IMG/VR virus record: IMGVR_UViG_3300036864_000176
Location: 4,486-68,485 of that record
Reading direction: 5' to 3' (one strand)
From: a virus
Length of the DNA stretch: 64,000 bases
Positions 1 to 64,000 of the stretch are shown in pieces (positions within the stretch are counted from its first letter, which is position 1; each line of letters begins with the position of its first letter). Below the pieces are notes generated by a model. That model made no database searches, was not told the origin of the DNA, and was given only the letters and a program-made list of their open reading frames with translations. The position numbers and the translations under genes are program-made.

Positions 1-190
1 AAGCGGTGAGGACGCCGGTCGTGGTGTCGAGCCGCCAGGCGATCGCCGGGATGCCGACACTCGGCACGGCGGCGGCGAGCTGGAAGCGCCCGCTGCCGGT
101 GGCCTGCTGCGCGTCGAGCTTCGCCGCGGGGACCGTACTCCACGCCCAAAGCACCGCCGCGGCGGCGAGGACGATTCCCACGGTTCGCAT
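1..190 (-). CDS. Putative secreted/membrane small protein (runs off window edge)
   Basis: Read by hand from ATG 190: MRTVGIVLAAAAVLWAWSTVPAAKLDAQQ...GRFQL...WRLDTTTG; signal-peptide-like N-terminus; GGAGGAG upstream. Confidence 0.6.
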   Translation of the reverse strand, partial: MRTVGIVLAAAAVLWAWSTVPAAKLDAQQATGSGRFQLAAAVPSVGIPAIAWRLDTTTGVLTA

Positions 191-198
191 GACCACGG

Positions 199-420
199 CT
201 ACTCCTCCTCCCAGTACGGCTCGTCGAGGTCGCGGTAGTCGCCTTGCCCTTCGGCGCGATACCCGCAGGCATCGCGGTAGCCGCTGATGGCGCAGTCCCG
301 GCACATCACGCCGGCATACACGCCGTAGCTGTACTGCTCGTCGATATCCTGTTTCGCCTTGCCGCATCGAGGACACACGCCGCTGTCGAGCACGTCCCGC
401 AGGTAATCGCCTCTCGCCAT
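199..420 (-). CDS. Small Cys-rich (CxxC...CxxC) hypothetical protein
   Basis: ATG 420 preceded by GGAGAGGAG; CPRC and CRDC motifs. Confidence 0.65.
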   Translation of the reverse strand: MARGDYLRDVLDSGVCPRCGKAKQDIDEQYSYGVYAGVMCRDCAISGYRDACGYRAEGQGDYRDLDEPYWEEE

Positions 421-502
421 GACCGCTCTCCTCTCCTGCTGCTGAGTTGTATACTTGGTATCCACTTCCGCCCCGTCGCCTGCGATCTGAATCACACACC
501 AA

Positions 503-1072
503 TTACCCGAGATGCTTCCACGTCCGCCGGTGAACGATGTGATTGACGGTCGGGGCCGGCACCCCGAATCGTCGTGCGAGCTCCGCCTGCTTCACGCCGA
601 TCGCGGCCAGCTCGCGGATCGCCCGCACCTGGTCGTCGTCGAGCCGCGCCCGCCCGTTGCGGCTGCCTCGGGTCTTGCCCGCGGCCGCGGCATCGCGCAT
701 GTTGTCGAACGCACTGCCGGCGTAGAGGTGGGCCGGGTTGATGCACCGCCGCACGTCGCACCGATGGCATACCAGCGTGCCGGCCGGGATCGCGCCGGAG
801 GTCAGCTCGTAGGCGAGCCGATGCGCGCGAGTCCAGCGGCCGCGCCAGGTGAACACCCCGTAACCGGACGGGCTGAGATGCCCGCGCCAGAGCCAGCACC
901 CCGCCTTCGTCTTCCGCGCCAGCGCCCAGAACCGCGCGATCGTCTGCTCGGTCGTCTGGTCGCGGTCGTAGCCGCGCCAGCACTTCCACGAGCAGAAGCG
1001 CCGGCCGCGCTCGAGGTCACGGGGCCAAGCCAAGAACGACACGGCGCACCGCTCGCATGTCAACGACAGCAT
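503..1072 (-). CDS. HNH homing endonuclease with N-terminal Cys motif and C-terminal HTH
   Basis: RFW..GCWLW..GYG..AHR..VCHRCD..CINPAHL..N motif; NGRARL...QAELARRFGV HTH. Confidence 0.92.
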   Translation of the reverse strand: MLSLTCERCAVSFLAWPRDLERGRRFCSWKCWRGYDRDQTTEQTIARFWALARKTKAGCWLWRGHLSPSGYGVFTWRGRWTRAHRLAYELTSGAIPAGTLVCHRCDVRRCINPAHLYAGSAFDNMRDAAAAGKTRGSRNGRARLDDDQVRAIRELAAIGVKQAELARRFGVPAPTVNHIVHRRTWKHLG

Positions 1073-1106
1073 GGCTCGACCAGCTAAACACAGTCAGCCA
1101 CTCGGC

Positions 1107-1185
1107 TGTCAAGGCACGGGAGTGGGGTGTACTTCTGCGAACAGGGGTGTACTCCTGAGTACAGTCACGATTCGTGGGGTTGACA
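1107..1185. promoter_or_regulatory. Divergent promoter region with tandem operator-like repeats
   Basis: TTGACA on - (1112-1107) and + (1180-1185) flank GGGGTGTACTYCTG x2 (1124-1137, 1144-1157); coding strand switches here. Confidence 0.55.
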
Positions 1186-1478
1186 GATGAGTCGTCGGCG
1201 TGGTTGCGGTCGGGCTTTGCGGCGTAAAGCTCGGCCGGCCGATTCCGTCCTATCCCAGGATGAGAACGAGCGCGACGAGCTCGCGGCGCTGGCGGCGGCG
1301 CGCGCGGCGCTCGCCCTGGCGCGCGGCGGGTCCGTCTCGTTCGCGCACGGTTGATTGTCCGCAGAACGGCCCCGCCCCCGGCCCCGGCGCCGCGTGGGAT
1401 CTACCGATTCATTTTTTCTTAAAAAATTTTGTGGTATTCTCTGTGCCTGGTCGTTAGCTCAGCAGAAGGATGGTTGAC

Positions 1479-1760
1479 ATGTTCGTGCTCATCTTTGCGT
1501 ATCTCATCGGGGCGTGGGTGGTGGTGCTCGTGCTGGGGATGCCGGTGCTGGCGGTCGTCGCGCTGACGCGGCAGGTGCGGGCGTGGATGTGGCCGGAGAT
1601 ACCGGAGGGGCCGAAGCCGCCACCGACACCGGCCGAATTAGCGGAGGCAGCACGGCAACGGCGACTCAGCGGAAGGCTGGGGCCGTACTGGGCGGCGGTG
1701 GAGCGACAGGAGGCGCGGGAGGCGGCCGAATGGCGGGCCAAGATTCTGGGGAGACCATGA
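1479..1760 (+). CDS. Small membrane protein
   Basis: Hydrophobic N-terminal stretch; ATGA overlap with next gene. Confidence 0.6.
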   Translation: MFVLIFAYLIGAWVVVLVLGMPVLAVVALTRQVRAWMWPEIPEGPKPPPTPAELAEAARQRRLSGRLGPYWAAVERQEAREAAEWRAKILGRP

Positions 1761-2077
1761 CGCGACCAGGCGATGATCGGCGCAGCGGGACGGAGCGGCG
1801 GTCGGCGTTTCGGGAGGCGTGGGCGCACCTCAAGCTCGGCCAGACCACGGCCGACCGACTGGTCGGCGACTTCATCCCGTTTCTCGAAGCCATCGTGCAG
1901 GAGGGCGGCGCGAACAGCCACGCCTGGCTCATGGCGCACGCCACGACGCACTTGGCGACGCTGCGGGCGTACCGGGAACGCGACCAGCCGCGGCCGGCGC
2001 TCTGTCCGGACTGCGACCACGGCATCGCGGGCGGGCAGCCGTGCCGGACGTGCGGCGGGAGCGGGTATCGGCCATGA
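1757..2077 (+). CDS. Hypothetical protein with C-terminal DnaJ-type zinc finger
   Basis: MTRPGDDRRSGTERRS...CPDC..CRTCGGSG; ATGA coupling on both sides. Confidence 0.65.
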   Translation: MTRPGDDRRSGTERRSAFREAWAHLKLGQTTADRLVGDFIPFLEAIVQEGGANSHAWLMAHATTHLATLRAYRERDQPRPALCPDCDHGIAGGQPCRTCGGSGYRP

Positions 2078-2322
2078 GGCGCAGCGTGGCCATGCTCGCA
2101 TCGGTCGTCATCGCCGCCTTGCCCGGCGCCTGCAACGAATGCCCACCGGGGACCGAATTCCGGACGCTCTGGGTAACGACGCTACCCGTGGCCTGCGAGC
2201 TCACGGTCGTGCGTGAGGGCGGGAACGTGAGCTACAGCACGATGTGCGGCGCCCCGGCGTTTCGGTCTGTGAATGTGTGCGTGGTGAAGCCGCCGGAGAA
2301 ACCGGAACCAGCGCAGCGATGA
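2074..2322 (+). CDS. Possible small lipoprotein/secreted protein
   Basis: MRRSVAMLASVVIAALPGAC signal with lipobox-like Cys; ATGA coupling. Confidence 0.5.
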   Translation: MRRSVAMLASVVIAALPGACNECPPGTEFRTLWVTTLPVACELTVVREGGNVSYSTMCGAPAFRSVNVCVVKPPEKPEPAQR

Positions 2323-2534
2323 CGCCCTACCCCCACACAATAAAGGACGGCGACAGCTACCGGCTCTGCTGCAATTCGTGTGGTCAGTCGGTGTCGACAC
2401 CGTTCTACCCGGTCAAGACCGACACCCCCGACGGCGGCCTGATCGTGCGGGCGTTCATCCAGTGCCCCGAATGCCTGGAGCGGAGCCGGGCGCCGGTCGC
2501 GGAGCGCACGCTGCCACCGGATCGCCGACAATGA
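2319..2534 (+). CDS. Small zinc-ribbon protein
   Basis: CNSC...CPEC; ATGA coupling. Confidence 0.6.
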   Translation: MTPYPHTIKDGDSYRLCCNSCGQSVSTPFYPVKTDTPDGGLIVRAFIQCPECLERSRAPVAERTLPPDRRQ

Positions 2535-2615
2535 CCGGATGGACATTCTCGGCGCCCTCGTCAGCCTGGTCGCGGCCCTCTGGCTCATCATCTGCCGCGG
2601 GAATGTGAGGAACTG

Positions 2616-2771
2616 ATGGCGAAAATCAAGGCCAAAGCGAAGAAGACCAAGAAGCGAAATCCTCAAGACGCCACACGCGTGAACGTCCAGGCGGCGAACA
2701 AGCGCCTGGCCGCGCTCGAGCAGCGGGTCGCTACGCTCGAGGCCGAAGTGCTGCCGCCCGAGCAGGACTGA
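2616..2771 (+). CDS. Small basic coiled-coil protein
   Basis: Read by hand: MAKIKAKAKKTKKRNPQDATRVNV...RLAALEQRVATLE; GAGG upstream, TGATG overlap. Confidence 0.6.
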   Translation: MAKIKAKAKKTKKRNPQDATRVNVQAANKRLAALEQRVATLEAEVLPPEQD

Positions 2772-2778
2772 TGCCGCC

Positions 2779-2982
2779 GTGACCTCGCAGGACATCAGCG
2801 AATCCGTGCTCTATGTCTGTTGCGCGCTGGCCGCGATCGGGATGATCTGCTGCGAGGTCGTGAAGAATCAGCAGGAAGCCGTCACCGAGCGCCTGGCGAT
2901 CGAGAAGGGCTACTGCCGGGAGACCAGCTTCGGCCAGTGGAAACCCTGCCCGCCGCCGCCAGAGGCCGAGAAAGGGAAGTGA
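2779..2982 (+). CDS. Small membrane-anchored hypothetical protein
   Basis: Hydrophobic N-terminus; fits the gene tiling. Confidence 0.5.
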   Translation: MTSQDISESVLYVCCALAAIGMICCEVVKNQQEAVTERLAIEKGYCRETSFGQWKPCPPPPEAEKGK

Positions 2983-2983
2983 C

Positions 2984-3229
2984 ATGATCCGCGTCGGGGT
3001 CTACCGCAAGAAGGATACGGTCACCGCCGAACGGCCGCAGGGCTTCCTCTACCTCCTGCTGACGCTCTCGCGCAATCACTACACCAGCGAGGAAAGCGTC
3101 ATCTACGTGCCGCTGCGGGTCGAACCGGAGTGGACCGGCCCGCGCGTCTGCGATATCCCGCGCGGCGACTGGGACCGGAAATTCGAGTACGTCGGCGAAG
3201 GGCTGCCGACACCGGTGGGACGGCAATGA
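2984..3229 (+). CDS. DUF1653-like SH3-fold protein
   Basis: GVYR...Y...SRNHYTSEESVIY.PL...P...W..KF resembles the DUF1653 pattern. Confidence 0.55.
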   Translation: MIRVGVYRKKDTVTAERPQGFLYLLLTLSRNHYTSEESVIYVPLRVEPEWTGPRVCDIPRGDWDRKFEYVGEGLPTPVGRQ

Positions 3230-3372
3230 CGATTCCCTGGAAGACGATCGCGACCTACGCGGTGAAGCTGGCGATCTGGGCCTCTGATCATCCGGATTCA
3301 GTGATTCAGATCGTGCAGGAACTCCGGCCCAAGCCGGTCGAACCGGTCAGAAAGCCCACACCGCCAGCGTGA
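3226..3372 (+). CDS. Small hypothetical protein
   Basis: MTIPWKTIATYAVKLAIWASDHP; ATGA overlap. Confidence 0.55.
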   Translation: MTIPWKTIATYAVKLAIWASDHPDSVIQIVQELRPKPVEPVRKPTPPA

Positions 3373-3373
3373 G

Positions 3374-3637
3374 ATGGCGCCGACCTTCAACCCCAACCCC
3401 CCACCGAAAGACCCGGTCCGCCTCTCGGCCGCGCTCCGCACCGCCCTCATCGCCCACCGCCACCAGACGCGGCAGCTCTACAAGGATCTCGCGGTGGCGA
3501 TCGGGATCAGCCCGTCGATGCTGAGCCAGCTGCTGCACGGCAAGATCGTGCCGAAGGGGGATCCGCGGCTGGCGGCGATCGGACAGTACGTACAGGGGCA
3601 GGGGATTGACGTCATGGAGTGGGAGGAGCCCGCCTAA
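3374..3637 (+). CDS. XRE/Cro-like helix-turn-helix protein
   Basis: YKDLAVAIGISPSMLSQLLHGK. Confidence 0.8.
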   Translation: MAPTFNPNPPPKDPVRLSAALRTALIAHRHQTRQLYKDLAVAIGISPSMLSQLLHGKIVPKGDPRLAAIGQYVQGQGIDVMEWEEPA

Positions 3638-3752
3638 GTGACACAATTCGAGGTTGTGACAGGTTGATACACTTTCGTGCGATCCGACCAAAACCCCGTA
3701 TTTCGACACCGAATCCCCCCGCTAGACAGCCCGGCCGACACGAATTCGCGGC

Positions 3753-3780
3753 TTACGGCAAATCTTCGCGTTGGTATAAT
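3753..3780 (+). promoter_or_regulatory. Sigma70-type extended -10 promoter
   Basis: TGG-TATAAT (3772-3780), TTACGG at 3753-3758. Confidence 0.75.
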
Positions 3781-3787
3781 CCGCCCT

Positions 3788-4148
3788 GGCGGGACGCGCC
3801 CGGCGGCCGGCGGGAAACCCACCAGGTCAAAGGGCGAGCGGCGATGCCGGCTGAGACCGCTCCACCACGTTCCGCCATTCGCGATCGCTTCGCTAGTGCG
3901 CGCCCGGCGGGATTCCGCACCACCCCCGCTGGGACAGCGTGTCCCGTTTCGGCACATGCAGCCAGCCGAGCCGCAGCCGATAAGTCTGCTGACAGAGCCG
4001 TAGGATTTCTGCTGCGTGGGCTGGGGACGCACTCGTAGTGGGTGGTGTGGCGGCTCTGTCGATTTCCCTTCAACAATGCCTGAGTCGGTCGGTGCCTGCG
4101 GTCCAGATGTGACCGGGGTGGCCGGCGGCTCGTTTACATAGCTTTTTC
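3788..4148 (+). ncRNA. Candidate large structured non-coding RNA of unknown class
   Basis: Many nested stems and an 11-bp pseudoknot; first stem starts at the predicted +1; no credible ORF. Confidence 0.65.
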
Positions 4149-4149
4149 T

Positions 4150-4668
4150 ATGCTTCAGATCGATCGCCTCACGCCCGGGATGGTCCTGCTCTACAAGCCC
4201 ACCAGCGCCTTCGGCAAGCTCATCGTGTTCCACACCGGCGGGCCGTGCAGCCACGCCGAGCTCTACATCGGGGACGGCACTTCGCTGGCCTCGCGTGACG
4301 GTGAAGGCACCGGCCGCTACCCGCTGCGAACGACCGATCTCGGCTGGGTGCTCCGGCCGATGACTGCGTTCGATCAGCCGAAGGCGCTGGCGTGGTTCAC
4401 CGCCCAGGCGCACCAGAAGTACGGCTGGAGCGATTTGCTGCAGTTCTGCGGCTACCCGGTCAACGGCGACGGCGTGGTCTGCTCGCCGTTTGTCGTCTAC
4501 GCCCTGCGGGCCGGCGGTGTGCATGTCTTCAAGGACATTGCCCCGGAGCGGATTGCGCCCAATGACCTGCTGCTCTCCGAGTACCTCGAGGACGTGACGA
4601 CCTGGGTCTGTGGCGTGGTGGGCCCGTCCCGGGTGGGCGCATCGGTCGGGCTGCCGGTATCCGCCTGA
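4150..4668 (+). CDS. Permuted papain-like (YiiX/YaeF-type NlpC/P60) enzyme
   Basis: PGMVLL..SHAELYIG (His first)...Y...VVCSPFV (Cys last)...IAPNDL. Confidence 0.85.
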   Translation: MLQIDRLTPGMVLLYKPTSAFGKLIVFHTGGPCSHAELYIGDGTSLASRDGEGTGRYPLRTTDLGWVLRPMTAFDQPKALAWFTAQAHQKYGWSDLLQFCGYPVNGDGVVCSPFVVYALRAGGVHVFKDIAPERIAPNDLLLSEYLEDVTTWVCGVVGPSRVGASVGLPVSA

Positions 4669-4787
4669 GATGCCGACGACGACCATCTGCCGCCCGATCG
4701 CCCCCTCGACGTGGGAGTACCTCCGGCGGCTTGAGGAAATCGTCCGCCGCCCTGAAGCCTGGCGCACGGCCGCAGTAGAATCGCCGC

Positions 4788-5156
4788 GTGAAGCTGCTCG
4801 ACCGGTTCGCGCTGAAGACGACCGCGGGGATGGTGTGGTTGCTCGTGCGCGAACTCCGCCGCCTCACCCACGCCATCGAGGTGGGAGTCGATAGTTTCCG
4901 AACCGTCCACGGCCATCAGCCGGCCTTCGATGGGTTCAAACCGGTGTCTGAGTACGATGTAGACGCCGGTCGAACCGTTCCCCACTTTGAAAGCGACGCC
5001 CCGGACTACTTGCGGCTGGACATCATCGAGTGCCTGTGCCGCGAGCACCACATCCCGGTCGAGGACAGCACGAACCTGCTGGACATCGCCAGAGCTCAAC
5101 ACTGGATTGATGAGTCAGGGGATCTCGTCGTCATGCCGAAGGACTACCTGACCTAG
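4788..5156 (+). CDS. Hypothetical protein
   Basis: Clean ORF; TAGAAT 6 nt before GTG. Confidence 0.65.
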   Translation: MKLLDRFALKTTAGMVWLLVRELRRLTHAIEVGVDSFRTVHGHQPAFDGFKPVSEYDVDAGRTVPHFESDAPDYLRLDIIECLCREHHIPVEDSTNLLDIARAQHWIDESGDLVVMPKDYLT

Positions 5157-5637
5157 CCGCCTGCCGCCATCGTCGTTTGGCGGCGGCATCGATCGCTCGT
5201 TGAAGCTGGCGGCATCGGGCGCAGAGTCGCACACGACGTACCGGTTTCCCTTGTGATCGGAACTCACAGATAACGATGTTGTCCGGTGTGAGCTGGTGCC
5301 CGTAGCGGCAGTGCGTACGGACTGTGGCCCGCCGATTCTGAATCTGCTCGCGCCGAGTTGCCCACCTGACGTTCCCCGGTTCGTAGTTCCCATTGTTGTT
5401 CGGCCAGCGATCCAAGGTGTGCTTGGCAGACGGCCGCTTGCCGACGTAAGCGAAAAACACAACAAAACTGGCATCCCATGCCGGCCACATCCGGACGCCG
5501 CGGCCACCGTAGTACTTCCAGCTTGCGTTCTTCGGGTTGTTGCACCGAGACTTGGCGCAGATCCACGCCGCGTACTCAGGCGTTCGGCTCATCCCGTGGA
5601 TCGGATGCGATTTGGCGGGTACAGTAAGCGGAGACAT
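5131..5637 (-). CDS. HNH-type homing endonuclease (YGGRG family) with C-terminal Cys/His finger
   Basis: HGMSRTPEY..W...RC.NP....YYGGRG...HTLDR..NNGNYEPGNVRWAT; THCRYGH...CARC; AAGGAG before ATG 5637. Confidence 0.9.
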   Translation of the reverse strand: MSPLTVPAKSHPIHGMSRTPEYAAWICAKSRCNNPKNASWKYYGGRGVRMWPAWDASFVVFFAYVGKRPSAKHTLDRWPNNNGNYEPGNVRWATRREQIQNRRATVRTHCRYGHQLTPDNIVICEFRSQGKPVRRVRLCARCRQLQRAIDAAAKRRWRQAARSGSPSA

Positions 5638-5710
5638 CGGAAGTTCACTCCTTTCGATGATCGAGGCGGGCCGCCACGGATTTGCACTCCGTCCGGCCTG
5701 CCGTATTCTA
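5635..5710 (-). promoter_or_regulatory. HNH leader A: -10 box, hairpin, RBS-sequestering hairpin
   Basis: TAGAAT; stem with GTGCAAA loop; CATCG-AAAGGAG...-CGATG pairing. Confidence 0.65.
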
Positions 5711-5717
5711 TCGCACG

Positions 5718-6608
5718 ATGAACGAGCCGCTGCCGCCACCCTGCCCGCCGCCCCTGAAGTTCGTCCACGTCACGGCGAAGCGCTTCCCCACCGAACAAGC
5801 GCTGGCCGCCGGAGAGGCGCTGCTCAATCGGCGCCAGCTCGGGCAGCGCGGCAAGGACTGTCCGCAGCCGATCTCGCGCCCCAACGCCGTCGCCGCACTG
5901 ACGCCGGCCGAAGAAGCGCAGTTCGCCGCCTTCGAAGTGGAACTCGGTGGCCGGCTCCAGCTCGCCGCCCTGCTCGCCGCCGCCGATCTGCCCGAGCGCG
6001 ATCAGCGGCTCGCCGCGCTGCTGGTCGATCCGGCCAACGACGGCACCAGCCTCGCCAAGCTCTGTGCGTGGTCGCGGATCTCGCTCCGGCGCCTGCTCGA
6101 TTTCGTCAAGGATGCGGCGCTCGTCAAGGGCCAGATCAAGGCGCTGGTCGCGGTGGGCGAGCGGCTGCCGGATGTGGCCGTCGGCTTGATGACTGACGCC
6201 ATTCCCGGCGATCGGACCTGCCCGGTCTGCAAAGGGCTGCGGCAGCTGCTCGACGATCCGACGCCGCAGGAGCCCTCACCTGTCCCGCGGATCTGCAAGA
6301 CCTGCGACGGCACCGGGACCGTGCCGTATCATCCCGAGACTGAGCTGCGGAAGGTGGCGCTCCAGATCGGGAAGCTGCTCGACAAACCCGGCAACACGAA
6401 CAATGTCTACGTCGCGCAGAAGTTCGGCGCCGGCACCGTGCAGCCCTTCAGCCAGGTGGTCGGCGAGCTGGACGGGGTACTCGACGCCCACCTGCGGGAT
6501 CGGTTCGGCCGCCGCGTCACCCCGCCGATCGAAGGAGAAGCCACCGATGGATCGATCCAATCCGGCGACCGACCACCCGACGCCCCCGACGGACCCGACG
6601 CCGCCTGA
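5718..6608 (+). CDS. Putative terminase small subunit-like protein with inserted DnaJ-type zinc finger
   Basis: Upstream of TerL; helical with HTH-like SLAKLCAWSRIS; CPVCKG..CKTCDGTG; TTGCAC-17-TATTCT promoter. Confidence 0.5.
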   Translation: MNEPLPPPCPPPLKFVHVTAKRFPTEQALAAGEALLNRRQLGQRGKDCPQPISRPNAVAALTPAEEAQFAAFEVELGGRLQLAALLAAADLPERDQRLAALLVDPANDGTSLAKLCAWSRISLRRLLDFVKDAALVKGQIKALVAVGERLPDVAVGLMTDAIPGDRTCPVCKGLRQLLDDPTPQEPSPVPRICKTCDGTGTVPYHPETELRKVALQIGKLLDKPGNTNNVYVAQKFGAGTVQPFSQVVGELDGVLDAHLRDRFGRRVTPPIEGEATDGSIQSGDRPPDAPDGPDAA

Positions 6609-7008
6609 CGATCACCGGCCGCGGCTGACGGCGGTCTACGACAACACCTGGCAGCGGCAGATTCGGCCGGGCACCTGTGTCGTGCACATCATTCCGGTCC
6701 ACGATCTGCGGCCGCACCGGGCCGGGGTCGATTGCGAGTGCCAGCCGCAGCCGATCGTGTCGCCGTTCGGCTACGCGCGTGGCCCGGTCCTGCTCCACAG
6801 TGCGTGGGACTGCCGCGAGCACCTGGCCCCGGACGAGCACGCCGAGCAGGTGACTGACGTGCTGATGCCGCACGCGGAGGAAGACGCGGCGGCCGACGAC
6901 GACGCTAACGATGAGAATGATTTGAGTGGCGTCGATGACGACGACGATGACGACGATGACGAAGACGACTACTACGACGATCTCGATGATCTCGACGGCG
7001 ACGACTGA
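6547..7008 (+). CDS. His/Cys metal-binding phage protein with poly-Asp tail
   Basis: HIIPVHDLRPH...CECQP...LLHSAWDCRE, then a ~45-residue Asp/Glu-rich tail. Confidence 0.7.
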   Translation: MDRSNPATDHPTPPTDPTPPDDHRPRLTAVYDNTWQRQIRPGTCVVHIIPVHDLRPHRAGVDCECQPQPIVSPFGYARGPVLLHSAWDCREHLAPDEHAEQVTDVLMPHAEEDAAADDDANDENDLSGVDDDDDDDDDEDDYYDDLDDLDGDD

Positions 7009-7031
7009 TCCGACTATCTAGGAGGAATAAG

Positions 7032-8297
7032 ATTTATTCCCAGGCCGTCATCGATCACTCGCGCGCGAACCTCGAGTCAGCCTGGGCGCACGTCTTCCCG
7101 CAGGGACTGCTCGACATCCCGCCCGGCGACATTCCTGGCTGGCGCCGCCGCCTCAGTGACGTCTTCGACGAACAGGGCCGGCAGCTGCGCGGGCTCACCG
7201 CCGAGGAGCAGTACTTCGTCCACAGTGAGCAGGCCCGCTCGCGCATCGACTATCCGTACTGGGCCGAGCGCTACTCCACGATCAACCTGGAAGCCTCCAC
7301 CATCGGGCCGCTCTATCCGCTGTGGGAGTCGCAGCGGCTGATCCTCCGCGAGATCGGGCGCATTCAGCAGGAGCGGCTCGACACTGACTATCCCGACGGT
7401 GTGCTGGTCAACATCCTCAAGGCGCGGCAGCTCGGTGCCTCGACGCTCTGTTCGTCCATCCTCTGCCACCGCACGACGACGCGCGCGCACACCTTCGGCC
7501 TGCTCGCCAGTGACGTCCCCGACAACTCGGCGTTCCTGTACGACATGTACGAGCGCCAGCTCGATCACCTGCCCTGGTGGATGCTGCCCAGTGTTGTGGA
7601 GCGGGTGAAGAACGACGAGATCGTGTTCGACACCGACAGTCGGCTCTTCGTCAGCGCGAGCAAGTCGACGCGCGGCGCCGACAAGCTGCGGCGCGACTCG
7701 GTCGACGGCAAGAAAGGGCAGCTCGGGCGCGGCCGCACGATCGCGGTGTTCCACCTCTCCGAGATTGCGACGTGGACGAACCCGCGGCAGATCGACACGT
7801 CGTTCATGCCGACGGTGCCGTACTCGCCCGTCGTCTGCGGCGCGAAGGAATCGACCGCGCAGGGCTGGGGGCCGAACAACTGGTGGTATCAAGACTGGCA
7901 ACAAGCGAAGTCTGGAAAAGGAAGATTCTCCGCGGTATTTATTCCGTGGTACGCAGAGCAGAGCAAGTACCGACTGCCCGCACCGCTGTCATGGTCACCG
8001 TCACCTGATACGCTGGCACACGCCCGCCGCGCTGAAGAGTACGGTCCCCGGTGGATGCATCGTTCCGTTCAACTCACCCGGGACCAGTTGTACTTCTACG
8101 AACAGGCACGCGCGGCGGCGGAAGCCAAAGACATGCTGGCCGAGTTCCTTCAAGAAATGCCTGCCGATGATGAAGAGGCATTCCAAATGAGCGGTCGATC
8201 GATCTTCACGGTCGGTGTTATCGAGCGGATAAAGAACCAAGCCAGACCGTTGTGTGGAATGGTCGAGATACGACCTAATCGTCAAATGGGTGTCTGA
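7032..8297 (+). CDS. terL: Terminase large subunit, ATPase (N-terminal) part; probable ATT start
   Basis: ILKARQLGAST Walker A, VFHLSE Walker B, ESTAQG, FIPWY, QEMP..EEAF; frame open from 6990; GGAGG 6 nt before ATT 7032. Confidence 0.9.
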   Translation: MYSQAVIDHSRANLESAWAHVFPQGLLDIPPGDIPGWRRRLSDVFDEQGRQLRGLTAEEQYFVHSEQARSRIDYPYWAERYSTINLEASTIGPLYPLWESQRLILREIGRIQQERLDTDYPDGVLVNILKARQLGASTLCSSILCHRTTTRAHTFGLLASDVPDNSAFLYDMYERQLDHLPWWMLPSVVERVKNDEIVFDTDSRLFVSASKSTRGADKLRRDSVDGKKGQLGRGRTIAVFHLSEIATWTNPRQIDTSFMPTVPYSPVVCGAKESTAQGWGPNNWWYQDWQQAKSGKGRFSAVFIPWYAEQSKYRLPAPLSWSPSPDTLAHARRAEEYGPRWMHRSVQLTRDQLYFYEQARAAAEAKDMLAEFLQEMPADDEEAFQMSGRSIFTVGVIERIKNQARPLCGMVEIRPNRQMGV

Positions 8298-8725
8298 CGC
8301 TGCCGTGCTCTCCGCTCGCGGACGCACGCACGACACCAGCGACGACCCTTCCAGTCGCGCCATGTGTTCTCGGTCGTGTACTCGTGTCCGCGTGGGCAAT
8401 GTGTGACGGCCGCGTTTCGGGCCGCAATGCCCTTCCCACGAAGTTGGTTGATCTGGTGAGTCACGACCTCAAGATGTGCCGGATTCACGCAGCGTGGGAT
8501 GCGGCACAAGTGATCGAGTTCTTTGTCGGCTGGAATGTGACCGACGAGAAATTCGTACGCGATGCGGTGGGCGTAGACAGCTGGTCGTTTCCGGAAATAG
8601 AACTGACCGTAGCCGTTCTTCAGACTCGCGGTCCACAACCAGCACGGTCCCAGCTCACGCCGGTACGCAGGCGGAGGGCCGACGACGACTTTCGACCAGA
8701 AGCGAATAGACTCTGGAACAGCCAT
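8282..8725 (-). CDS. HNH homing endonuclease
   Basis: RFWSKV..CWLWT..GYG..AHR..LDHLCR..CVNPAHLE; THCPRGH..CRAC. Confidence 0.93.
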   Translation of the reverse strand: MAVPESIRFWSKVVVGPPPAYRRELGPCWLWTASLKNGYGQFYFRKRPAVYAHRIAYEFLVGHIPADKELDHLCRIPRCVNPAHLEVVTHQINQLRGKGIAARNAAVTHCPRGHEYTTENTWRDWKGRRWCRACVRERRARQRQTPI

Positions 8726-8802
8726 GCGAGCAGCGCCTCGATCGCTGTGAACGTGGTAAGGCACGCAGCGGTGTTTCCGCACTGCTGCGCGCCGCTATCC
8801 TA
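8723..8802 (-). promoter_or_regulatory. HNH leader B (c4-a1b1-like architecture)
   Basis: TGG-TAGGAT; stem 8760-8793 with GCGGAAAC loop; CTTACCAC; second hairpin over GAGG/ATG. Confidence 0.65.
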
Positions 8803-8896
8803 CCATCGTGCGACCGCCGTGTAGAATCTCCCTGGGAGCCTATCCATTGCCGCGGACGCGTGGTTCACTGGGTGAACAAACCCGGGGGCTCCCGTA

Positions 8897-9022
8897 ATGT
8901 TGGACGACCCTGGCCGCGATCGGATGCTGGCGCTGTGGGACGCCGTGCTCTGGCTGGCGATCGGCTTCCTCGTCGGCGGTGCGTTCGTCGGCTGGTACGG
9001 GGTCGCGGCGCCGTGTAACTGA
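8897..9022 (+). CDS. Small single-pass membrane protein
   Basis: Read by hand: MLDDPGRDRMLALWDAVLWLAIGFLVGGAFVGWYGVAAPCN. Confidence 0.5.
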   Translation: MLDDPGRDRMLALWDAVLWLAIGFLVGGAFVGWYGVAAPCN

Positions 9023-9025
9023 CCC

Positions 9026-9238
9026 ATGGTGAACCGCCGCGCCTTTCTCCGCTCGCTCCTGGCGCTGCCGATCGCGGCGACCTTCGATGTCGAGAAGCTG
9101 CTCTGGGTACCGGGGCAGATGGTCGTCGTCCCACCGATGCCGACGGTGATCGCCGTTCGCTTCGCTCATATTTCCTACGAGGACATCCAGCGCGCGTACA
9201 TGGAATGCGTGCTCGGCCGGCTGCCGTACGATGGCTGA
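9026..9238 (+). CDS. Small protein with twin-arginine-like N-terminus
   Basis: MVNRRAFLRSLLALPIAA...LLWVPG. Confidence 0.65.
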   Translation: MVNRRAFLRSLLALPIAATFDVEKLLWVPGQMVVVPPMPTVIAVRFAHISYEDIQRAYMECVLGRLPYDG

Positions 9239-10199
9239 CTTCGTTTCCTTCCCACGAGCCGACAATCTCCTCTCGCCCAACCAGCAGCTGCTCGACGCCG
9301 CCCTCGCCGAAGCCCCCTACCGCGTCGCGCCCGGCTACGGGATGCGCTCGCTCAAGCCCGCCGACTGGAAGGCGCTCCAAGCCGAGCCGGACGACGCCGG
9401 CCTCTTCGATCGGCTCCAGGTCTACGAACCGCCGCGGAAGGGGTTCCTCTACGTCGTGCCGGTGGACGTCAGCAGCGGCATCGGGCTCGACCGCTCGGTC
9501 ATCGACGTCATCCGGGTCGCCACGATCCGCGAGCCGCATGAGCAGGTGGCGCAGTTCATCAGCGACCAGATCGATCCGTCCGACCTCGCTTACTTCGTCG
9601 ACGCCATCGGACGGCTCTACAGCGGCCGGGACGACCTCCCCGCCGAGGTTGCCGTCGAATGTGTCCCCGGCCCGGGCATGACGACGCAGGACACGCTCTT
9701 CAAGCGGCTCGGCTATCCGAACCTTTACATCTGGCAGGTGCTCGACAGCCGCGATCCGGCGAAAGCGTTCACGACGAAACTCGGCTGGTGGACGACCCGG
9801 CAGTCGCGGCCGATCATCCTGCAGGGGCTGCATCACGCGCTGAAGACGGTCGATCCCCACACCGGCGTGCCCGACTTCCGGCTCAACTCCCCGATCACGC
9901 GGCAGGAGCTGCGGACCTTCATCAGCCCCGGTCCAGTCTGGATGGCGGAGGCCGCCGAAGGCGCGTTCGACGACTGCGTGATGGCGGCCGCGATCGGCCT
10001 CTTCGTCGCTGAGCGCAAGCAGGAGACAACCCGCGAGACCATCCACGAAACGCGGCGGCGGCTCTCCGAGGAGTCGGCGCGGCTCACCGAACGGCGCCGC
10101 CAGGACAAGCACCCCATCACCGCGCAGACAACTGACGTAACTTTTGCTGAGCTTTATGGCTTGGCGGATCCGTACGACGCAGATCCACACATGATATAA
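9231..10199 (+). CDS. terL: Terminase large subunit, RNase H-like nuclease (C-terminal) part
   Basis: YEPP...VDVSSGIGLDRS...QVAQF...GYPNLY...GWWTT...DDCVMAAAI. Confidence 0.9.
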   Translation: MADFVSFPRADNLLSPNQQLLDAALAEAPYRVAPGYGMRSLKPADWKALQAEPDDAGLFDRLQVYEPPRKGFLYVVPVDVSSGIGLDRSVIDVIRVATIREPHEQVAQFISDQIDPSDLAYFVDAIGRLYSGRDDLPAEVAVECVPGPGMTTQDTLFKRLGYPNLYIWQVLDSRDPAKAFTTKLGWWTTRQSRPIILQGLHHALKTVDPHTGVPDFRLNSPITRQELRTFISPGPVWMAEAAEGAFDDCVMAAAIGLFVAERKQETTRETIHETRRRLSEESARLTERRRQDKHPITAQTTDVTFAELYGLADPYDADPHMI

Positions 10200-10266
10200 A
10201 CCGGTGCGGATCGGCGCGTGTTCAGCACGCCGACCCGCTGGAACATCGAAAGGGGGACTTCCGATG
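10192..10266 (+). promoter_or_regulatory. HNH leader C: -10 box, hairpin, RBS-sequestering hairpin
   Basis: TGA-TATAAA; stem 10206-10238 with GTTCAGC loop; CATCG-AAAGGGGG...-CGATG. Confidence 0.65.
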
Positions 10267-10770
10267 CTCGCGACTGCTGTAGTAGACCGCTTTTGGACGT
10301 GTGTCAACAAGCAGGGCAGAGAACAGCCGGATGGCACACGTTGTTGGGAATGGACGGCCGGGCGCTCGCACGGGTACGGGCTGGCTCGGTGGCTTTCGTG
10401 GGAAGGAGCACACCGATTCTCATGGCGGCTGCACCGAGGACCGATTCCGCCGGGCAAATGCGTCCTGCACCGATGCGACAACCCACCATGCGTGAATCCC
10501 GATCATCTGTTCCTTGGCACCAAAGGCGACAACGCTGCCGACATGGCGGCGAAGGGACGGGCGATCGGCTGGCCTCGACGCGAGGTTGTCTGTCATCGTG
10601 GCCATCCGCTCACAGGCGCGAACGTGCTCTACAGAGCGGCAGGAACCCGCTCATGTCGGATCTGCTTCAATCGCTGGCAGCGGGAGTACCGGAAACGCAC
10701 CAACTACAACGAGCAGCAGCGGGCGTACCGGAGACGAAAGGCCAATGAAGGTCACACTGACCCTGGATGA
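10264..10770 (+). CDS. HNH homing endonuclease
   Basis: DRFW..CWEWT..GYG..AHR..VLHRCDNPPCVNPDHL..DN; CHRGH..CRIC. Confidence 0.93.
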   Translation: MLATAVVDRFWTCVNKQGREQPDGTRCWEWTAGRSHGYGLARWLSWEGAHRFSWRLHRGPIPPGKCVLHRCDNPPCVNPDHLFLGTKGDNAADMAAKGRAIGWPRREVVCHRGHPLTGANVLYRAAGTRSCRICFNRWQREYRKRTNYNEQQRAYRRRKANEGHTDPG

Positions 10771-11140
10771 CGAGATTGCAGAGTATTACCAGAAGGAAGC
10801 GGTCAGTCGGCGTGTCGCGGTCGGTGTGGTGATCAACGAACGGCTCGCCCTCGCGCGCCCGCTCAATCCGCGGCACCGATCAATCGTCGTTGGCGATCCT
10901 GACATCATCCATCGCCTCGAGCGCGCGCTGGGCGGCGGGCATCTCCTGGGCGAACGCGATCTGCTCAGCAAGGTCGAGCGCCTGGCGCGCATCGACTTCG
11001 GGCCGCACACCTTCCAGATCACCCCCGGCCAGTTCGAAGAGCTGAAGTTCCGCGCCGGCAAGACCGGCCGGTCGGTCGAGCAGCTGGTCGCCGACATGTA
11101 CACGAAAATGAGCGAAGATTTTTTCCGGGCTGTGCCGTAG
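10745..11140 (+). CDS. Ribbon-helix-helix-like DNA-binding protein
   Basis: MKVTLTLDDEIAEYYQKEA... and a second RHH-like unit (FQITPGQFEELKFRAGKTGRSVEQLV). Confidence 0.5.
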   Translation: MKVTLTLDDEIAEYYQKEAVSRRVAVGVVINERLALARPLNPRHRSIVVGDPDIIHRLERALGGGHLLGERDLLSKVERLARIDFGPHTFQITPGQFEELKFRAGKTGRSVEQLVADMYTKMSEDFFRAVP

Positions 11141-11148
11141 GAGGACCG

Positions 11149-11835
11149 ATGCGTCGTTACAAAGCTGCCGGCTTGTTCACCGCACTGGGCCTCGCCCTCG
11201 GGATGCTCGTCACGCTCGGTGGCCAGCAGGCCACCATCACCACGACTGTACCGACCCTGCCCAGTAATCAAGCGCAATGGGGCGGCAGCACGCTCACCGC
11301 GGCGGCCGTCCTCGGCGACACCACCGGCAATCCGACGGCGCCGCTCGTCGGCGAGGCCGGCATGGTCTGGGACACGACGCAGTGGTCGCGGCACAAGGGC
11401 ACCGCCCTCGCCACGATGCCGACGGCCGTCACGCTCACGTCACGGAACATCGTCGGCGGCGCGATTACCGAGCGGTCGTCGCGCTGGTCGGTCGTCCACA
11501 ATCCGGCCGCGAGTTCGCAGGCTACGGCGTCGATTGCCGCGGAAGGCTCGGTCCGGCATGTCGCCGACTGCATCGCGTTCAGCGCCGGATCGACCAGCGC
11601 GCCCGCGCTCACGGCGCTCACCGTCAACCTGCGCGACGGGGCGACCGGGGCCGGCACAATCATCTGGACGCATGAAGTCATCGTCGCCAACGCGACGGGG
11701 CAGAACGTCCCGCCCTTCTCGACCTGCGGCCTCAACCTGCCGGGGACGACGAACACGGCGATGACGCTCGAGTTCTCGGCCCTGCTGACGAACCTGATCG
11801 AGAGCGTGTCGATTTCCGGCTTTAACGTACAGTGA
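11149..11835 (+). CDS. Beta-rich virion-like protein with N-terminal signal/TM segment
   Basis: MRRYKAAGLFTALGLALGMLVTLGG; Thr/Ala/Gly-rich body; GGAGG RBS. Confidence 0.7.
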   Translation: MRRYKAAGLFTALGLALGMLVTLGGQQATITTTVPTLPSNQAQWGGSTLTAAAVLGDTTGNPTAPLVGEAGMVWDTTQWSRHKGTALATMPTAVTLTSRNIVGGAITERSSRWSVVHNPAASSQATASIAAEGSVRHVADCIAFSAGSTSAPALTALTVNLRDGATGAGTIIWTHEVIVANATGQNVPPFSTCGLNLPGTTNTAMTLEFSALLTNLIESVSISGFNVQ

Positions 11836-11857
11836 CCTGAGCCGAGGTGAGCGCCTG

Positions 11858-11992
11858 ATGTTTGCCAACGTCCACTTCCTGCTCATCATCCTCGCCTTCG
11901 GCCTGACGATCGTCAGTGGCACGACGGGCAAGTGTCCGTTGTGGGTGCCACTGCTGCTGGTCACGATCGCCATGCTGATTGGAGTGCGGTGA
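11858..11992 (+). CDS. Small two-TM protein (holin-like)
   Basis: Read by hand: MFANVHFLLIILAFGLTIVSGTTGKCPLWVPLLLVTIAMLIGVR. Confidence 0.6.
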   Translation: MFANVHFLLIILAFGLTIVSGTTGKCPLWVPLLLVTIAMLIGVR

Positions 11993-12426
11993 TGGATGCG
12001 GCGACGGCGACGGATCCGATGGAAGGCTTAAAGCCAGGGAGAATCGTCTACTACGTCTTCAGCCAGCAGACGGCGGACGAAGTGAACCGGCGGCGGACGA
12101 CCAGCAACTCGATCGCCGAGCGGATGGAAACCGAGATCGAGCCTGTGTTCGGCGATCGTCTGCCCGCCTGGCCGGTTGGCGCACAGGCGCACATCGGCAA
12201 TCCGGTCTCGCCTGGAGACATCTATCCGGCAATGGTCGTGCGCGTGTTCGAGGAGGCGGCGTTCAGTCGATCGATCAACCTCAAGGTGCTGCTCGACGGC
12301 AGCGACGACTTCTGGGCGGTCTCTGTGCCCTACGACGAGGCGAAGCGGCCGGCGACCTGGCACTGGATGTTTGAAGGACAAAATACGCGGTACCAGCCGG
12401 ATCGGGTGGAGAAGTCGAATGCCTAG
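11992..12426 (+). CDS. Conserved phage protein (GRIVxY...NLKVLLDG...TWHW type)
   Basis: Recognisable phage hypothetical motif set; TGATG coupling. Confidence 0.75.
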   Translation: MDAATATDPMEGLKPGRIVYYVFSQQTADEVNRRRTTSNSIAERMETEIEPVFGDRLPAWPVGAQAHIGNPVSPGDIYPAMVVRVFEEAAFSRSINLKVLLDGSDDFWAVSVPYDEAKRPATWHWMFEGQNTRYQPDRVEKSNA

Positions 12427-12898
12427 ACAGCGCTTTCTCTGCCCGCGCTGCGGCTTCGTCGGCGAAATTTTCTATCCGCCGCCGGTCTACGATGCCGATC
12501 ACAACCGGCTCTCGGTCTATCCCGCCTGCCCGGAGTGCCGATCCGTGGACTACCTCGCACAGCAGACGCTCGTCCCCTACCCGGATCGGCTGCAGCACGA
12601 TCTCCTCACCGGGGGCACCGGCCTGGTGGTCGAGAACGAACGCGGCCAGGACGTGACCATCTCCTCGCTCGGCGAGATCCGGACCATCGAACGGGAATCG
12701 CTCCGGCGCGCGAGCAACGGCGACGGCTCCCCGATGGTCTTCCGTGGCTTCAGCCAGAACCGCAGCAACCGCGGCCAGAACACGCTGCGGGGGTCGGAGT
12801 TCGAGAAGAACCGGTCGGTCCGGATCGAGCGGCCGACGACGGTGCGCGGGTTGCCGATCAGGCCGCGCGTCATCAGTGAGTCGGAGGCACCGAAATGA
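12419..12898 (+). CDS. FmdB-like zinc-ribbon protein
   Basis: MPRQRFLCPRCG...CPEC; typical neighbour of portal genes. Confidence 0.65.
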   Translation: MPRQRFLCPRCGFVGEIFYPPPVYDADHNRLSVYPACPECRSVDYLAQQTLVPYPDRLQHDLLTGGTGLVVENERGQDVTISSLGEIRTIERESLRRASNGDGSPMVFRGFSQNRSNRGQNTLRGSEFEKNRSVRIERPTTVRGLPIRPRVISESEAPK

Positions 12899-13248
12899 CA
12901 CGTCCTATCGCTACGTCTGAGGAACTTCGTGCGCGGTTGCTTGATTACATCGAACCGGAACCGATGTCGGGCTGCTGGCTCTGGACGGCGTCACTCGGAC
13001 CGAAAGGCTACGGCCAGATCAGCGCGTTCATCGACGGGTGCCGCCGCCTCTGGCGCGCACACCGGCTCGCATGGCGGCTGTTTCGCGGTACGATTCCCAC
13101 CGATCGCTACGTCCTGCACAGTTGCGACACGCCCTGCTGCATCAACCCCGATCATCTCTGGCTCGGCACGCAGGCCGACAACCTCGCGGACAACCGACGG
13201 AAGGGCCGACCCATGGGCCGCTACGCTCACCGGCAGACAGCCGCATAG
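12895..13248 (+). CDS. HNH homing endonuclease
   Basis: EPMSGCWLWT..GYG..AHR..VLHSCDTPCCINPDHL..DN. Confidence 0.93.
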   Translation: MTRPIATSEELRARLLDYIEPEPMSGCWLWTASLGPKGYGQISAFIDGCRRLWRAHRLAWRLFRGTIPTDRYVLHSCDTPCCINPDHLWLGTQADNLADNRRKGRPMGRYAHRQTAA

Positions 13249-13257
13249 AATCCCGCA

Positions 13258-15459
13258 ATGGCGCCTGCAATCGTCCAGTCAGTCAACCGCGCTGAGAACC
13301 CACTCCTGAAGGCAACCGACAGCTTCCTCAAACCCGGGCAGACGACGGGGCCGGTTCTCGATTGGATCAAAGAGGCCGTTGCGGAGGGTGAGGCGTTCAT
13401 GCAGGCGGACCCTGCATGGGACACCGTGGATCGAAATCAAGACTACATCATGGGGCGGCAGCGGGCGCTCCAGATCACCGAGCTCAGGCCCGCCTACGTC
13501 AGTCACGCCGTGCTCAACGAGACCAAGCGCACGCGCCGCCGCCACGTCTCGGCGCTCACCGATCTCAAACCCGTCTACGCCTACCGTACGCCGAATCCGA
13601 ACTTCCAGAAGCAGGGCCTCCTCCTCAATCAGCTGACCGTCGTCCACTGGATCAATACGTTCGCCGACCTCGCCCTCGCTGACGCCGCCGACTATGCCTT
13701 TGCCTGCGGCAGCGGCGACATCGTCTGCGAGTACGATCCGTACTACGGACCGATGGGCGACATCGTCATGTCCGCGCGCGATCCGCGCGACACGATTCCG
13801 ATCCGGCCGTCGCGCGATGGGTCGCTTCAAAATTGGTTCGGCATGATCATCCGCGAAGCGCATTCGATCAATGTGCTGCGCCAGATGTACCCGAATCACC
13901 CGGCACTCCTGCAGCAGTCGGCGTCACCGTGGGGCGGCGGGGTCTTCACCAAGTGGAAGCGCGCGCTCAACCGCATCATGGGGTCGGGCTCGACCTCGAC
14001 GCTCGCCGGCCTGTCGAAGGTGCACTCCGGATCGTCGCAGCTCACCGGCAGCGAGATCATCCTCTACCGCTGCTACTTCAACGACGCCTCGATCAACACG
14101 ACCAGCCACACCGTGCTGATGGGCCCGCCCGGCGCGGCGTGGTCATATCTCGTTCCGCCCGGCGGCCGTCTTTATCCGCGCAAGCGCCTGGTCGTCGCCA
14201 CCGAAGCGGGCATCCTCTGGGACGGGCCGAACACCTACTGGCACGGCATGTTCCCGACGGCGCGGCTGCAGCTCGATCACGTCCCGTGGTCCTTCTTCGG
14301 CGTGCCGATTGTCGATTCCAACCTGCCGATTCAGGACGCGATCAACGACCTGCTGAACTACATGCTGGACGACATCCGGCAGAAGAAGCGGCCGCCGCTG
14401 GCCGGCAACGCGCGCGTCAGCGAGCCGAAGCTGAAACAGTTCGATCCGCTCAAGCCGAACGCGCGCATCCGCACCGAAGAGCAGGTCGGCACCGGCCTGC
14501 AGGTCGTGGAGATTCCGGATCTCCCCGCCTACACGCTCGAACTGTGGCAAGCGCTCCGCACGGCGTTTCACGAAGCAACCGGTGACTCCACACTCGACGC
14601 GCTGCAGGCCGCCGCCGCCAACCAATCCTTCGATCCCGAGCAGATCGAAGCCTTTATGAACGCCCTCAGCCCGGAGATGAAGCTCGAGGGCCGCCGGGTG
14701 GAGGTCTGCCTGCGCGAGCTGGCGGAGATGCAGAAGGCGAACATCTTCCAGTTCTACGACACGAAGAAGCGCATGGCGATTCTCGGCGATGCGGGGACGA
14801 CGCTCGCCGATTTTGACTTCGACCCCGGCAGTCTCATTCCGGCGATGGTGCCGGGGCAGCCTGGCTATCATCAGGAGCTCGACGCCAACCGTGATCAGAA
14901 GGATCGCGCGCAGTTCTTTCTCCAGCTGTTCACCTTCTACGTCACGCCCAATTCGCTGCTCGCGCTCAACGCGAAGTCGGAGCAGTTGAAGTACGTCCAG
15001 CTCGCACGCGCGGGCCTGTGCGATCGGTGGACGCTCTGGGAGAAGCTGGAGATTCCCAACGCCGGATCGCCGCCGAAGATGCTGCTGCCACTCGATGAAT
15101 CCGGCGAAGCGGGCCAGGCCGATCCCCAGCTGATCGCCGAAGTCGCTTCTGGCCTGCACCCGGACATGAGCCTCGATCCCAACACCGGCGAGCTGCTGGT
15201 ACTCCGCGCACCGACGACGATCACCGAGCGGCTGCTGGCCGAGCAGGAGCTGTTCATGGGCGGCATGACCGTCGGCCCGGCCGGATCGAGTGCCGGGCAG
15301 GGCCAGCCGACCAGCGGCGGCGGCCCCGGCGGCGGCGGCATGGGCGGGGCGCGGCAGGGGGCCGGGCGAAAGGCGACCGCGCAGAAGTCGCCGTCGATCG
15401 AGCGGCAGCCGATCCCCGGCGGCGGCGAGCGGATCAAGATGGTGGAGAGCCGACGCTGA
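13258..15459 (+). CDS. Portal protein
   Basis: 733 aa between terminase and scaffold/capsid; helical; P22-like pattern (N..KR....SALT..KP; PW...G......PIQD.IN). Confidence 0.85.
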   Translation: MAPAIVQSVNRAENPLLKATDSFLKPGQTTGPVLDWIKEAVAEGEAFMQADPAWDTVDRNQDYIMGRQRALQITELRPAYVSHAVLNETKRTRRRHVSALTDLKPVYAYRTPNPNFQKQGLLLNQLTVVHWINTFADLALADAADYAFACGSGDIVCEYDPYYGPMGDIVMSARDPRDTIPIRPSRDGSLQNWFGMIIREAHSINVLRQMYPNHPALLQQSASPWGGGVFTKWKRALNRIMGSGSTSTLAGLSKVHSGSSQLTGSEIILYRCYFNDASINTTSHTVLMGPPGAAWSYLVPPGGRLYPRKRLVVATEAGILWDGPNTYWHGMFPTARLQLDHVPWSFFGVPIVDSNLPIQDAINDLLNYMLDDIRQKKRPPLAGNARVSEPKLKQFDPLKPNARIRTEEQVGTGLQVVEIPDLPAYTLELWQALRTAFHEATGDSTLDALQAAAANQSFDPEQIEAFMNALSPEMKLEGRRVEVCLRELAEMQKANIFQFYDTKKRMAILGDAGTTLADFDFDPGSLIPAMVPGQPGYHQELDANRDQKDRAQFFLQLFTFYVTPNSLLALNAKSEQLKYVQLARAGLCDRWTLWEKLEIPNAGSPPKMLLPLDESGEAGQADPQLIAEVASGLHPDMSLDPNTGELLVLRAPTTITERLLAEQELFMGGMTVGPAGSSAGQGQPTSGGGPGGGGMGGARQGAGRKATAQKSPSIERQPIPGGGERIKMVESRR

Positions 15460-15533
15460 TGTGGATGATCGTCCTGGTCTTTCTCATCGGGGCGTGCGTG
15501 GGCGCGGTCTTCGTGCTCTTGATTCGTGACTGA

Positions 15534-15761
15534 ATGAGCCGCCTCACCGATCTGCTCGCCCGCTACGCCGCCCACCACCAGCCAATCGATCTCCGCCTGG
15601 TCGAGTCGATCATTCGGCAGGAGAAGCTCACCGGCTCCCTCACGATCCACTATCGCCACGGGCAGCCGAAGCTGCTCGAGGCCGGCAAGCCGATCGTGGT
15701 CGAGGTCGAGCCCGACAGCACGCACCCTGCCGATCAAAACTTGACACCGGCCCGCCTCTAG
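15534..15761 (+). CDS. Small DUF2292/YezD-like protein
   Basis: Helix followed by TGSLTIHYRHGQP beta-hairpin; its 3' end contains the next promoter. Confidence 0.6.
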   Translation: MSRLTDLLARYAAHHQPIDLRLVESIIRQEKLTGSLTIHYRHGQPKLLEAGKPIVVEVEPDSTHPADQNLTPARL

Positions 15762-15870
15762 CCGCACTCTCTCGATCGCGAATCAACGGGCCGACTGACC
15801 ACCTGACGAGTGGTCGACGCCCGACCGCGACGCGGCTTCTCTCCCCGCGCGTGGTCGGGCGTTTCGTTGT
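15741..15870 (+). promoter_or_regulatory. Promoter and attenuator-like leader of head-gene operon
   Basis: TTGACA-18-CACTCT; GACCAC/GTGGTC hairpin; 14-bp GC stem 15816-15863 ending in TTTCGTTGT. Confidence 0.6.
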
Positions 15871-15882
15871 ACGGAGTGATTG

Positions 15883-16302
15883 ATGGCGAAACGACAGAAC
15901 GACGAGCACGACGCCGCGGTGAAAACCCTGAAGGACGAGGCCACGACGGCGTACGACACGGATATGGCGGCGGCGTATCCCCCGGACCCGGCACCGCCTG
16001 CCGCCGCAGCTCCCGCTCCGACCGGTACCGAATCCACACCGCCGGCCGCCACCGCTGAACCCACCGCGGCCCCAACGACCGAATCCGCGGCGTCGTCCGA
16101 GCAGGATTTCGACATCATGCTCAAGAGCAACGACAACCCGACCGCGACGCAGACCGTCGTTGCGCGCGGGATCGATCCCGGCCTGGCCGCGCAGACGGCG
16201 ATGCGGCAGCACCCGGGCTGGACAGCCGATCACGCGCAGACGCACCCGCACGACGAGGCACCGACGACACACCCGGCGGACACGACCCACGGTGAGCGGT
16301 GA
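15883..16302 (+). CDS. Acidic Pro/Ala/Thr-rich hypothetical protein
   Basis: GGAG RBS; first gene after the leader. Confidence 0.65.
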   Translation: MAKRQNDEHDAAVKTLKDEATTAYDTDMAAAYPPDPAPPAAAAPAPTGTESTPPAATAEPTAAPTTESAASSEQDFDIMLKSNDNPTATQTVVARGIDPGLAAQTAMRQHPGWTADHAQTHPHDEAPTTHPADTTHGER

Positions 16303-16325
16303 CACGCTGACGAGGGAGTAGGACG

Positions 16326-16478
16326 ATGGCCTACGTCGGCTTTAACAAACTGAAAGGACAGCTGGCGAAGAAGGGGGGCATCAGCAACCCGGGTGCGCTG
16401 GCCGCGTCCATCGGCAGAAAAAAGTACGGCGCGAAGAAGTTCAACAAGGCGGCGGCGACGGGCAAGAAACTCGGGTGA
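16326..16478 (+). CDS. Small Lys-rich protein
   Basis: Read by hand: MAYVGFNKLKGQLAKKGGISNPGALAASIGRKKYGAKKFNKAAATGKKLG; GGGAG RBS. Confidence 0.75.
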   Translation: MAYVGFNKLKGQLAKKGGISNPGALAASIGRKKYGAKKFNKAAATGKKLG

Positions 16479-16482
16479 GTCG

Positions 16483-16650
16483 ATGCCGCTCACGTCGAAG
16501 AAACAGGCGTTCGACGAGTTCAAGGCCGGCACGCTCCACAGTGGGAAAGGCGGCCCGGTCGTCAAGAATCGGAAGCAGGCGATCGCCATTGCGCTCAGTG
16601 TCGATCGCCGCATGAAAGGCAAGTCCCGATCACTCGGAGGGAGGCGGTAG
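16483..16650 (+). CDS. DUF6496-like small basic protein
   Basis: EFKAGTLHSG.G..VKNRKQAIAIALS. Confidence 0.8.
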   Translation: MPLTSKKQAFDEFKAGTLHSGKGGPVVKNRKQAIAIALSVDRRMKGKSRSLGGRR

Positions 16651-16794
16651 ATGGCGTTCAGTATGCCGCGGCCGAAGATGGCCGCACCCGGAAGCGGCGC
16701 GAAGCGGCTGGGACCGAAAGTCCCATCGAAACGTATCGGCGGCATCCGCACCAATTTCACCCAAGGCATTGCGATGCCGAAGATGAGCAAGTAA
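16651..16794 (+). CDS. Small basic protein
   Basis: Read by hand: MAFSMPRPKMAAPGSGAKRLGPKVPSKRIGGIRTNFTQGIAMPKMSK; GGAGG RBS. Confidence 0.6.
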   Translation: MAFSMPRPKMAAPGSGAKRLGPKVPSKRIGGIRTNFTQGIAMPKMSK

Positions 16795-16879
16795 CGAGGA
16801 GCCCGCTGTCGCCGACGTCCGCTGGGAATCACGCCATCGCCCCCGGCGTGATGGACCGCTCGCGGCAGCGTCTTTCATC

Positions 16880-17326
16880 ATGGCCTTTGGTCCCGCGCAA
16901 CTCGACGCCCCACCGCCCAGCCCGGTGACCTCACCGCCGGCCGCGCGCGAGTCGTCGCAGCTCGGCATGTTGACCGGCGGAGCGCCGCCGCTGTCGGGCA
17001 TGGCTGGACCTGGCGGGGGTGGACCGTCCGGGATGCCGCAGGGACCGGATCTCACCGGCATCATGGCGCTCGGCAGCAAGATCGACGAAGGCGTGCTCAC
17101 GCTGGCGAGCGTGATGCCGGAAGTCGCGCCGCAGCTCGATCAGGCGCGCGAGCTCATCGCCAACGCCGTAGCCAGCTTCATCCAGACCGTCAGCGGCAGC
17201 CAGGGGGCGGCACCGGGCATCCCCGGCGCACCGGGGGGCACGGCCGGGATGCCGCGCGGCGGCGGCGTCGTCCAGGCCGGCAACCAGTTTCCTGGGGGCG
17301 GCTTCGGCGCAGGCCGGGTGGCCTGA
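16880..17326 (+). CDS. Pro/Gly-rich head-region protein
   Basis: Disordered ends around a helical hairpin; lies before scaffold. Confidence 0.7.
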   Translation: MAFGPAQLDAPPPSPVTSPPAARESSQLGMLTGGAPPLSGMAGPGGGGPSGMPQGPDLTGIMALGSKIDEGVLTLASVMPEVAPQLDQARELIANAVASFIQTVSGSQGAAPGIPGAPGGTAGMPRGGGVVQAGNQFPGGGFGAGRVA

Positions 17327-17503
17327 TGACGCCCAATCTCTATCTCATCATCGGCGGCGTGACAGCAGCAGCAATCGGCGGCGTGCGGCACTGGCTCACA
17401 CGCGGTAGGTCGGCTTCTCCTGCAGTGAACGAGAAGGCGACTGGCACCGGCGTCCCTGAAGGTGGCGCGAAAGGGGAGATCCACGCGGTCTCCAAGCAAC
17501 CCA

Positions 17504-18247
17504 ATGGCACAACTGAATAAGACGAAATCGTTCCTCGACACCGTCCTGCAGAAGCTCCCCGAGGCCGAGCGTGACGCGGCCCGCTCGCTCTACAGCCAGG
17601 CGCAGGACGAAGCCACAGCCCTCGATCGGCAGCTGACCGAGGGGATCGCCCAGGTCAACGCCAAGGCGGCGGAGCAGGCCGCCTGGTGGGAGAAGCACAA
17701 GCACCTCGCGCAGCCGGGCGCGCACCCCAACGGGCAGCCAAACGGCAACGGACAGCCCAACGGCCAGCCGGTATTCGATCCGGCCGCCTTCATGGGCGAG
17801 ATCGACAAGCGCATCAACACCGTGGCTGACACGCTGGCCGGGCAGGGACTCGCCCTCTCGACCATTCTGCCGACGCTGGTGGCGCAGCACGGAGTGGAGT
17901 TCGGCGAAGTGCTCGACGCCGAGAAGCTGGCCAAGGAGGCGCTCGCGGCGAACATGGACATCCGCGCCTATTACGGCCAGTCGGTCGCCGAGCGGCGCAC
18001 CACCAAAGCGAAAGAGAAACACGATGCCGACATCAAGGCGGCGGAAGAGCGCGGCCGGGTGGCCGGGCTCGCCGAGGCGGGCAAGTCGATGATGCCCTAC
18101 CCCTCGACCCGCCAGTCGGCGACCACGTTGTCGGGACTCCGGATCCCCGAAGCGGAGAAAACCGCCGCGGCGAATCAGTACTCGCTCGATGCGGCGGTCC
18201 AGACGGCGATGGAGGTCATGCACAAGCAGGCCGGTTCGTCGGCCTAG
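17504..18247 (+). CDS. Capsid scaffolding protein (start may be 17462)
   Basis: Helical, charged, directly upstream of capsid gene. Confidence 0.7.
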   Translation: MAQLNKTKSFLDTVLQKLPEAERDAARSLYSQAQDEATALDRQLTEGIAQVNAKAAEQAAWWEKHKHLAQPGAHPNGQPNGNGQPNGQPVFDPAAFMGEIDKRINTVADTLAGQGLALSTILPTLVAQHGVEFGEVLDAEKLAKEALAANMDIRAYYGQSVAERRTTKAKEKHDADIKAAEERGRVAGLAEAGKSMMPYPSTRQSATTLSGLRIPEAEKTAAANQYSLDAAVQTAMEVMHKQAGSSA

Positions 18248-18307
18248 AGACGCCTGCACCGCTCGGTCTCGATCCGGGAGGGTGGCGGGCGAGAAGGACA
18301 GAGAACC

Positions 18308-19480
18308 ATGCAACAGCTCGCGCGGGCAACGCGCTGGCTCGCGGCCCACCGCTTCCTCGTCGTGGTCGCCGGCCTGCTCGTTCTGGCCCTCTCCCATCCC
18401 GAAGTCCTCGTCCTCGCACCAGCCGTCATCGGCCTGGTCAACCTTGATCCGATCAACACGGCCACGACGAAGAACATCATGCCGGGGCTGGCCGACAACT
18501 TCTTCAAGAACGATCCGCTGATGGAGTTCCTGAAGGCGCGGCACCACGTCTATCCCGGCGGCCCGCAGATCCAGGAGAACTTCCTGTTCAAGCCGCTCAT
18601 CGGGCAGGCGTACGCCAAGGGCGTCGGCGGCTTCAACATCAGCAAGCGGCAGACCTTCGCCGGCCTGCTCTTCGGGCCGAAGTACTACGAAGTGTCAGTC
18701 CCCGAGTACCTCGAGGAAGTCGAGATCGAGGTCAACGGCCCGACTGCCGTGCTCTCGATGGTGAAGACCGACTATGGCAACGCGGCCCTCACGATGTCGG
18801 CGATCCTGGCGATCGACAACTACCAGGGCGGCCAGGATCTCGGGGGCGTCGACCGCACCCTGCATATCAACGGTCTCGCTGAGCTCGGGGACGGGCTGGC
18901 CGCCTCCTGGGACGGCAACACCTATCTCAGTTATGGCAGCCAGACCATTGCGGGGGTCGGCGCCGCGATCAAGACGCCGGTCGGGCTCATCGCGGCCAAC
19001 ATCAACGGCCCGATCACCTTCCGCGCGCTCGAGCACAGTTACCAGAGCTGTGTGATCGGCCGTGAGCACCCCGTCATCGGCGTCACGACCAACCGCTGCA
19101 CCGGGTTCATCTCGGAGAGCTTTCAGCCGCATCAGGTGATCGATTCGGTCGAACCGACCATCGGCTACGTTGGGCTGAAGTTCAAGCGGGCGACGATCGT
19201 CGAGAGTCAGTACGCGCCTGGCGCCGACGGCGTGAACGACGCCGACCTGGGCAACTACAACGCCTCCGGGGAGACCTTCTGGTGGCTCAATCCCGGCCCC
19301 GAAGGCGAAGACGCCTACATCAAGCTGCGGATCTCGGTGTCGCCGCTGTTCCAGTTCGGCACGACCGGTTTCAAGCCGGCGCAGGACAACACCGTCGTCG
19401 TGGCGCAGGTGCTCTTCGCCGGTAACTTGACGGTGCGCGCGCGCCGGCTGCAGCGGGCGCTGTTCGGCATCACCGGGTAG
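18308..19480 (+). CDS. Major capsid protein with hydrophobic N-terminal leader
   Basis: IN..T...I.P.LADNFFKNDPL...L...GG..I pattern; size and position. Confidence 0.85.
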   Translation: MQQLARATRWLAAHRFLVVVAGLLVLALSHPEVLVLAPAVIGLVNLDPINTATTKNIMPGLADNFFKNDPLMEFLKARHHVYPGGPQIQENFLFKPLIGQAYAKGVGGFNISKRQTFAGLLFGPKYYEVSVPEYLEEVEIEVNGPTAVLSMVKTDYGNAALTMSAILAIDNYQGGQDLGGVDRTLHINGLAELGDGLAASWDGNTYLSYGSQTIAGVGAAIKTPVGLIAANINGPITFRALEHSYQSCVIGREHPVIGVTTNRCTGFISESFQPHQVIDSVEPTIGYVGLKFKRATIVESQYAPGADGVNDADLGNYNASGETFWWLNPGPEGEDAYIKLRISVSPLFQFGTTGFKPAQDNTVVVAQVLFAGNLTVRARRLQRALFGITG

Positions 19481-19506
19481 ATTTCGACTGAGAAACAGCA
19501 GGCTTG

Positions 19507-19531
19507 ACCCACCGGCATTCCGCCGGTGGGC
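19507..19531 (+). other. Intergenic GC hairpin after capsid gene (mRNA stabiliser/processing site)
   Basis: CCCACCGGC-ATTCC-GCCGGTGGG; no U-tract. Confidence 0.5.
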
Positions 19532-19562
19532 ATACCCTGCCAGGCTCGAAAGGACCACGTCC

Positions 19563-20102
19563 ATGCCGCTGGGTCGCTATATCCAATCGCCCTACTTCGC
19601 CACGGGCAATCCGGAAACCGAGGAGATGACGACGCTCTACGCGCCGGGGATGCTCGGACTCCGCGCCGAGTTCGACCAGGGGTTGCTCGCCGGGCCGCCC
19701 AATCCGTGCGTCTACCAGCTGGTGAAGCAGTACACCTCGATTCAGGGGGTCGTCGGCAACGTGATGTACTGGGTCACGAAGTCCGCCTACACCGTCACGA
19801 CGACGGCGACCAACACCGGACAGGTCGCTGGCATCTGCCGCATCGCGGCGGCCGCGGCGGCGACCTACATCTGGATCCTGAAGAAGGGCGACCGCGAAGT
19901 CCTGTTCATCGACGCACCCACCGTGGCGCCCGATGCGACCGGTCTGCCAGTGCTGGGCGTGACGGCGACGGCGGGCAAAGCCGATTCCAAGGCGCTGACG
20001 ACGGGCGCGATCCCGTGGCCGTGCATTGGTACGACCCTCGCCGCGCAGGATGCGACGAGCAAGCTGGCGCTGGTGCGGGTCAACATTCCGGACCAGTACT
20101 GA
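19563..20102 (+). CDS. Capsid decoration/cement-like protein
   Basis: Follows MCP; LG.R....YQLVK...Y.WI...G pattern. Confidence 0.6.
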   Translation: MPLGRYIQSPYFATGNPETEEMTTLYAPGMLGLRAEFDQGLLAGPPNPCVYQLVKQYTSIQGVVGNVMYWVTKSAYTVTTTATNTGQVAGICRIAAAAAATYIWILKKGDREVLFIDAPTVAPDATGLPVLGVTATAGKADSKALTTGAIPWPCIGTTLAAQDATSKLALVRVNIPDQY

Positions 20103-20195
20103 CTGAGTACTCGGCCTGAGTACTCGGCCTTTACGGACGACGGGCCGCTTCGCTGATCGGCGGAGCGGCCCACAGGTGTACGCAAAGGAGTGCCT

Positions 20196-20537
20196 ATGGC
20201 AGCAGGTGTCGTCTCACGCACGATCTCTCGCGGCAAGGATGTCTGGGGGCATACGGCGGTCATGCCCTTCAGCTACTACGGGCCGACGTCGTATTCCACC
20301 GGCGGCGAAACGATTGCCGCCAACGTCTTCAAGCTGGGCGTCATCGAAGAGATTCCGCCGTTTCTCGGCGTCAACTCGGCGGGCACGCTGGCCGTCGTCT
20401 ACCAGTACAACTACGCAACCGGGAAGATGCAGGCATTCTGGCAGAACGAAGCCGCGTCCTCCGCGCTGGTCGAAGTGCCAGCCACGACGAATCTGTCTGT
20501 CTACACCGGGCGCGGCCGCGCGTACGGGAAAGGCTAA
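20196..20537 (+). CDS. Small virion structural protein
   Basis: GPTSYSTGGE...EV....NLS motif; AAGGAG RBS. Confidence 0.65.
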   Translation: MAAGVVSRTISRGKDVWGHTAVMPFSYYGPTSYSTGGETIAANVFKLGVIEEIPPFLGVNSAGTLAVVYQYNYATGKMQAFWQNEAASSALVEVPATTNLSVYTGRGRAYGKG

Positions 20538-20546
20538 GGAGTTCCC

Positions 20547-21086
20547 ATGCTTCGCCGTTTTCTCAACGTACTCGAGCAGTCGCCCGGCGGCCTGCTGCAC
20601 AGCCTGGTCTCCAGTGTGGCCGATGCCGTCACCGCGTTAGACGCGGCCGATACGAAGGTCGCCTTCGCAACGACGCAGTTCGACGCCGTGACCGGCACGA
20701 CCGGCGCGACGCTAACCAACGTCGTCGGCATGGTGCTGACGCTCGCCGCCGGCACGTATCACTTCCGGCTCAACCTGCCGGGCGTCGCTACGGCGAACAG
20801 CGGCGTGAAGTACGGCTTCAAGTACACGACGACGGTGCTGACGTCGCTGGAAGCGACCGGGCGTGGCCACACCGCATCCGCCGTGGCGGTGCAGCACACC
20901 ACGACCGCGACAGACCAGGCAGCACTGTTCGCGCAGACGGCCGCCGTGATCGACACCGTCATCGAAGGCCGGATGGTCGTCGCGACCGGCGGCACGGTGC
21001 AGCTGCAGGCGGCGCAGAACGCGGCGCACGTCGACACCACGTCGGTCTATGTCGGCGCGTCGATGACCTTCACCAAGGTCAGCTGA
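20547..21086 (+). CDS. Beta-sandwich virion protein
   Basis: Thr/Ala-rich; GTVQLQAAQN...GASM C-terminal pattern of fibre heads. Confidence 0.65.
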   Translation: MLRRFLNVLEQSPGGLLHSLVSSVADAVTALDAADTKVAFATTQFDAVTGTTGATLTNVVGMVLTLAAGTYHFRLNLPGVATANSGVKYGFKYTTTVLTSLEATGRGHTASAVAVQHTTTATDQAALFAQTAAVIDTVIEGRMVVATGGTVQLQAAQNAAHVDTTSVYVGASMTFTKVS

Positions 21087-21115
21087 GGTTCGCTGCGCGG
21101 GGAGGATAGCGGGGC

Positions 21116-22066
21116 GTGTCACAGTTCACGATTTACCGGTCGACTGATGGCAGCGCCCCGACCCTCTCCGGCACGGCGGGCGACCTGACGACCCTCCTCG
21201 ATGCCTGTCTCGTGAACGGCTACGGCGCGAAAGCGAACGCGGGGTGGACGATCGCCTACACGGCGACGAACCGCCGTGCGTATCGCAACGGGAGTGGCAG
21301 CACGCAGCTCTATTGGCGCGTGCGCGATGACGCGGGCGGCACGGGTGGCGCGAAGGAAGCGCTGATTCGCGGCTACGAAACGATGTCGGATGTGAATACG
21401 GGGACGAACCCGTTTCCGACCAACGCACAATTGGCCCTGACCGACAACTCGCTGATGATTCGTAAGTCAGCGACGGCGGATGCGACGGCGCGGGCGTGGA
21501 TCGTGGTGGCCGATGCGAAGACCTGCTACGTCTTCATCGCGACCGGGGATTTAGCGAACACCTACATAGGCACGGGTTTCGGAGACTGCTACAGCGTCGT
21601 CAGTGGGGATGTGTGGAACGCCTTCGTCATCGCGCGGGGGGCCGAAAACACAGCCACCGTTACGTCGAACGGGGGCGAACTGGATGCACTCCAGAGTGCG
21701 CTGAACAACACGATGGCCGGTCATTACCTCGCGCGGTCATATACCGGAGCGAGTGGTTCCTATCAGTTCTGCTGTGTCACGACATGGTCCGCCACTTCTT
21801 TCGCCTTCAGCACCGTCTATCCTCCCTACCCGAATCCAGCCGACAACAGCATCTACTTGTCGCGAGTATTTATTGGCTCCTCTTCAGGGCTTGTTCACTT
21901 ACGCGGGTATCTGCGCGGTCTGTGGCACTGGCTCCACAACGGCGGCGTGAACGACGGTGACACCTTTAACGGTTCTGGTGATCTGGCTGGTAAGACGTTT
22001 CTTATCGTGAAGTTCAGCCAAAACCAAGGGTGTTTCGTGATCGAAACCTCGAACACGCTCCCCTAA
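21116..22066 (+). CDS. Virion/tail-associated protein
   Basis: SAPTLSGTAG.L..LLDACLVNGYG....GWT motif typical of phage structural proteins. Confidence 0.7.
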   Translation: MSQFTIYRSTDGSAPTLSGTAGDLTTLLDACLVNGYGAKANAGWTIAYTATNRRAYRNGSGSTQLYWRVRDDAGGTGGAKEALIRGYETMSDVNTGTNPFPTNAQLALTDNSLMIRKSATADATARAWIVVADAKTCYVFIATGDLANTYIGTGFGDCYSVVSGDVWNAFVIARGAENTATVTSNGGELDALQSALNNTMAGHYLARSYTGASGSYQFCCVTTWSATSFAFSTVYPPYPNPADNSIYLSRVFIGSSSGLVHLRGYLRGLWHWLHNGGVNDGDTFNGSGDLAGKTFLIVKFSQNQGCFVIETSNTLP

Positions 22067-22069
22067 CTT

Positions 22070-22216
22070 ATGGCTGCCCTTGCCTACACGGCCCAGGATT
22101 CCACGTCGGCGCTGAGCGCTGGCGCGCAGGCCGCGAAGGCGTTGTCGTCGACGGCGAAATCCTCGGAGCTGATGCGGCCGCCGGGCTACCCAAAGAGCCG
22201 CGTTGTGAACGAATGA
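22070..22216 (+). CDS. Small 48-aa protein
   Basis: Read by hand: MAALAYTAQ...GYPKSRVVNE; exactly fills the gap with an ATGA overlap. Confidence 0.55.
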   Translation: MAALAYTAQDSTSALSAGAQAAKALSSTAKSSELMRPPGYPKSRVVNE

Positions 22217-22893
22217 GGGTCATCAAGCTCGCGACGGCGTACACCCTGACCGTCTTTATGACGGACACGGATCACATCACCGGCAAGACCGGGCTGACGC
22301 TGACCATCACTGCCAGCAAGGCCGGCGCGGCGTTCGGCAGCATCACGCCGACCGTCACTGAGCTCGTCAACGGCTGGTACGCGCTCGCGCTCACCGCTTC
22401 GCACACCGATACCCTCGGCGACCTGGCGTTCCACATCACGGCGAGCGGCGCCGACCCGACCGACCTCGTCCTGCAGGTGCGCGCGAACGTGCTCGGCGAC
22501 ACGCTCCCGGCCTCCCTCGCCGACAAGACCGGCTTCGCACTCACCGCCGCCTACGATCCGGCGAAGACCGCCGCCCAGGCCGCCGATCTCGCGACGGTCG
22601 CGGGGTACATCGACACGGAAGTCGCCGCGATCAAAGCGAAGACGGACAACCTCCCAAGCGATCCGGCCGACCAGTCCGTCCTGGAGGCAGCGCTCGCGGC
22701 GCTTCCCCTGGCCCCGTCCGCGGCGGCGATCCGGGCGGAGATCGACAGCGCCTCGACGCAACTGGCCGCGATCAAGGCGAAAACCGACAACCTGCCGACG
22801 GACCCGGCCGACCAGTCGCTGCTCATCGCCGCCATCGCGGCCATTCCGGCGCCGCCGGCCGTGCCCAGTGGCGCGTCGCTCGTCCAGGCGTGA
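22213..22893 (+). CDS. Fibre-like virion protein with Ig-like N-domain and AAIKAKTDNLP repeats
   Basis: TGKTGLT...ELVNGWY...TDTLG; AAIKAKTDNLPxDPADQS x2. Confidence 0.75.
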   Translation: MRVIKLATAYTLTVFMTDTDHITGKTGLTLTITASKAGAAFGSITPTVTELVNGWYALALTASHTDTLGDLAFHITASGADPTDLVLQVRANVLGDTLPASLADKTGFALTAAYDPAKTAAQAADLATVAGYIDTEVAAIKAKTDNLPSDPADQSVLEAALAALPLAPSAAAIRAEIDSASTQLAAIKAKTDNLPTDPADQSLLIAAIAAIPAPPAVPSGASLVQA

Positions 22894-22939
22894 GATACCG
22901 GGAGATGCCAGGGTGCCGAGGATGCCGTAGGATGCACGT

Positions 22940-24259
22940 ATGAGTGAGGCACTCGGCAACCGGGCGGTGGGATCGACCATCCGGAAGTATTTCCGGACGA
23001 CGAGCCAGGCATCGCTGCCGATCACCCTGGTCGGCGGGGCGGTCCGCGTCTACAAGGACGGCGGGGTCATCGAATCGGCGGCTGGTGTCACGCTCACGAC
23101 CGACTTCGACGGCACGGTCGGCCTACACCTCGTCACCATCGACACCACGACCGATGCGGTGTTCTACGCGGTCGGGTCCAGTTACGCGGTGGTCCTCACC
23201 GCAGGCACCGTGGACGGCCTCTCGGTGGCCGGCGTGCCGCTGGCCAGCTTCTCGCTCATCACCGCGGCAGCTGCCGCCGTCGCGATTGCCGGGGTTACTC
23301 CGCTTCCCGGCCAGGTCACGTTCGAGTCGGTCTGGCGCATGGTCCTCGGCCATGCGCCGATTGCCGGCGCCGGGCTCGCGCGCGAATGGACGCAGTGGGC
23401 CTATAGCGAGTTCTGCCTCGCGCGTCGATCCTGGGCCCACCTGCGGGTCCAGAGCGGCCTCTCCATCACCGCCTCACGGAGCGGTACCTGTGCGGTCGTG
23501 CAGGGCCAGGCCAGCGCCGCCTCTGGCACACTCGTCTTTGTCGCCGGGGACGTCGGCCGCACCTTCCGGGTCGGCACCGGCGCCTACTACACGATTCTCA
23601 GCGTCACGACCGGGGTGGCCGCCCTCGATCGCGCCTTCGCTGAGACGACGGATGCGGCCGCGGCCGGCACCGTCTTTGACGGCTATGCCACCCTACCGGC
23701 CGACTTCGCGCGCTTTCTCGCGGTGATCGATCCGTCGATGCGGTGGCGCATTCGGTTCGACGTCAGCAGCGACTGGCTGAACCGGCTGGATCCCGTCCGG
23801 CAATCCGCAACCGGCTCGCCGCGGATCCTGGCCAACGCCACGTTCTCGCCCGTTGCCGCCACGCTCGGCCAGCCCCGCTATGAGTGGTACCAGACCTCGG
23901 CGAGCGCGCGGTCGTTCCCGATGTGGTACCTCCGCAAGCCGGAGCTGCTGACCGACGATCAGGTGCTCATCGGCCCGCTCGGCGATCGCAAGGACATCCT
24001 GGTCGAGGGGGCGCTCAGCCGGGCGGCGCTCTGGCCGGGCCTCGAGGGGCGGCGCAATCCCTACTTCAACCTGCCGCTGGCTCAGGTTCACGACACGAAG
24101 TTCCGCGATAAGATTTCCGCGTCCTACGTCGCCGACGAAGAGCTGTACTGGGAAGGGCTGCCGGTGGCCGAGATGGGCTACGCGCAGTTCCCGTTCGACT
24201 CGGCGTGGATGCAGCAGCACGACATTCCGGCGATGGGTGACCTGGCCAGCTGGTACTGA
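22940..24259 (+). CDS. Head-tail adaptor/ring-like protein with accessory beta domains
   Basis: W..L...YATLPADF...GSPR...Y.RKP..L...ILVEGAL adaptor pattern. Confidence 0.6.
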   Translation: MSEALGNRAVGSTIRKYFRTTSQASLPITLVGGAVRVYKDGGVIESAAGVTLTTDFDGTVGLHLVTIDTTTDAVFYAVGSSYAVVLTAGTVDGLSVAGVPLASFSLITAAAAAVAIAGVTPLPGQVTFESVWRMVLGHAPIAGAGLAREWTQWAYSEFCLARRSWAHLRVQSGLSITASRSGTCAVVQGQASAASGTLVFVAGDVGRTFRVGTGAYYTILSVTTGVAALDRAFAETTDAAAAGTVFDGYATLPADFARFLAVIDPSMRWRIRFDVSSDWLNRLDPVRQSATGSPRILANATFSPVAATLGQPRYEWYQTSASARSFPMWYLRKPELLTDDQVLIGPLGDRKDILVEGALSRAALWPGLEGRRNPYFNLPLAQVHDTKFRDKISASYVADEELYWEGLPVAEMGYAQFPFDSAWMQQHDIPAMGDLASWY

Positions 24260-24279
24260 GACGATCGAAGGAGATCACC

Positions 24280-24501
24280 ATGAAGGACTTTGGCGGCATC
24301 AGCTCGTTGTTCGAAGACGCGATTGCGCCGGTGCACACCAGCGGAGACGCGGCCAACGCCGACGTACGTGGCGGCATCAGTCTGCGCGACGGCACCGGCC
24401 AGACCGCAGGTGGTGAGACCGGGCAGCACATCAACACGGTGACGCTGCCGCAAAGCGACGTCAGCCCGACCGCGGCCGGCAAGACGATCAAGGGATCCTG
24501 A
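24280..24501 (+). CDS. Small hypothetical protein
   Basis: AAGGAG RBS; clean ORF. Confidence 0.65.
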   Translation: MKDFGGISSLFEDAIAPVHTSGDAANADVRGGISLRDGTGQTAGGETGQHINTVTLPQSDVSPTAAGKTIKGS

Positions 24502-24517
24502 CGGCAAAGGAGCCCCC

Positions 24518-25027
24518 ATGGCGCTCACGATTCCGGTTCGCACCAAGTCGGCCGTGCACTTCATCGGGGCGATTGCCGCCGCGGGGGCGGCCGCCACTGA
24601 ACACCTGAAGACGGTCGGCAATTCCTCGGTCACAGCTGGTGTCGTCCCTGAAGGACTGGCAGCCGGCGGCCACGTCCGATCGCGCGTGCGCTCGATCCGG
24701 ATCCTCTCAGTGCAGCTGCTGCCGTGGGAAGTGCAGCTCTTTCACAAGGCAACCGGCGTCGGCGGCGCGGTGCTCGACACCGAGAGCTTCATCGGGTTGT
24801 GGTCGTTCGGCGGCAGCGGCACACCGGGGGACGGCAGCCAGGCGACCGGCGACACGTTCTACTACTACTACGTCGACGGGCTCGACGTGCCCTACGAGGA
24901 TCTCGACAAGACGAGCCAGATCCACGTCCGGCTGGTCAACCGGCACGCGGTGACGGCGAAGATTGCCGGCGCGACTGGGGCGATCACAATCGAGTTCGGC
25001 ATGGAGCCGTCGACCGGGAGGCCGTGA
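24518..25027 (+). CDS. Virion structural protein
   Basis: AAGGAG RBS; beta-rich; YEDLD...IHVRLVNR. Confidence 0.65.
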   Translation: MALTIPVRTKSAVHFIGAIAAAGAAATEHLKTVGNSSVTAGVVPEGLAAGGHVRSRVRSIRILSVQLLPWEVQLFHKATGVGGAVLDTESFIGLWSFGGSGTPGDGSQATGDTFYYYYVDGLDVPYEDLDKTSQIHVRLVNRHAVTAKIAGATGAITIEFGMEPSTGRP

Positions 25028-25029
25028 CG

Positions 25030-25890
25030 ATGAGGTCGATGAGGCAGCACCGATTGGCATGGCTGACGACAACGACGACTATCCTCGTCGTCCTGCTGCT
25101 CATGGCGGGGGCGGTCTCCGGCCAAGCACCGCTCTCCGCCCAGATTCAGCGTGCCCTTCGCAACATCTCGACGCTCGGCATCGCCAGTACCGGGACGCTC
25201 ACCTTCGGCGGCGACACTACGCTGGCGCGCGGCGCCGGGGCCGGCACGATCAAGCTCACCGCCGCGACCACCACTAACACGTTCTCGATCGCCAACGGAT
25301 CGAACCTGGAGGTCGGGGCGATCGGGTGGAGCGGGAACAACTTCCGAGTCGGTACTATCGGCGGCGTCAACGGCGGGACGGCGCGGGACACGGTCATCGG
25401 TTCGGCGGCGGGGGCGGCGAACGGGATCTACCTGGCCACCGAGGACACGTCGCGTTGGCAGATCGCGTCGACCGGGCTGCTCCGTCCGATGGTCGACAAT
25501 GCCTACGACATCGGCGATGCGACCCACCGCATCCGCACGCTCTACGCCGCCGCCTACGGCCCCAGCAGTAGTAAGGCGTCGTACCCGGCGCAGACCACCA
25601 CGGTCCGCACGATCAAGGGCACGGCCGGCACGTTGATGGGGTACTACATTTACAACCCGAACGCGGCCGTGGCCTACGTCCAGTTCTTCGATGTCGCCTC
25701 TGCGACCCCCGTCACGCTCGGCACGACTGTTCCTGACCTCACCTACGGCATCCCGGCAACCGCCGGGGCCAATCTCATCTCCGACACCGGAATCACCTTC
25801 ACCAACGGAATCAAGATGGCGGTGACGACGACGGCGACCGGGCTGACCGCGCCGGGTACGGGGCTCGACGTGAATATCTACTATCAGTGA
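25030..25890 (+). CDS. Tail-fibre-like protein with Sec-type signal peptide
   Basis: MRSMRQHR..ILVVLLLMAGAVSG/QAP; P..DNAYDIG....RIRTLY fibre motif; C-terminal YNPNAAVAYVQFFD...TPVTLGTTVP jelly-roll. Confidence 0.75.
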   Translation: MRSMRQHRLAWLTTTTTILVVLLLMAGAVSGQAPLSAQIQRALRNISTLGIASTGTLTFGGDTTLARGAGAGTIKLTAATTTNTFSIANGSNLEVGAIGWSGNNFRVGTIGGVNGGTARDTVIGSAAGAANGIYLATEDTSRWQIASTGLLRPMVDNAYDIGDATHRIRTLYAAAYGPSSSKASYPAQTTTVRTIKGTAGTLMGYYIYNPNAAVAYVQFFDVASATPVTLGTTVPDLTYGIPATAGANLISDTGITFTNGIKMAVTTTATGLTAPGTGLDVNIYYQ

Positions 25891-25899
25891 ACCGCTGAC

Positions 25900-28437
25900 A
25901 TGGATCTCGTCGCCATCGTCACCGGCAACCTGACAGCCGCCGCCACCTGGGGGCAGACCGACGCGACCAGCAACCTGGTCTCGACCAACACCGGATCGAC
26001 CGCGCTGACGACGTCCGATCAGGACTCGGCCGCCTTCGCGCCCGGTGCGATTACAGTAATCGGCATCGCGCTGCGTCTCGCGGCCCGCGCGGCTGGCTCA
26101 CCGACGAACACCATCACCATCACGCTTCGGAATTCGACAGGGAGCCTTGACGTCGCCGCGGTCACCGCGAACGTCTCGGACCTGCCGGTCGCGGCTGCGG
26201 GTGCCAACTGTGAGGGCGGCTGGCACTTTTTCAAGTTCTCCGCACCGCAACTACTCATTGCCGCGACCAACTACATCGTCCGCGCCAAGCTGAGCGCGAC
26301 CACGACTGCCGTCAGCCTCTGTACCAACGGCACGGGCGCGAACTGGCAGCGGCTCATGGTCACGTCGGGGACGGCGGCGCCTGCGGCTGGCGACGATATG
26401 CACGTCTGTCAGACACTCGACGCCGTGACGAATCCTGCGACGGTCACGGCGGTCACAGTGACGATGGACCAGACGGCGGCGACCGACTATGGTTCCGCCT
26501 CCACCAACGCCTACCTCGCGGCGCTCGACATCAGCAAAGGCGGCACCCTGACCTGGGGGGTGGCGGCGGCGACCGCGTACATCCTCCAGCTCTCTGGCAA
26601 TCTCATCGTCTACCGCAGCGGCACCTACAACCAGGGCACGGTTGCCACTCCGATCCCGCGCGGGTCGAGTGCGACGCTGCAGTTTGATTGCGCGGCCGAC
26701 AACGACTTCAAGATCCGCGTCATGGACGGCGGGACGTTCGTCGCGCAGGGGCTGTCGCGCACAGTCGGCAAGAACATCGTCTGGACGCTGCTGACAGCCA
26801 ACCAGGCGGGGGCGGCCGTGGCGGCAACCGTCGCCGATGACACCGGCTGGCTGAACGGCGACGACATCGCGATCGCCTCGACCTCGCGCACGTACACCGA
26901 AGCCGAAACCGTCACGTTGTCTGGTGACGCAGGCGCGACCTCTCTGGCCCACGGGGCGGTGACGAACGCGCACGCCGGATCGACTGCCGAGAAGTGCCAG
27001 GCCGAAGTCATCCTGCTCTCGCGCAACGTGGTCATTCGCGCCGTCTCTACGACCCTGCAGTTCGGCGGGATGGAGATCCGAGCGACGGCGACGGTCGATT
27101 GTGACTGGGTGCTGTTCCGCTATATGGCCGGCGCCTCCCAGTACGGGCTCGACGTCAACATCACGACAGGTTCCGCGACGTTCTCGTATTGCTGCGCCCG
27201 CGACTGCGAGCAGGGCTGGCTCAACATCGGCGGCATCGTCAACGCCGGCACGCTCACCATCGAGCACTGCGTCGGCTACAACCTGAACACGACCAACAGC
27301 AACTTCTCCTACATTTATCTTCCGAACGGGAGTCAACCGCTCAGCACGGTCACGATCAACGACTGCGTGGCTATCCCGCGCGCCGGCGGGGCGCCGCCGT
27401 TCCGCTTCTACGGGATGTCGTCCTACGTGGTGCTGACGAACATCCGCGCCACGTCCTGCCCCCAGCAAGGCATCATCTTCGCGGGCGCCGTCGCCAACAT
27501 GGGCGGGGCCACGATTGGGCCAATCACCACGCACAGCAACGCGAACGCCGGGGTGCAGTTCTCCAGCGCCATCACCAACGCCGTCTTCGACACGATCTAC
27601 AGTTGGCGCAACGGCGAACATGGCCTCTACTTCGCGGCCGGGACGACCCACGGCAACCTGAACTTCGCCGGGACGGTGGTGCTGTTCGGCAACAACTCGT
27701 GCGGGATTCTCTTCAACGACGAGTGCATGCACGTCCGCTTCGTGGACCTGCGTAGCTATGGCGACAGCACCTTCGCGCAGGCGCGCGGCCTCTATTTCCA
27801 GCGGGCGTGCGGGCACATCCGGGTGGAGTCGGCCGATTTCAGCACGGCGAGCGGGATCTGGGTCGCGCACTCCACGCAAGACATCCTGATCGACAGTGCC
27901 GCGATCGTGGATCTGGTCATCAACAACGCCCTGCTCGCGGCGACCACCGAGCTCACGATGACGGCCGCCGGTGGCGGCACCGCCGTCCGTCTCCAGCGAC
28001 GCGATCGCGTGGCCACGCAGCACGTCACCAAGACCGTGCGCGGCGACCTCACGTACGAGACCACGACGGTCGACGTCTCGCCGTCGCTCAAGATGACGCC
28101 GAACTGTGTCAGCCCGCTGAAGCTCCAGTCCAACGCCGGGTTCTACGGGAAAGGCTTTCGCGTCAAGGCGGACAGCGGGCAGACGGCGACGTTCAACGTG
28201 AAGGTCCGAAAAGACGGGACGTATGCTGGAAACGCTCCCCGTCTCATTCTCTGCGCCAATCCCGCGCTCGGCATCGCGGCCGATGTAGTGGGCGCCACTC
28301 TCTCGGTTGGCATCAATACCTGGGAGACGCTGACCTACACGACTGGCGCCGTCACCGACAACGGCGTGCTTGAATTTCTGGTCGACTGCGACGGCGTCGC
28401 GGGCAACGTCTTCGTCGACACCGCGAGCGCGAGCTAA
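25900..28437 (+). CDS. Tailspike-like right-handed beta-helix protein
   Basis: AEVILLSRNVVIR (as after G8 domains) followed by N..G-I/L-x-F beta-helix repeats. Confidence 0.7.
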   Translation: MDLVAIVTGNLTAAATWGQTDATSNLVSTNTGSTALTTSDQDSAAFAPGAITVIGIALRLAARAAGSPTNTITITLRNSTGSLDVAAVTANVSDLPVAAAGANCEGGWHFFKFSAPQLLIAATNYIVRAKLSATTTAVSLCTNGTGANWQRLMVTSGTAAPAAGDDMHVCQTLDAVTNPATVTAVTVTMDQTAATDYGSASTNAYLAALDISKGGTLTWGVAAATAYILQLSGNLIVYRSGTYNQGTVATPIPRGSSATLQFDCAADNDFKIRVMDGGTFVAQGLSRTVGKNIVWTLLTANQAGAAVAATVADDTGWLNGDDIAIASTSRTYTEAETVTLSGDAGATSLAHGAVTNAHAGSTAEKCQAEVILLSRNVVIRAVSTTLQFGGMEIRATATVDCDWVLFRYMAGASQYGLDVNITTGSATFSYCCARDCEQGWLNIGGIVNAGTLTIEHCVGYNLNTTNSNFSYIYLPNGSQPLSTVTINDCVAIPRAGGAPPFRFYGMSSYVVLTNIRATSCPQQGIIFAGAVANMGGATIGPITTHSNANAGVQFSSAITNAVFDTIYSWRNGEHGLYFAAGTTHGNLNFAGTVVLFGNNSCGILFNDECMHVRFVDLRSYGDSTFAQARGLYFQRACGHIRVESADFSTASGIWVAHSTQDILIDSAAIVDLVINNALLAATTELTMTAAGGGTAVRLQRRDRVATQHVTKTVRGDLTYETTTVDVSPSLKMTPNCVSPLKLQSNAGFYGKGFRVKADSGQTATFNVKVRKDGTYAGNAPRLILCANPALGIAADVVGATLSVGINTWETLTYTTGAVTDNGVLEFLVDCDGVAGNVFVDTASAS

Positions 28438-28440
28438 CTC

Positions 28441-28623
28441 ATGGCGGATACCGGCACCTTCACCTACTGGCTCGACGGGCTGCCGGTGGTCGTCATCGTC
28501 AAGGGGACGAGCACCAGCGGGAGCTTCCTCTACTGGGAGGACGGGTTGCCGGGGGTCGAACCGAACACCGGGGATGCGCCGGTCACGTCCCCGTCACGGC
28601 TCGGCCTGCTCGGGGTCGGGTGA
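28441..28623 (+). CDS. Small protein with internal repeat
   Basis: GTFTYWLDGLP / GSFLYWEDGLP. Confidence 0.65.
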   Translation: MADTGTFTYWLDGLPVVVIVKGTSTSGSFLYWEDGLPGVEPNTGDAPVTSPSRLGLLGVG

Positions 28624-28629
28624 TGACAG

Positions 28630-28986
28630 ATGCCGCCCGCTATGAGTGAGGAGCGCGATCAGCAGCGCGAGCAGCAGCGCGACACCCGCGACCAGGTCCG
28701 CCGCAAGGTCGACTACAGCGTCTTCACCTGGGCGATCGGCGGCCTCGGGGCGTCGATGCTGATCATCTCTGGCTACCTGTTCACCGAGAACGCGAACCTG
28801 CGGACCGCGATTGCCGAACTCAACGGCCTCTCTGACGGGCGGGTGAAGGAGCTCTCGGCCAAACTCGAAGCCGAGAAAGAGAAGAACACCACCGTGCTCG
28901 TCTCGCTCGCCGAGATCAAAGGCGACATCAAGCTGATTCGCGATCAGCTCGAGCGGCAGGTGCGGACGGCGCCGGTCGGGCGGTAG
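28630..28986 (+). CDS. Single-TM coiled-coil protein (holin/haemolysin-like)
   Basis: One TM then heptads ending LAEIKGDIKLIRDQL. Confidence 0.55.
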   Translation: MPPAMSEERDQQREQQRDTRDQVRRKVDYSVFTWAIGGLGASMLIISGYLFTENANLRTAIAELNGLSDGRVKELSAKLEAEKEKNTTVLVSLAEIKGDIKLIRDQLERQVRTAPVGR

Positions 28987-29020
28987 CCGCTCGCGTCGGC
29001 CCGCCGCTACAATCGCAGCG

Positions 29021-29968
29021 ATGCCGCTCCCGAATCCGATTCGCGGCGCTGCCGGAGGCTGGTGGTTTCACTCACCAGCCTCGTACCTGTCTGAACCCAC
29101 CTTGATGTCGGTGGGCCTCGGTGCCACCCCCATCGTCAGTTTCAACATCGTCCTGCACAGCGCTACGTACCTGACGCCTCCCGGCACACTCACCGCGGTC
29201 GACTACTCAGTGATCCTGAAGTATCGCAATGCCGCGGGGACGGGCTACGTCACCCTGACGGCAAACAATCCGATTCCCGATTCGGGCATCGGCCATGTGA
29301 TCCTCGGCGTCGCGCGCAGTGTCTGGGCCGCGCCTTGGCGCTTCGCCGTCGAGTTCCAGTGCAGTACCTGGGACGGGAGCGCCTACGCATTTGACGGGTT
29401 CGCGCGCTTGTACCTGAATGGCTCGCCGACGCCGCTGCTCTCGGCGGAAAACGTAAAGATCCCGATGCGGTTCACGTCGAACAGCAACCTGCGGTACTCG
29501 ATTGCTCCGTTCCTGGACGCTGATCGCATCTGGGCGCGCGCGCTCCCGACCGTGCTGCCGACGGATGCAGACGGGCAGATGAACACGCCTGCGGCGCCGT
29601 GGGATCTGATCTTCTTTGAGGACTTCGACGGGGGACTTTACCCGGCGTGGACCGAATTCACGTTCTCCCCGGGATTCCCGACGACACCGTATCCCTGGTC
29701 GGATAGTGGCGGCGGCGGGAGCTGGGGAGTCGGGGTTCGCTGTAGCCACCCATCCGTGTACGCATGCGCGCCGGGCCTTTTTGCTCACTCGTTTGCGGGG
29801 TTGTACCGCGAAGCCTCTTCTGATGTGCCGGAACCGCCGCCGACGCCGCCTAGTCCGCCGGCCTGCGTCCACGGCTGCGTCCTCACCGACCCGGCCCCGA
29901 TCGCCGGGGGCGGCCAGGGCTGCCGCCTCGGCGGAACGCTCGCCGGGCCTGATGTAGAGTGCGCCTGA
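29021..29968 (+). CDS. Lectin-like beta-rich virion protein
   Basis: DGFARLYLNG, IFFEDFDGG motifs; Trp-rich. Confidence 0.55.
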   Translation: MPLPNPIRGAAGGWWFHSPASYLSEPTLMSVGLGATPIVSFNIVLHSATYLTPPGTLTAVDYSVILKYRNAAGTGYVTLTANNPIPDSGIGHVILGVARSVWAAPWRFAVEFQCSTWDGSAYAFDGFARLYLNGSPTPLLSAENVKIPMRFTSNSNLRYSIAPFLDADRIWARALPTVLPTDADGQMNTPAAPWDLIFFEDFDGGLYPAWTEFTFSPGFPTTPYPWSDSGGGGSWGVGVRCSHPSVYACAPGLFAHSFAGLYREASSDVPEPPPTPPSPPACVHGCVLTDPAPIAGGGQGCRLGGTLAGPDVECA

Positions 29969-29986
29969 TCGATCGGAGATCGCCCG

Positions 29987-30811
29987 ATGCCCTTTCAGAA
30001 CACCACGCTGACGGCCCTGCTGGCCCGCCTGGCGCTGCGTTACGAGTCGGCCCCCTTCTGGGCGCAGCCCTCTGCGATCTTCGCGCTGAACGAAGCCCTG
30101 CGGCTCTGGAACCTGTTGACTGGGATGGCCCGGCTGAGTGCGAACATCCAGACGATCGTCGATAACCCGTACCTCGACCTCACGACCGCGTCGACCGGCA
30201 TTGCTCAGCCGCAGTGGTTAAAAATTACACGGGTGCGGCGGGCGGCCGCGCTCCAAGAACTCAACCCGGTGTCGCTGGCCGGGCTCGATGCGGCGTTCCC
30301 CGGCTGGGAAGCCCAAACCACCGTGACGGCGCGGGTCTCAAGTGTGCCACGGTACTGGGCGCCGGCCGGGGCGGGCCGGCTCGCGATCTACCCGAAAGAC
30401 ACATCCATCGGGGCGGGTGGCAACGGCCCGCGGACGCTGATCATCGACGCGATCAGCTGCGCGAACGTGCTCGTCAATGGCGGCGACTTTCTCGACCTCG
30501 GTGACGATGAGCTGAACGTGCTGGTCGGGTACGCCTTGCATGTGTTGTCCTTCAGCAAGGGCACCACAGCGTTGGCGCAGACGCGGCCGCTCTACCTGGC
30601 GTTCCTCAAGGCGGCGGCTGAGCGCAACGCGATCTTCGCAGCGAGTAGTTTTTACCGGAAGATCATCGGACAGGACTGGACCCGGTTGGCCTACCCGCTG
30701 CGATCGCCGTCGGCACTGGCCACGGCGGCGGCCCTGACAGGAGAGGCAGCGGATGGATCGCAAACCGGAGGCGCCACACCAGCCAGATCAGTCGGACCCG
30801 ACGCCGCCTGA
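29987..30811 (+). CDS. Head-tail adaptor/ring-like protein
   Basis: FW....I..LNEALR...LD...PGWE...PRYW...IYP...LVGYA. Confidence 0.65.
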   Translation: MPFQNTTLTALLARLALRYESAPFWAQPSAIFALNEALRLWNLLTGMARLSANIQTIVDNPYLDLTTASTGIAQPQWLKITRVRRAAALQELNPVSLAGLDAAFPGWEAQTTVTARVSSVPRYWAPAGAGRLAIYPKDTSIGAGGNGPRTLIIDAISCANVLVNGGDFLDLGDDELNVLVGYALHVLSFSKGTTALAQTRPLYLAFLKAAAERNAIFAASSFYRKIIGQDWTRLAYPLRSPSALATAAALTGEAADGSQTGGATPARSVGPDAA

Positions 30812-31142
30812 GCGGCGGCAGACAGCTCGCCGACAGGGAGATCGCCGCCGTGTGATGCTGGGGGCTCCTGTCCCGGTTGACGTGCTCCTACTGCCGCCAG
30901 AAAAATTCAACGAACACGTCGAGAAAACCCTGCACTTCGTCGAAGGGGCGAGCGAGCTGGTGCGGACGGCCTACATGTGCCTCCGCCTGGTGAACGACCT
31001 CAGTCGGCTCTGTCAGCGCGCTCATCGCATCAGCCTGGTGGATTTTCCGGCACTCGACCAGCCGATTCGCGACTTGCGCCGCGATGCGGAAAATCTGGAC
31101 ACGCACGTCCAGATTGAACTGAGCCGACTCACCCAGCCGTAA
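30753..31142 (+). CDS. Helical hypothetical protein with ERR/DRR motif
   Basis: PERRQTARRQGDRRR then helical bundle. Confidence 0.55.
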   Translation: MDRKPEAPHQPDQSDPTPPERRQTARRQGDRRRVMLGAPVPVDVLLLPPEKFNEHVEKTLHFVEGASELVRTAYMCLRLVNDLSRLCQRAHRISLVDFPALDQPIRDLRRDAENLDTHVQIELSRLTQP

Positions 31143-31169
31143 CGGGACAACCGGAATTACAATCCGCCG

Positions 31170-31850
31170 ATGCCCCTCGCGGCGATCACGGACGACACCG
31201 TACTCCACGATCTGATGTGGCGGCACACCGAGGATGCCACCTTCAGCTCCGGGCTGTGGACGCTCACCGAAATTGCCAACTACCTGACCGAGCGGCAGAA
31301 CCGGTTCAACGGCGAGACCGGCCTGGTCCTGACGCACACCGGCGCGGTCCTGGAAGCGGGCCCGGTCCTGACGGGCACAGGAGGCGCCACGTTGCCAGTC
31401 GATCCCTTCAGTCGTATCGCTCTGCCCACCGACTGGATCAGCACGCACCGGGTATCGTGGCGGTCGGCGGACCGGACCTACGCGGTGCCGCGCGGCGATC
31501 GCTTCGCCGCCTACATGCTCGGCGACAGTCCGTTCCCACTGATGCCGCTCGCCTACGACGATTCGAGCGGCGGCACGCGCGTCCTCGAGCTGCTGCCGGC
31601 GATCTTCCCGTCGACGGGCGCGGTCGATCTGCTCTACGTCGGGACGCTCACCGCGCTCACGCTCACGCCCGGCAACCCGGTAACGTTGACGGTGCCGTTC
31701 GATTTCGTGCCCTATCTCGTCTACGGCGTGATGAGCGACATGCTGAGCAAGTCAGGGCGCGGGCAGGATCTCGAGCGCGCGCGCTACTGCGAGCTGCGCT
31801 ACCAGGAGGGCGTGGCGGTGGCGGCACTGCTCGCGGAGGGCTTCGCATGA
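31170..31850 (+). CDS. Head-tail adaptor/ring-like protein
   Basis: LWT..EI..YL..RQ.RF...LPTDWI...VP.DF.PYL.YG. Confidence 0.65.
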   Translation: MPLAAITDDTVLHDLMWRHTEDATFSSGLWTLTEIANYLTERQNRFNGETGLVLTHTGAVLEAGPVLTGTGGATLPVDPFSRIALPTDWISTHRVSWRSADRTYAVPRGDRFAAYMLGDSPFPLMPLAYDDSSGGTRVLELLPAIFPSTGAVDLLYVGTLTALTLTPGNPVTLTVPFDFVPYLVYGVMSDMLSKSGRGQDLERARYCELRYQEGVAVAALLAEGFA

Positions 31851-32038
31851 TGCACGTCGTCGTCAGCCACGCCAATCACGTTGAGCAGTTCCTAACTGCG
31901 ACGCGCGTCTCCAGCATTGGTTGGATGCTCATCGTGGATTGGGTGGACCGCTCGACAGGAGCACCGGCGGAATCACCGTGCCGGGCACAGTTCCCCTGGC
32001 CGTGGGCCGTGACGATTGATGAATCCTGGGTCGTCTGA
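31847..32038 (+). CDS. Small hypothetical protein
   Basis: ATGA/TGATG coupling to neighbours. Confidence 0.45.
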   Translation: MMHVVVSHANHVEQFLTATRVSSIGWMLIVDWVDRSTGAPAESPCRAQFPWPWAVTIDESWVV

Positions 32039-32157
32039 TGGACGCGTGGTTCGTCGCGCACGGCTTCGATCCGGTCAGCTTCGCGCTCGGAATGGGCACG
32101 GCGAGCCTGATCTGGCTCAGTGTCATCTCGTTCCTGCAGTGGTATCTCAACCGGTGA
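32038..32157 (+). CDS. Small single-TM protein
   Basis: Read by hand: MDAWFVAHGFDPVSFALGMGTASLIWLSVISFLQWYLNR. Confidence 0.5.
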   Translation: MDAWFVAHGFDPVSFALGMGTASLIWLSVISFLQWYLNR

Positions 32158-32164
32158 GGCGCTG

Positions 32165-35100
32165 ATGCCCCAATCTCCGCACCCCGTCCGTCCCGCCGCC
32201 GAGTCCCCCGCTGCCGATCACTTGCCCTACGAATCGCTGCCGCTCCCGATTGGGAATGCGGGCGGCATCGATCTCATCTCCCTGCTCGATCAAATCCCCT
32301 CGGGCGCGTGCTCGCGGCTGACCAACGCCGACGCCACGCCAGGCAGCGGCTTCTCCACCCGGCCGGGCCTCACCACTGCGACGACGCATAACGTCAACCA
32401 GGCGATTCACTCGCTCGTGCGCGTCAACGATCCGTCCTCCGATCCGGCACTCAACTACTACCTGACCGGGATGGGCACGATCCTGCGGTGGAATCCGTCC
32501 GGCATCGGCGCGGTCACCGTCGCGACGGGCTTCTCCGGCAACCCGCTCACCTTTGCCGTCACGGCCAACGAGTTCGGCCACCAGCAGACGATCTACGTCG
32601 GCGACCGCACCAAGATGGTGCAGGTCAATGTCACGACTGGGGCGGTGAAGCCGATTGGCCTGCCCGCTCCAGCGGCACCGGCGAGTGTGGTTGTCGCCGA
32701 TCCGCTCAAGACCACGATTGCGGCGTTCACCGCCGCCGACCAGACCGCCGCCGCAAACTGGTTCCTCACGCTAGCCGTGACACAGGGGGCCGGCGTGCCG
32801 ACGGTCGAGGACATCGTCGGCCCGTCCGGGGTTGGCGGCATCCTCGTCGTCGTCCATCCCGGCACGGTCCAGGGCGCGTATCAGTCCTTTGTCTGCTGTC
32901 CGTTCCGGCTGCCGGATGCGTCGTGGACGACGCGCGACTTCTCGGTGGTGGGTCCGGCCGGACCGACGCAGCGGCTGGCGACTGACGACGATCTCATCCA
33001 CCTGTGGATGAAGTTCAACCGGCCGGATCACGTCAGTGAGATTCGGATCTACTTTCAGTGCTCACCGCTCGATAGCCCGCTGCCCGATCCGTTTCCAGTG
33101 CCGGGTACCTCGTCGGAGTCAAACGTCGCCGCCTACATGCGCGCATTCCGGCCGAGTGACTACACCGCCTTCATCGCAGGCGACCAAACCGCCCTAGAAG
33201 CCGCTGGTGGGATCCGCAGCAACGCGCTGCTTGACGGTGTAACGGAGCCAGCCCCGCCGCCGGGAGAGCCGCCGCCGCCGTCCGACACGCCGTCGCAGGT
33301 CGTCACCCCCGCCGGCTCGCGGTCGTGGGCCGAGTTCGGCCGCATCGGCGTCCCGCTCCGGCGCAGCGACTTCATGAAGATCGGCACGGCCGGCCAGGAC
33401 GGCACCGACTGGTCAACGATCTCGGCCCTATGGGTCGTCGTCAGCACGATCGACAACTTCGATGTCGACGTGGCGCTCGACGACTGCTACCTGACCGGCG
33501 GCTACGATCCCGACACCAGCGAGCCGGATGCGACACCCTACGATTACCGGCTGGTCAACTACGACACGACCAGCGGCGCGCGCAGCAATCCCTCGCCCGT
33601 GATGACCGAGACGTTCGACGTCGCCCGGCAATCCGTCACGATCACCCCGACGGCCGCCTACGGCGATGCGAACGTCCGGCAGGAGGCGTACCGACGCGGT
33701 GGCAGCAACGGGGGCGACTGGTTCTTCGTCGCGGCCAACAGCGCCGACGGCGGCGCGATTCTCGACACCGCGAGCGACACGCTCGCCGCGGCGAGCCCGG
33801 CACTGCTCACCGACAACGATCAGCCCGTCACGTCGGTCACCGCGGCGGGCGCGGCGATCTACGGCCAGTCGGTGCGCGCGATCTTCGGACCGATTGAAGG
33901 GTTCCTCTTCGCCTGCGGCGACCCGCACCGGTCGGGCACGCTCTACTGGTCGAAGCGCTACGAGCCCGATCACTGGCCCGCCGTCAATCACCTGGAGACC
34001 TGTCCGGCGACCGACGAGCTGATGAATGGGGCGCTCTATGGCGCGCAGGGGTTCGTCTTCAGCCGCGAGCGGCTCTACTCGATCCAGATCGACCTCACCG
34101 GCGGCAACGTCGTCACCCTGCCGACCGATTGCGACAAGGGCATCGTCGGGTATCTCGCGTTCACGACCGGGCTAGGCGGCATCTACGGCGTCAGTCGGCA
34201 CGACGTCTTCGTGACGCAGGGCGGCGGCCCGCCCAAGGTGCTGTCGAAGCTGATCGAGCCGCTCTTCAACGGCGAGACCGTCAACGGGTATCTGCCGATC
34301 GACTTCCACTACCTGACCGCGATCCGGCTGGCGATCTACGGCGACGATCTCTGGTTCGGCTTCCAGGACACCGGCGGCAGCCGGGTGTGGTGGGTGTTCT
34401 CGCTCATCTACGACCGCTGGCGCTTCGTCTCGTTCGCGCAGCCGGCGTGGCTGGTCTACCCCGAGCCCGGCGACAACACGAAGCGGCAGCTCATTGTTTG
34501 TGGCACTGGTGTCGTCTACGAGCACCGCGGCGTGACCGATGCCAGCCAGCCGATCGCGGTGAACATCCGCACCAATGCCGACGTCTTCGGCAAGCCGCGC
34601 GAGGAGAAGCTGCTCGGCGACGTCGCCATCCGCGCGCAGATGGGCGGGGCCAGTCTCACGGTGCAGGCCCGGCTCAATGCCGACACCGTCGCCAACGCCG
34701 CGATCACCGTCGCCGGATCGACCGCCAACGATCGCTACCTCTTCGATCTATTCGGAACCACGCCGCAGCACGCCGACAGTCTGTCGCTCAATCTCTCCTG
34801 GGCGACTGACGCCGGCACGACCGAGCTGCCCTATATCGACCGCATCGCGATCGACACGGCGATCCAGCCCGAAGTCACGATGAACCGGGCGACGACGTGG
34901 CAGCCGGTGAACGACGTCGGCGAAGGCTACCTGATGGGGTGCTCGATCGACTGCGACACCGGCGGCAGCAACCGGACGATCCTCGTCGAAGGACTCCTCA
35001 GCGGGCAGCCGGTCGCCGTCGCGACGCTCACCGTCAACAGCAATCACGGCCGCCGCCTGTGGTTCTCCTGGCCCGCGCAGCATGTCGACATGGTCCGCTT

Positions 35101-36157
35101 ACGGCCGACCGGCACCTGCGCGCCGTGGATGCTGTTCGGTCAAGCCTGGATCTGCACGCCGGAGCCGCCACGCATCGCGGTGTGGGACTCGGTGTTCGAG
35201 AATCAGTGGGACCAGTACTGCACCGGGCTCGATCTCGAGTGCGACACGTTCGGCCAGACCAAGACGATTCAGGTGCTCGTCGACGGGATCGTCGTCAAGA
35301 CCGACACGATTACGCACACCGGCCGCCTGGTGCACCACGTCACGATCCCGTGGACGCGCGGGCACGTCTTCCGCTTCGTCGCCACCGACAGCCACGTCGG
35401 GCTGCTCTACGCGCACCGCTGGCAGGTCGAGCCGGAGCCGAGCGAGCAGACCAACTGGAACCAGAACTACACGCTCGCCGGCACGATGGCCGACAAGTGG
35501 CTCAAGGGTCTCCTGCTCGAGTGCGACACCTTCGGCCAGGACAAGACGGTCACGGTCGAAGTCGATCGCGTCATCGTCCACACCGAGCTGGTGAACACAA
35601 CCAACCGCACCGTCGTGCACGTCGCTTTCCCGCAGGTGCGGGGCCGGGTGTTCCGCGTCTATCCGACCGACGATCATCCCGGCCGGTTGTATTCATCAGC
35701 CTGGATCTTCGACGAGGAGCCGCTGCAGCTCACCCGCTACGAGACGCAGGAACAGCCCGACGGCATTCAGGATTTCCACATCCCGATTGACGGCCAGATC
35801 GCGATCCGCTCCACGACCGACGTGACGCTCACGGTGACCGGCTACGGCCAGAACGGCGTGGCGCTGGGCGGCGCGCACGTCTATACGCTGCCGTCGACGG
35901 CGGGTGCGAAGGCAATGCTGTCGGCGCACACGTTCCTGACGCCGCAGAAGGGGCTGCTGTTCAAGACGGTCTTCGAAGCGTCGGCCGGCTTCTGGCTTTA
36001 CTCGGAGGAGTCATGGCTGACGATGCAGCCGCTCGGCGGCGGCCGGCCGGTGCGGGTGGCGATCTTCGGTGACGACGATCTCGATCCGGCACGCGAGATG
36101 CGCGATGCCTCACTGACGGCGACGCGCGCGGGCGGCGCTATCAGATCAGTCGCCTGA
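32165..36157 (+). CDS. Tail nozzle/tubular protein B-like (beta-propeller) with C-terminal repeats
   Basis: GGIDL...RLTN...RPG start; LYWSK..EPDHWP; LSKLIEPLF; position before ejection genes. Confidence 0.75.
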   Translation: MPQSPHPVRPAAESPAADHLPYESLPLPIGNAGGIDLISLLDQIPSGACSRLTNADATPGSGFSTRPGLTTATTHNVNQAIHSLVRVNDPSSDPALNYYLTGMGTILRWNPSGIGAVTVATGFSGNPLTFAVTANEFGHQQTIYVGDRTKMVQVNVTTGAVKPIGLPAPAAPASVVVADPLKTTIAAFTAADQTAAANWFLTLAVTQGAGVPTVEDIVGPSGVGGILVVVHPGTVQGAYQSFVCCPFRLPDASWTTRDFSVVGPAGPTQRLATDDDLIHLWMKFNRPDHVSEIRIYFQCSPLDSPLPDPFPVPGTSSESNVAAYMRAFRPSDYTAFIAGDQTALEAAGGIRSNALLDGVTEPAPPPGEPPPPSDTPSQVVTPAGSRSWAEFGRIGVPLRRSDFMKIGTAGQDGTDWSTISALWVVVSTIDNFDVDVALDDCYLTGGYDPDTSEPDATPYDYRLVNYDTTSGARSNPSPVMTETFDVARQSVTITPTAAYGDANVRQEAYRRGGSNGGDWFFVAANSADGGAILDTASDTLAAASPALLTDNDQPVTSVTAAGAAIYGQSVRAIFGPIEGFLFACGDPHRSGTLYWSKRYEPDHWPAVNHLETCPATDELMNGALYGAQGFVFSRERLYSIQIDLTGGNVVTLPTDCDKGIVGYLAFTTGLGGIYGVSRHDVFVTQGGGPPKVLSKLIEPLFNGETVNGYLPIDFHYLTAIRLAIYGDDLWFGFQDTGGSRVWWVFSLIYDRWRFVSFAQPAWLVYPEPGDNTKRQLIVCGTGVVYEHRGVTDASQPIAVNIRTNADVFGKPREEKLLGDVAIRAQMGGASLTVQARLNADTVANAAITVAGSTANDRYLFDLFGTTPQHADSLSLNLSWATDAGTTELPYIDRIAIDTAIQPEVTMNRATTWQPVNDVGEGYLMGCSIDCDTGGSNRTILVEGLLSGQPVAVATLTVNSNHGRRLWFSWPAQHVDMVRLRPTGTCAPWMLFGQAWICTPEPPRIAVWDSVFENQWDQYCTGLDLECDTFGQTKTIQVLVDGIVVKTDTITHTGRLVHHVTIPWTRGHVFRFVATDSHVGLLYAHRWQVEPEPSEQTNWNQNYTLAGTMADKWLKGLLLECDTFGQDKTVTVEVDRVIVHTELVNTTNRTVVHVAFPQVRGRVFRVYPTDDHPGRLYSSAWIFDEEPLQLTRYETQEQPDGIQDFHIPIDGQIAIRSTTDVTLTVTGYGQNGVALGGAHVYTLPSTAGAKAMLSAHTFLTPQKGLLFKTVFEASAGFWLYSEESWLTMQPLGGGRPVRVAIFGDDDLDPAREMRDASLTATRAGGAIRSVA

Positions 36158-36191
36158 CGTCAAAGGACACGTATATAAGTAGAAGTAATCT

Positions 36192-36881
36192 GTGGCGGGC
36201 TACAACTACCTCACCCAGATCCGCGACCGCGCAACCCGGGACACCCTCAAGGGCTTGACCGACCGGGTGAACGCACTCGAACGATCTGCCGACACGATCG
36301 GCACCGTCACCGAACCGCTCACCGACGATCTCAACGCCGGTAGTCACCGTCTCACGCGCGTCGCGCCGCCGACGGCCGACACCGACGCGGTCACCCTCCG
36401 CTTTCTCAAGAGCTATGTCGACGCCCGCCTCTCGGCCGCGGGCCTGATCGATGCGGCCGGGAACGCCGTGCGTCCGACGGACACCGACAGTGGCCAGACC
36501 GCGGCGGGCGTCGCAGCCGCCGGGGCCGACGGACACCCGACTGTCTCCGGACTCACCGCCTACAACGCCGGCCTCATCATCGGCGGGGTCGGGCATGAGT
36601 TCCCGGCGCTGGTCGCCCCCGCCGTCGACGAAGCGACGTTCGATGCGAACCGGCTCGAGCTGCTGCGCCGCACGATCTGGCACCTGATTCAATTCGGCTT
36701 CACCGCCGGACGCCAGCAGAACCCGACCGGGATCCTCTCGACCGACAAGATCGCGCTCATCGAAGACGGGCAGCTGCGCGCGTTCGACTGCTACACCGGC
36801 ACGTTCACGGCGGGCCTCACGGTTCAGGCGCTGCAGGTCTATCCGGCGGTCCTGGTAGCCGACAGCGGGATCGCGGACTAG
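36192..36881 (+). CDS. Tail-needle/fibre-like protein with C-terminal globular domain
   Basis: Coiled coil, LNAGSHRLTRVAPPTADTDAVT.R..K.YVD (YadA-stalk-like), then domain shared with 47924-48622. Confidence 0.65.
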   Translation: MAGYNYLTQIRDRATRDTLKGLTDRVNALERSADTIGTVTEPLTDDLNAGSHRLTRVAPPTADTDAVTLRFLKSYVDARLSAAGLIDAAGNAVRPTDTDSGQTAAGVAAAGADGHPTVSGLTAYNAGLIIGGVGHEFPALVAPAVDEATFDANRLELLRRTIWHLIQFGFTAGRQQNPTGILSTDKIALIEDGQLRAFDCYTGTFTAGLTVQALQVYPAVLVADSGIAD

Positions 36882-36891
36882 AATCACCCCG

Positions 36892-37359
36892 ATGCTGGAC
36901 AAGTACCTCGCCCGGATGCTCCCGCCGGATGAATGGCATCGGCTCGGCATCGCGCCGGAGCTGCTGCCGCGCGATCCCGATCGCGCCGTCATCATGGTGG
37001 TCGAGGACGAGGCCGGTGGGATCATCGCGCGGTGGATGGCGTACGACACGACCGTGCTCGAGGGGCTGTTCGTTGCACCCGCGCATCGGCATCATCCCGG
37101 CGTCGCGGGGCGGCTGCTGCAGGCGATGACCGCGGAGCTCGTCGGTCGCAACGTCGCGATGGCGATCACGCTCATCGAGGATCCCGAGGTCATGCAGCTC
37201 GCCGAACGGCACGGGCTCTACAGCCTGCCGGGGCAGCTCTGGGTGCTCGATCTGCGGCAGCTGTTGGCAGCAGGCGCTGCTCCACCAGACCCCCAGCTCA
37301 AGGACAACGCAGAGGAGATGTGGCAGGCACTGAAGCCGAAGGCGGAACAGGAAAGGTAG
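36892..37359 (+). CDS. GNAT-like acetyltransferase-fold protein
   Basis: LEGLFVAPAHRHHPGVAGRLL motif A; usual position before podophage ejection genes. Confidence 0.75.
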   Translation: MLDKYLARMLPPDEWHRLGIAPELLPRDPDRAVIMVVEDEAGGIIARWMAYDTTVLEGLFVAPAHRHHPGVAGRLLQAMTAELVGRNVAMAITLIEDPEVMQLAERHGLYSLPGQLWVLDLRQLLAAGAAPPDPQLKDNAEEMWQALKPKAEQER

Positions 37360-37365
37360 CGTCCC

Positions 37366-38118
37366 ATGCCGGCAGCAGCTCCGTGGATCATCCAAGGCGG
37401 TCTGGCGGCCGGGTCCGCCATCGCCGGCCACTACGCATCGAAGTCGGCGGCGAAGGGGGCGATGGCGCGCTCGCCCGAAGAGCAGCAGGCGCTCGATCGG
37501 ATCTCCGGCCTGGTCGGCCCGACCGCCGCGATGGGTCGGCAGTTCTCGTCGATGGCGCTGCCGCAAATCGGCCGCGCGTTCAACTACTACGGGAACCTGG
37601 TGGGCGGGGATCGCGCGGCGCTCCGCGGCGCGGTCGCGCCGGAGACAGCCGAGATCGGCGAAGCCTACAAGGGCGCTGACCAGACGATTGGCCGCAGTTA
37701 CCTGCAGGGCGGCGAACGTGCACAAGCTCTCGCGGAGAATGCGCGATCGCGGTCGGGCAAGATCGCGTCACTCGTCAGCGGGGTGCGCCCGATGGCGGCC
37801 GAGGCGCTGAGCCGCCTCGCTCCGGCGGTCGCCAATGTCGGGCAGCAAGGGCAGTACCTCGCCGGCATCCTCAACCAGGGCGTGCTGCAGCAGGGCTGGC
37901 AAAATCGTCTGCTGGGCCAGCAGGCGGGTACAGCTGCCTCGAACCGGTGGGGACAGCTGTTTGCCCGGTTATCTGAGCTGGTGGCCTCTGGCGGCAAGAC
38001 GGGTGGCAAAACGACGACGACACAACCAAGCACGGCCGGCTCGAACATCTGGTCGCTGTTACCCGGGTATGGCACCTCGCTGCCAGGGCTCTATGGTGAT
38101 CCCGAGGACTACAGCTAG
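37366..38118 (+). CDS. Ejection (internal virion) protein 1
   Basis: Gly/Ala-rich hydrophobic N-terminus; Gln/Ala helical body. Confidence 0.7.
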   Translation: MPAAAPWIIQGGLAAGSAIAGHYASKSAAKGAMARSPEEQQALDRISGLVGPTAAMGRQFSSMALPQIGRAFNYYGNLVGGDRAALRGAVAPETAEIGEAYKGADQTIGRSYLQGGERAQALAENARSRSGKIASLVSGVRPMAAEALSRLAPAVANVGQQGQYLAGILNQGVLQQGWQNRLLGQQAGTAASNRWGQLFARLSELVASGGKTGGKTTTTQPSTAGSNIWSLLPGYGTSLPGLYGDPEDYS

Positions 38119-38124
38119 GAGTCG

Positions 38125-39408
38125 TTGATGGCTGACGACTTTTCCGCCTACGGCTGGGGACAGGGGCTCTCGGACATGCTCGGCGGGTATCTCTCCGAGA
38201 CCGAGAAGATCCGCGCCGAGAACGACAAGAAGAACCAGGAGCAGCAGCAGGTCGAGCAGGTCGCGCTGCAGCACCTGATGACGTCGGACGATCCGCGGGT
38301 CAAGGCCGCCGCGATCACGGCCTGGCTGCAGCCGCGCAAGGCCGGGCCGGGCGTGCTGGCGAAGTGGTACGGCGCGCAGGAGGGGCATCCGGCGTTTCAG
38401 CAGGTGCAGACGATTCTCGGGCAGGGGACGCCCGGCATGGCGCCGTGGCTGACGCCGGAGCAGAAGACGGCAGCCGAGTATCGAGGCGCGCGCACCGGGC
38501 AGGCAGAAGGGATCTTCAACGAGTACGAGAAGCGGACGGGCGGGCCGCCGCCGCAGCCCTTCGTCGAGAATGTGCTCAGAGCCATGTCGGGCGCAGCGCA
38601 GCGCGCGATAGCGCTGCAGCCTGGTGTTATCGGTCGTCGCGGAGCCGACGGCAAGATCGTCTACGAAAACGGCTTCTTCGATGCGTCGACCGGCGAGTAC
38701 TACGACTCGACCTACACACCGGTCTACGACGGCGTCGACTTCAGGAAGACCGGCATTCACGATGCCGGCAGCCAGAACATTCAGTGGAAGCAGCGTACCG
38801 ATGGCAAGTACGACGTAATGAACAAAACAACCGGGCAGGTCATGGCGACGACCGACCAGCCCTACGTGATGCCACCTGCTCCGGCTCCTGGAATCATCCA
38901 GCCACGCGAAGGTCAGCCAGCACAGGCTGTCACCGGTCGCGGCACCGGGCCGTTCACGGCAGTCGACATCGCAGGTACTGAGCGGCCACAGGAGACGCTG
39001 CGCGAGACTTACCAGCGGCTGAACGCGCTCAAGTTGAACATCGAAGCACGCGCACAGAAGGAGGATCCGAATATCCTCGGACTCGATCGCATCCCGTACG
39101 AAGCTGCCGTCGACCACTACGCCCAAGTGAACGGACTTGAAAACTACGCTGCCCTCATCAGGCGCATAAACGAGATCGATAAACAGTTGACGGCGGGGCG
39201 GAAACCGCCGCAGCAGAAGCCGCAGAGCAACCTGACTCCGCCGCCGGGCGGCATCACGCCCGCCGACGCGACGAGCCAGAACGAGGATCTGGCCCAGAAG
39301 CCGCGCGCGCTCGATGCGGCTGGCAACGTCGACCTCAACGTGATTCGCGCGCGCGTCCGAGCCCTCCAGGGACAGGGACGCGGCAGCGAACCGCCGCGGC
39401 AGCCCTAG
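38125..39408 (+). CDS. Ejection (internal virion) protein 2
   Basis: G.G...L.GY then Gln/Glu coiled coil; position. Confidence 0.65.
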   Translation: MMADDFSAYGWGQGLSDMLGGYLSETEKIRAENDKKNQEQQQVEQVALQHLMTSDDPRVKAAAITAWLQPRKAGPGVLAKWYGAQEGHPAFQQVQTILGQGTPGMAPWLTPEQKTAAEYRGARTGQAEGIFNEYEKRTGGPPPQPFVENVLRAMSGAAQRAIALQPGVIGRRGADGKIVYENGFFDASTGEYYDSTYTPVYDGVDFRKTGIHDAGSQNIQWKQRTDGKYDVMNKTTGQVMATTDQPYVMPPAPAPGIIQPREGQPAQAVTGRGTGPFTAVDIAGTERPQETLRETYQRLNALKLNIEARAQKEDPNILGLDRIPYEAAVDHYAQVNGLENYAALIRRINEIDKQLTAGRKPPQQKPQSNLTPPPGGITPADATSQNEDLAQKPRALDAAGNVDLNVIRARVRALQGQGRGSEPPRQP

Positions 39409-39417
39409 CTGTTTCAG

Positions 39418-39852
39418 ATGGACGTCACTGCCTTCGATCTCGCGCAGCGCTTCGTCGGGGTGAAAGAAACCCCCGGCGTGCACTCGACACCGGTCGTGCT
39501 CGCCATGCTGAAGCTCGATGGCGAGTGGCCCACTGACGATGCCGTGCCGTGGTGCAGCGCATTCGTCAACGCGATCTGCTGGCTGCTGCGCCTGCCGCGA
39601 TCGAAGTCGCTGGCGGCGCGCTCCTGGCTGCAGGTCGGCGCGAGCATTCCACTCGCGTCGGCGCGGCCCGGCTACGATGTCGTGGTGCTCGCACGCGGCG
39701 CCGGCGGGCATGTTGGCTTCTATGCCGGAGTCGATGTCTCCGGCACGGTGGTCTTCCTGCTCGGCGGCAATCAGCATGACGGCGTGAACGTCGCGCCATT
39801 CCCCGTCGAACACATCCTCGGCGTCCGCCGGATCGACACTGGACATTGGTGA
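39418..39852 (+). CDS. NlpC/P60 (TIGR02594-like) cell-wall peptidase
   Basis: DDAVPWCSAFVN..SLAARSW..GHVGFY..LLGGNQ. Confidence 0.9.
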   Translation: MDVTAFDLAQRFVGVKETPGVHSTPVVLAMLKLDGEWPTDDAVPWCSAFVNAICWLLRLPRSKSLAARSWLQVGASIPLASARPGYDVVVLARGAGGHVGFYAGVDVSGTVVFLLGGNQHDGVNVAPFPVEHILGVRRIDTGHW

Positions 39853-39853
39853 G

Positions 39854-42800
39854 ATGCCACCGCAGCAACCCGATCCCGGCACACCTGCTGCACCTGCGCC
39901 CCCGCCAGGCCAGCCGCGCCGACTGCTCTCACCCGAAGAGTTCGCCGGCATCTGGCGCCACGCCTATCCGGAGCTGTCGAAGGAAACCGACGACGATCGC
40001 CTCCTGACGCACGCGATCGTCGGCCTCTACCCTGAGTTCGGCCGGGACGTCGTGGATGTGCTCGGCGGCGCCGAGATGGCCCAGGCGCCGCCGACCGCGG
40101 CACCGCTTCCTGGGCTGCGTCCGCCGCCGTCGCCCATCAGCCTGGAACCCTACGGCCCTGACGTGGGTCCGCTCGAGACGATCGCCCGGCAGACCGTTGC
40201 AGCGCAGGCCCAGGTGCCGGTGCAGGAGACCTACACACGGCAGCGGGAAGCCGCCGTCAACGCGGCGTATCAGGCGCAGAAGCAGCAGCGCGAACGCCGA
40301 CATGCCGCCGGACTCCCGCCGAAGCCGACTGGCATCACGCTGCCGCCGGCCGAAGCGCCACCGCCCGAAGCACTCTCGCAGTTCGTCACGCACCAGCTCG
40401 GAAGCTTTCCGACGGGACTGGCAGGGGCGATTGAAGGGACACCGGATTTCCTGCGCGCGATCGGCCAGGGTCCGGCGATGACCGAATGGCGCCTGCCGCA
40501 TCCGCCCACGATGAGCGAGCCGGAGGTCGCGCACGCGGTCGCCAAGTTCGCCAACAACAGCATGGAAGCGGGCACCTTCCTCATCCCGGAGGGACTTGCC
40601 AAGCATCCGATTCAGACCGTCGTTGGCCTCTTCTTCGGCATCGGCACGTCGCACATTCTCAATGAGGTCGGTCAGTCGCAGGGATGGGATCCGCGCAACA
40701 CGGAGCTGGTCTCGACGCTCGGCGGCCTGATTACCGGCATCACGGCCGCGTGGTCGACGAGGGTGCCCGGAGCCGTCTACCGCCACTTCGACGCGCGCGC
40801 GACCGAAGCGGAGCTGGCCAAGCAGTACATCGCCGCGGCCGAAGGTGAAGCGATCGCGCAGCCGATTCGCGCGGCGGCCGCAGCCGAGCAGGCGAGCCAG
40901 CAGGCGATCTTCCAGCGCGCGTCCGACGCCATCCGGGAGATGCAGGAGGAGCGCCGCGCGAAGACGCGTGAACTCTACACCCGGGCCTGGTTGAATCGCG
41001 TCCGCGAGACGGCTGCACTCCAGGGCACACAGCCATCGCCTTTCACCGCGATTGACGCCGCCAACACCAACCTACTGCTGCAGCATCTCGATCAGTTCAC
41101 GCAGCTCAGTGACGGCGCGCTGACGCGGATGGCGAACTACCCGACGCCGTACAGTCCACCGCCGCCGCCGCTGGAGCTGTCGCCACGCGGCGGGACAGGG
41201 CGAGATTACGGCCCTGGACCAGGCGGCCCGATTCTGGGGGCACCGCCTGACTATGTGCCGCCGCAGATCGAGTCCACGACCGCGACACCGTATCGCGGCC
41301 CGCGCGTGGCCGCGTCAACGGAAGAACCGCCGGCGCCGCTGACCCCACTGACCGAGCTGCTCGAAGGGCAGTTGCGCGCGCAGCCACAACCGGCGCCCGG
41401 CACGACCGGGCCGCCACGGCCAGCCCCCGCGACAGCCGAACGGATGCGGGGCCGCCTCCGCGAGCAGCAGTCCTATCTCGATGCGTTCGAGCAGGAGATG
41501 CTCGATGCGACGTCGCAGATGGAAGACATGCCCCACGAACGTGGGCGGCTGGTCTGGAACCGCGGCACGCAGACGCTGGACGAGGCCAACGAAGTGTTCC
41601 TCCCACCAGTGCCGGGTGCGCCGATCTATCACGACATCGTGGGCCACGATACGGCGAATCCACCGACGCGTGCCTACATCACGGCGATCATGCAGGCGTG
41701 GCGGGAGACGCGCGCGAAGACAGGAAACGAGCTGCTGACCGCTGGTGAGATCGATGCGAACGGTGATACCGCGATCACGCGGTTACAGGCACGGCTCGGC
41801 TTGAAAACGACTGGCGGCGCACGCCGCGCGTACGACACCTGGATTCCCGAAGTGCGCCGGGCTGTCGACAAGAACGTCCGGCGACGGCTGTCGGATGTGG
41901 CGTGGCTGCGCGAGAAGGGCGGTGTTGAGCAGCCGACCCCGCCGCCGGAGCCGATTCCCGACTTCATGCGGGAGGACTACCAGTTCGAGCCAGAAAAGAC
42001 GCGCGGTGAGCCACTCGAACCGGGCAGCCAAGGTGAGCTGCCCGGCACCGGGCCGCAACCCGGCATCAGCACACCGACCGGGCCGCCGCCGGAAGTCCCG
42101 TTCTCGCTGCGTGGCCCTGCCGTGCGCGGCACGCCGCCTGTTGAGGAGCCGCTGCCGCTGCCAGAACCGCCAGAGCCCGGCCAGGAGGGCATGATTCGCC
42201 TCGACCTACTCGTTCCCTTTGCCGACAAGCTCGATCGGTGGGCTGAAGCATGGCACGCCGGCAAGGAGCGGCGTGCGGCCGCGCGGCAACAGGTGCTCGA
42301 CGAGATCGATCGAGCCATCGATCAAATGATCGCCGCCGGGCGGATTCGGGAGGACGACGCGCCCAAGGTGCAGGAGACACTGCAAGAGGTGCTGGAACGA
42401 CGAGCGGTGCCAAGCGTTCGGCAGCTTGAGCAGAGCGGCCGTCCACCGGCAGCCCCGACGCGACAAGCCCCAGCGCCACCGCCGGACTACACCGAGCGCA
42501 CACTCGTCGACTACCAGCTCCCTGACGGCACGGTCGTCAAGGTCGATGACAGTGCGGCGAAGGGTGCTGCGACGATCGACTTCACGCTGCAGGGCGGGAA
42601 GATCGTGCAGGCGACGCGGGTGTCGCCGGTGACGCCAGGCATCGGCGCGCGGATCAGGCCGTTCGTCAAACCAGAGCAACAGCGCACCGTTACGCTCTAC
42701 CGCTGGGAGCCCGAATCGGGGACCGGAACCGGCGTGCCCGATTGGGTGCGGCAGTCGCCAGACTATCAAGCGAGCCAGCAGGCCGCCGGCAGCTGGTACA

Positions 42801-45800
42801 CCGATACCCCGGAGCATCTCGAGTTCTACAAGCGAGAGAGCGAGGGCCGTGGGCGCGTCGTCCAGATCCAGGTCACACCGGAAGAGGCCGAGCGGCTGAA
42901 GGTCGCCAACAATCCGCAGGCCCCGCACGCCCGGTTCTCAGCCGACCCGGAGCACGAGTACTTCGTCCCGGCTGACGTCCGCGCACGTGCGCGTACGGCT
43001 ACACCGAAACCCACCGGGGAGGATCTGGCCGCCCTGCACGAACGGGTCATCGCGCTCGACGACGAACTCGGGCATCCATTCGGAGACCGCGACGACTTCT
43101 CCGCCATGCTCAACACGGCGACCGAGGATCTCGATGCCGGCACGCTACAGGCGGCACTCCAGGATCTGGAGGCGGTCCAAGCACAGAGATGGGGACGCGG
43201 ATCGGAGCAGCAGCCCGCCCTCCCCGGCGCCGAATCCGTCCGCGAGACCGAAACGCCGACGCCCGAGTTCGAAGCACCGTTCTCACTCACGCCGCCCGAG
43301 CACGGCACCCCGCCGCCGTCGCCGATCGGGCAGCCGTCCCTCTTCGGTGCTGAGCCGCCCGGGCCGGTCGGGACGCTGCCCTTCACGCCGAAGCCAGCCA
43401 CGGTCCCGCCGGGATGGCAGAACGTCGGCGGTGTGGACCTGCCGCCACTGCCCGAATCACTCACCGCAGCTCCGAAAGGACCGGCGCAGATCCGGCCATT
43501 CGAAAAACCCGGCGGGGAGCCGAGCGAAGCGCCGCCCGAACCACCGCCCGAACCTGGTGCACCACCTGCGCCACTCAAGCCAGGCCAGCCCTCCCTCTTC
43601 GATCGCCTCAAAGGCGAAGAAGGCCGCATCGGCAAGGACCGCATCTCGCTCATTGGGCTGCGCGACGGCACGTCTGTCGAGCAGATGACACGGTGGCTCA
43701 AACGCAATCGCGCCGCCTATGGCGACACCGACTGGTTCAAGGAGGTCGAAGCCGCTGTCGATCGTGGTGATGGCCGGACGGCGTTCCGCACGGTCCTCGT
43801 CGTCGAGACGCTGATGAACAAGGAAGTGGTACAGACGCCGAAGATCATCCCAGGCGAGCAGGTGCGGCAGCCAGGTGGGCAGTACGGTCCGTCGCAGCCG
43901 AAGCAGATTCTCGAGCCGACGACACCCGGCTACAAGGTGGCGAAGAAGGACATCGAATCCATTCTCGGTGTGCCGCTCCCGCCTGACTTCGGTGTCGATA
44001 CGGTCGGCGGCACCTATCTCGGCGATCTGCACGGGCGGCTGCGGATGCCGGCGACCGACATGCTGCTCGCCGGCTCGATCGTGCGCCCGCTCATCGACGC
44101 GACCGATCCGACCAAGGTCATTCTCATCCCCGGCAACACCGACACGCGGCTCCGGCTGTTCCGGCAGATTGCCGATCAGATCGCGCGCGAGATGCCTGAC
44201 GAGATCGTGCAGCCATTGATGGAGCTGACCGGCATCAAAGATCCGATCGAGCTGGCGAAGCACTTCACCCGGCGCGCGTCCGACGCCGGCCGTCTGCTGC
44301 AGTCGCTCTCGGCCTGGCGCGATGCGAATTGGGACCAGGTCGTCAAGCTCACGCGCGAAGGCTTTGGCGACACGCTCGACGACGACGACGTCGCCGGGCT
44401 ATCGAGCCGGACGCCCAACGGCTTCCTGAAGTGGCTCTACACCGAAGCCACGCCGGAGGACTTGAAGAACATCGGGTTCCGGCCGCCGCCCACGATCAAA
44501 TTCAAGACCAAAGAGGGGGACGCCTGGGCGAAACGCTGGTTCCGGTCGAACCTGGATCGGCAGGCGCGGACCAAAGGGCTGCAGGAGACGATCGACAACC
44601 TGACCAAGGAGATGAGCTGGTTGAACATCGATCGCCTGATGCTGCAGGGCTCACTCGACGCCAGCCGCGGCGGCCGCAAACGGGACGCGATCGACATCAC
44701 CGAAGACACCTCGCGGGCGTTTGCGATCAGTCAGTTGTCGACGGCCAACCGGAACTTCGACACGCAGGGGATTGCCTACAACGTCGCCGGACTCGATGAC
44801 CTGCTCGGTGCGGCCGCCTCCGGCCTCTTCGGCGTGATGAAGAAAGCCGTTGGGATGGAGTCGGCAGCGCCCAATCTCGCCGACGCCAAGCGGCTCATTA
44901 CGCACGCGCGTGAGCTGGCGAAGGCGGCCTGGCCGGGATTCGCGGGCGGGAGCTCGGGGCGCGTCGGGGTCCGCTCGATGCTGCGGCACCCGCTCACCGA
45001 TACGATGCAGGTGGTCTACGACCTGCATCGCGAGCAGCTCAAGGGGATGTCGTCAAGCGACGTTCGCAAGGTGCTCGCGGTCGTCGACGAATTCCCGCGC
45101 CACGCGGCGGCGCTGCTCGGCGCGACGTCGTTCGAGGAAGCGGGTGGTGCGGGTGGAGAAGCCGGTGGCGCCATCGGTGTGCCGCAGACCAAGCTCGAAC
45201 GCTACGCCGCACTCGCGCACAAGGCCCGCAACTTCGTGACGACACCGACGCGCATCCAGGAAGCGATGTATCGCGGGATGGCGGCCAGTGCGTCGTTTCG
45301 ATCGCAGCTGCGGGAGAAGGGACTCGATCCGGCGGCGGTCCTCGCCGGTGACGACACGGGCGATCCGTTCCCCGGCCTGGTCGAGCGCTTCGGCCAGCAG
45401 GAAGTCGAACGGATGGCGGGTATCGCCGTCTCGAGCGCGCTCAACGCCACGTTCGCCGCCAAGCCGTATCCCGGCACGATTCCCGATGCGCTGATGCGGA
45501 TCTTCTCGGCAGAAGGCATCGGGCCGGTGCTGCGGACCGGCTACCCGTTTCCGCGCTTCAACCTGGTGAACGCGCCGCGCTGGTTCTACGATCATTCGCT
45601 CGCCGGCCTGTTCGATGCCCCGCTCTACGCCCTGAACGTCGCCGGCCGTGCGATCGGCGTGCCTGGGAGCGCCCCGTTCAAGGGACGGCTCTACCGCGGC
45701 ATCGAAGCCGGGCTCATCCACGATCAGATTCCGAAAATCACGCAGCAGATCAACGGCGCCCAGTACGACCTGGCGGTCACGACGCAGGAGTACACCGCTG

Positions 45801-47329
45801 CGACGCTCGCCGCCAAGCAGGCGGGGATCGAATACCGGCGGCTCGAACGCCGCGCCGAGCAGACCGACACGCTGCCCGACGACATCAAAGATGCGATGGT
45901 CCGGGTCGGCGAAGAGATGCACGCCCAGATCAACGCGGCCGACGACGCGCTCGCCGATCACCGTGACGCCGGTCGGCGGCTGAAGGAGTTCAAGCGGCAG
46001 CAGCAGCTCTACGAAGAGAAGGAGATGGCGGCGACCGAAGCCGGGATGCCGAAGTCGTTCGGCGAGTACTGGGGGCGGCAAGCCAGCGGGCTGGCGCTGC
46101 TCGGGGCCGCGCTCGTCATCCGGTCGTCGCGGAATGCCGACGACACCAAGTGGTACGAGTACCGCATCAAGGGCCACACCTACGATTTCCGCGCCTACTC
46201 GCCGGTGCCCGTCCCGTTCCTGCTGCCGGCCGACGTCCTCATCGACGCCTGGCGCCACACCGATTGGGACCAGTTCCATCAGATCCGCAATGACTACTTC
46301 GCGAATCACCCGGACGCCGATCGCTGGAACCCCTACACCCAATCGGTCGCCACCGAGCAGGCGATGGAGCAGGCGTATCACGGCAAGTACACTGGTGAGT
46401 CGCTTCGCAACGAAGCCGCGGCGGCTTTCTTCTCGATGAGTCGGGCGATGGGCATCACCAGCGCGGTCATCGACTACCTCACGGGGCAGACAGGGTCGAG
46501 TGGCAGCGTCGGGCACGAAGGCATCCAGCAGCGGATCGCGGCTGCGGTCTTCACGACCATCGGCCAGTTCCTCGGCCGCTTCACGACGCCAGGACAGATT
46601 CCCAAGGACATCATCGGGCAGTTCTCGCCTGAAGAGGCCAAGGCTCGCATCCCGGAGGAATCGACACCGGAGCACCCGAACCTGACGAAGCTGCTCTACC
46701 AGCCGGCGCTCGCGCATCTCCCTGGCGCCAGCCGCTACATCCCGGAGAAGATCAGCCCGTTCACCGGCCAGCCGATCACCGGCGTCAACACCGGACTGCG
46801 GCAGCTCGTCGGGCTGACCGAGCGCGATCGCAACCGGTTCGAGGACGAGCTGAATCGCACCGGCACGTCTTACGGCACGCTCGCCCCGAGAGCGATTGGC
46901 GAGCGTGACTTCGACAATTCGGTCGCCGAGCACTACGCCGAGATCCTGCGGACGACGATCGGACCGAAGCTGCTCGACAATGCGCGCTACGCCAATCCGA
47001 AGACCGAGCCAGACGTGAAGCGCGAGCTGATTTCGAAGTACATCGGCGGCGCGAAGCTCAAAGCCTATGTCGAGGCGGGCAAGGACTGGAACCTGGATGC
47101 GCGCGAGACTCGGGGATTGACCTCACCGGCGCAGGCGGAGCGGCGGCGGCTGTTGAAGCGGTGGATCGGGTTGCTGCAGCAGCAGACCCTGGAAGACCAT
47201 CCGGAGCTGAAGAACACACCGACAGAGCCGGAGCCGGAGCCGCGGCCAGAGCCGCCACCGCAGCCGTTTGGCGTGCCGCCGCCGCAGGCGTTCAATCAGT
47301 ACGGACCGCCGCCGTCGGCCACGCTCTGA
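39854..47329 (+). CDS. Giant internal virion/polyvalent protein (2491 aa) with ART-like domain
   Basis: Long ORF ending the virion module; Pro-rich linkers; helical C-terminal half; LYR...GSWYTD...EHEY segment. Confidence 0.8.
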   Translation: MPPQQPDPGTPAAPAPPPGQPRRLLSPEEFAGIWRHAYPELSKETDDDRLLTHAIVGLYPEFGRDVVDVLGGAEMAQAPPTAAPLPGLRPPPSPISLEPYGPDVGPLETIARQTVAAQAQVPVQETYTRQREAAVNAAYQAQKQQRERRHAAGLPPKPTGITLPPAEAPPPEALSQFVTHQLGSFPTGLAGAIEGTPDFLRAIGQGPAMTEWRLPHPPTMSEPEVAHAVAKFANNSMEAGTFLIPEGLAKHPIQTVVGLFFGIGTSHILNEVGQSQGWDPRNTELVSTLGGLITGITAAWSTRVPGAVYRHFDARATEAELAKQYIAAAEGEAIAQPIRAAAAAEQASQQAIFQRASDAIREMQEERRAKTRELYTRAWLNRVRETAALQGTQPSPFTAIDAANTNLLLQHLDQFTQLSDGALTRMANYPTPYSPPPPPLELSPRGGTGRDYGPGPGGPILGAPPDYVPPQIESTTATPYRGPRVAASTEEPPAPLTPLTELLEGQLRAQPQPAPGTTGPPRPAPATAERMRGRLREQQSYLDAFEQEMLDATSQMEDMPHERGRLVWNRGTQTLDEANEVFLPPVPGAPIYHDIVGHDTANPPTRAYITAIMQAWRETRAKTGNELLTAGEIDANGDTAITRLQARLGLKTTGGARRAYDTWIPEVRRAVDKNVRRRLSDVAWLREKGGVEQPTPPPEPIPDFMREDYQFEPEKTRGEPLEPGSQGELPGTGPQPGISTPTGPPPEVPFSLRGPAVRGTPPVEEPLPLPEPPEPGQEGMIRLDLLVPFADKLDRWAEAWHAGKERRAAARQQVLDEIDRAIDQMIAAGRIREDDAPKVQETLQEVLERRAVPSVRQLEQSGRPPAAPTRQAPAPPPDYTERTLVDYQLPDGTVVKVDDSAAKGAATIDFTLQGGKIVQATRVSPVTPGIGARIRPFVKPEQQRTVTLYRWEPESGTGTGVPDWVRQSPDYQASQQAAGSWYTDTPEHLEFYKRESEGRGRVVQIQVTPEEAERLKVANNPQAPHARFSADPEHEYFVPADVRARARTATPKPTGEDLAALHERVIALDDELGHPFGDRDDFSAMLNTATEDLDAGTLQAALQDLEAVQAQRWGRGSEQQPALPGAESVRETETPTPEFEAPFSLTPPEHGTPPPSPIGQPSLFGAEPPGPVGTLPFTPKPATVPPGWQNVGGVDLPPLPESLTAAPKGPAQIRPFEKPGGEPSEAPPEPPPEPGAPPAPLKPGQPSLFDRLKGEEGRIGKDRISLIGLRDGTSVEQMTRWLKRNRAAYGDTDWFKEVEAAVDRGDGRTAFRTVLVVETLMNKEVVQTPKIIPGEQVRQPGGQYGPSQPKQILEPTTPGYKVAKKDIESILGVPLPPDFGVDTVGGTYLGDLHGRLRMPATDMLLAGSIVRPLIDATDPTKVILIPGNTDTRLRLFRQIADQIAREMPDEIVQPLMELTGIKDPIELAKHFTRRASDAGRLLQSLSAWRDANWDQVVKLTREGFGDTLDDDDVAGLSSRTPNGFLKWLYTEATPEDLKNIGFRPPPTIKFKTKEGDAWAKRWFRSNLDRQARTKGLQETIDNLTKEMSWLNIDRLMLQGSLDASRGGRKRDAIDITEDTSRAFAISQLSTANRNFDTQGIAYNVAGLDDLLGAAASGLFGVMKKAVGMESAAPNLADAKRLITHARELAKAAWPGFAGGSSGRVGVRSMLRHPLTDTMQVVYDLHREQLKGMSSSDVRKVLAVVDEFPRHAAALLGATSFEEAGGAGGEAGGAIGVPQTKLERYAALAHKARNFVTTPTRIQEAMYRGMAASASFRSQLREKGLDPAAVLAGDDTGDPFPGLVERFGQQEVERMAGIAVSSALNATFAAKPYPGTIPDALMRIFSAEGIGPVLRTGYPFPRFNLVNAPRWFYDHSLAGLFDAPLYALNVAGRAIGVPGSAPFKGRLYRGIEAGLIHDQIPKITQQINGAQYDLAVTTQEYTAATLAAKQAGIEYRRLERRAEQTDTLPDDIKDAMVRVGEEMHAQINAADDALADHRDAGRRLKEFKRQQQLYEEKEMAATEAGMPKSFGEYWGRQASGLALLGAALVIRSSRNADDTKWYEYRIKGHTYDFRAYSPVPVPFLLPADVLIDAWRHTDWDQFHQIRNDYFANHPDADRWNPYTQSVATEQAMEQAYHGKYTGESLRNEAAAAFFSMSRAMGITSAVIDYLTGQTGSSGSVGHEGIQQRIAAAVFTTIGQFLGRFTTPGQIPKDIIGQFSPEEAKARIPEESTPEHPNLTKLLYQPALAHLPGASRYIPEKISPFTGQPITGVNTGLRQLVGLTERDRNRFEDELNRTGTSYGTLAPRAIGERDFDNSVAEHYAEILRTTIGPKLLDNARYANPKTEPDVKRELISKYIGGAKLKAYVEAGKDWNLDARETRGLTSPAQAERRRLLKRWIGLLQQQTLEDHPELKNTPTEPEPEPRPEPPPQPFGVPPPQAFNQYGPPPSATL

Positions 47330-47844
47330 ACGTAGGCGAGTATCAAGATCGTTCGTTGAATTCTTCTATAGTACCGCGCCAAATCATGGCGTGCTCCGCA
47401 TAGACGACAAGACGTGGCTCGTCCACATGGCCCACGACGCGCGGGAGGAAAGGCCGTGTGCGGCTTCACGGCTTTGCAGCAGCTACAGATTCGCTCCTCG
47501 TTTGGGTTACCGCCAGCCGCCCGAATTCGCATTCGCCAGTGCAGAAGGCGGTGGTACGCCTGATCCTGGCAGATCACCAAGTTTCGATTTCGATTGTCGA
47601 GTGAGTTTCGGTTGTGGTGATGAACGACAGCCTTCGGCGGCAGCTTGTGACCGAGTGCCTGTTCAGCAATGAGAACGTGAAGCTGTTGATTGTCGCGTTT
47701 GGAGTAACCAGCGTGGCGGATGTTCAGTTTGGCTCTGTGGCCTTTGATGAACCGAACGCACGATGAAGATGGGCGACGCGGTGCGGACACCAAACGACCA
47801 CAGCCACATTCGCAGTACTTACCGCTAGAATTGACGTCAGCCAT
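47296..47844 (-). CDS. HNH homing endonuclease
   Basis: CECGCG..RFIKGH; LHVLIAEQALG..VVHH.N....DNR..NLVIC..QAYH. Confidence 0.9.
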   Translation of the reverse strand: MADVNSSGKYCECGCGRLVSAPRRPSSSCVRFIKGHRAKLNIRHAGYSKRDNQQLHVLIAEQALGHKLPPKAVVHHHNRNSLDNRNRNLVICQDQAYHRLLHWRMRIRAAGGNPNEERICSCCKAVKPHTAFPPARRGPCGRATSCRLCGARHDLARYYRRIQRTILILAYVQSVADGGGPY

Positions 47845-47921
47845 CGCCGCGAACCTCGCACTTCGCAGGAGTTGGTGAGAAGCCGATCGACGTTGACGCG
47901 CCGATCGGCTTCGTTAGTCTA
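47842..47921 (-). promoter_or_regulatory. HNH leader D (c4-a1b1-like architecture)
   Basis: TAGACT; GAAGCCGATCG/CGATCGGCTTC stem with GCGTCAAC loop; CTCACCA; second hairpin over GAGG/ATG. Confidence 0.65.
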
Positions 47922-47923
47922 GA

Positions 47924-48622
47924 TCACTTCACAGTCCCCAACGAGAGGATCTTCAGGATCAGCGGAGCGGCTGATCGCTTCGCGCCAGCCACGACTTCGT
48001 TGAGCCGGGTCTCGACGTGACTGACCTCACTACTGAGTTTCTCGGTGTCGGCGGCCTGCTGCTGCCGGAGCTGTTCGACGGCGTACAGCAGCCGATCGAC
48101 TTTGGCGTCGATGGTGGCGAGGCTGTCGGCAGGATCAGGCGGCGGTGACGGCGGATCGGCCGGAGGCGGTGTCGGTGTCGGCGGTGCCGGATTGAGATTG
48201 ATCGGCGGCCGCCACCGCGCCGGATCGACCGGCGACAGCGTCATCCAATGCGGCGAGTTCGGCCCCTCGGGCCCGGCGCCGAGAATGTCCACGATCACGC
48301 CGTTCCGGTAGGCCACGATGTCGGTGGCGTAGCCACGACAGTTTGCGCCGGTCGGCTTGTCCAGGAGTCCAGCCTGTTCACTCGCCAGCAGCTGCACGAC
48401 CCGCATCGTCACCTCGAATCGGGAGCAGTCATCGTGATCGACGGCCACGCCCGCTGCGATCGCGGCCGCCTTGGCTTGCCGCACCACGTCGGTGTGATCG
48501 ATCGTCTGGCTGGTCGCCGGAGTGGCCCAGAGCAGACCGAGCAGCACCAGCATCGCCGCCATGAGAGCGAGTGCAACATAGTCGCCGGGATGATTGCCGA
48601 GATGTGGGCGGGGTTTGGTCAC
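47924..48622 (-). CDS. Secreted protein: signal/TM, globular domain, Pro linker, coiled coil
   Basis: LALMAAMLVLLGLLWATPATS/Q; AGLLDKPTGANCRGYATDIVAY..VDIL. Confidence 0.75.
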   Translation of the reverse strand: MTKPRPHLGNHPGDYVALALMAAMLVLLGLLWATPATSQTIDHTDVVRQAKAAAIAAGVAVDHDDCSRFEVTMRVVQLLASEQAGLLDKPTGANCRGYATDIVAYRNGVIVDILGAGPEGPNSPHWMTLSPVDPARWRPPINLNPAPPTPTPPPADPPSPPPDPADSLATIDAKVDRLLYAVEQLRQQQAADTEKLSSEVSHVETRLNEVVAGAKRSAAPLILKILSLGTVK

Positions 48623-48632
48623 AATGAAAACC

Positions 48633-51600
48633 TCACCCTAGTTGTACCGCCAGATCGTCGATGTCGTCGCGCTCATCGATCTCATCCGGCATATAGAAGG
48701 GCTCATGCTGCGTTGGAGGCTGAGCAGGCGTCATCGGCGGGATCGCGTAGTCGGTCATCGCGCCCCACGTCTTGCCGACTTTGACAGCGACGTCAACACG
48801 CAGGTACGGGCCAATGTTCAATTCAGGTGGACACGGCTGCCGCAACTCCTCACGCCGCATGACCTCGACTACCGTTTCGATCACTCGATCGCACACCTGA
48901 TTGGGAACTTCCAGTAACAGGCTGTCGTGAATCGGCGCACGAAACGGGGTCTTGCCGTAGTACACGTCTCCGATCCAGCTTTCTGAGTCCGGGTGGAAGA
49001 GATCGAGCTGCGCCTCCTTCAACCGACCAGCAGCGATCGATTGCGGGTAAAAGGCAATCGCCCGTTTCGCATCTTCGCCGAGCTGTAATCGGTACAGCCG
49101 TCCACCCGAGAGTACGATGCCTTTCGGCCGCCCGTGCTCGTCAAGCTGGCCGCGCTTCGTGGCCCATAAAACACTCTTCCGGTACTCCATCTGGTTCAAC
49201 GGCTTCAGCGAGAGAATCGACCAGAACCAGTGTCGAGCCGAAAAAACGTGGTACTTCCCGCTCTGCGTCAACTGGTAGTAGTCATCGACCCACGGACCAC
49301 CGAGATAGCCGTGCTCATGGGCCAGATCGCGCACGCGCTGATGGAACGCCTTTAGCTTCGGCGCAACGCCGTAGTAGAGATCCTGCACCTGCTGCGCGTC
49401 TTTGAGCGTCGGATACACGTCGGGGAACGTCTCGACCATGCCATAGGTCGACATCCCGTACGCGTTCGCGTGCACACACCGTTTGGCGACGTTGTAGGCC
49501 GCCGGTTCGTGCTGCTTGATCTCTTTGAAGTAGGCTGCGAGATCCGCATCGGACCACGACAGTGAGGCTGGTCGGTTCAGCAGGTGACTCGCGAGAAACG
49601 CATGGATCCCGAGATAGGCCAGCCGCACATAGTCACCGTCGCCCATCATCCAGCCCGTCTCGACCGCCTCGATACCAACGTAGTCGGCTTCGATCAACAT
49701 GCAGCCAGGACTGGCTTCGATGCAGTCACGGAAGCCAGAGGCCAGTGAGTGTGGCCCACCACGATCGTGGTACACGTTCTGGATGTTCGGGTTCACCGAT
49801 GAGTCGCGGAGGGTCGAAGGCCGAAACGTGATGAAGGGATGGAGACGTTCGTCAGCCCAGATGCGCTTCTGCGTGCCGACGACATAGGTCGAGTCGATTT
49901 TTTTAATCGCTTTGTACTCGAGTAACTGCTGATAGATCGGGTTCTTCGTCTTCTTCAGTAGCCGCTGCAGTGTTTCCTTATTGCCGGTCGGCCGCTTGCT
50001 CTTCTTCGCCAGACCGGGCTGCTCACCACTGTCCTGGATCAGTCGGAGAATCTGCTGGCTCGCATCGGGGTTGAAGGGCAATTTCCAAAACCAGCGGGGC
50101 TCTCGTCGCTGCTCTAGCACGACCTCCGGCTTCGGTGGGAGACCGTCCGTGAACAGCGACGGCTCGATCAGATACTTCGGGCAGCGGTGGCGCGGACCGA
50201 CATTCTCTTTTTTCCCGCACGTCCGACACACCCGGACGGTGCTCACGACGTCGCGTGCGACCAGCTCAATCCGCTCGGTGAGATACGCGGTCTTTGCCGA
50301 GTCACCGTTCTTGCCGAACAACCCGGCCGGAGGACCGCCTTCTGGTTTCTCACGATACCCGTCCTTCGGCTTCAGCGTGCCGAGCGCCGTCGAGTCTCCG
50401 AGCTGCGCCAGGCGTGTCGTCGCTTCTGCCTGCAGACGCTGGTGAAAGGCATTCAGCCGCTCGGTGTTGACGCGCAGTCCGACCTCATGCGCCGGTCGCA
50501 GCACGATCTTCTCCCGCTCGTGCGTATGCCGGTAGAACGCCTCCCAGAGTCCGGCCTGCAGCAGATCTTTCACGACACCGTGACCACAGCGGAGAGTGTG
50601 GACGCCGTCGAGGGCGGCGTACTCAGCCTCACGGCCTTTCACCTTGGCCAAGTGCTTCCATGCCGCACAGACCGAGTAGAGCGGCGCCACGAAACCGAGA
50701 CCCAACGGCAAGTCACTCTGCAGATGATGAAAAGCCCAGGCGACGTCCCAGATGTCGGTTCCGATGACCTTGTGCCCCGCCAAGCGGAGCCGTGGTTCGT
50801 CGTAACTTTTAAACCAACACAACACCGTCCCGGCTGCTGCCAGCAGGTCGTCGATGATCTTGCGGTACGGCTCCTCGTACGGGACGGTGACACCCTCATC
50901 GGAACGGTAGGCAAAATTCACGCGCAGGATCTGCGTCGAGGTGTCGGACGGTGTCAACTCTCCTTCGTCGCGACCGACTTTATCGGCGGTCTCAATATCG
51001 ACGGCTAACCAGACCGCATCCGGGTTTCGTTGGAGCTCCTGCAAGTACGTTGACGCCCAGAACTGGAAGGCGAGCGGGCTCGGATCGAGGTGGAGCGTCG
51101 GCGGCACGGGAAGCTGCCAGCCAATCTCGGCAGCCTGCTTCGCCCGCGTGAGATCAAATCGAACGACGTCCGTGAGGTTCGCCGCGCCGCGCTGTATATG
51201 GGAGGGATGGTACGTCGGCACAATCAGGCGGCCTGCGGCCGGACCGTACTCGATGCGCTGCACGGTGCCATGAAAGTTCTGCAGATTGATTCCGTCCGCA
51301 CCCCAGAGATCCAAGACCTGCCGCAGCGCGACCGCGCCCAACGTCACGATCACCCGATGCGGCTCCTGCAGCAGCGGGTCTCGATACTGCCCACACTGAC
51401 TGATCGCCGAGTGCTGCCAGGGCGCCCCGTCGAGCCAATCACCGGGTGGCTCACAAGAGACGACGTTGCCAATGCGGATTGTCTCGCGGGAGAGGCCAGA
51501 CCGCGTGCAGAGGCGCGACAACATACTGCCGGCCGGACCAGAGAACGGAGCACCAGTCAGGACTTCGACGTGACCAGCCGCTTCTCCGATCAGCAGAATG

Positions 51601-51701
51601 GGCGACGTTGGTGGACCGGAGGGTGGGACGAAGCCCCAACCTCTCAGTTCAAGTGTGCAGCCCGAACAACCAGCGGGTTTCCGTCGGCTAGGTAAAGGCA
51701 C
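48633..51701 (-). CDS. polA: Family A DNA polymerase with N-terminal family-4 uracil-DNA glycosylase domain and 3'-5' exonuclease
   Basis: GEAAG..NVVSCEPP..TYHPS (UDG); AVDIET (exo); EADYVGIE, AKRCVHANAYG, IHDSL (motifs A/B/C); start set at GTG 51701. Confidence 0.93.
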   Translation of the reverse strand: MPLPSRRKPAGCSGCTLELRGWGFVPPSGPPTSPILLIGEAAGHVEVLTGAPFSGPAGSMLSRLCTRSGLSRETIRIGNVVSCEPPGDWLDGAPWQHSAISQCGQYRDPLLQEPHRVIVTLGAVALRQVLDLWGADGINLQNFHGTVQRIEYGPAAGRLIVPTYHPSHIQRGAANLTDVVRFDLTRAKQAAEIGWQLPVPPTLHLDPSPLAFQFWASTYLQELQRNPDAVWLAVDIETADKVGRDEGELTPSDTSTQILRVNFAYRSDEGVTVPYEEPYRKIIDDLLAAAGTVLCWFKSYDEPRLRLAGHKVIGTDIWDVAWAFHHLQSDLPLGLGFVAPLYSVCAAWKHLAKVKGREAEYAALDGVHTLRCGHGVVKDLLQAGLWEAFYRHTHEREKIVLRPAHEVGLRVNTERLNAFHQRLQAEATTRLAQLGDSTALGTLKPKDGYREKPEGGPPAGLFGKNGDSAKTAYLTERIELVARDVVSTVRVCRTCGKKENVGPRHRCPKYLIEPSLFTDGLPPKPEVVLEQRREPRWFWKLPFNPDASQQILRLIQDSGEQPGLAKKSKRPTGNKETLQRLLKKTKNPIYQQLLEYKAIKKIDSTYVVGTQKRIWADERLHPFITFRPSTLRDSSVNPNIQNVYHDRGGPHSLASGFRDCIEASPGCMLIEADYVGIEAVETGWMMGDGDYVRLAYLGIHAFLASHLLNRPASLSWSDADLAAYFKEIKQHEPAAYNVAKRCVHANAYGMSTYGMVETFPDVYPTLKDAQQVQDLYYGVAPKLKAFHQRVRDLAHEHGYLGGPWVDDYYQLTQSGKYHVFSARHWFWSILSLKPLNQMEYRKSVLWATKRGQLDEHGRPKGIVLSGGRLYRLQLGEDAKRAIAFYPQSIAAGRLKEAQLDLFHPDSESWIGDVYYGKTPFRAPIHDSLLLEVPNQVCDRVIETVVEVMRREELRQPCPPELNIGPYLRVDVAVKVGKTWGAMTDYAIPPMTPAQPPTQHEPFYMPDEIDERDDIDDLAVQLG

Positions 51702-52296
51702 GAACGATGTTCTCGTGCTTGAGACGCCAGCGTGCGAGCGCGTACGACTGCATCTGACAGGAGGGCGAGCAGGTTTTCGTCTTCGGGTAGTTGACGGGGA
51801 CGGTGTACTCCCCTCCACAAACTGTGCAGGTCCGCGTCTGCCTCGCGGCGCCGGCGTAATGCGTCCGGGTCAGCTCCCGACTGCGACAGGCAGCACAGAC
51901 ACCACGACTTTGGTGGGGATCGTCCCTTCCGCAAATGCGGCAAAGCTGTCGATGCAGACGATGCAAGCTCGTATGCCGATCCCGAGGAACGATCTCCAGA
52001 TTCGCCAGATCGTTGTTGAGTTTGTTTCCGTCCTTGTGATGAACGCACTCATCGACAGCAAGTAGGCGCCCGATCTGCTGCTCAACGATGTACCGATGCT
52101 CCAGCACATCTCGCCCGTTCACACGTCGCCAGCGGTACTCCTTGTTGATCCAGGATTGTGTATCTGTGTGAGCGCCAAACGGGCGATCGAACGGCACCCC
52201 ATCGTATTGCCGCTGCCAGTGAAAACGACAGAAGCCCTTCGCCCAATGCCTGCGACCGCACTCAGAAACACTACAGATCCGGTCAGCCATTTTCAT
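51688..52296 (-). CDS. HNH homing endonuclease with Cys-rich arms
   Basis: CSVSEC...CRFHWQR; EHRYIVEQQIGR.L...ECVHHKDGNKLNNDLANLE. Confidence 0.92.
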   Translation of the reverse strand: MKMADRICSVSECGRRHWAKGFCRFHWQRQYDGVPFDRPFGAHTDTQSWINKEYRWRRVNGRDVLEHRYIVEQQIGRLLAVDECVHHKDGNKLNNDLANLEIVPRDRHTSLHRLHRQLCRICGRDDPHQSRGVCAACRSRELTRTHYAGAARQTRTCTVCGGEYTVPVNYPKTKTCSPSCQMQSYALARWRLKHENIVRAFT

Positions 52297-52300
52297 CTCC

Positions 52301-52531
52301 CTAGCGATCGATCACCTGTCCTCTAAATTCTGGTGCGGGTTGATCACAATTCCAGGCGATCGTGCCGCTCGCGCTACAGCCCGGGCAGCGCCAGTCGAAC
52401 TCCCACGGCGACGGCGTGCGGGTGATGAACGTGGAGCTGCCGCAGTCGCAGTGACCTTTGGCCTGCTGCACGGCGGCCTTCGCCTGCCGCTGATTAGTGA
52501 TGCCGGTCGTGTTTTCCGCTTCGGATGTCAT
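52301..52531 (-). CDS. Small zinc-ribbon protein
   Basis: CDCG...CPGC. Confidence 0.55.
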   Translation of the reverse strand: MTSEAENTTGITNQRQAKAAVQQAKGHCDCGSSTFITRTPSPWEFDWRCPGCSASGTIAWNCDQPAPEFRGQVIDR

Positions 52532-52637
52532 ACATCGTCCGCCGATTGATGCGGCCGAGCCGCGCGAGATCGCGGCGAGCCTTGACGTCCGCGCGCCAAG
52601 TGCGCCAGCGGCGCCACCAGCGGACGAGGAAATTCAT
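52494..52637 (-). CDS. Small Trp/Arg-rich peptide (DUF1127-like N-terminus)
   Basis: Read by hand: MNFLVRWWRRWRTWRADVKARRDLARLG... Confidence 0.4.
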   Translation of the reverse strand: MNFLVRWWRRWRTWRADVKARRDLARLGRINRRTMYDIRSGKHDRHH

Positions 52638-52679
52638 CACTCAATTATCGCTGCAGCTCGCCGCGCACGGGCATTCACT

Positions 52680-52916
52680 TCAATCCGGCAGTTTGCCGCC
52701 GCCATGCGCTTTGCGCCAGACATCCATGGCCTCGGCGAGCTGCAGCGCCTCGTTGATCTTGGCCGCATTCACGCCACGGTACGCGGCCCGCTCAGCCCAA
52801 TCACGGACGATCGCCGAGGCGATCTGGTCACGCGCACAGAGCACGAAGAGTGGCTCGTCATCTTGACTATGGGAGAAACAGCTCCCTGGGTTTGAAAGTT
52901 CTTCGGCTTTCGTCAT
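52680..52916 (-). CDS. Conserved small phage protein (DEPLFVL.ARD family)
   Basis: SC....DDEPLFVLCARD..A...VR.WA...KI.EA...A.AM..WR. Confidence 0.75.
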   Translation of the reverse strand: MTKAEELSNPGSCFSHSQDDEPLFVLCARDQIASAIVRDWAERAAYRGVNAAKINEALQLAEAMDVWRKAHGGGKLPD

Positions 52917-53200
52917 CACCAATCCTCGTCTGGCACCCGGCGCTGCACGTCGATGATCGTGCCGCGCAGCTCGGCGTAGCAGTACATCTTCGGCACGGTC
53001 TGGTAGTCGCCTTCGAACAGCGGCCGCAACTCCTTGATCATCGGCCCCTGGTAGAAGATCGCCTGGTCCTGGCTGTAGATCAGCACTTCGGTGTCGGCCG
53101 GCGGGTTGAGGTTGCGCTGGACCTTGACGATGCCGCGCCAGACCAGGCGGCCATGAATCGGACCGGAGCCGTTTCGGCGGGCTGCGATTTCAGGCATCAC
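52916..53200 (-). CDS. Small beta-barrel hypothetical protein
   Basis: IVKVQR.L...LIY...K.Y.YA...QRRVPDEDW. Confidence 0.65.
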   Translation of the reverse strand: MMPEIAARRNGSGPIHGRLVWRGIVKVQRNLNPPADTEVLIYSQDQAIFYQGPMIKELRPLFEGDYQTVPKMYCYAELRGTIIDVQRRVPDEDW

Positions 53201-53730
53201 TTTGTCCGTGCTGCGCGCTGTGCGGCGCGTCGTCGCCGTAGATACTTAAGTGCCCGCGCCGCGCCAGCGACTGGATCAGCCTGATATTTCTTTCTCGCCC
53301 ACTCCCGACCTTGATCACGGGCGCACACGCGACAGAAGCGCCAGCCCTTCGACTTTCCTTTCCACTCGGGCATCGGATCGAGCGGATGACCGCGTTTACA
53401 GGTGTCCTTCCGCGCATTCTGAGCAGGGACGCTCACCCCACGCAGCGCGTTGATCTTGTGCGTCACCGGCTCCAGATGTTTCGGATTACAGCAAGCGGGC
53501 GTCCGGCAGAGGTGATCGAGCTCCAGCCCCTCGGGCACCGGCCCGTTGATCGCTTCCCAGAGCAGGACGTGGACGTACTGGGCGCGGCCGTCCAATCGAA
53601 ACGAGCCGTAGCCGCCGCTGAAGTGGCCACCGTTCCAGATCCAGCAACCACGTTCGTTGAGCGACAACTTGCCGAGATCGACGAATCGCATCGCGTCGAC
53701 CGATGAGCGGAGCACGCGCTCTACGCCCAT
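53197..53730 (-). CDS. HNH homing endonuclease
   Basis: GCWIW..GYG..GPVPEGLELDHLCR..CCNPKHLEPVT; TCKRGH..CRVC. Confidence 0.93.
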   Translation of the reverse strand: MGVERVLRSSVDAMRFVDLGKLSLNERGCWIWNGGHFSGGYGSFRLDGRAQYVHVLLWEAINGPVPEGLELDHLCRTPACCNPKHLEPVTHKINALRGVSVPAQNARKDTCKRGHPLDPMPEWKGKSKGWRFCRVCARDQGREWARKKYQADPVAGAARALKYLRRRRAAQRAARTK

Positions 53731-55004
53731 TGCATCACCTTCGGATGAGTGACGATCCGGGATTCAAATTGCTTGACCTGTCCGACGAGCCGCAGTCCGT
53801 CAGGTGTACGGCACCGCGACATCGCGACGTAGAGCATGAAGGGCGACGTGAAGAACTGCGAGTGGAAAATAACCTGCACCTGATCCAAAGAAAGACTCTG
53901 GGATTTATGTACGGTCGAGGCCCACCCCAAACGCAGTGGCAGGTAGGTGATCGATCCTTCGACGGCCTGCCGCGGCATCTTCACGCCTTTGTTCCCGGTC
54001 GCTGATCCCTTCTCACGGGTAACCGATTCGACGTTCACTTCCTGCCCGGTCCGCAGCAGCTTCACTCGCGCGGTCCGCTCACTCACGCGGCCGACGTACG
54101 TCCCGAGGTCGCCATTGCAGTAGATCAACGGAGCAGGAGGATCAGAGGGGTCATCCTTCGGATAGCGGCGGTTGGCGAGGATCATCACCAACGCGCCGGG
54201 CTTCAACTCCAAACGATCAGGGATTTGTTTCAGCCATTCGCTCGCCTGCTTCCCGTCCCGCTTCGCGTCGTAGAAGTCCGACTTCGCGATCAGTTGCAGC
54301 AGCCGCAGCTTGTTGTGCCGGTCCACTTCGTCGTTCTTCGCAAACAGCGTCGTGCCGTTGAAATTCGATTCCTGCACCGGCTGGATGCGGGAGCCGAAAT
54401 AGTCGAGCGCCAGTTTCCGGTCGCCACGACGTACTGCATGAAGAGCAGTGATGAAATCCGGGTTGGTCTGTCGCCACTGCTTCCGCAAGACAATCGTGTT
54501 GTGCTGGAAGCGATCCCAACAGGGCGATTCAAAGGCGTACGGTGCGTTCACTGGGCCAAGTTGCAGGAAATCGCCAACCACGGTCAGCCCGAGTGTCGGC
54601 CGGTCATGCTCGACGTACCACTGATTCAGATCCTCGATGGCCGTCACAAGGATGGTGATCTGCTCGGCCGGGCACATGGAAATTTCGTCGCAGACAATCC
54701 GGGTGTAGCCCGATTCGACCAGCCGCTTGAGGAACACACTCAACCGCCCGACTTCGTACGACGAGCGGAGGTCTTCGGTCGAGTAGTACATCAAGAGGGA
54801 ATTGATCGTGACTGCACCGGCGCTGAGGTTCACGGCGCTGATCCCCGTGGTCGTGCAGAGCACGGCGTCGTCGTAGTTCTCGGCCCGTTCCCGAATGAGA
54901 TGGGTTTTCCCGGAGCCTGCGACGCCGGTGAGGAATTGGAACACCGGTTCGGTCTCCGGCGTCAGAACGACGACCGGTTCGTCAGCGACGGCGGTCTCAG
55001 ACAT
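53721..55004 (-). CDS. Pif1/RecD-like SF1B helicase
   Basis: TGVAGSGKT, TTGISAVN, DEISM, GDFLQLGPV, PLRLGWASTVHKSQ, YVAMSR. Confidence 0.93.
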   Translation of the reverse strand: MSETAVADEPVVVLTPETEPVFQFLTGVAGSGKTHLIRERAENYDDAVLCTTTGISAVNLSAGAVTINSLLMYYSTEDLRSSYEVGRLSVFLKRLVESGYTRIVCDEISMCPAEQITILVTAIEDLNQWYVEHDRPTLGLTVVGDFLQLGPVNAPYAFESPCWDRFQHNTIVLRKQWRQTNPDFITALHAVRRGDRKLALDYFGSRIQPVQESNFNGTTLFAKNDEVDRHNKLRLLQLIAKSDFYDAKRDGKQASEWLKQIPDRLELKPGALVMILANRRYPKDDPSDPPAPLIYCNGDLGTYVGRVSERTARVKLLRTGQEVNVESVTREKGSATGNKGVKMPRQAVEGSITYLPLRLGWASTVHKSQSLSLDQVQVIFHSQFFTSPFMLYVAMSRCRTPDGLRLVGQVKQFESRIVTHPKVMQWA

Positions 55005-55025
55005 CGTGCTCTCTCCTTCACGCTG

Positions 55026-55253
55026 TCACGGCAGTTGCGCGCGAACGGCGGCGTCCTTGGCTTCGAGCAGCTTCCGAAGTGCCACGGTGCGCTCGGCGCC
55101 CGGCTTGACGTAGAGGGCGGTCCACTCGGCGAGTTCACAGTACTGCCGGCTGGTGTCCTGCAGCTCGCCTTCGGGTAGGTGCGCGTACTGAAAGAATTTC
55201 ATCAGCCGCTTGGTCGGTTCGTCTAGCGTGGCCGGTTCGTCCATCTCAGGCAC
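55026..55253 (-). CDS. Conserved small phage helical-hairpin protein
   Basis: FFQYAHLP..LQ..S...LA...GAERTVALRKLLEAKDAAVRA. Confidence 0.8.
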   Translation of the reverse strand: MPEMDEPATLDEPTKRLMKFFQYAHLPEGELQDTSRQYCELAEWTALYVKPGAERTVALRKLLEAKDAAVRAQLP

Positions 55254-55506
55254 CTCTCAGTTTGCAGACCACCGCTCTCGGGCCTTTGGCTGTTGACGTG
55301 ACGAGAAACGAGACCGGCGTGCCCTGCTCCAGCCGTGACCACGTGTCACCCTCGCAACAACTCATGTGCAGGAACGCTTCAATGCCCGTCTCATCACCAC
55401 GAACGAAGGCAAAGCCCCGGTCAGTGACGATCCGGATGACCGTCCCGTCGTGCCATTCTTCAGCGGGGGCGGAAGCCGCTGCATTGTCGCGCGCGTCGTT
55501 CCTCAC
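55246..55506 (-). CDS. Cold-shock domain protein
   Basis: GTVIRIVTDRGFAFV (RNP1), AFLHMS (RNP2), KGPRA. Confidence 0.88.
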   Translation of the reverse strand: MRNDARDNAAASAPAEEWHDGTVIRIVTDRGFAFVRGDETGIEAFLHMSCCEGDTWSRLEQGTPVSFLVTSTAKGPRAVVCKLRGA

Positions 55507-55880
55507 GATGGTTTTCCCTCCGGCGGAAAGTACTCCACGTCCCCGGCCGGGGCATCCGTGTCCTGCGCCGGGGCGGGCTTCTTCGCCTCAATCTCCTGCG
55601 CCTTCGGATAGCTGACCGCGGTCAGAATGTCGATCGGGGTGCTGTTCTGCACAATGAGCGGCAACGTCACGGTCAGATCGATCTGATGCAGGCCCGCCGG
55701 CTGGCGCGGGTCGATGATCGGTCGGATGTCGACGATCGTCAGCACCAGCGGCAGGGCCGCATGGAGCTCGACCTGCACACCGGGGAAGAGCGGTCGGCGG
55801 AACCTATCGTAAATTCGCGTGGCTTGGGTGGCCATGAATCGAAGTCTCTCCTCTTGCTTCAGTCGTGCGGCTCGGCCCAT
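55503..55880 (-). CDS. Hypothetical protein
   Basis: MGRAARLKQEE...YDRFRRPLFPG..V; ATGA coupling. Confidence 0.6.
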   Translation of the reverse strand: MGRAARLKQEERLRFMATQATRIYDRFRRPLFPGVQVELHAALPLVLTIVDIRPIIDPRQPAGLHQIDLTVTLPLIVQNSTPIDILTAVSYPKAQEIEAKKPAPAQDTDAPAGDVEYFPPEGKPS

Positions 55881-56128
55881 GTCGTCTGTGGATCGCCGAC
55901 GGCGCCAGCGACGAGGGCATCGGTGCCTTCGTAGCGGCTGACGACGTAGCACTCGTATTCCTTCATCACCGCGGCGTCACCCGTTGACGAGATGTCTTCG
56001 GCCACGATCGACACGCCGAGGATGTGGTGGCCGTGCTCCTCCATCTTGCGGAGCGCGGCCTGCAGCCGCTGGTAGCAGCCGGCGTCGAAGCTGGCAAACC
56101 CGAATGTGAGGACGTTGACGTAGATCAT
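55859..56128 (-). CDS. Hypothetical protein
   Basis: MIYVNVLTF...; fills operon gap. Confidence 0.5.
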   Translation of the reverse strand: MIYVNVLTFGFASFDAGCYQRLQAALRKMEEHGHHILGVSIVAEDISSTGDAAVMKEYECYVVSRYEGTDALVAGAVGDPQTTWAEPHD

Positions 56129-56144
56129 CCCGTCACCAATCGAG

Positions 56145-56660
56145 TCACCATTCGAGGATCTGATCCACCGGCCCTGGCGGATCGGCCTGATCTTCCGGCT
56201 TGTGCTGCGGCGGCAGCTTCTCGACTTCAACCACCTCACCAGGGGACGTGGCGGCGGAACTGTGGGAAGCCGCCGCTTTCGCGAAAGGGCGCGCAGTGCG
56301 TTTCTTGCCCTTCTTCTTCTGCGGGCCTTTCTGCCGACGCGGCACGTACGGCACGGTGGCCGTCGTCGCGGGGGTCGGGAGCGGGTTCGGCGGCGGCGCC
56401 GGAATCGCCGCAGGGGGTGGCAGCACCGGCGCCGCTGCAGCTGTACTGGCAGCCGCAGCCGCGGGAATCGCCGGCCGGGCCGCGCGCAGCGGCGGCTTCG
56501 CGTCTTTCCCGACCTGCCGCTTCTTCCGCCGCTCGTCGATCACGCGGCGGACCAGCTCGTAGGCAATCTCCGCCGTCTCGAGCGGCGTCGATTCGAAGTA
56601 GCGGAGCAGCGTGTGGATCTGGGTCGCGCCCTGCTGGGCGGGTGTCATCTTGCGTGGCAT
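56145..56660 (-). CDS. Basic Pro/Ala-rich protein
   Basis: GAGG RBS; helical N-terminus, Lys/Arg patches. Confidence 0.65.
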   Translation of the reverse strand: MPRKMTPAQQGATQIHTLLRYFESTPLETAEIAYELVRRVIDERRKKRQVGKDAKPPLRAARPAIPAAAAASTAAAAPVLPPPAAIPAPPPNPLPTPATTATVPYVPRRQKGPQKKKGKKRTARPFAKAAASHSSAATSPGEVVEVEKLPPQHKPEDQADPPGPVDQILEW

Positions 56661-56681
56661 CGTCGTCCTCTCGTTTCAAAT

Positions 56682-56831
56682 TTGAGCGGCCCCAGGTGGA
56701 AGCCGTTGAACCTGCGGGCCTGAAGTCCCGCAGGCTGGCGATCTTGGAACGGTGAGTCTGATACAGGTGGCCGCGCTGTTGCCAGCAAGCCGGATCGTGC
56801 TACCGTCCGCACCACGCTCGGGACCGCTCAA
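56682..56831 (-). ncRNA. Candidate ~150-nt structured intergenic RNA
   Basis: 12-bp closing stem TTGAGCGGTCCC/GGGGCCGCTCAA; GCTG-GCAA-CAGC; 10-bp AGCCTGCGGG/CCCGCAGGTT. Confidence 0.55.
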
Positions 56832-56836
56832 CTCGT

Positions 56837-57127
56837 TCACTCGCGTGCTTGCTGCGTCTCGCGCTCGATCTCCGCGACGATCCGCAGCAGATCATCCGGC
56901 TCGATTACCGAAGCGGCCGTCTCGTTCGCCCTGAGCAGCACCCGTTTCACGTTCGCGCCGAACGCGACCAGGCGCTCATCGCCGGGGTCGTCGCGTTCGA
57001 CGGTTGTGGCCAGTTCCAGACCGTGCCGCAGGTGCCGCAACCTGATAAGGGTCGCCCCTTCATCGAGCGCCTCCTGCCGCGCCAGGACGAGCGCCCGCCG
57101 ACTGCTCGCGCTGAACCGTTCAAACAT
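56837..57127 (-). CDS. Stand-alone ClpC/ClpA N-terminal (Clp-N) domain protein
   Basis: MFERFSASSRRALVLARQEA...I...HL.HGL and second repeat F...VKRVL..A...IEPDDLL. Confidence 0.75.
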   Translation of the reverse strand: MFERFSASSRRALVLARQEALDEGATLIRLRHLRHGLELATTVERDDPGDERLVAFGANVKRVLLRANETAASVIEPDDLLRIVAEIERETQQARE

Positions 57128-57131
57128 CGGC

Positions 57132-57899
57132 CTAGAACGGAATCGGATCGTCCGCGAGCATCGCCGGGGTCGGCTTCAGGAATTTCTCGATTTGAAAGAA
57201 GCCTCTCAGCTTCGCCGAGCACTTCGGGCAGTAGGCGATGTCCGAGTACCCGCCGCGTTGACCATTCTGGGCGGGGAGCTTGAACGCTGACGTGTAGAGC
57301 CGGTGCCCGCAGCCATGCTGTCCACTCGGATCCTGAATCGACGCAACGAGCGTCGGATCGTTCGTATCGTGGATGTAGCGCACTTTCTCCGGGTTGCAGA
57401 ACGCCGACAGGCCGTGCTCGACCCGGAAGATTTTCCCGCCGAACTGCATCAGCGCATGGACCCACTCCGTGTTCTTCGAGAGTGGCCCCTTGTACTGGAG
57501 CGACTCCCGGAGCAGGTACGCGAGGTCGCTGACCAGCACGCGCGGCTCGCCTTTCCGTGCCCGGTTGCGGGGCTGGTTGGAGATCGACGTCGTCACCGGC
57601 GCGCCGTCATCTTCACTCCCGACGACGAGCAGCGGGTTGTCCTTGTCGAACCGGACGCGCAGGCGCTGGATGACGCGCGCCTTGTTCGGATCGGCCGGGT
57701 CCGGGACCGGGTTGCCCTGCTCGTCTTTCAGGATTTCGTCGTACGCCTCGATCAGGCTCGGCACATCGGACGGGAGCCTGAAGATGTGCGTACCCGGGAG
57801 CAGGGTCGGGAGACCTTGGCCCCCCATTTGAATCGGAAGTTCGGATGGTGTTTCCTCGATCACGTCGTCACGAATCGCGAGGTCGTTGATGCTGCTCAT
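57132..57899 (-). CDS. Single-stranded DNA-binding-like protein
   Basis: PTLLPGTHIFRL start; acidic DDPIPF tail; downstream of Sak4-like ATPase; AAGGAG RBS. Confidence 0.65.
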   Translation of the reverse strand: MSSINDLAIRDDVIEETPSELPIQMGGQGLPTLLPGTHIFRLPSDVPSLIEAYDEILKDEQGNPVPDPADPNKARVIQRLRVRFDKDNPLLVVGSEDDGAPVTTSISNQPRNRARKGEPRVLVSDLAYLLRESLQYKGPLSKNTEWVHALMQFGGKIFRVEHGLSAFCNPEKVRYIHDTNDPTLVASIQDPSGQHGCGHRLYTSAFKLPAQNGQRGGYSDIAYCPKCSAKLRGFFQIEKFLKPTPAMLADDPIPF

Positions 57900-58363
57900 A
57901 CGGTTCTCTCCTTTGTCGCTCTCCGTAGGTGTTTGTGCTGGTGCCAGTAGAAACGGCCACACGCACGGCAGCCACGACTGCCGTCCTGCCGCCGCGTCGT
58001 ATTTGCCGTGTCGAACGGGTGCCCGTGGATGCAGGCAGTCTTCACTGCGTTCAGCGCAGAGACGCTGATCCCACGAAGCCGATTCACCCGTCCGGTGACA
58101 AGCTCAAGGTGTGTCGGGTTGATGCAGTGCCGGACACGGCACAGATGATCCGGCTCCAGTCCAGGAGGAATCGGACCGATGAAGAACTCGTACGCCAACC
58201 GGTGAGCACGCCATATCTTCGACACAGGTACCCGCTGCGTGATCGTGCCGTAGCCTTTCGGCGTCAGGTACCCGGTGAACAACCAGCAGCCGTTGCTGTC
58301 CTGTTCGATCTTCTCCATGAGCCGATCGAACAGCGGTGTGTTCTCGATGCCCTTGATGCCCAC
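57896..58363 (-). CDS. HNH homing endonuclease
   Basis: GCWLF..GYG..AHR..PDHLCRVRHCINPTHLE; KTACIHGH..CRAC. Confidence 0.93.
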   Translation of the reverse strand: MGIKGIENTPLFDRLMEKIEQDSNGCWLFTGYLTPKGYGTITQRVPVSKIWRAHRLAYEFFIGPIPPGLEPDHLCRVRHCINPTHLELVTGRVNRLRGISVSALNAVKTACIHGHPFDTANTTRRQDGSRGCRACGRFYWHQHKHLRRATKERTV

Positions 58364-60180
58364 TACTTCGCCTCCGTTGCACTCGGGATCGGCGGACGCG
58401 TGGCACGGCGTGACGAGACCGCGCGTGTCGGGGGTGGCGTGGCAGGTGCCGCCGCAGCGGATGATGCGGTGGGTGCAGGTGCCGTGGGTGGCGTGGGTGG
58501 CGCTTCTTCTGTCTTCGGTGGCGGGACCAAGTGGAGATTGGCCTGCGCGGCCGCGGGCGAGACAGCGGGCTCAGCACCGGCGGGTAGCGGGGACGCAAGC
58601 ACGGTCTGTTGAACGGGCGCGGCTGGTGGCGTAGGCGGCATCGGTGGCCGTGGCACACCTGCGGCCGGTGGCGGGGCAGCCTGCCCGACCGGCACCATGC
58701 CTGCCACCGGCATCGGCAGCGGCCGCGCCGGACCGGCGGCAACGCCCACTGAAGCCGGCGTCCGGGTCAGCACGTCCTCTTGGCCATCGTCCGTGAACGG
58801 CTTGAGCGCGGGCGCATCGCGGTACTGCTCCCCGGCGCGCGCCAACGATCGCTTGAGCGCTTCGTCCATCCGGCGGAAGAAGAACTTCAGCGAGCAGGTC
58901 GTAAACGGCGGCTCACCTTCCTTGTCTTCGAGATACGCCGGGAAGTCACCCGGCTCGCCTCTGGTCTTCGCCAGATGCGGAATGTTGCCCTCATTCGGAT
59001 GCGCGTGCGTCTCCAGCCAGATCCGGTGCTTCATCGTCCCCGATGCAGTGGGGACTTTGCCGAGATTCAGGCAGTTGCCGAGCATCGATGGCAGTTCCGC
59101 GGTCTTCGCCGTGCCGGCGATCTTCGGGCCGAAGACGACGATGTTCGCGTCGTCGCTGCCACGGTTCTCCAGGAAGGTCGCAATCGGTGGGACGACCTGA
59201 TAGGGGATGCGCCGCATGTTGGCGAGCCACGATGCGACCCGGTTCTGGGCGAAGCCGTAGTGCGGCATCGAGTTGCTGCCGAACATCATCGAGCCGGAGA
59301 CAATCTTCGACGGCGCTCCCCGCAGGGCGTTGCGGTCGCCGCCGCCCATCTCGTCACGCGCCGACTTCTCGGCCATGTCGATCATGATCCAGTCCGACAT
59401 CGCCGTGACCGAATCGAAGATGTAGAGCCCGACGTGCTTGAAACCGGGCGAGCGGACGACTTCCTTCTCGGCCTTGCTCCAGTTCTGCATGGTGACGAGC
59501 GTGCGGCACTCCGGACAGGCGTGCTGGAAGTGGTCGAGCAGCTTCAGGGTATCGACCGTCTTCACGGGATGGCCGTTCGGGCAGTACACCGCCCACCGCT
59601 GGACCTGCGGCGCGATCAGGCGGACGTACGGATCGGCGTAGCCGGTGTCCGGGTCGAGGATCTTCTCCGGCCAGTACCCCAGTGAGGCAAATTCGGCGGT
59701 CTCAAACGGCTCGATGTGATTCCGGGGCGTCCAGATTTGGGCAATGCCGAGCTTCGCCAGCCGAATCAGCTTGTTGCCGAAGCCCCCGGAGTCGAAGTGG
59801 TAGACGCGCGCGATGCGTCGGTACACTTCCCAGGTGTATTCGATCGCCTCACAGACCTGCGAGGTCTTGCCTGAGCCGCTGTCCCCAACGAGGCCGGTCA
59901 CGGCGTTCGCCTGACTGGTTGGGTCCGCCGAGAGCGCCGCCATGCGCGCCTCGGCGTCGGATGCGGCCGCGGCTTGCTCCGGGGTGGCCGGTGTCGTTTC
60001 GGCAGCGTCACGCACGACGGGCGGCGGCAACGGTTTCGCTGCTTCAGGCGGCTTGGCCGGTTCGGGCCGTTGCGGTGCGGCCTGCGGTGCCGCGGGACGG
60101 GCGATCGCCGCCGGCGGGGGCGGTGGTCCTGGCGGCGGCGGCGCCGGGGGCCGAGGAACGGGCGGTTTCGGTGTGGCCAT
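58363..60180 (-). CDS. Sak4/AAA_24-like P-loop ATPase with Pro-rich termini
   Basis: GDSGSGKTS, YIFDSVT, GPKIAGTA...LP; nuclease-ATPase-SSB gene order. Confidence 0.75.
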   Translation of the reverse strand: MATPKPPVPRPPAPPPPGPPPPPAAIARPAAPQAAPQRPEPAKPPEAAKPLPPPVVRDAAETTPATPEQAAAASDAEARMAALSADPTSQANAVTGLVGDSGSGKTSQVCEAIEYTWEVYRRIARVYHFDSGGFGNKLIRLAKLGIAQIWTPRNHIEPFETAEFASLGYWPEKILDPDTGYADPYVRLIAPQVQRWAVYCPNGHPVKTVDTLKLLDHFQHACPECRTLVTMQNWSKAEKEVVRSPGFKHVGLYIFDSVTAMSDWIMIDMAEKSARDEMGGGDRNALRGAPSKIVSGSMMFGSNSMPHYGFAQNRVASWLANMRRIPYQVVPPIATFLENRGSDDANIVVFGPKIAGTAKTAELPSMLGNCLNLGKVPTASGTMKHRIWLETHAHPNEGNIPHLAKTRGEPGDFPAYLEDKEGEPPFTTCSLKFFFRRMDEALKRSLARAGEQYRDAPALKPFTDDGQEDVLTRTPASVGVAAGPARPLPMPVAGMVPVGQAAPPPAAGVPRPPMPPTPPAAPVQQTVLASPLPAGAEPAVSPAAAQANLHLVPPPKTEEAPPTPPTAPAPTASSAAAAPATPPPTRAVSSRRATRPPIPSATEAK

Positions 60181-60210
60181 CGGTTTGTCTCTCCTTCACT
60201 TCTCCTTCAC

Positions 60211-60921
60211 TCACTCCTGGTCCGGCGTGCCCGGCCCGCGGCTCACGCGCGCTACCGGCACATGCGGCGTGAAGCTGCCGCGATCGAACGACGGGCGCGG
60301 GCCCTCGCTGGCCGGCCGCACCGCTGGCCCCTGCGGGCCTCTAGGCGCGCTCGGCGGCGGGGGCGGCATCCCCGGGCTCGGCCGGACGGGTGGCGGCCCC
60401 AGCGGGGCGCCAATGGGTCCACGCGGGGCGGGTGGGGGCCCGCCGTAATAACCCTGGGTGGTCCAATCGGTCTCCGATTCGGGGTAGTTCGGCCACGCCT
60501 GACGGATCGCTTCGCGCGTCGGCTGCCGTGGACGGCGCATCTCACCCAGCCGCGGAATCATCGGCCGCGTCAGTGGGATCCCCGCCCTCCCGGTCATCTG
60601 CTCCAGGTACTCGACCTGCTGCTTCAGTGCGGACACCTGAGCCGTCAAATCGTTGACGGCATCGACCAGTTGATTGACCGTCGGCAGGCTTTCCTCGAGC
60701 ACGGCCATCCGGTCTTCGGCGACCGCCGGCGCGGTGAGGCTCGTCGCGATCGCGTCCTTGATCTGATCCAGCTCGCGGTAGCCGCCGCCCAGCTCCAGCG
60801 GCAAGGTGTCGCTGCCCGGCGCATCGAGCAGCAGCGTGTAGGTGCCATCGTGCTCGGGTCGCGCGATGAGCATGATCGGGCGCGGCAGGTTGGTCGGATC
60901 GAGGGCTTTGGGATCAGCCAT
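60211..60921 (-). CDS. Coiled-coil, Pro-rich hypothetical protein
   Basis: Heptads then Pro-rich tail. Confidence 0.65.
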   Translation of the reverse strand: MADPKALDPTNLPRPIMLIARPEHDGTYTLLLDAPGSDTLPLELGGGYRELDQIKDAIATSLTAPAVAEDRMAVLEESLPTVNQLVDAVNDLTAQVSALKQQVEYLEQMTGRAGIPLTRPMIPRLGEMRRPRQPTREAIRQAWPNYPESETDWTTQGYYGGPPPAPRGPIGAPLGPPPVRPSPGMPPPPPSAPRGPQGPAVRPASEGPRPSFDRGSFTPHVPVARVSRGPGTPDQE

Positions 60922-61198
60922 AGGTATCCCCCTGTTCACGTTTCAGCTGTTCCACCACCCACCGATCGACCACCGCCTGCAGGATGCTCGCGGCTTCCGC
61001 GAAGGCGGCCGCCTGGGTCGGGAGCCGCCGGCCGCATTCGGCCAATTTCTCCTGCAGATCCTGGCCAAGGTCTTCGACCGCGAAGACCAAGGACTGCCGC
61101 GGCTCCCGGCGACGGCGTCGTGTCATGCGGACCGCTCGATCGCCTCGGCGACGCGCACAATCGGGATCTATCGTCGGTCGGTAGTCCTTCGCGGCCAT
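60914..61198 (-). CDS. Hypothetical protein
   Basis: GAGGAGG then TGATG coupling. Confidence 0.55.
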   Translation of the reverse strand: MAAKDYRPTIDPDCARRRGDRAVRMTRRRRREPRQSLVFAVEDLGQDLQEKLAECGRRLPTQAAAFAEAASILQAVVDRWVVEQLKREQGDTYG

Positions 61199-61413
61199 CA
61201 CTCCTCCTCGTACCAATTCGACTCCCCGAGCGGGCACTCTTCTCTGAGCAGCGCCAGGCAGCGCTTCCGGCTCTCGCGGCCGACGCCGAAGCTCTCGGTC
61301 TCATGGCCGCAGGCCGAGCAGGTCGCCCGCACGCCGGCGACGTCGAGCGGCTCGCCCAGCGGGTTCTCCTCCTTCAGGGCGACGACGGCGATGCTGGCTT
61401 CGATCTTCGCCAT
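61198..61413 (-). CDS. Small 4-Cys protein
   Basis: ATCSACGHETESFG...RCLA.LREECP.GE.N.Y. Confidence 0.7.
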   Translation of the reverse strand: MAKIEASIAVVALKEENPLGEPLDVAGVRATCSACGHETESFGVGRESRKRCLALLREECPLGESNWYEEE

Positions 61414-61851
61414 CTACGATCGCGGGCGTACCGGTGTCGAGACGGCCCGTTCGGGTGTCCAACCACGCCGTAACCGTCGCCACAGCGTACCGATGTGGAG
61501 TCCGGAGACTTCCGCCCACTCCACCAGCAGCCGAGGCACGCCATTGACGACGATGACGCGATTCGTCGATCGATTGCGCTGCTGCTGTTGCCAGGTCGCC
61601 CACCGGCAGTTCCCCGGCTCGTAGTTGCCGTTGACGTCAGGCCACCGATCCAGCGTATGCGACCGCGACGGCTTGCGTCCCATGTCGGCGAGGAAGTTCA
61701 CATAGTCCCGCCAGCGGGCACAGACGGTAATCCCCCGGCCACCGTAGCGGTCGTAGTCGTGGCAGGTCGGGTTCGTACACCGCCCGATCATCGCCATCCA
61801 GGCAAAGTGTTCCGGGGTCTTGTGCGACTCGCCGTGCAGCCGTGTGCCCAC
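61414..61851 (-). CDS. HNH-type homing endonuclease (YGGRG family) with C-terminal HTH
   Basis: HGESHKTPE..W..M..RC.NP...YGGRGITVC..W...DMG.KPS..HTLDR..NGNYEPGNCRWAT; TAGTG overlap. Confidence 0.92.
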   Translation of the reverse strand: MGTRLHGESHKTPEHFAWMAMIGRCTNPTCHDYDRYGGRGITVCARWRDYVNFLADMGRKPSRSHTLDRWPDVNGNYEPGNCRWATWQQQQRNRSTNRVIVVNGVPRLLVEWAEVSGLHIGTLWRRLRRGWTPERAVSTPVRPRS

Positions 61852-63356
61852 TAATCGTCCTCCCCACTCTCTTCTGGCAATCCTTCCGGCGGCTTCCAGC
61901 CGCGTGACTCCGCTAATTGATACTCGGCGGTGTGGTGTGGCGTCCGCTCGATGAACGCCCCGGCTGTCGGATCGCGCCACCCTTCACCTTCCTCGAAACA
62001 AAGCGGCAGGTACGGGCAGGGCTGCCCGTCGTACGGCCAGCAGTGCCACGACCGCGGCACGACCGTTTCGAGGAACCGGTGATAGTCCGGGTCGCCCCAG
62101 CCCTTGTTCCCATTCGCCAGTCGCCATTCATGCAGTCGCCAGAGCCGCTCCATCCAGAGCTGTTCGTTGGCGACGAGCGCACGGAGTCCCTTGTCGAGCT
62201 GATCCCGCTTCTTCGGGATGGGTCCGATCGCCGCGATGCAGCGTTCGATGTGGTGCGGGTAATTCTCGGCCCAGTACTTGACGATGTACTCCGAGCGGGA
62301 CATCTCGGGTGGCTTGTTCGGGAACGCTTCCTCTGGTGCTTCCCACAGACCAATGCGCTTGTACCGGCTGTCCCGACCGCGAGGAACGGAATGCCGGATG
62401 CCTTCACGGTCGATGTACGACGAGGCCGGGAGCCAGTCACCGATCGTCAACGGCGGGTTCGGCGCTTCCCAATACGCATAGCAAAGCGGTGACTGCTGCG
62501 TCTTCGGCTGACTGTCTTCGTACGGATAGTCACGCGATCGTCGCCCTTTGACGAGCCCGTCAATTCGACAGTGCGTGATCTCTACGCCGTGTCGTTTCTC
62601 CGCGCCGAGGATCCCGATGAGCAACTGAATCGAGGTTTCGAACTGATTGCTCCAGTTCCGCCATGCTGTCCCGGCGGTCTTGAGCTCCATGTACGCCCAC
62701 GCATGATCGATGCGCCGCTCGAGCAGGAGATCCGGTCGGGACTGCAGGCCGACGCCTGAACAGGTGCGGTCGGCGTGCTCCCTAAATCCCCCGATGCTGT
62801 CCCCGAGTCCGCACGTACACCCGACGACGTACTCCTGCTCTTCCTCAACCGCCACAACCAGATACTCAGCGAGGATCTGCGGTAGGCGGTAGCTCGCCCA
62901 CACCCAGACCAGCCCCTCGACCAACGCGGACTGTTCCTCAATCGTGCGTCGCATCTCGGCGGCGGCGTTCGGGTCTTCATCCGCAAGGTGTAGGAAGCCG
63001 CCTTTGTCGATGACTTCACGGTAGCGATCTGTCGCCATCGACGCGGCCCACCGAATGAGGTCGTCCGGCGCCCGGTCTGGCTGGATGCCGGTGCGCTGCC
63101 GGTACTCCATGAGCCACTCGGCGATCGCGGTGCAGCCGAGATGCGTGTACGTCCCGGTGGCGAGCGGAAGCGCCACGGCGCGGCGCACGATCCCGAGGTG
63201 GTACGGGCCAGAGTGATATTCCAGAAATCTGGCGAATTCACAATGCTGCTGCCCACGCTCCACCGCAGAGCGGGACGTCAGCCAGATGACTGACTGCGGG
63301 AGCGCATCAGGTTGTGGAGGGGGAGGGGCTTCGGTCGCTTCGGTCGCCATGGCCAC
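61851..63356 (-). CDS. PD-(D/E)xK exonuclease, Cas4/AddB-like with Cys cluster
   Basis: SRPDLLL...YMELKT...QL; N-terminal Cys plus C-terminal CWPY..PCPYLPLC. Confidence 0.8.
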   Translation of the reverse strand: MAMATEATEAPPPPQPDALPQSVIWLTSRSAVERGQQHCEFARFLEYHSGPYHLGIVRRAVALPLATGTYTHLGCTAIAEWLMEYRQRTGIQPDRAPDDLIRWAASMATDRYREVIDKGGFLHLADEDPNAAAEMRRTIEEQSALVEGLVWVWASYRLPQILAEYLVVAVEEEQEYVVGCTCGLGDSIGGFREHADRTCSGVGLQSRPDLLLERRIDHAWAYMELKTAGTAWRNWSNQFETSIQLLIGILGAEKRHGVEITHCRIDGLVKGRRSRDYPYEDSQPKTQQSPLCYAYWEAPNPPLTIGDWLPASSYIDREGIRHSVPRGRDSRYKRIGLWEAPEEAFPNKPPEMSRSEYIVKYWAENYPHHIERCIAAIGPIPKKRDQLDKGLRALVANEQLWMERLWRLHEWRLANGNKGWGDPDYHRFLETVVPRSWHCWPYDGQPCPYLPLCFEEGEGWRDPTAGAFIERTPHHTAEYQLAESRGWKPPEGLPEESGEDD

Positions 63357-63792
63357 CTTCTACTGCCGCTTGGCCGGGTTTGTCTATGGCTGCACGGGCG
63401 GCGTCAACCGCCCTGTCCATCGCGTCCATGGCCGCCTGCAGCTGCTGCTTCGTGTAGGCGACCCATTCCTTCGTCCGCTCGGCGCCGGCCGTGTCGTACA
63501 GGTCGAAGAACTCCTCGAGCGCCTGCTGAAACTCGCGGGCATCGTCCAGGTCTTTGACCGTGACCTTCCAGACCATCCCCCGCCAGCCGCGGTACGTGTT
63601 GGCAGTCGGATCGAAGAGCGAGATCGTCACCCGCATCCGGATCGGGCGCTCGGCGCGGCGGCAGCGGTCGGCGACGACCTGGAGCGAGCGCTCGGCGGTG
63701 TCGCTGTCGCGGTCTTCGATCAGGTCGTCGGGGACGTTGGGCATGGGTTCGTTCGGTTCGTTCGGCACCGGGTGTTCTCGAATCTCTTCCAC
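63307..63792 (-). CDS. Acidic hypothetical protein, first gene of the - strand operon
   Basis: Clean ORF downstream of promoter. Confidence 0.65.
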   Translation of the reverse strand: MEEIREHPVPNEPNEPMPNVPDDLIEDRDSDTAERSLQVVADRCRRAERPIRMRVTISLFDPTANTYRGWRGMVWKVTVKDLDDAREFQQALEEFFDLYDTAGAERTKEWVAYTKQQLQAAMDAMDRAVDAARAAIDKPGQAAVEGGHGDRSDRSPSPSTT

Positions 63793-63847
63793 CAGGAGGC
63801 TGCTCAGGGAACCAGGTTGAAGTGACTCCCCAGTGCCGAACGGAGGA

Positions 63848-63928
63848 CTTGTAGCGTACGCGCGGTGAGCGTGTCAACTTTGGAATTTCTTAGGGCAAAC
63901 GCGAAATTAAATCGAGTCGCTTTAATTT
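63848..63928 (-). promoter_or_regulatory. Promoter of replication operon with upstream inverted repeat
   Basis: TTGACA (63877-63872)-18-TACAAG; AAATTAAA-9-TTTAATTT at 63904-63928. Confidence 0.65.
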
Positions 63929-64000
63929 ATAAGAGGGACGTAAGTGGAGTAGGACGGTCCTATTGAGTCTGGTTGCAGTACGGCTGGAATGGTGGTCGAT

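Follow-up and report, generated by a model that had tools for sequence, protein, structure and literature searches.

The gene-free gap at positions 3638-4149 of the window (the whole stretch of phage DNA analysed here, 64,000 nt in length) is best explained, with moderate confidence and on comparative grounds, as the control region and structured 5' leader of a transcription unit that opens with a YiiX-like peptidase gene. The leader is probably regulatory and of a kind known in phages, rather than a new free-standing RNA machine. Since a conserved hairpin adjoins the start codon and leaves no room for a second promoter, any RNA made from this region has to serve, at the minimum, as leader of the peptidase unit.

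Genomic setting and relatives of the gap

The window comprises bases 4486-68485 of a 68,485-bp IMG/VR virus record that is rated 100% complete and belongs to an uncultured soil phage. It has a GC content of about 65%, its + strand carries nearly all genes from ~2.8 kb to 47 kb, and the phage families represented in it are recognisable but distant. The gap was compared across the window, lineage L009 (from a viral record), and two metagenomic lineages, L018 and the near-identical pair L013/L014. The features of the gap and of its surroundings are as follows.

503-1072, - strand: HNH endonuclease gene
3374-3637, + strand: gene for an 87-aa XRE/Cro-type helix-turn-helix (HTH) protein, directly upstream of the gap
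3638-4149: gene-free gap of about 510 nt, between the 87-aa HTH gene and the 172-aa peptidase-like gene
3640-3746: putative regulatory DNA upstream of the promoter, in which a regular expression located the motif GACAC-n-AAT three times (3640, 3705 and 3737)
3772-3780, + strand: extended -10 promoter element TGGTATAAT, with a predicted start at T3787/G3788
3787-3877, + strand: domain 1, a 5'-terminal three-way junction that the window and L009 have and L018 lacks
3878-3936, + strand: window-specific linker
3937-3982, + strand: conserved core block with a small hairpin (3937-3942/3954-3959), GCACATGCAGC and the invariant octamer AGCCGATA (3975-3982)
4040-4070, + strand: G-rich segment with a weakly supported pairing to a pyrimidine-rich segment, helix 3 of the consensus
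4081-4132, + strand: long imperfect hairpin of ~52 nt, with a covarying 5-bp tip and a conserved 7-nt loop
4133-4149, + strand: U-rich tail GTTTACATAGCTTTTTCT that extends to the start codon, with no Shine-Dalgarno sequence evident
4150-4668, + strand: 172-aa gene with a predicted permuted NlpC/P60 (YiiX-like) cysteine-peptidase fold, the first gene after the leader
9231-10199, + strand: terminase-like gene (phage family match)
13258-15459, + strand: portal gene (phage family match)
18308-19480, + strand: major head protein gene (phage family match)

The product of the 87-aa gene matches the Pfam family HTH_3 weakly (E 0.002; 18.6 bits, under the 23-bit cut-off), and comparison with the PDB returned weak matches to XRE/SinR regulators (E 0.2-0.7). 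Syntenic HTH genes are present in L009 (4876-5220) and L018 (1287-1565), and alignment of the three proteins (A5) revealed 47-50% identity and a common C-terminal EWEEPA. On the other side of the gap, the gene at 4150-4668 has a GC3 of 0.88 and matches phrog_1128 with an E value of 3e-19, together with a match to Pfam NLPC_P60 that lies below the cut-off (E 0.0017). Foldseek searches with an AlphaFold model of the 172-aa protein (pLDDT 78.3) retrieved 3kw0 (E 1.3e-5, TM 0.65) and YiiX 2if6 (E 0.07). Judged by this model, the product may adopt a permuted NlpC/P60 (YiiX-like) peptidase fold, and a role in lysis is only putative.

Terminase-like, portal and capsid genes follow downstream of the peptidase-fold gene on the same strand. 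A further -10-like octamer is found at 4775, after the peptidase gene, so that the transcription unit may be short. The gene order HTH - gap - (small ORF) - peptidase - 122-aa gene is common to the window, L009 and L018; in the latter two genomes an extra membrane-type ORF of 51-55 aa lies between leader and peptidase and is the first gene there. Because the HTH gene and the 122-aa gene also occur in L009 and L018, the HTH - gap - peptidase layout is, by synteny, ancestral.

The peptidase has 12 relatives in a large protein collection, at 44-84% identity, the closest being P0002 and P0003 at 84%. Colinear blastn blocks join the gap to those of L009, L018 and L013/L014 at 71-84% identity, whereas the flanking proteins are 44-51% identical and the peptidases of the gap-sharing lineages 44-73%. 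By these alignments, the non-coding blocks are conserved as well as or better than the neighbouring proteins. A scan of IMG/VR with alignment A1 identified 11 loci, of which only L009 carries the gap, and scans with alignments A5 and A6 recovered L009's contig only; single-protein scans of the same collection found no relative. Three DNA patterns searched against IMG/VR also returned L009's contig only, except for the domain-1 pattern, whose extra matches (L030 and L031) were discarded as chance occurrences inside coding sequence. The metagenome scan yielded 10 loci, with the gap in L013, L014 and L018. No match was obtained in the GenBank phage collection, either by distant blastn with 3300-4700 or by tblastn with the peptidase. 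Three further loci, L015-L017 (59% protein identity), have genes in common with the window and a different leader of ~170 nt behind a TGGTATGAT; this leader is unmatched by our covariance model R1 and is not stably folded (z +0.74 and -0.41).

Model R1 finds a single copy per phage, the next best match in the window scoring 8.4 bits (E 1). Searched against 151 Vicinamibacterales genomes, it gave three weak matches. The best of them (25.2 bits) was rejected as false, as it falls inside a 400-aa ORF that we take to be similar to 3-dehydroquinate synthase, and the others, L028 (23.2 bits) and L029 (20 bits), cover just 29-43 nt of the hairpin part. A genome scan found one distant match, in a Vicinamibacterales MAG and without the leader, and alignment A6 found none in 401 genomes of the phylum to which Vicinamibacterales belongs. 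Two public sequencing runs contain this sequence, both of DNA and without variants, one of them probably being the run from which it derives, and no RNA run is among them.

No reading frame gives a GC3 signal from ~3660 to ~4140, and both flanking genes are near 0.9. ORFs of 41-139 aa overlap the gap; Pfam returned nothing in the four overlapping ORFs, and pairwise comparison within the core alignment shows 29 internal gaps, 26 of them with a length not divisible by three. The gap is, by these measures, non-coding. A conserved protein in an overlapping ORF, which would have spoken against the RNA proposed by the first-pass annotation, was not found in either the Pfam search or the GC3 profile.

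Likely promoter and folded elements

The first-pass annotation described the region as a promoter-driven, highly structured RNA with a long pseudoknot. Its TGn-TATAAT promoter is present where it was placed, as the extended -10 element TGGTATAAT at 3772-3780, and TGNTATAAT is found once in 64 kb against 0.05 expected (five of 100 shuffles reach one). At the aligned position the window and L009 have GGTATAATC and L018 has GGTAGAATC, and the element is kept as GGTAKAATC in all three lineages whose contig covers that part. No TTGACA-like hexamer passes the scanner as a -35 element, and a simple scanner calls no sigma-70 promoter at 3772-3780. Given the conservation of the -10 element, a promoter at this position is likely; its simplest reading is one that depends on the -10, and perhaps on an activator too. 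In none of the four lineages is there room for another promoter between the conserved hairpin and the downstream start codon.

Upstream of the -10 element, the GACAC-n-AAT copies at 3705 and 3737 are kept in L009 and L018, and lie ~33-34 bp apart in all three lineages. Conserved upstream blocks in the same lineages read TTCGACACCGAAT and CGACACGAWTT..GnCTTACG, with a spacing from the conserved CTTACG to the -10 that varies from 17 to 19 to 55 nt across the window, L009 and L018. The GACAC-n-AAT sites are candidate operator or activator sites, which the HTH protein may bind.

All the stems listed in the first-pass annotation, as well as the 12-mer repeat and the -10 element, do occur at the positions it gave, and its description of the whole as highly structured fails. 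The + strand of the 361-nt stretch has a minimum free energy of -165.1 kcal/mol, as compared with -163.7 +/- 6.1 kcal/mol for dinucleotide shuffles (z -0.24), and 33 of 100 shuffles fold as well; the - strand has a z of +0.32. Among 200 shuffles of the same 361 nt, 28 contain a perfect stem of at least 10 bp, 102 a stem of at least 12 pairs when G-U is admitted beside Watson-Crick pairs, and 57 have at least 13 stems of at least 9 bp, while an exact 12-mer repeat is reached in three. Inverted repeats of similar length also join the flanking coding sequences (I1-I5). Most of what was listed is no more than chance expectation; the features that exceed it are the -10 element, the 12-mer repeat, domain 1 and the non-coding status of the gap.

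A closing helix of 10 bp and two arms make up domain 1, the first arm being capped by GGAAACC and the second 7 bp long. The annotated stem 3788-3796/3868-3876 has eight Watson-Crick pairs and one G-U pair, and both CGCCC/GGGCG and AGCGG/CCGCT are present. This model, with its closing stem, GAAA-capped arm and AGCGG/CCGCT arm, is borne out by L009, in which it is kept with compensatory changes. RNAalifold applied to two sequences (window and L009), with the structure fitted on the same alignment on which it was then counted, predicts 27 pairs in four helices; all 27 are paired in both sequences, six being changed on both sides and three on one side. When the partners are slid by 1-3 columns, 30-50% of the pairs remain and there are no double changes, and the observed pairing values are reached by 10 of 500 shuffles. 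Folded alone, domain 1 has a z of -2.0 in the window (reached by seven of 200 shuffles) and of -3.44 in L009 (none of 200), and its fold is equal on both strands (-48.2 vs -48.2). In the window and L009 the closing helix begins 7 nt past the -10, which is the expected first transcribed base. Because it is absent from L018, domain 1 is, within this set of lineages, an accessory module.

The linker that follows (3878-3936) is largely gapped in L009 and L018 (alignment A3), and contains the second 12-mer copy, the hairpin 3903-3933 and the 5' half of the claimed pseudoknot. The 12-mer CGCGCCCGGCGG, reported as opening both domains, is confirmed as an exact repeat at 3795 and 3899, with the second copy specific to the window; that copy and its insertion look like a partial local duplication of domain 1. 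Hairpin 3903-3911/3925-3933 is present in the window, and the 11-nt segments 3915-3925 and 4040-4050 are 91% complementary (I9). L009 and L018 have a 20-column gap that takes in the 5' partner of the pseudoknot, and in L009 the 3' partner falls in a gap as well. Neither the long pseudoknot nor the 3903-3933 hairpin is conserved, both lying in window-specific insertions. The perfect 10-bp stem 3991-4000/4051-4060 (I10) and the 8-bp pair 3967-3974/4125-4132, which the first-pass annotation listed in domain 2, are also present in the window, and in the alignment their pairing stays at the level of the slid controls (52.8% of cells vs 44-55%), with 291 of 500 shuffles as good.

blastn aligns the core block at 3937-3982 with L018 and L013/L014 at 80-84% identity, and the block includes invariant columns in alignment A3. 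Its small hairpin shows one C:G to U:A exchange between the window and L018. In helix 3, 94% of cells are paired, mostly as G-U, and a control slid by -3 still pairs 56%; support for this helix is weak because G-rich and pyrimidine-rich runs pair in many registers. For the core consensus as a whole (~3937-4132), derived from an alignment of four independent sequences and then counted on that same alignment, 90.2% of cells are paired against 36.5-55.6% when slid, with nine double-change pairs against 0-4, and none of 500 shuffles reaches these values.

The hairpin at 4081-4132 has the same architecture in all four lineages (window, L009, L018 and L014), with z values of -0.98 in the window and -2.53, -2.63 and -2.45 in the other three. 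Across these four sequences its tip (4099-4103/4111-4115) is 100% kept and carries two double changes, reading CGGTC/GACCG, CCGTC/GACGG, CCGCC/GGCGG and CCGTT/GACGG, and the corresponding value for the basal helix is 79.5%. The 7-nt loop, C-R-K-ATGT, is conserved around this covarying tip. The + strand hairpin is more stable than its - strand counterpart in every lineage, by 12.3, 13.1, 1.8 and 2.3 kcal/mol, and the distance from the end of the hairpin to the first start codon is 17 nt in the window, 24 nt in L009, 19 nt in L018 and 26 nt in L014. Between the window and L009, three of the five differences in the tip would be synonymous in one frame, and that frame is lost beyond ~10 codons. 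Covariation, which the first-pass annotation had put forward as a check on its stems and pseudoknot, is accordingly seen as pair-preserving changes in two to four sequences for domain 1 and the hairpin tip, but not for the pseudoknot or the 10-bp and 8-bp stems.

The bases directly after the hairpin are GUUU in the window, UUUCC in L014, UUUUU in L018 and UGUC in L009, and the U-rich tail of the window corresponds to TTTCCTCGCTTTTTCTACC in L014, TTTTTAC in L018 and TGTCAGC in L009. As to the T-run said to follow the last stem, UUU or longer is present in three of the four lineages; in the window the run is only short (GUUU), and L009 has none. A simple terminator scan called none at the window leader or in L018, and terminator-like sites across the phage are at chance level (13 vs 12.1).

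The motif CACAU (3953-3957) is complementary to AUGUG of the conserved loop (4107-4111) in the window, L018 and L014, and this complementarity is absent in L009. The predicted fold of L016 shows a 7-bp version of the pairing. Both CACAU and AUGUG are invariant, making this a pairing without covariation.

Known RNA families and comparable phage leaders

At gathering thresholds, Rfam 15 gave no match in the 64-kb window. With the threshold relaxed to E <=10, the only match in 3600-4200 was P33, whose 14.2 bits (E 2.8) fall short of its gathering score of 45, and at E <=1 none was found in L018, L014 or L025. ARAGORN called nothing in 3600-4200, its sole call in the window being at 36279-36362 on the - strand. 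The two programs thus uphold the earlier judgement, made by eye, that the region matches no tRNA, tmRNA, RNase P, SRP or intron. A hammerhead-like core, a retron, an omega or bridge RNA and a pRNA were all dropped, since Rfam gave no match and no reverse transcriptase, TnpB or recombinase adjoins the region. On the evidence of four aligned sequences, the element is a conserved folded cis-regulatory leader in the general sense of that term, being a folded 5' UTR element with its end 17-26 nt short of the start codon in each of the four lineages and a tip that carries two double changes.

The known systems that come closest to the element, namely the lambdoid PR'-tR' leaders, HK022 put RNA, 5' stabiliser stem-loops and the leader-embedded C4/CI RNAs, are functional analogues. 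The put RNAs of phage HK022 are cis-acting elements of two stem-loops, not known to have a long closing helix, that make RNA polymerase resistant to terminators without the help of protein factors. Like putL, domain 1 is a compact multi-stem structure of ~70-90 nt at the start of the transcript, before a possible terminator hairpin; unlike the put RNAs, it has a long closing helix, shows no sequence similarity to them and is missing in L018, the lineage with the best U-run. Absence of a single-stranded 5' end protects mRNA from 5'-end-dependent decay, and the 5' stem-loop stabilisers of the E. coli ompA leader and of Bacillus phage SP82 are simple hairpins. In the window as in L009, the closing helix of domain 1 likewise begins at the predicted first base, with no unpaired nucleotides at the 5' end, but a three-way junction with a GAAA-type cap and covarying arms exceeds the needs of a simple cap.

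The C4 RNAs of P1 and P7 and the CI RNA of P4 are immunity RNAs embedded in leaders, each pairing with more distal sites of the leader it belongs to. The 11-nt complement claimed between a loop and a distal segment, and the CACAU/AUGUG complement, recall this arrangement; there is, however, no Rfam match to C4, the 11-nt pairing is window-specific, and the CACAU/AUGUG pairing lacks covariation and is absent in L009. In phi29, the pRNA is a packaging RNA with a three-way junction and loop-loop pairing. The element shares with it a promoter, a three-way junction and a phage context near packaging genes, and differs in having no Rfam match, a terminase-type packaging module and no pRNA loop-loop pairing.

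In the late operon of lambdoid and Stx phages, the PR' promoter is followed by a short terminated leader (6S RNA or StxS) and the terminator tR', which is read through by means of Q. The gap resembles this arrangement in its promoter just past a small regulator gene, in a leader of a few hundred nucleotides that ends in a hairpin, and in the putatively cell-wall-acting and then packaging and structural genes that lie downstream on the same strand. It differs in having an XRE-type HTH gene upstream and no Q gene, no canonical terminator called, no sequence or Rfam relation and a unit that may be short. Searches for Q-family antiterminators (PF06530 and PF03589) gave no match in the 68,485-bp record, and a lambdoid late leader with Q antitermination was set aside for want of a Q gene. 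The terminated leader from the Stx phage PR' promoter is reported to act as a small RNA (PMC7547250). By analogy, a terminated leader here could be a discrete RNA, and this is the best form of the idea behind the first-pass annotation.

Proposed leader function and competing readings

On the reading of the gap as a control region and leader, the adjacent HTH protein would bind the tandem GACAC sites and set the activity of the promoter, transcription would start at ~3787/3788, and domain 1 would form at +1. From its position at +1, domain 1 might shield the 5' end of the mRNA from 5'-dependent decay, or else mark the elongating polymerase. The start-proximal hairpin would gate the downstream gene through partial termination, processing or a block to initiation, and a factor reading the conserved loop would act together with it. 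Were the hairpin partly terminating, a discrete RNA of ~345 nt would arise as a by-product, as at the lambda/Stx PR' leader. The absence of domain 1 in L018, and the different short leader of L015-L017, are points against this reading. So are the small number of independent sequences (four for the core, two for domain 1), structures counted on the alignments that yielded them, the chance-level stability of the whole leader, the z of only -0.98 for the hairpin in the window, the empty promoter and terminator scans, the U-run that is short in the window and lacking in L009, and the tip differences that would be synonymous in one frame.

The conserved promoter, the folded modules with their pair-preserving changes, the lack of an Rfam family and the UUU or UUUUU directly after the hairpin in three of four lineages would all suit what the first-pass annotation had proposed, a free-standing, trans-acting phage ncRNA of ~345-360 nt running from the promoter at 3775 to the 4081-4132 hairpin, with a possible role as a decoy or in packaging, immunity or the regulation of host or phage targets; the terminated Stx PR' leader, reported to act as a small RNA (PMC7547250), offers a precedent. 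We consider such an RNA rather unlikely, and less likely than an mRNA leader. In every lineage the next gene begins 17-26 nt past the hairpin without a promoter of its own, which would make the RNA at least also a leader; the terminator scan is empty, the window holds no second copy or target-like complement, and the loss of domain 1 in L018, like the replacement of the whole leader in L015-L017, fits a cis element better. Unlikely, though a little less remote, is a promoter followed by a long 5' UTR of the ordinary kind, with hairpins that do nothing in particular; the blocks conserved between lineages would then be protein-binding DNA or neutral leftovers, and the apparent covariation a product of few related sequences and of fitting. 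The whole-region z of -0.24, stems at chance level, structures fitted on alignments of two to four sequences, G-rich and pyrimidine-rich helices that pair in many registers (55.6% at a slide of -3) and the different, unfolded leader with which L015-L017 manage are all in keeping with it. It accounts poorly for blocks of 71-84% identity beside flanking proteins of 44-51%, for two double changes around an invariant loop at the hairpin tip, for six in domain 1 with no broken pair, and for a strand asymmetry that points the same way, and a distance to the start codon that is constant, in all four lineages. Should the hairpin prove not to gate the peptidase, the gap would serve as a caution that in DNA of 65% GC stems of 10-12 bp and 'pseudoknots' arise by chance.

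A role at the level of DNA, as a replication origin, a packaging site (pac/cos) or a recombination site built of inverted repeats, is improbable. The many inverted repeats, the position upstream of packaging genes and the equal stability of domain 1 on both strands would favour it; yet G-U pairs favour the + strand fold of both the core and the 3' hairpin, the element sits directly behind a conserved -10 in the orientation of the genes, several genes separate the gap from the terminase, and the region has no iterons, no tandem repeats and no AT-rich unwinding stretch (GC 0.585-0.70). Least probable by far is an overlooked small protein gene or leader peptide, such as the frame C-G/R-P-D-V-T-G at 4097-4123. 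Its basis is the ORFs that overlap the gap and the three of five window/L009 tip differences that fall in the third position of this frame, against which stand the missing GC3 signal, the predominance of gaps that are not multiples of three, the empty Pfam search and the lack of a conserved start codon; besides, a stop ends the frame in the window, and its phase agrees with that of the following ORF in L009 and disagrees in L018.

A bolder version of the leader, which we put forward only tentatively, would make it a new modular phage RNA switch, composed of a three-way junction at +1 and a start-proximal hairpin whose invariant loop (C-R-K-AUGU) is read. The reader of the loop would be a phage or host factor, or the upstream CACAU motif, and RNA-based antitermination or translational gating would time the cell-wall peptidase, and perhaps lysis, without a Q/N-type protein. 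Such a switch, if real, would represent a put-like or riboswitch-like class known to date only from uncultured high-GC soil phages.

Hardly any regulatory RNAs have been mapped in uncultured soil phages, and this gap offers a likely promoter, candidate operator sites and two folded modules without an Rfam family. Returning to the preferred reading as a regulatory leader of the peptidase unit, a start-proximal hairpin that does gate the cell-wall peptidase would count as a candidate for a new cis-regulatory RNA motif and would make gene timing easy to approach in a group of phages without a cultured host.

Insertions in and upstream of the leader

In the viral locus L009, 38 nt (5459-5496) containing a 7-bp palindrome (GGTGCGC...GCGCACC) are inserted between the -10 element and the conserved GACAC/CTTACG block, and this places the upstream sites farther from the promoter. 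Within the leader, positions 3878-3937 are specific to the window and contain second copies of the 12-mer CGCGCCCGGCGG and of a CCACC-rich run of domain 1, the three-way junction at the predicted transcription start. This stretch resembles a partial local duplication, and such an origin would account for the first-pass remark that the two domains begin with an identical 12-mer: the repeat is present, but it falls in window-specific, apparently duplicated sequence.

First genes downstream of the leader

The protein encoded by the first gene past the leader (4150-4668) matches 3kw0 (E 1.3e-5) and has the fold of the permuted NlpC/P60 (YiiX-like) cysteine peptidases. Its family, phrog_1128, is labelled "enoyl-CoA hydratase/carnithine racemase-like", which is at odds with this fold. 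A small membrane-type ORF of 51-55 aa lies between the leader and the peptidase gene in two loci:

L009 5846-6001, N-terminus MPPGSALLVV...
L018 (metagenome) 1950-2117, N-terminus MPSGPVLAL...

Neither the window nor the metagenome locus L014 has such an ORF at this position, and locus L011 encodes a similar small protein (5288-5452) upstream of the peptidase region. The product may be a holin-like partner. GGTGA or AGGA precedes the small ORFs in L009 and L018, unlike the peptidase start codon in the window (region 4140-4152) and L014, which lacks a Shine-Dalgarno sequence and has GCTTTTTCT in front of it. Elsewhere in the window, the tRNA-Leu(GAG) called by ARAGORN at 36279-36362 (-) lies within a + strand ORF (36192-36881) and is probably a false call.

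A -10-like octamer before gene 4788-5156

In the window, gene 4788-5156 starts with GTG, and GTAGAATC is located 6 nt upstream of this codon. The octamer-to-GTG layout recurs as follows:

Window, 4775-4790
L009, about 6713-6727, with TAGACT instead of TAGAAT
L014, about 860-876
L015 (metagenome, different short leader), 1328-1346
L017 (as L015), 1334-1352

The arrangement, TAGAAT (TAGACT in L009) followed by 6 or 9 nt and GTG, is conserved in all four lineages, which suggests a leaderless or near-leaderless mRNA for the gene. Coding constraint may alternatively account for the conservation, because the octamer at 4775 also sits within a conserved reading frame (..IVRR..VES..; window ORF 4610-4894) overlapping the start of the gene.

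GTAKAATC occurs three times in the window, always on the + strand (3774, 4775 and 8821, the last in a gap within the split terminase region), against 0.71 copies expected; 4 of 100 shuffles contained at least three. The octamer may represent the -10 motif of this phage group.
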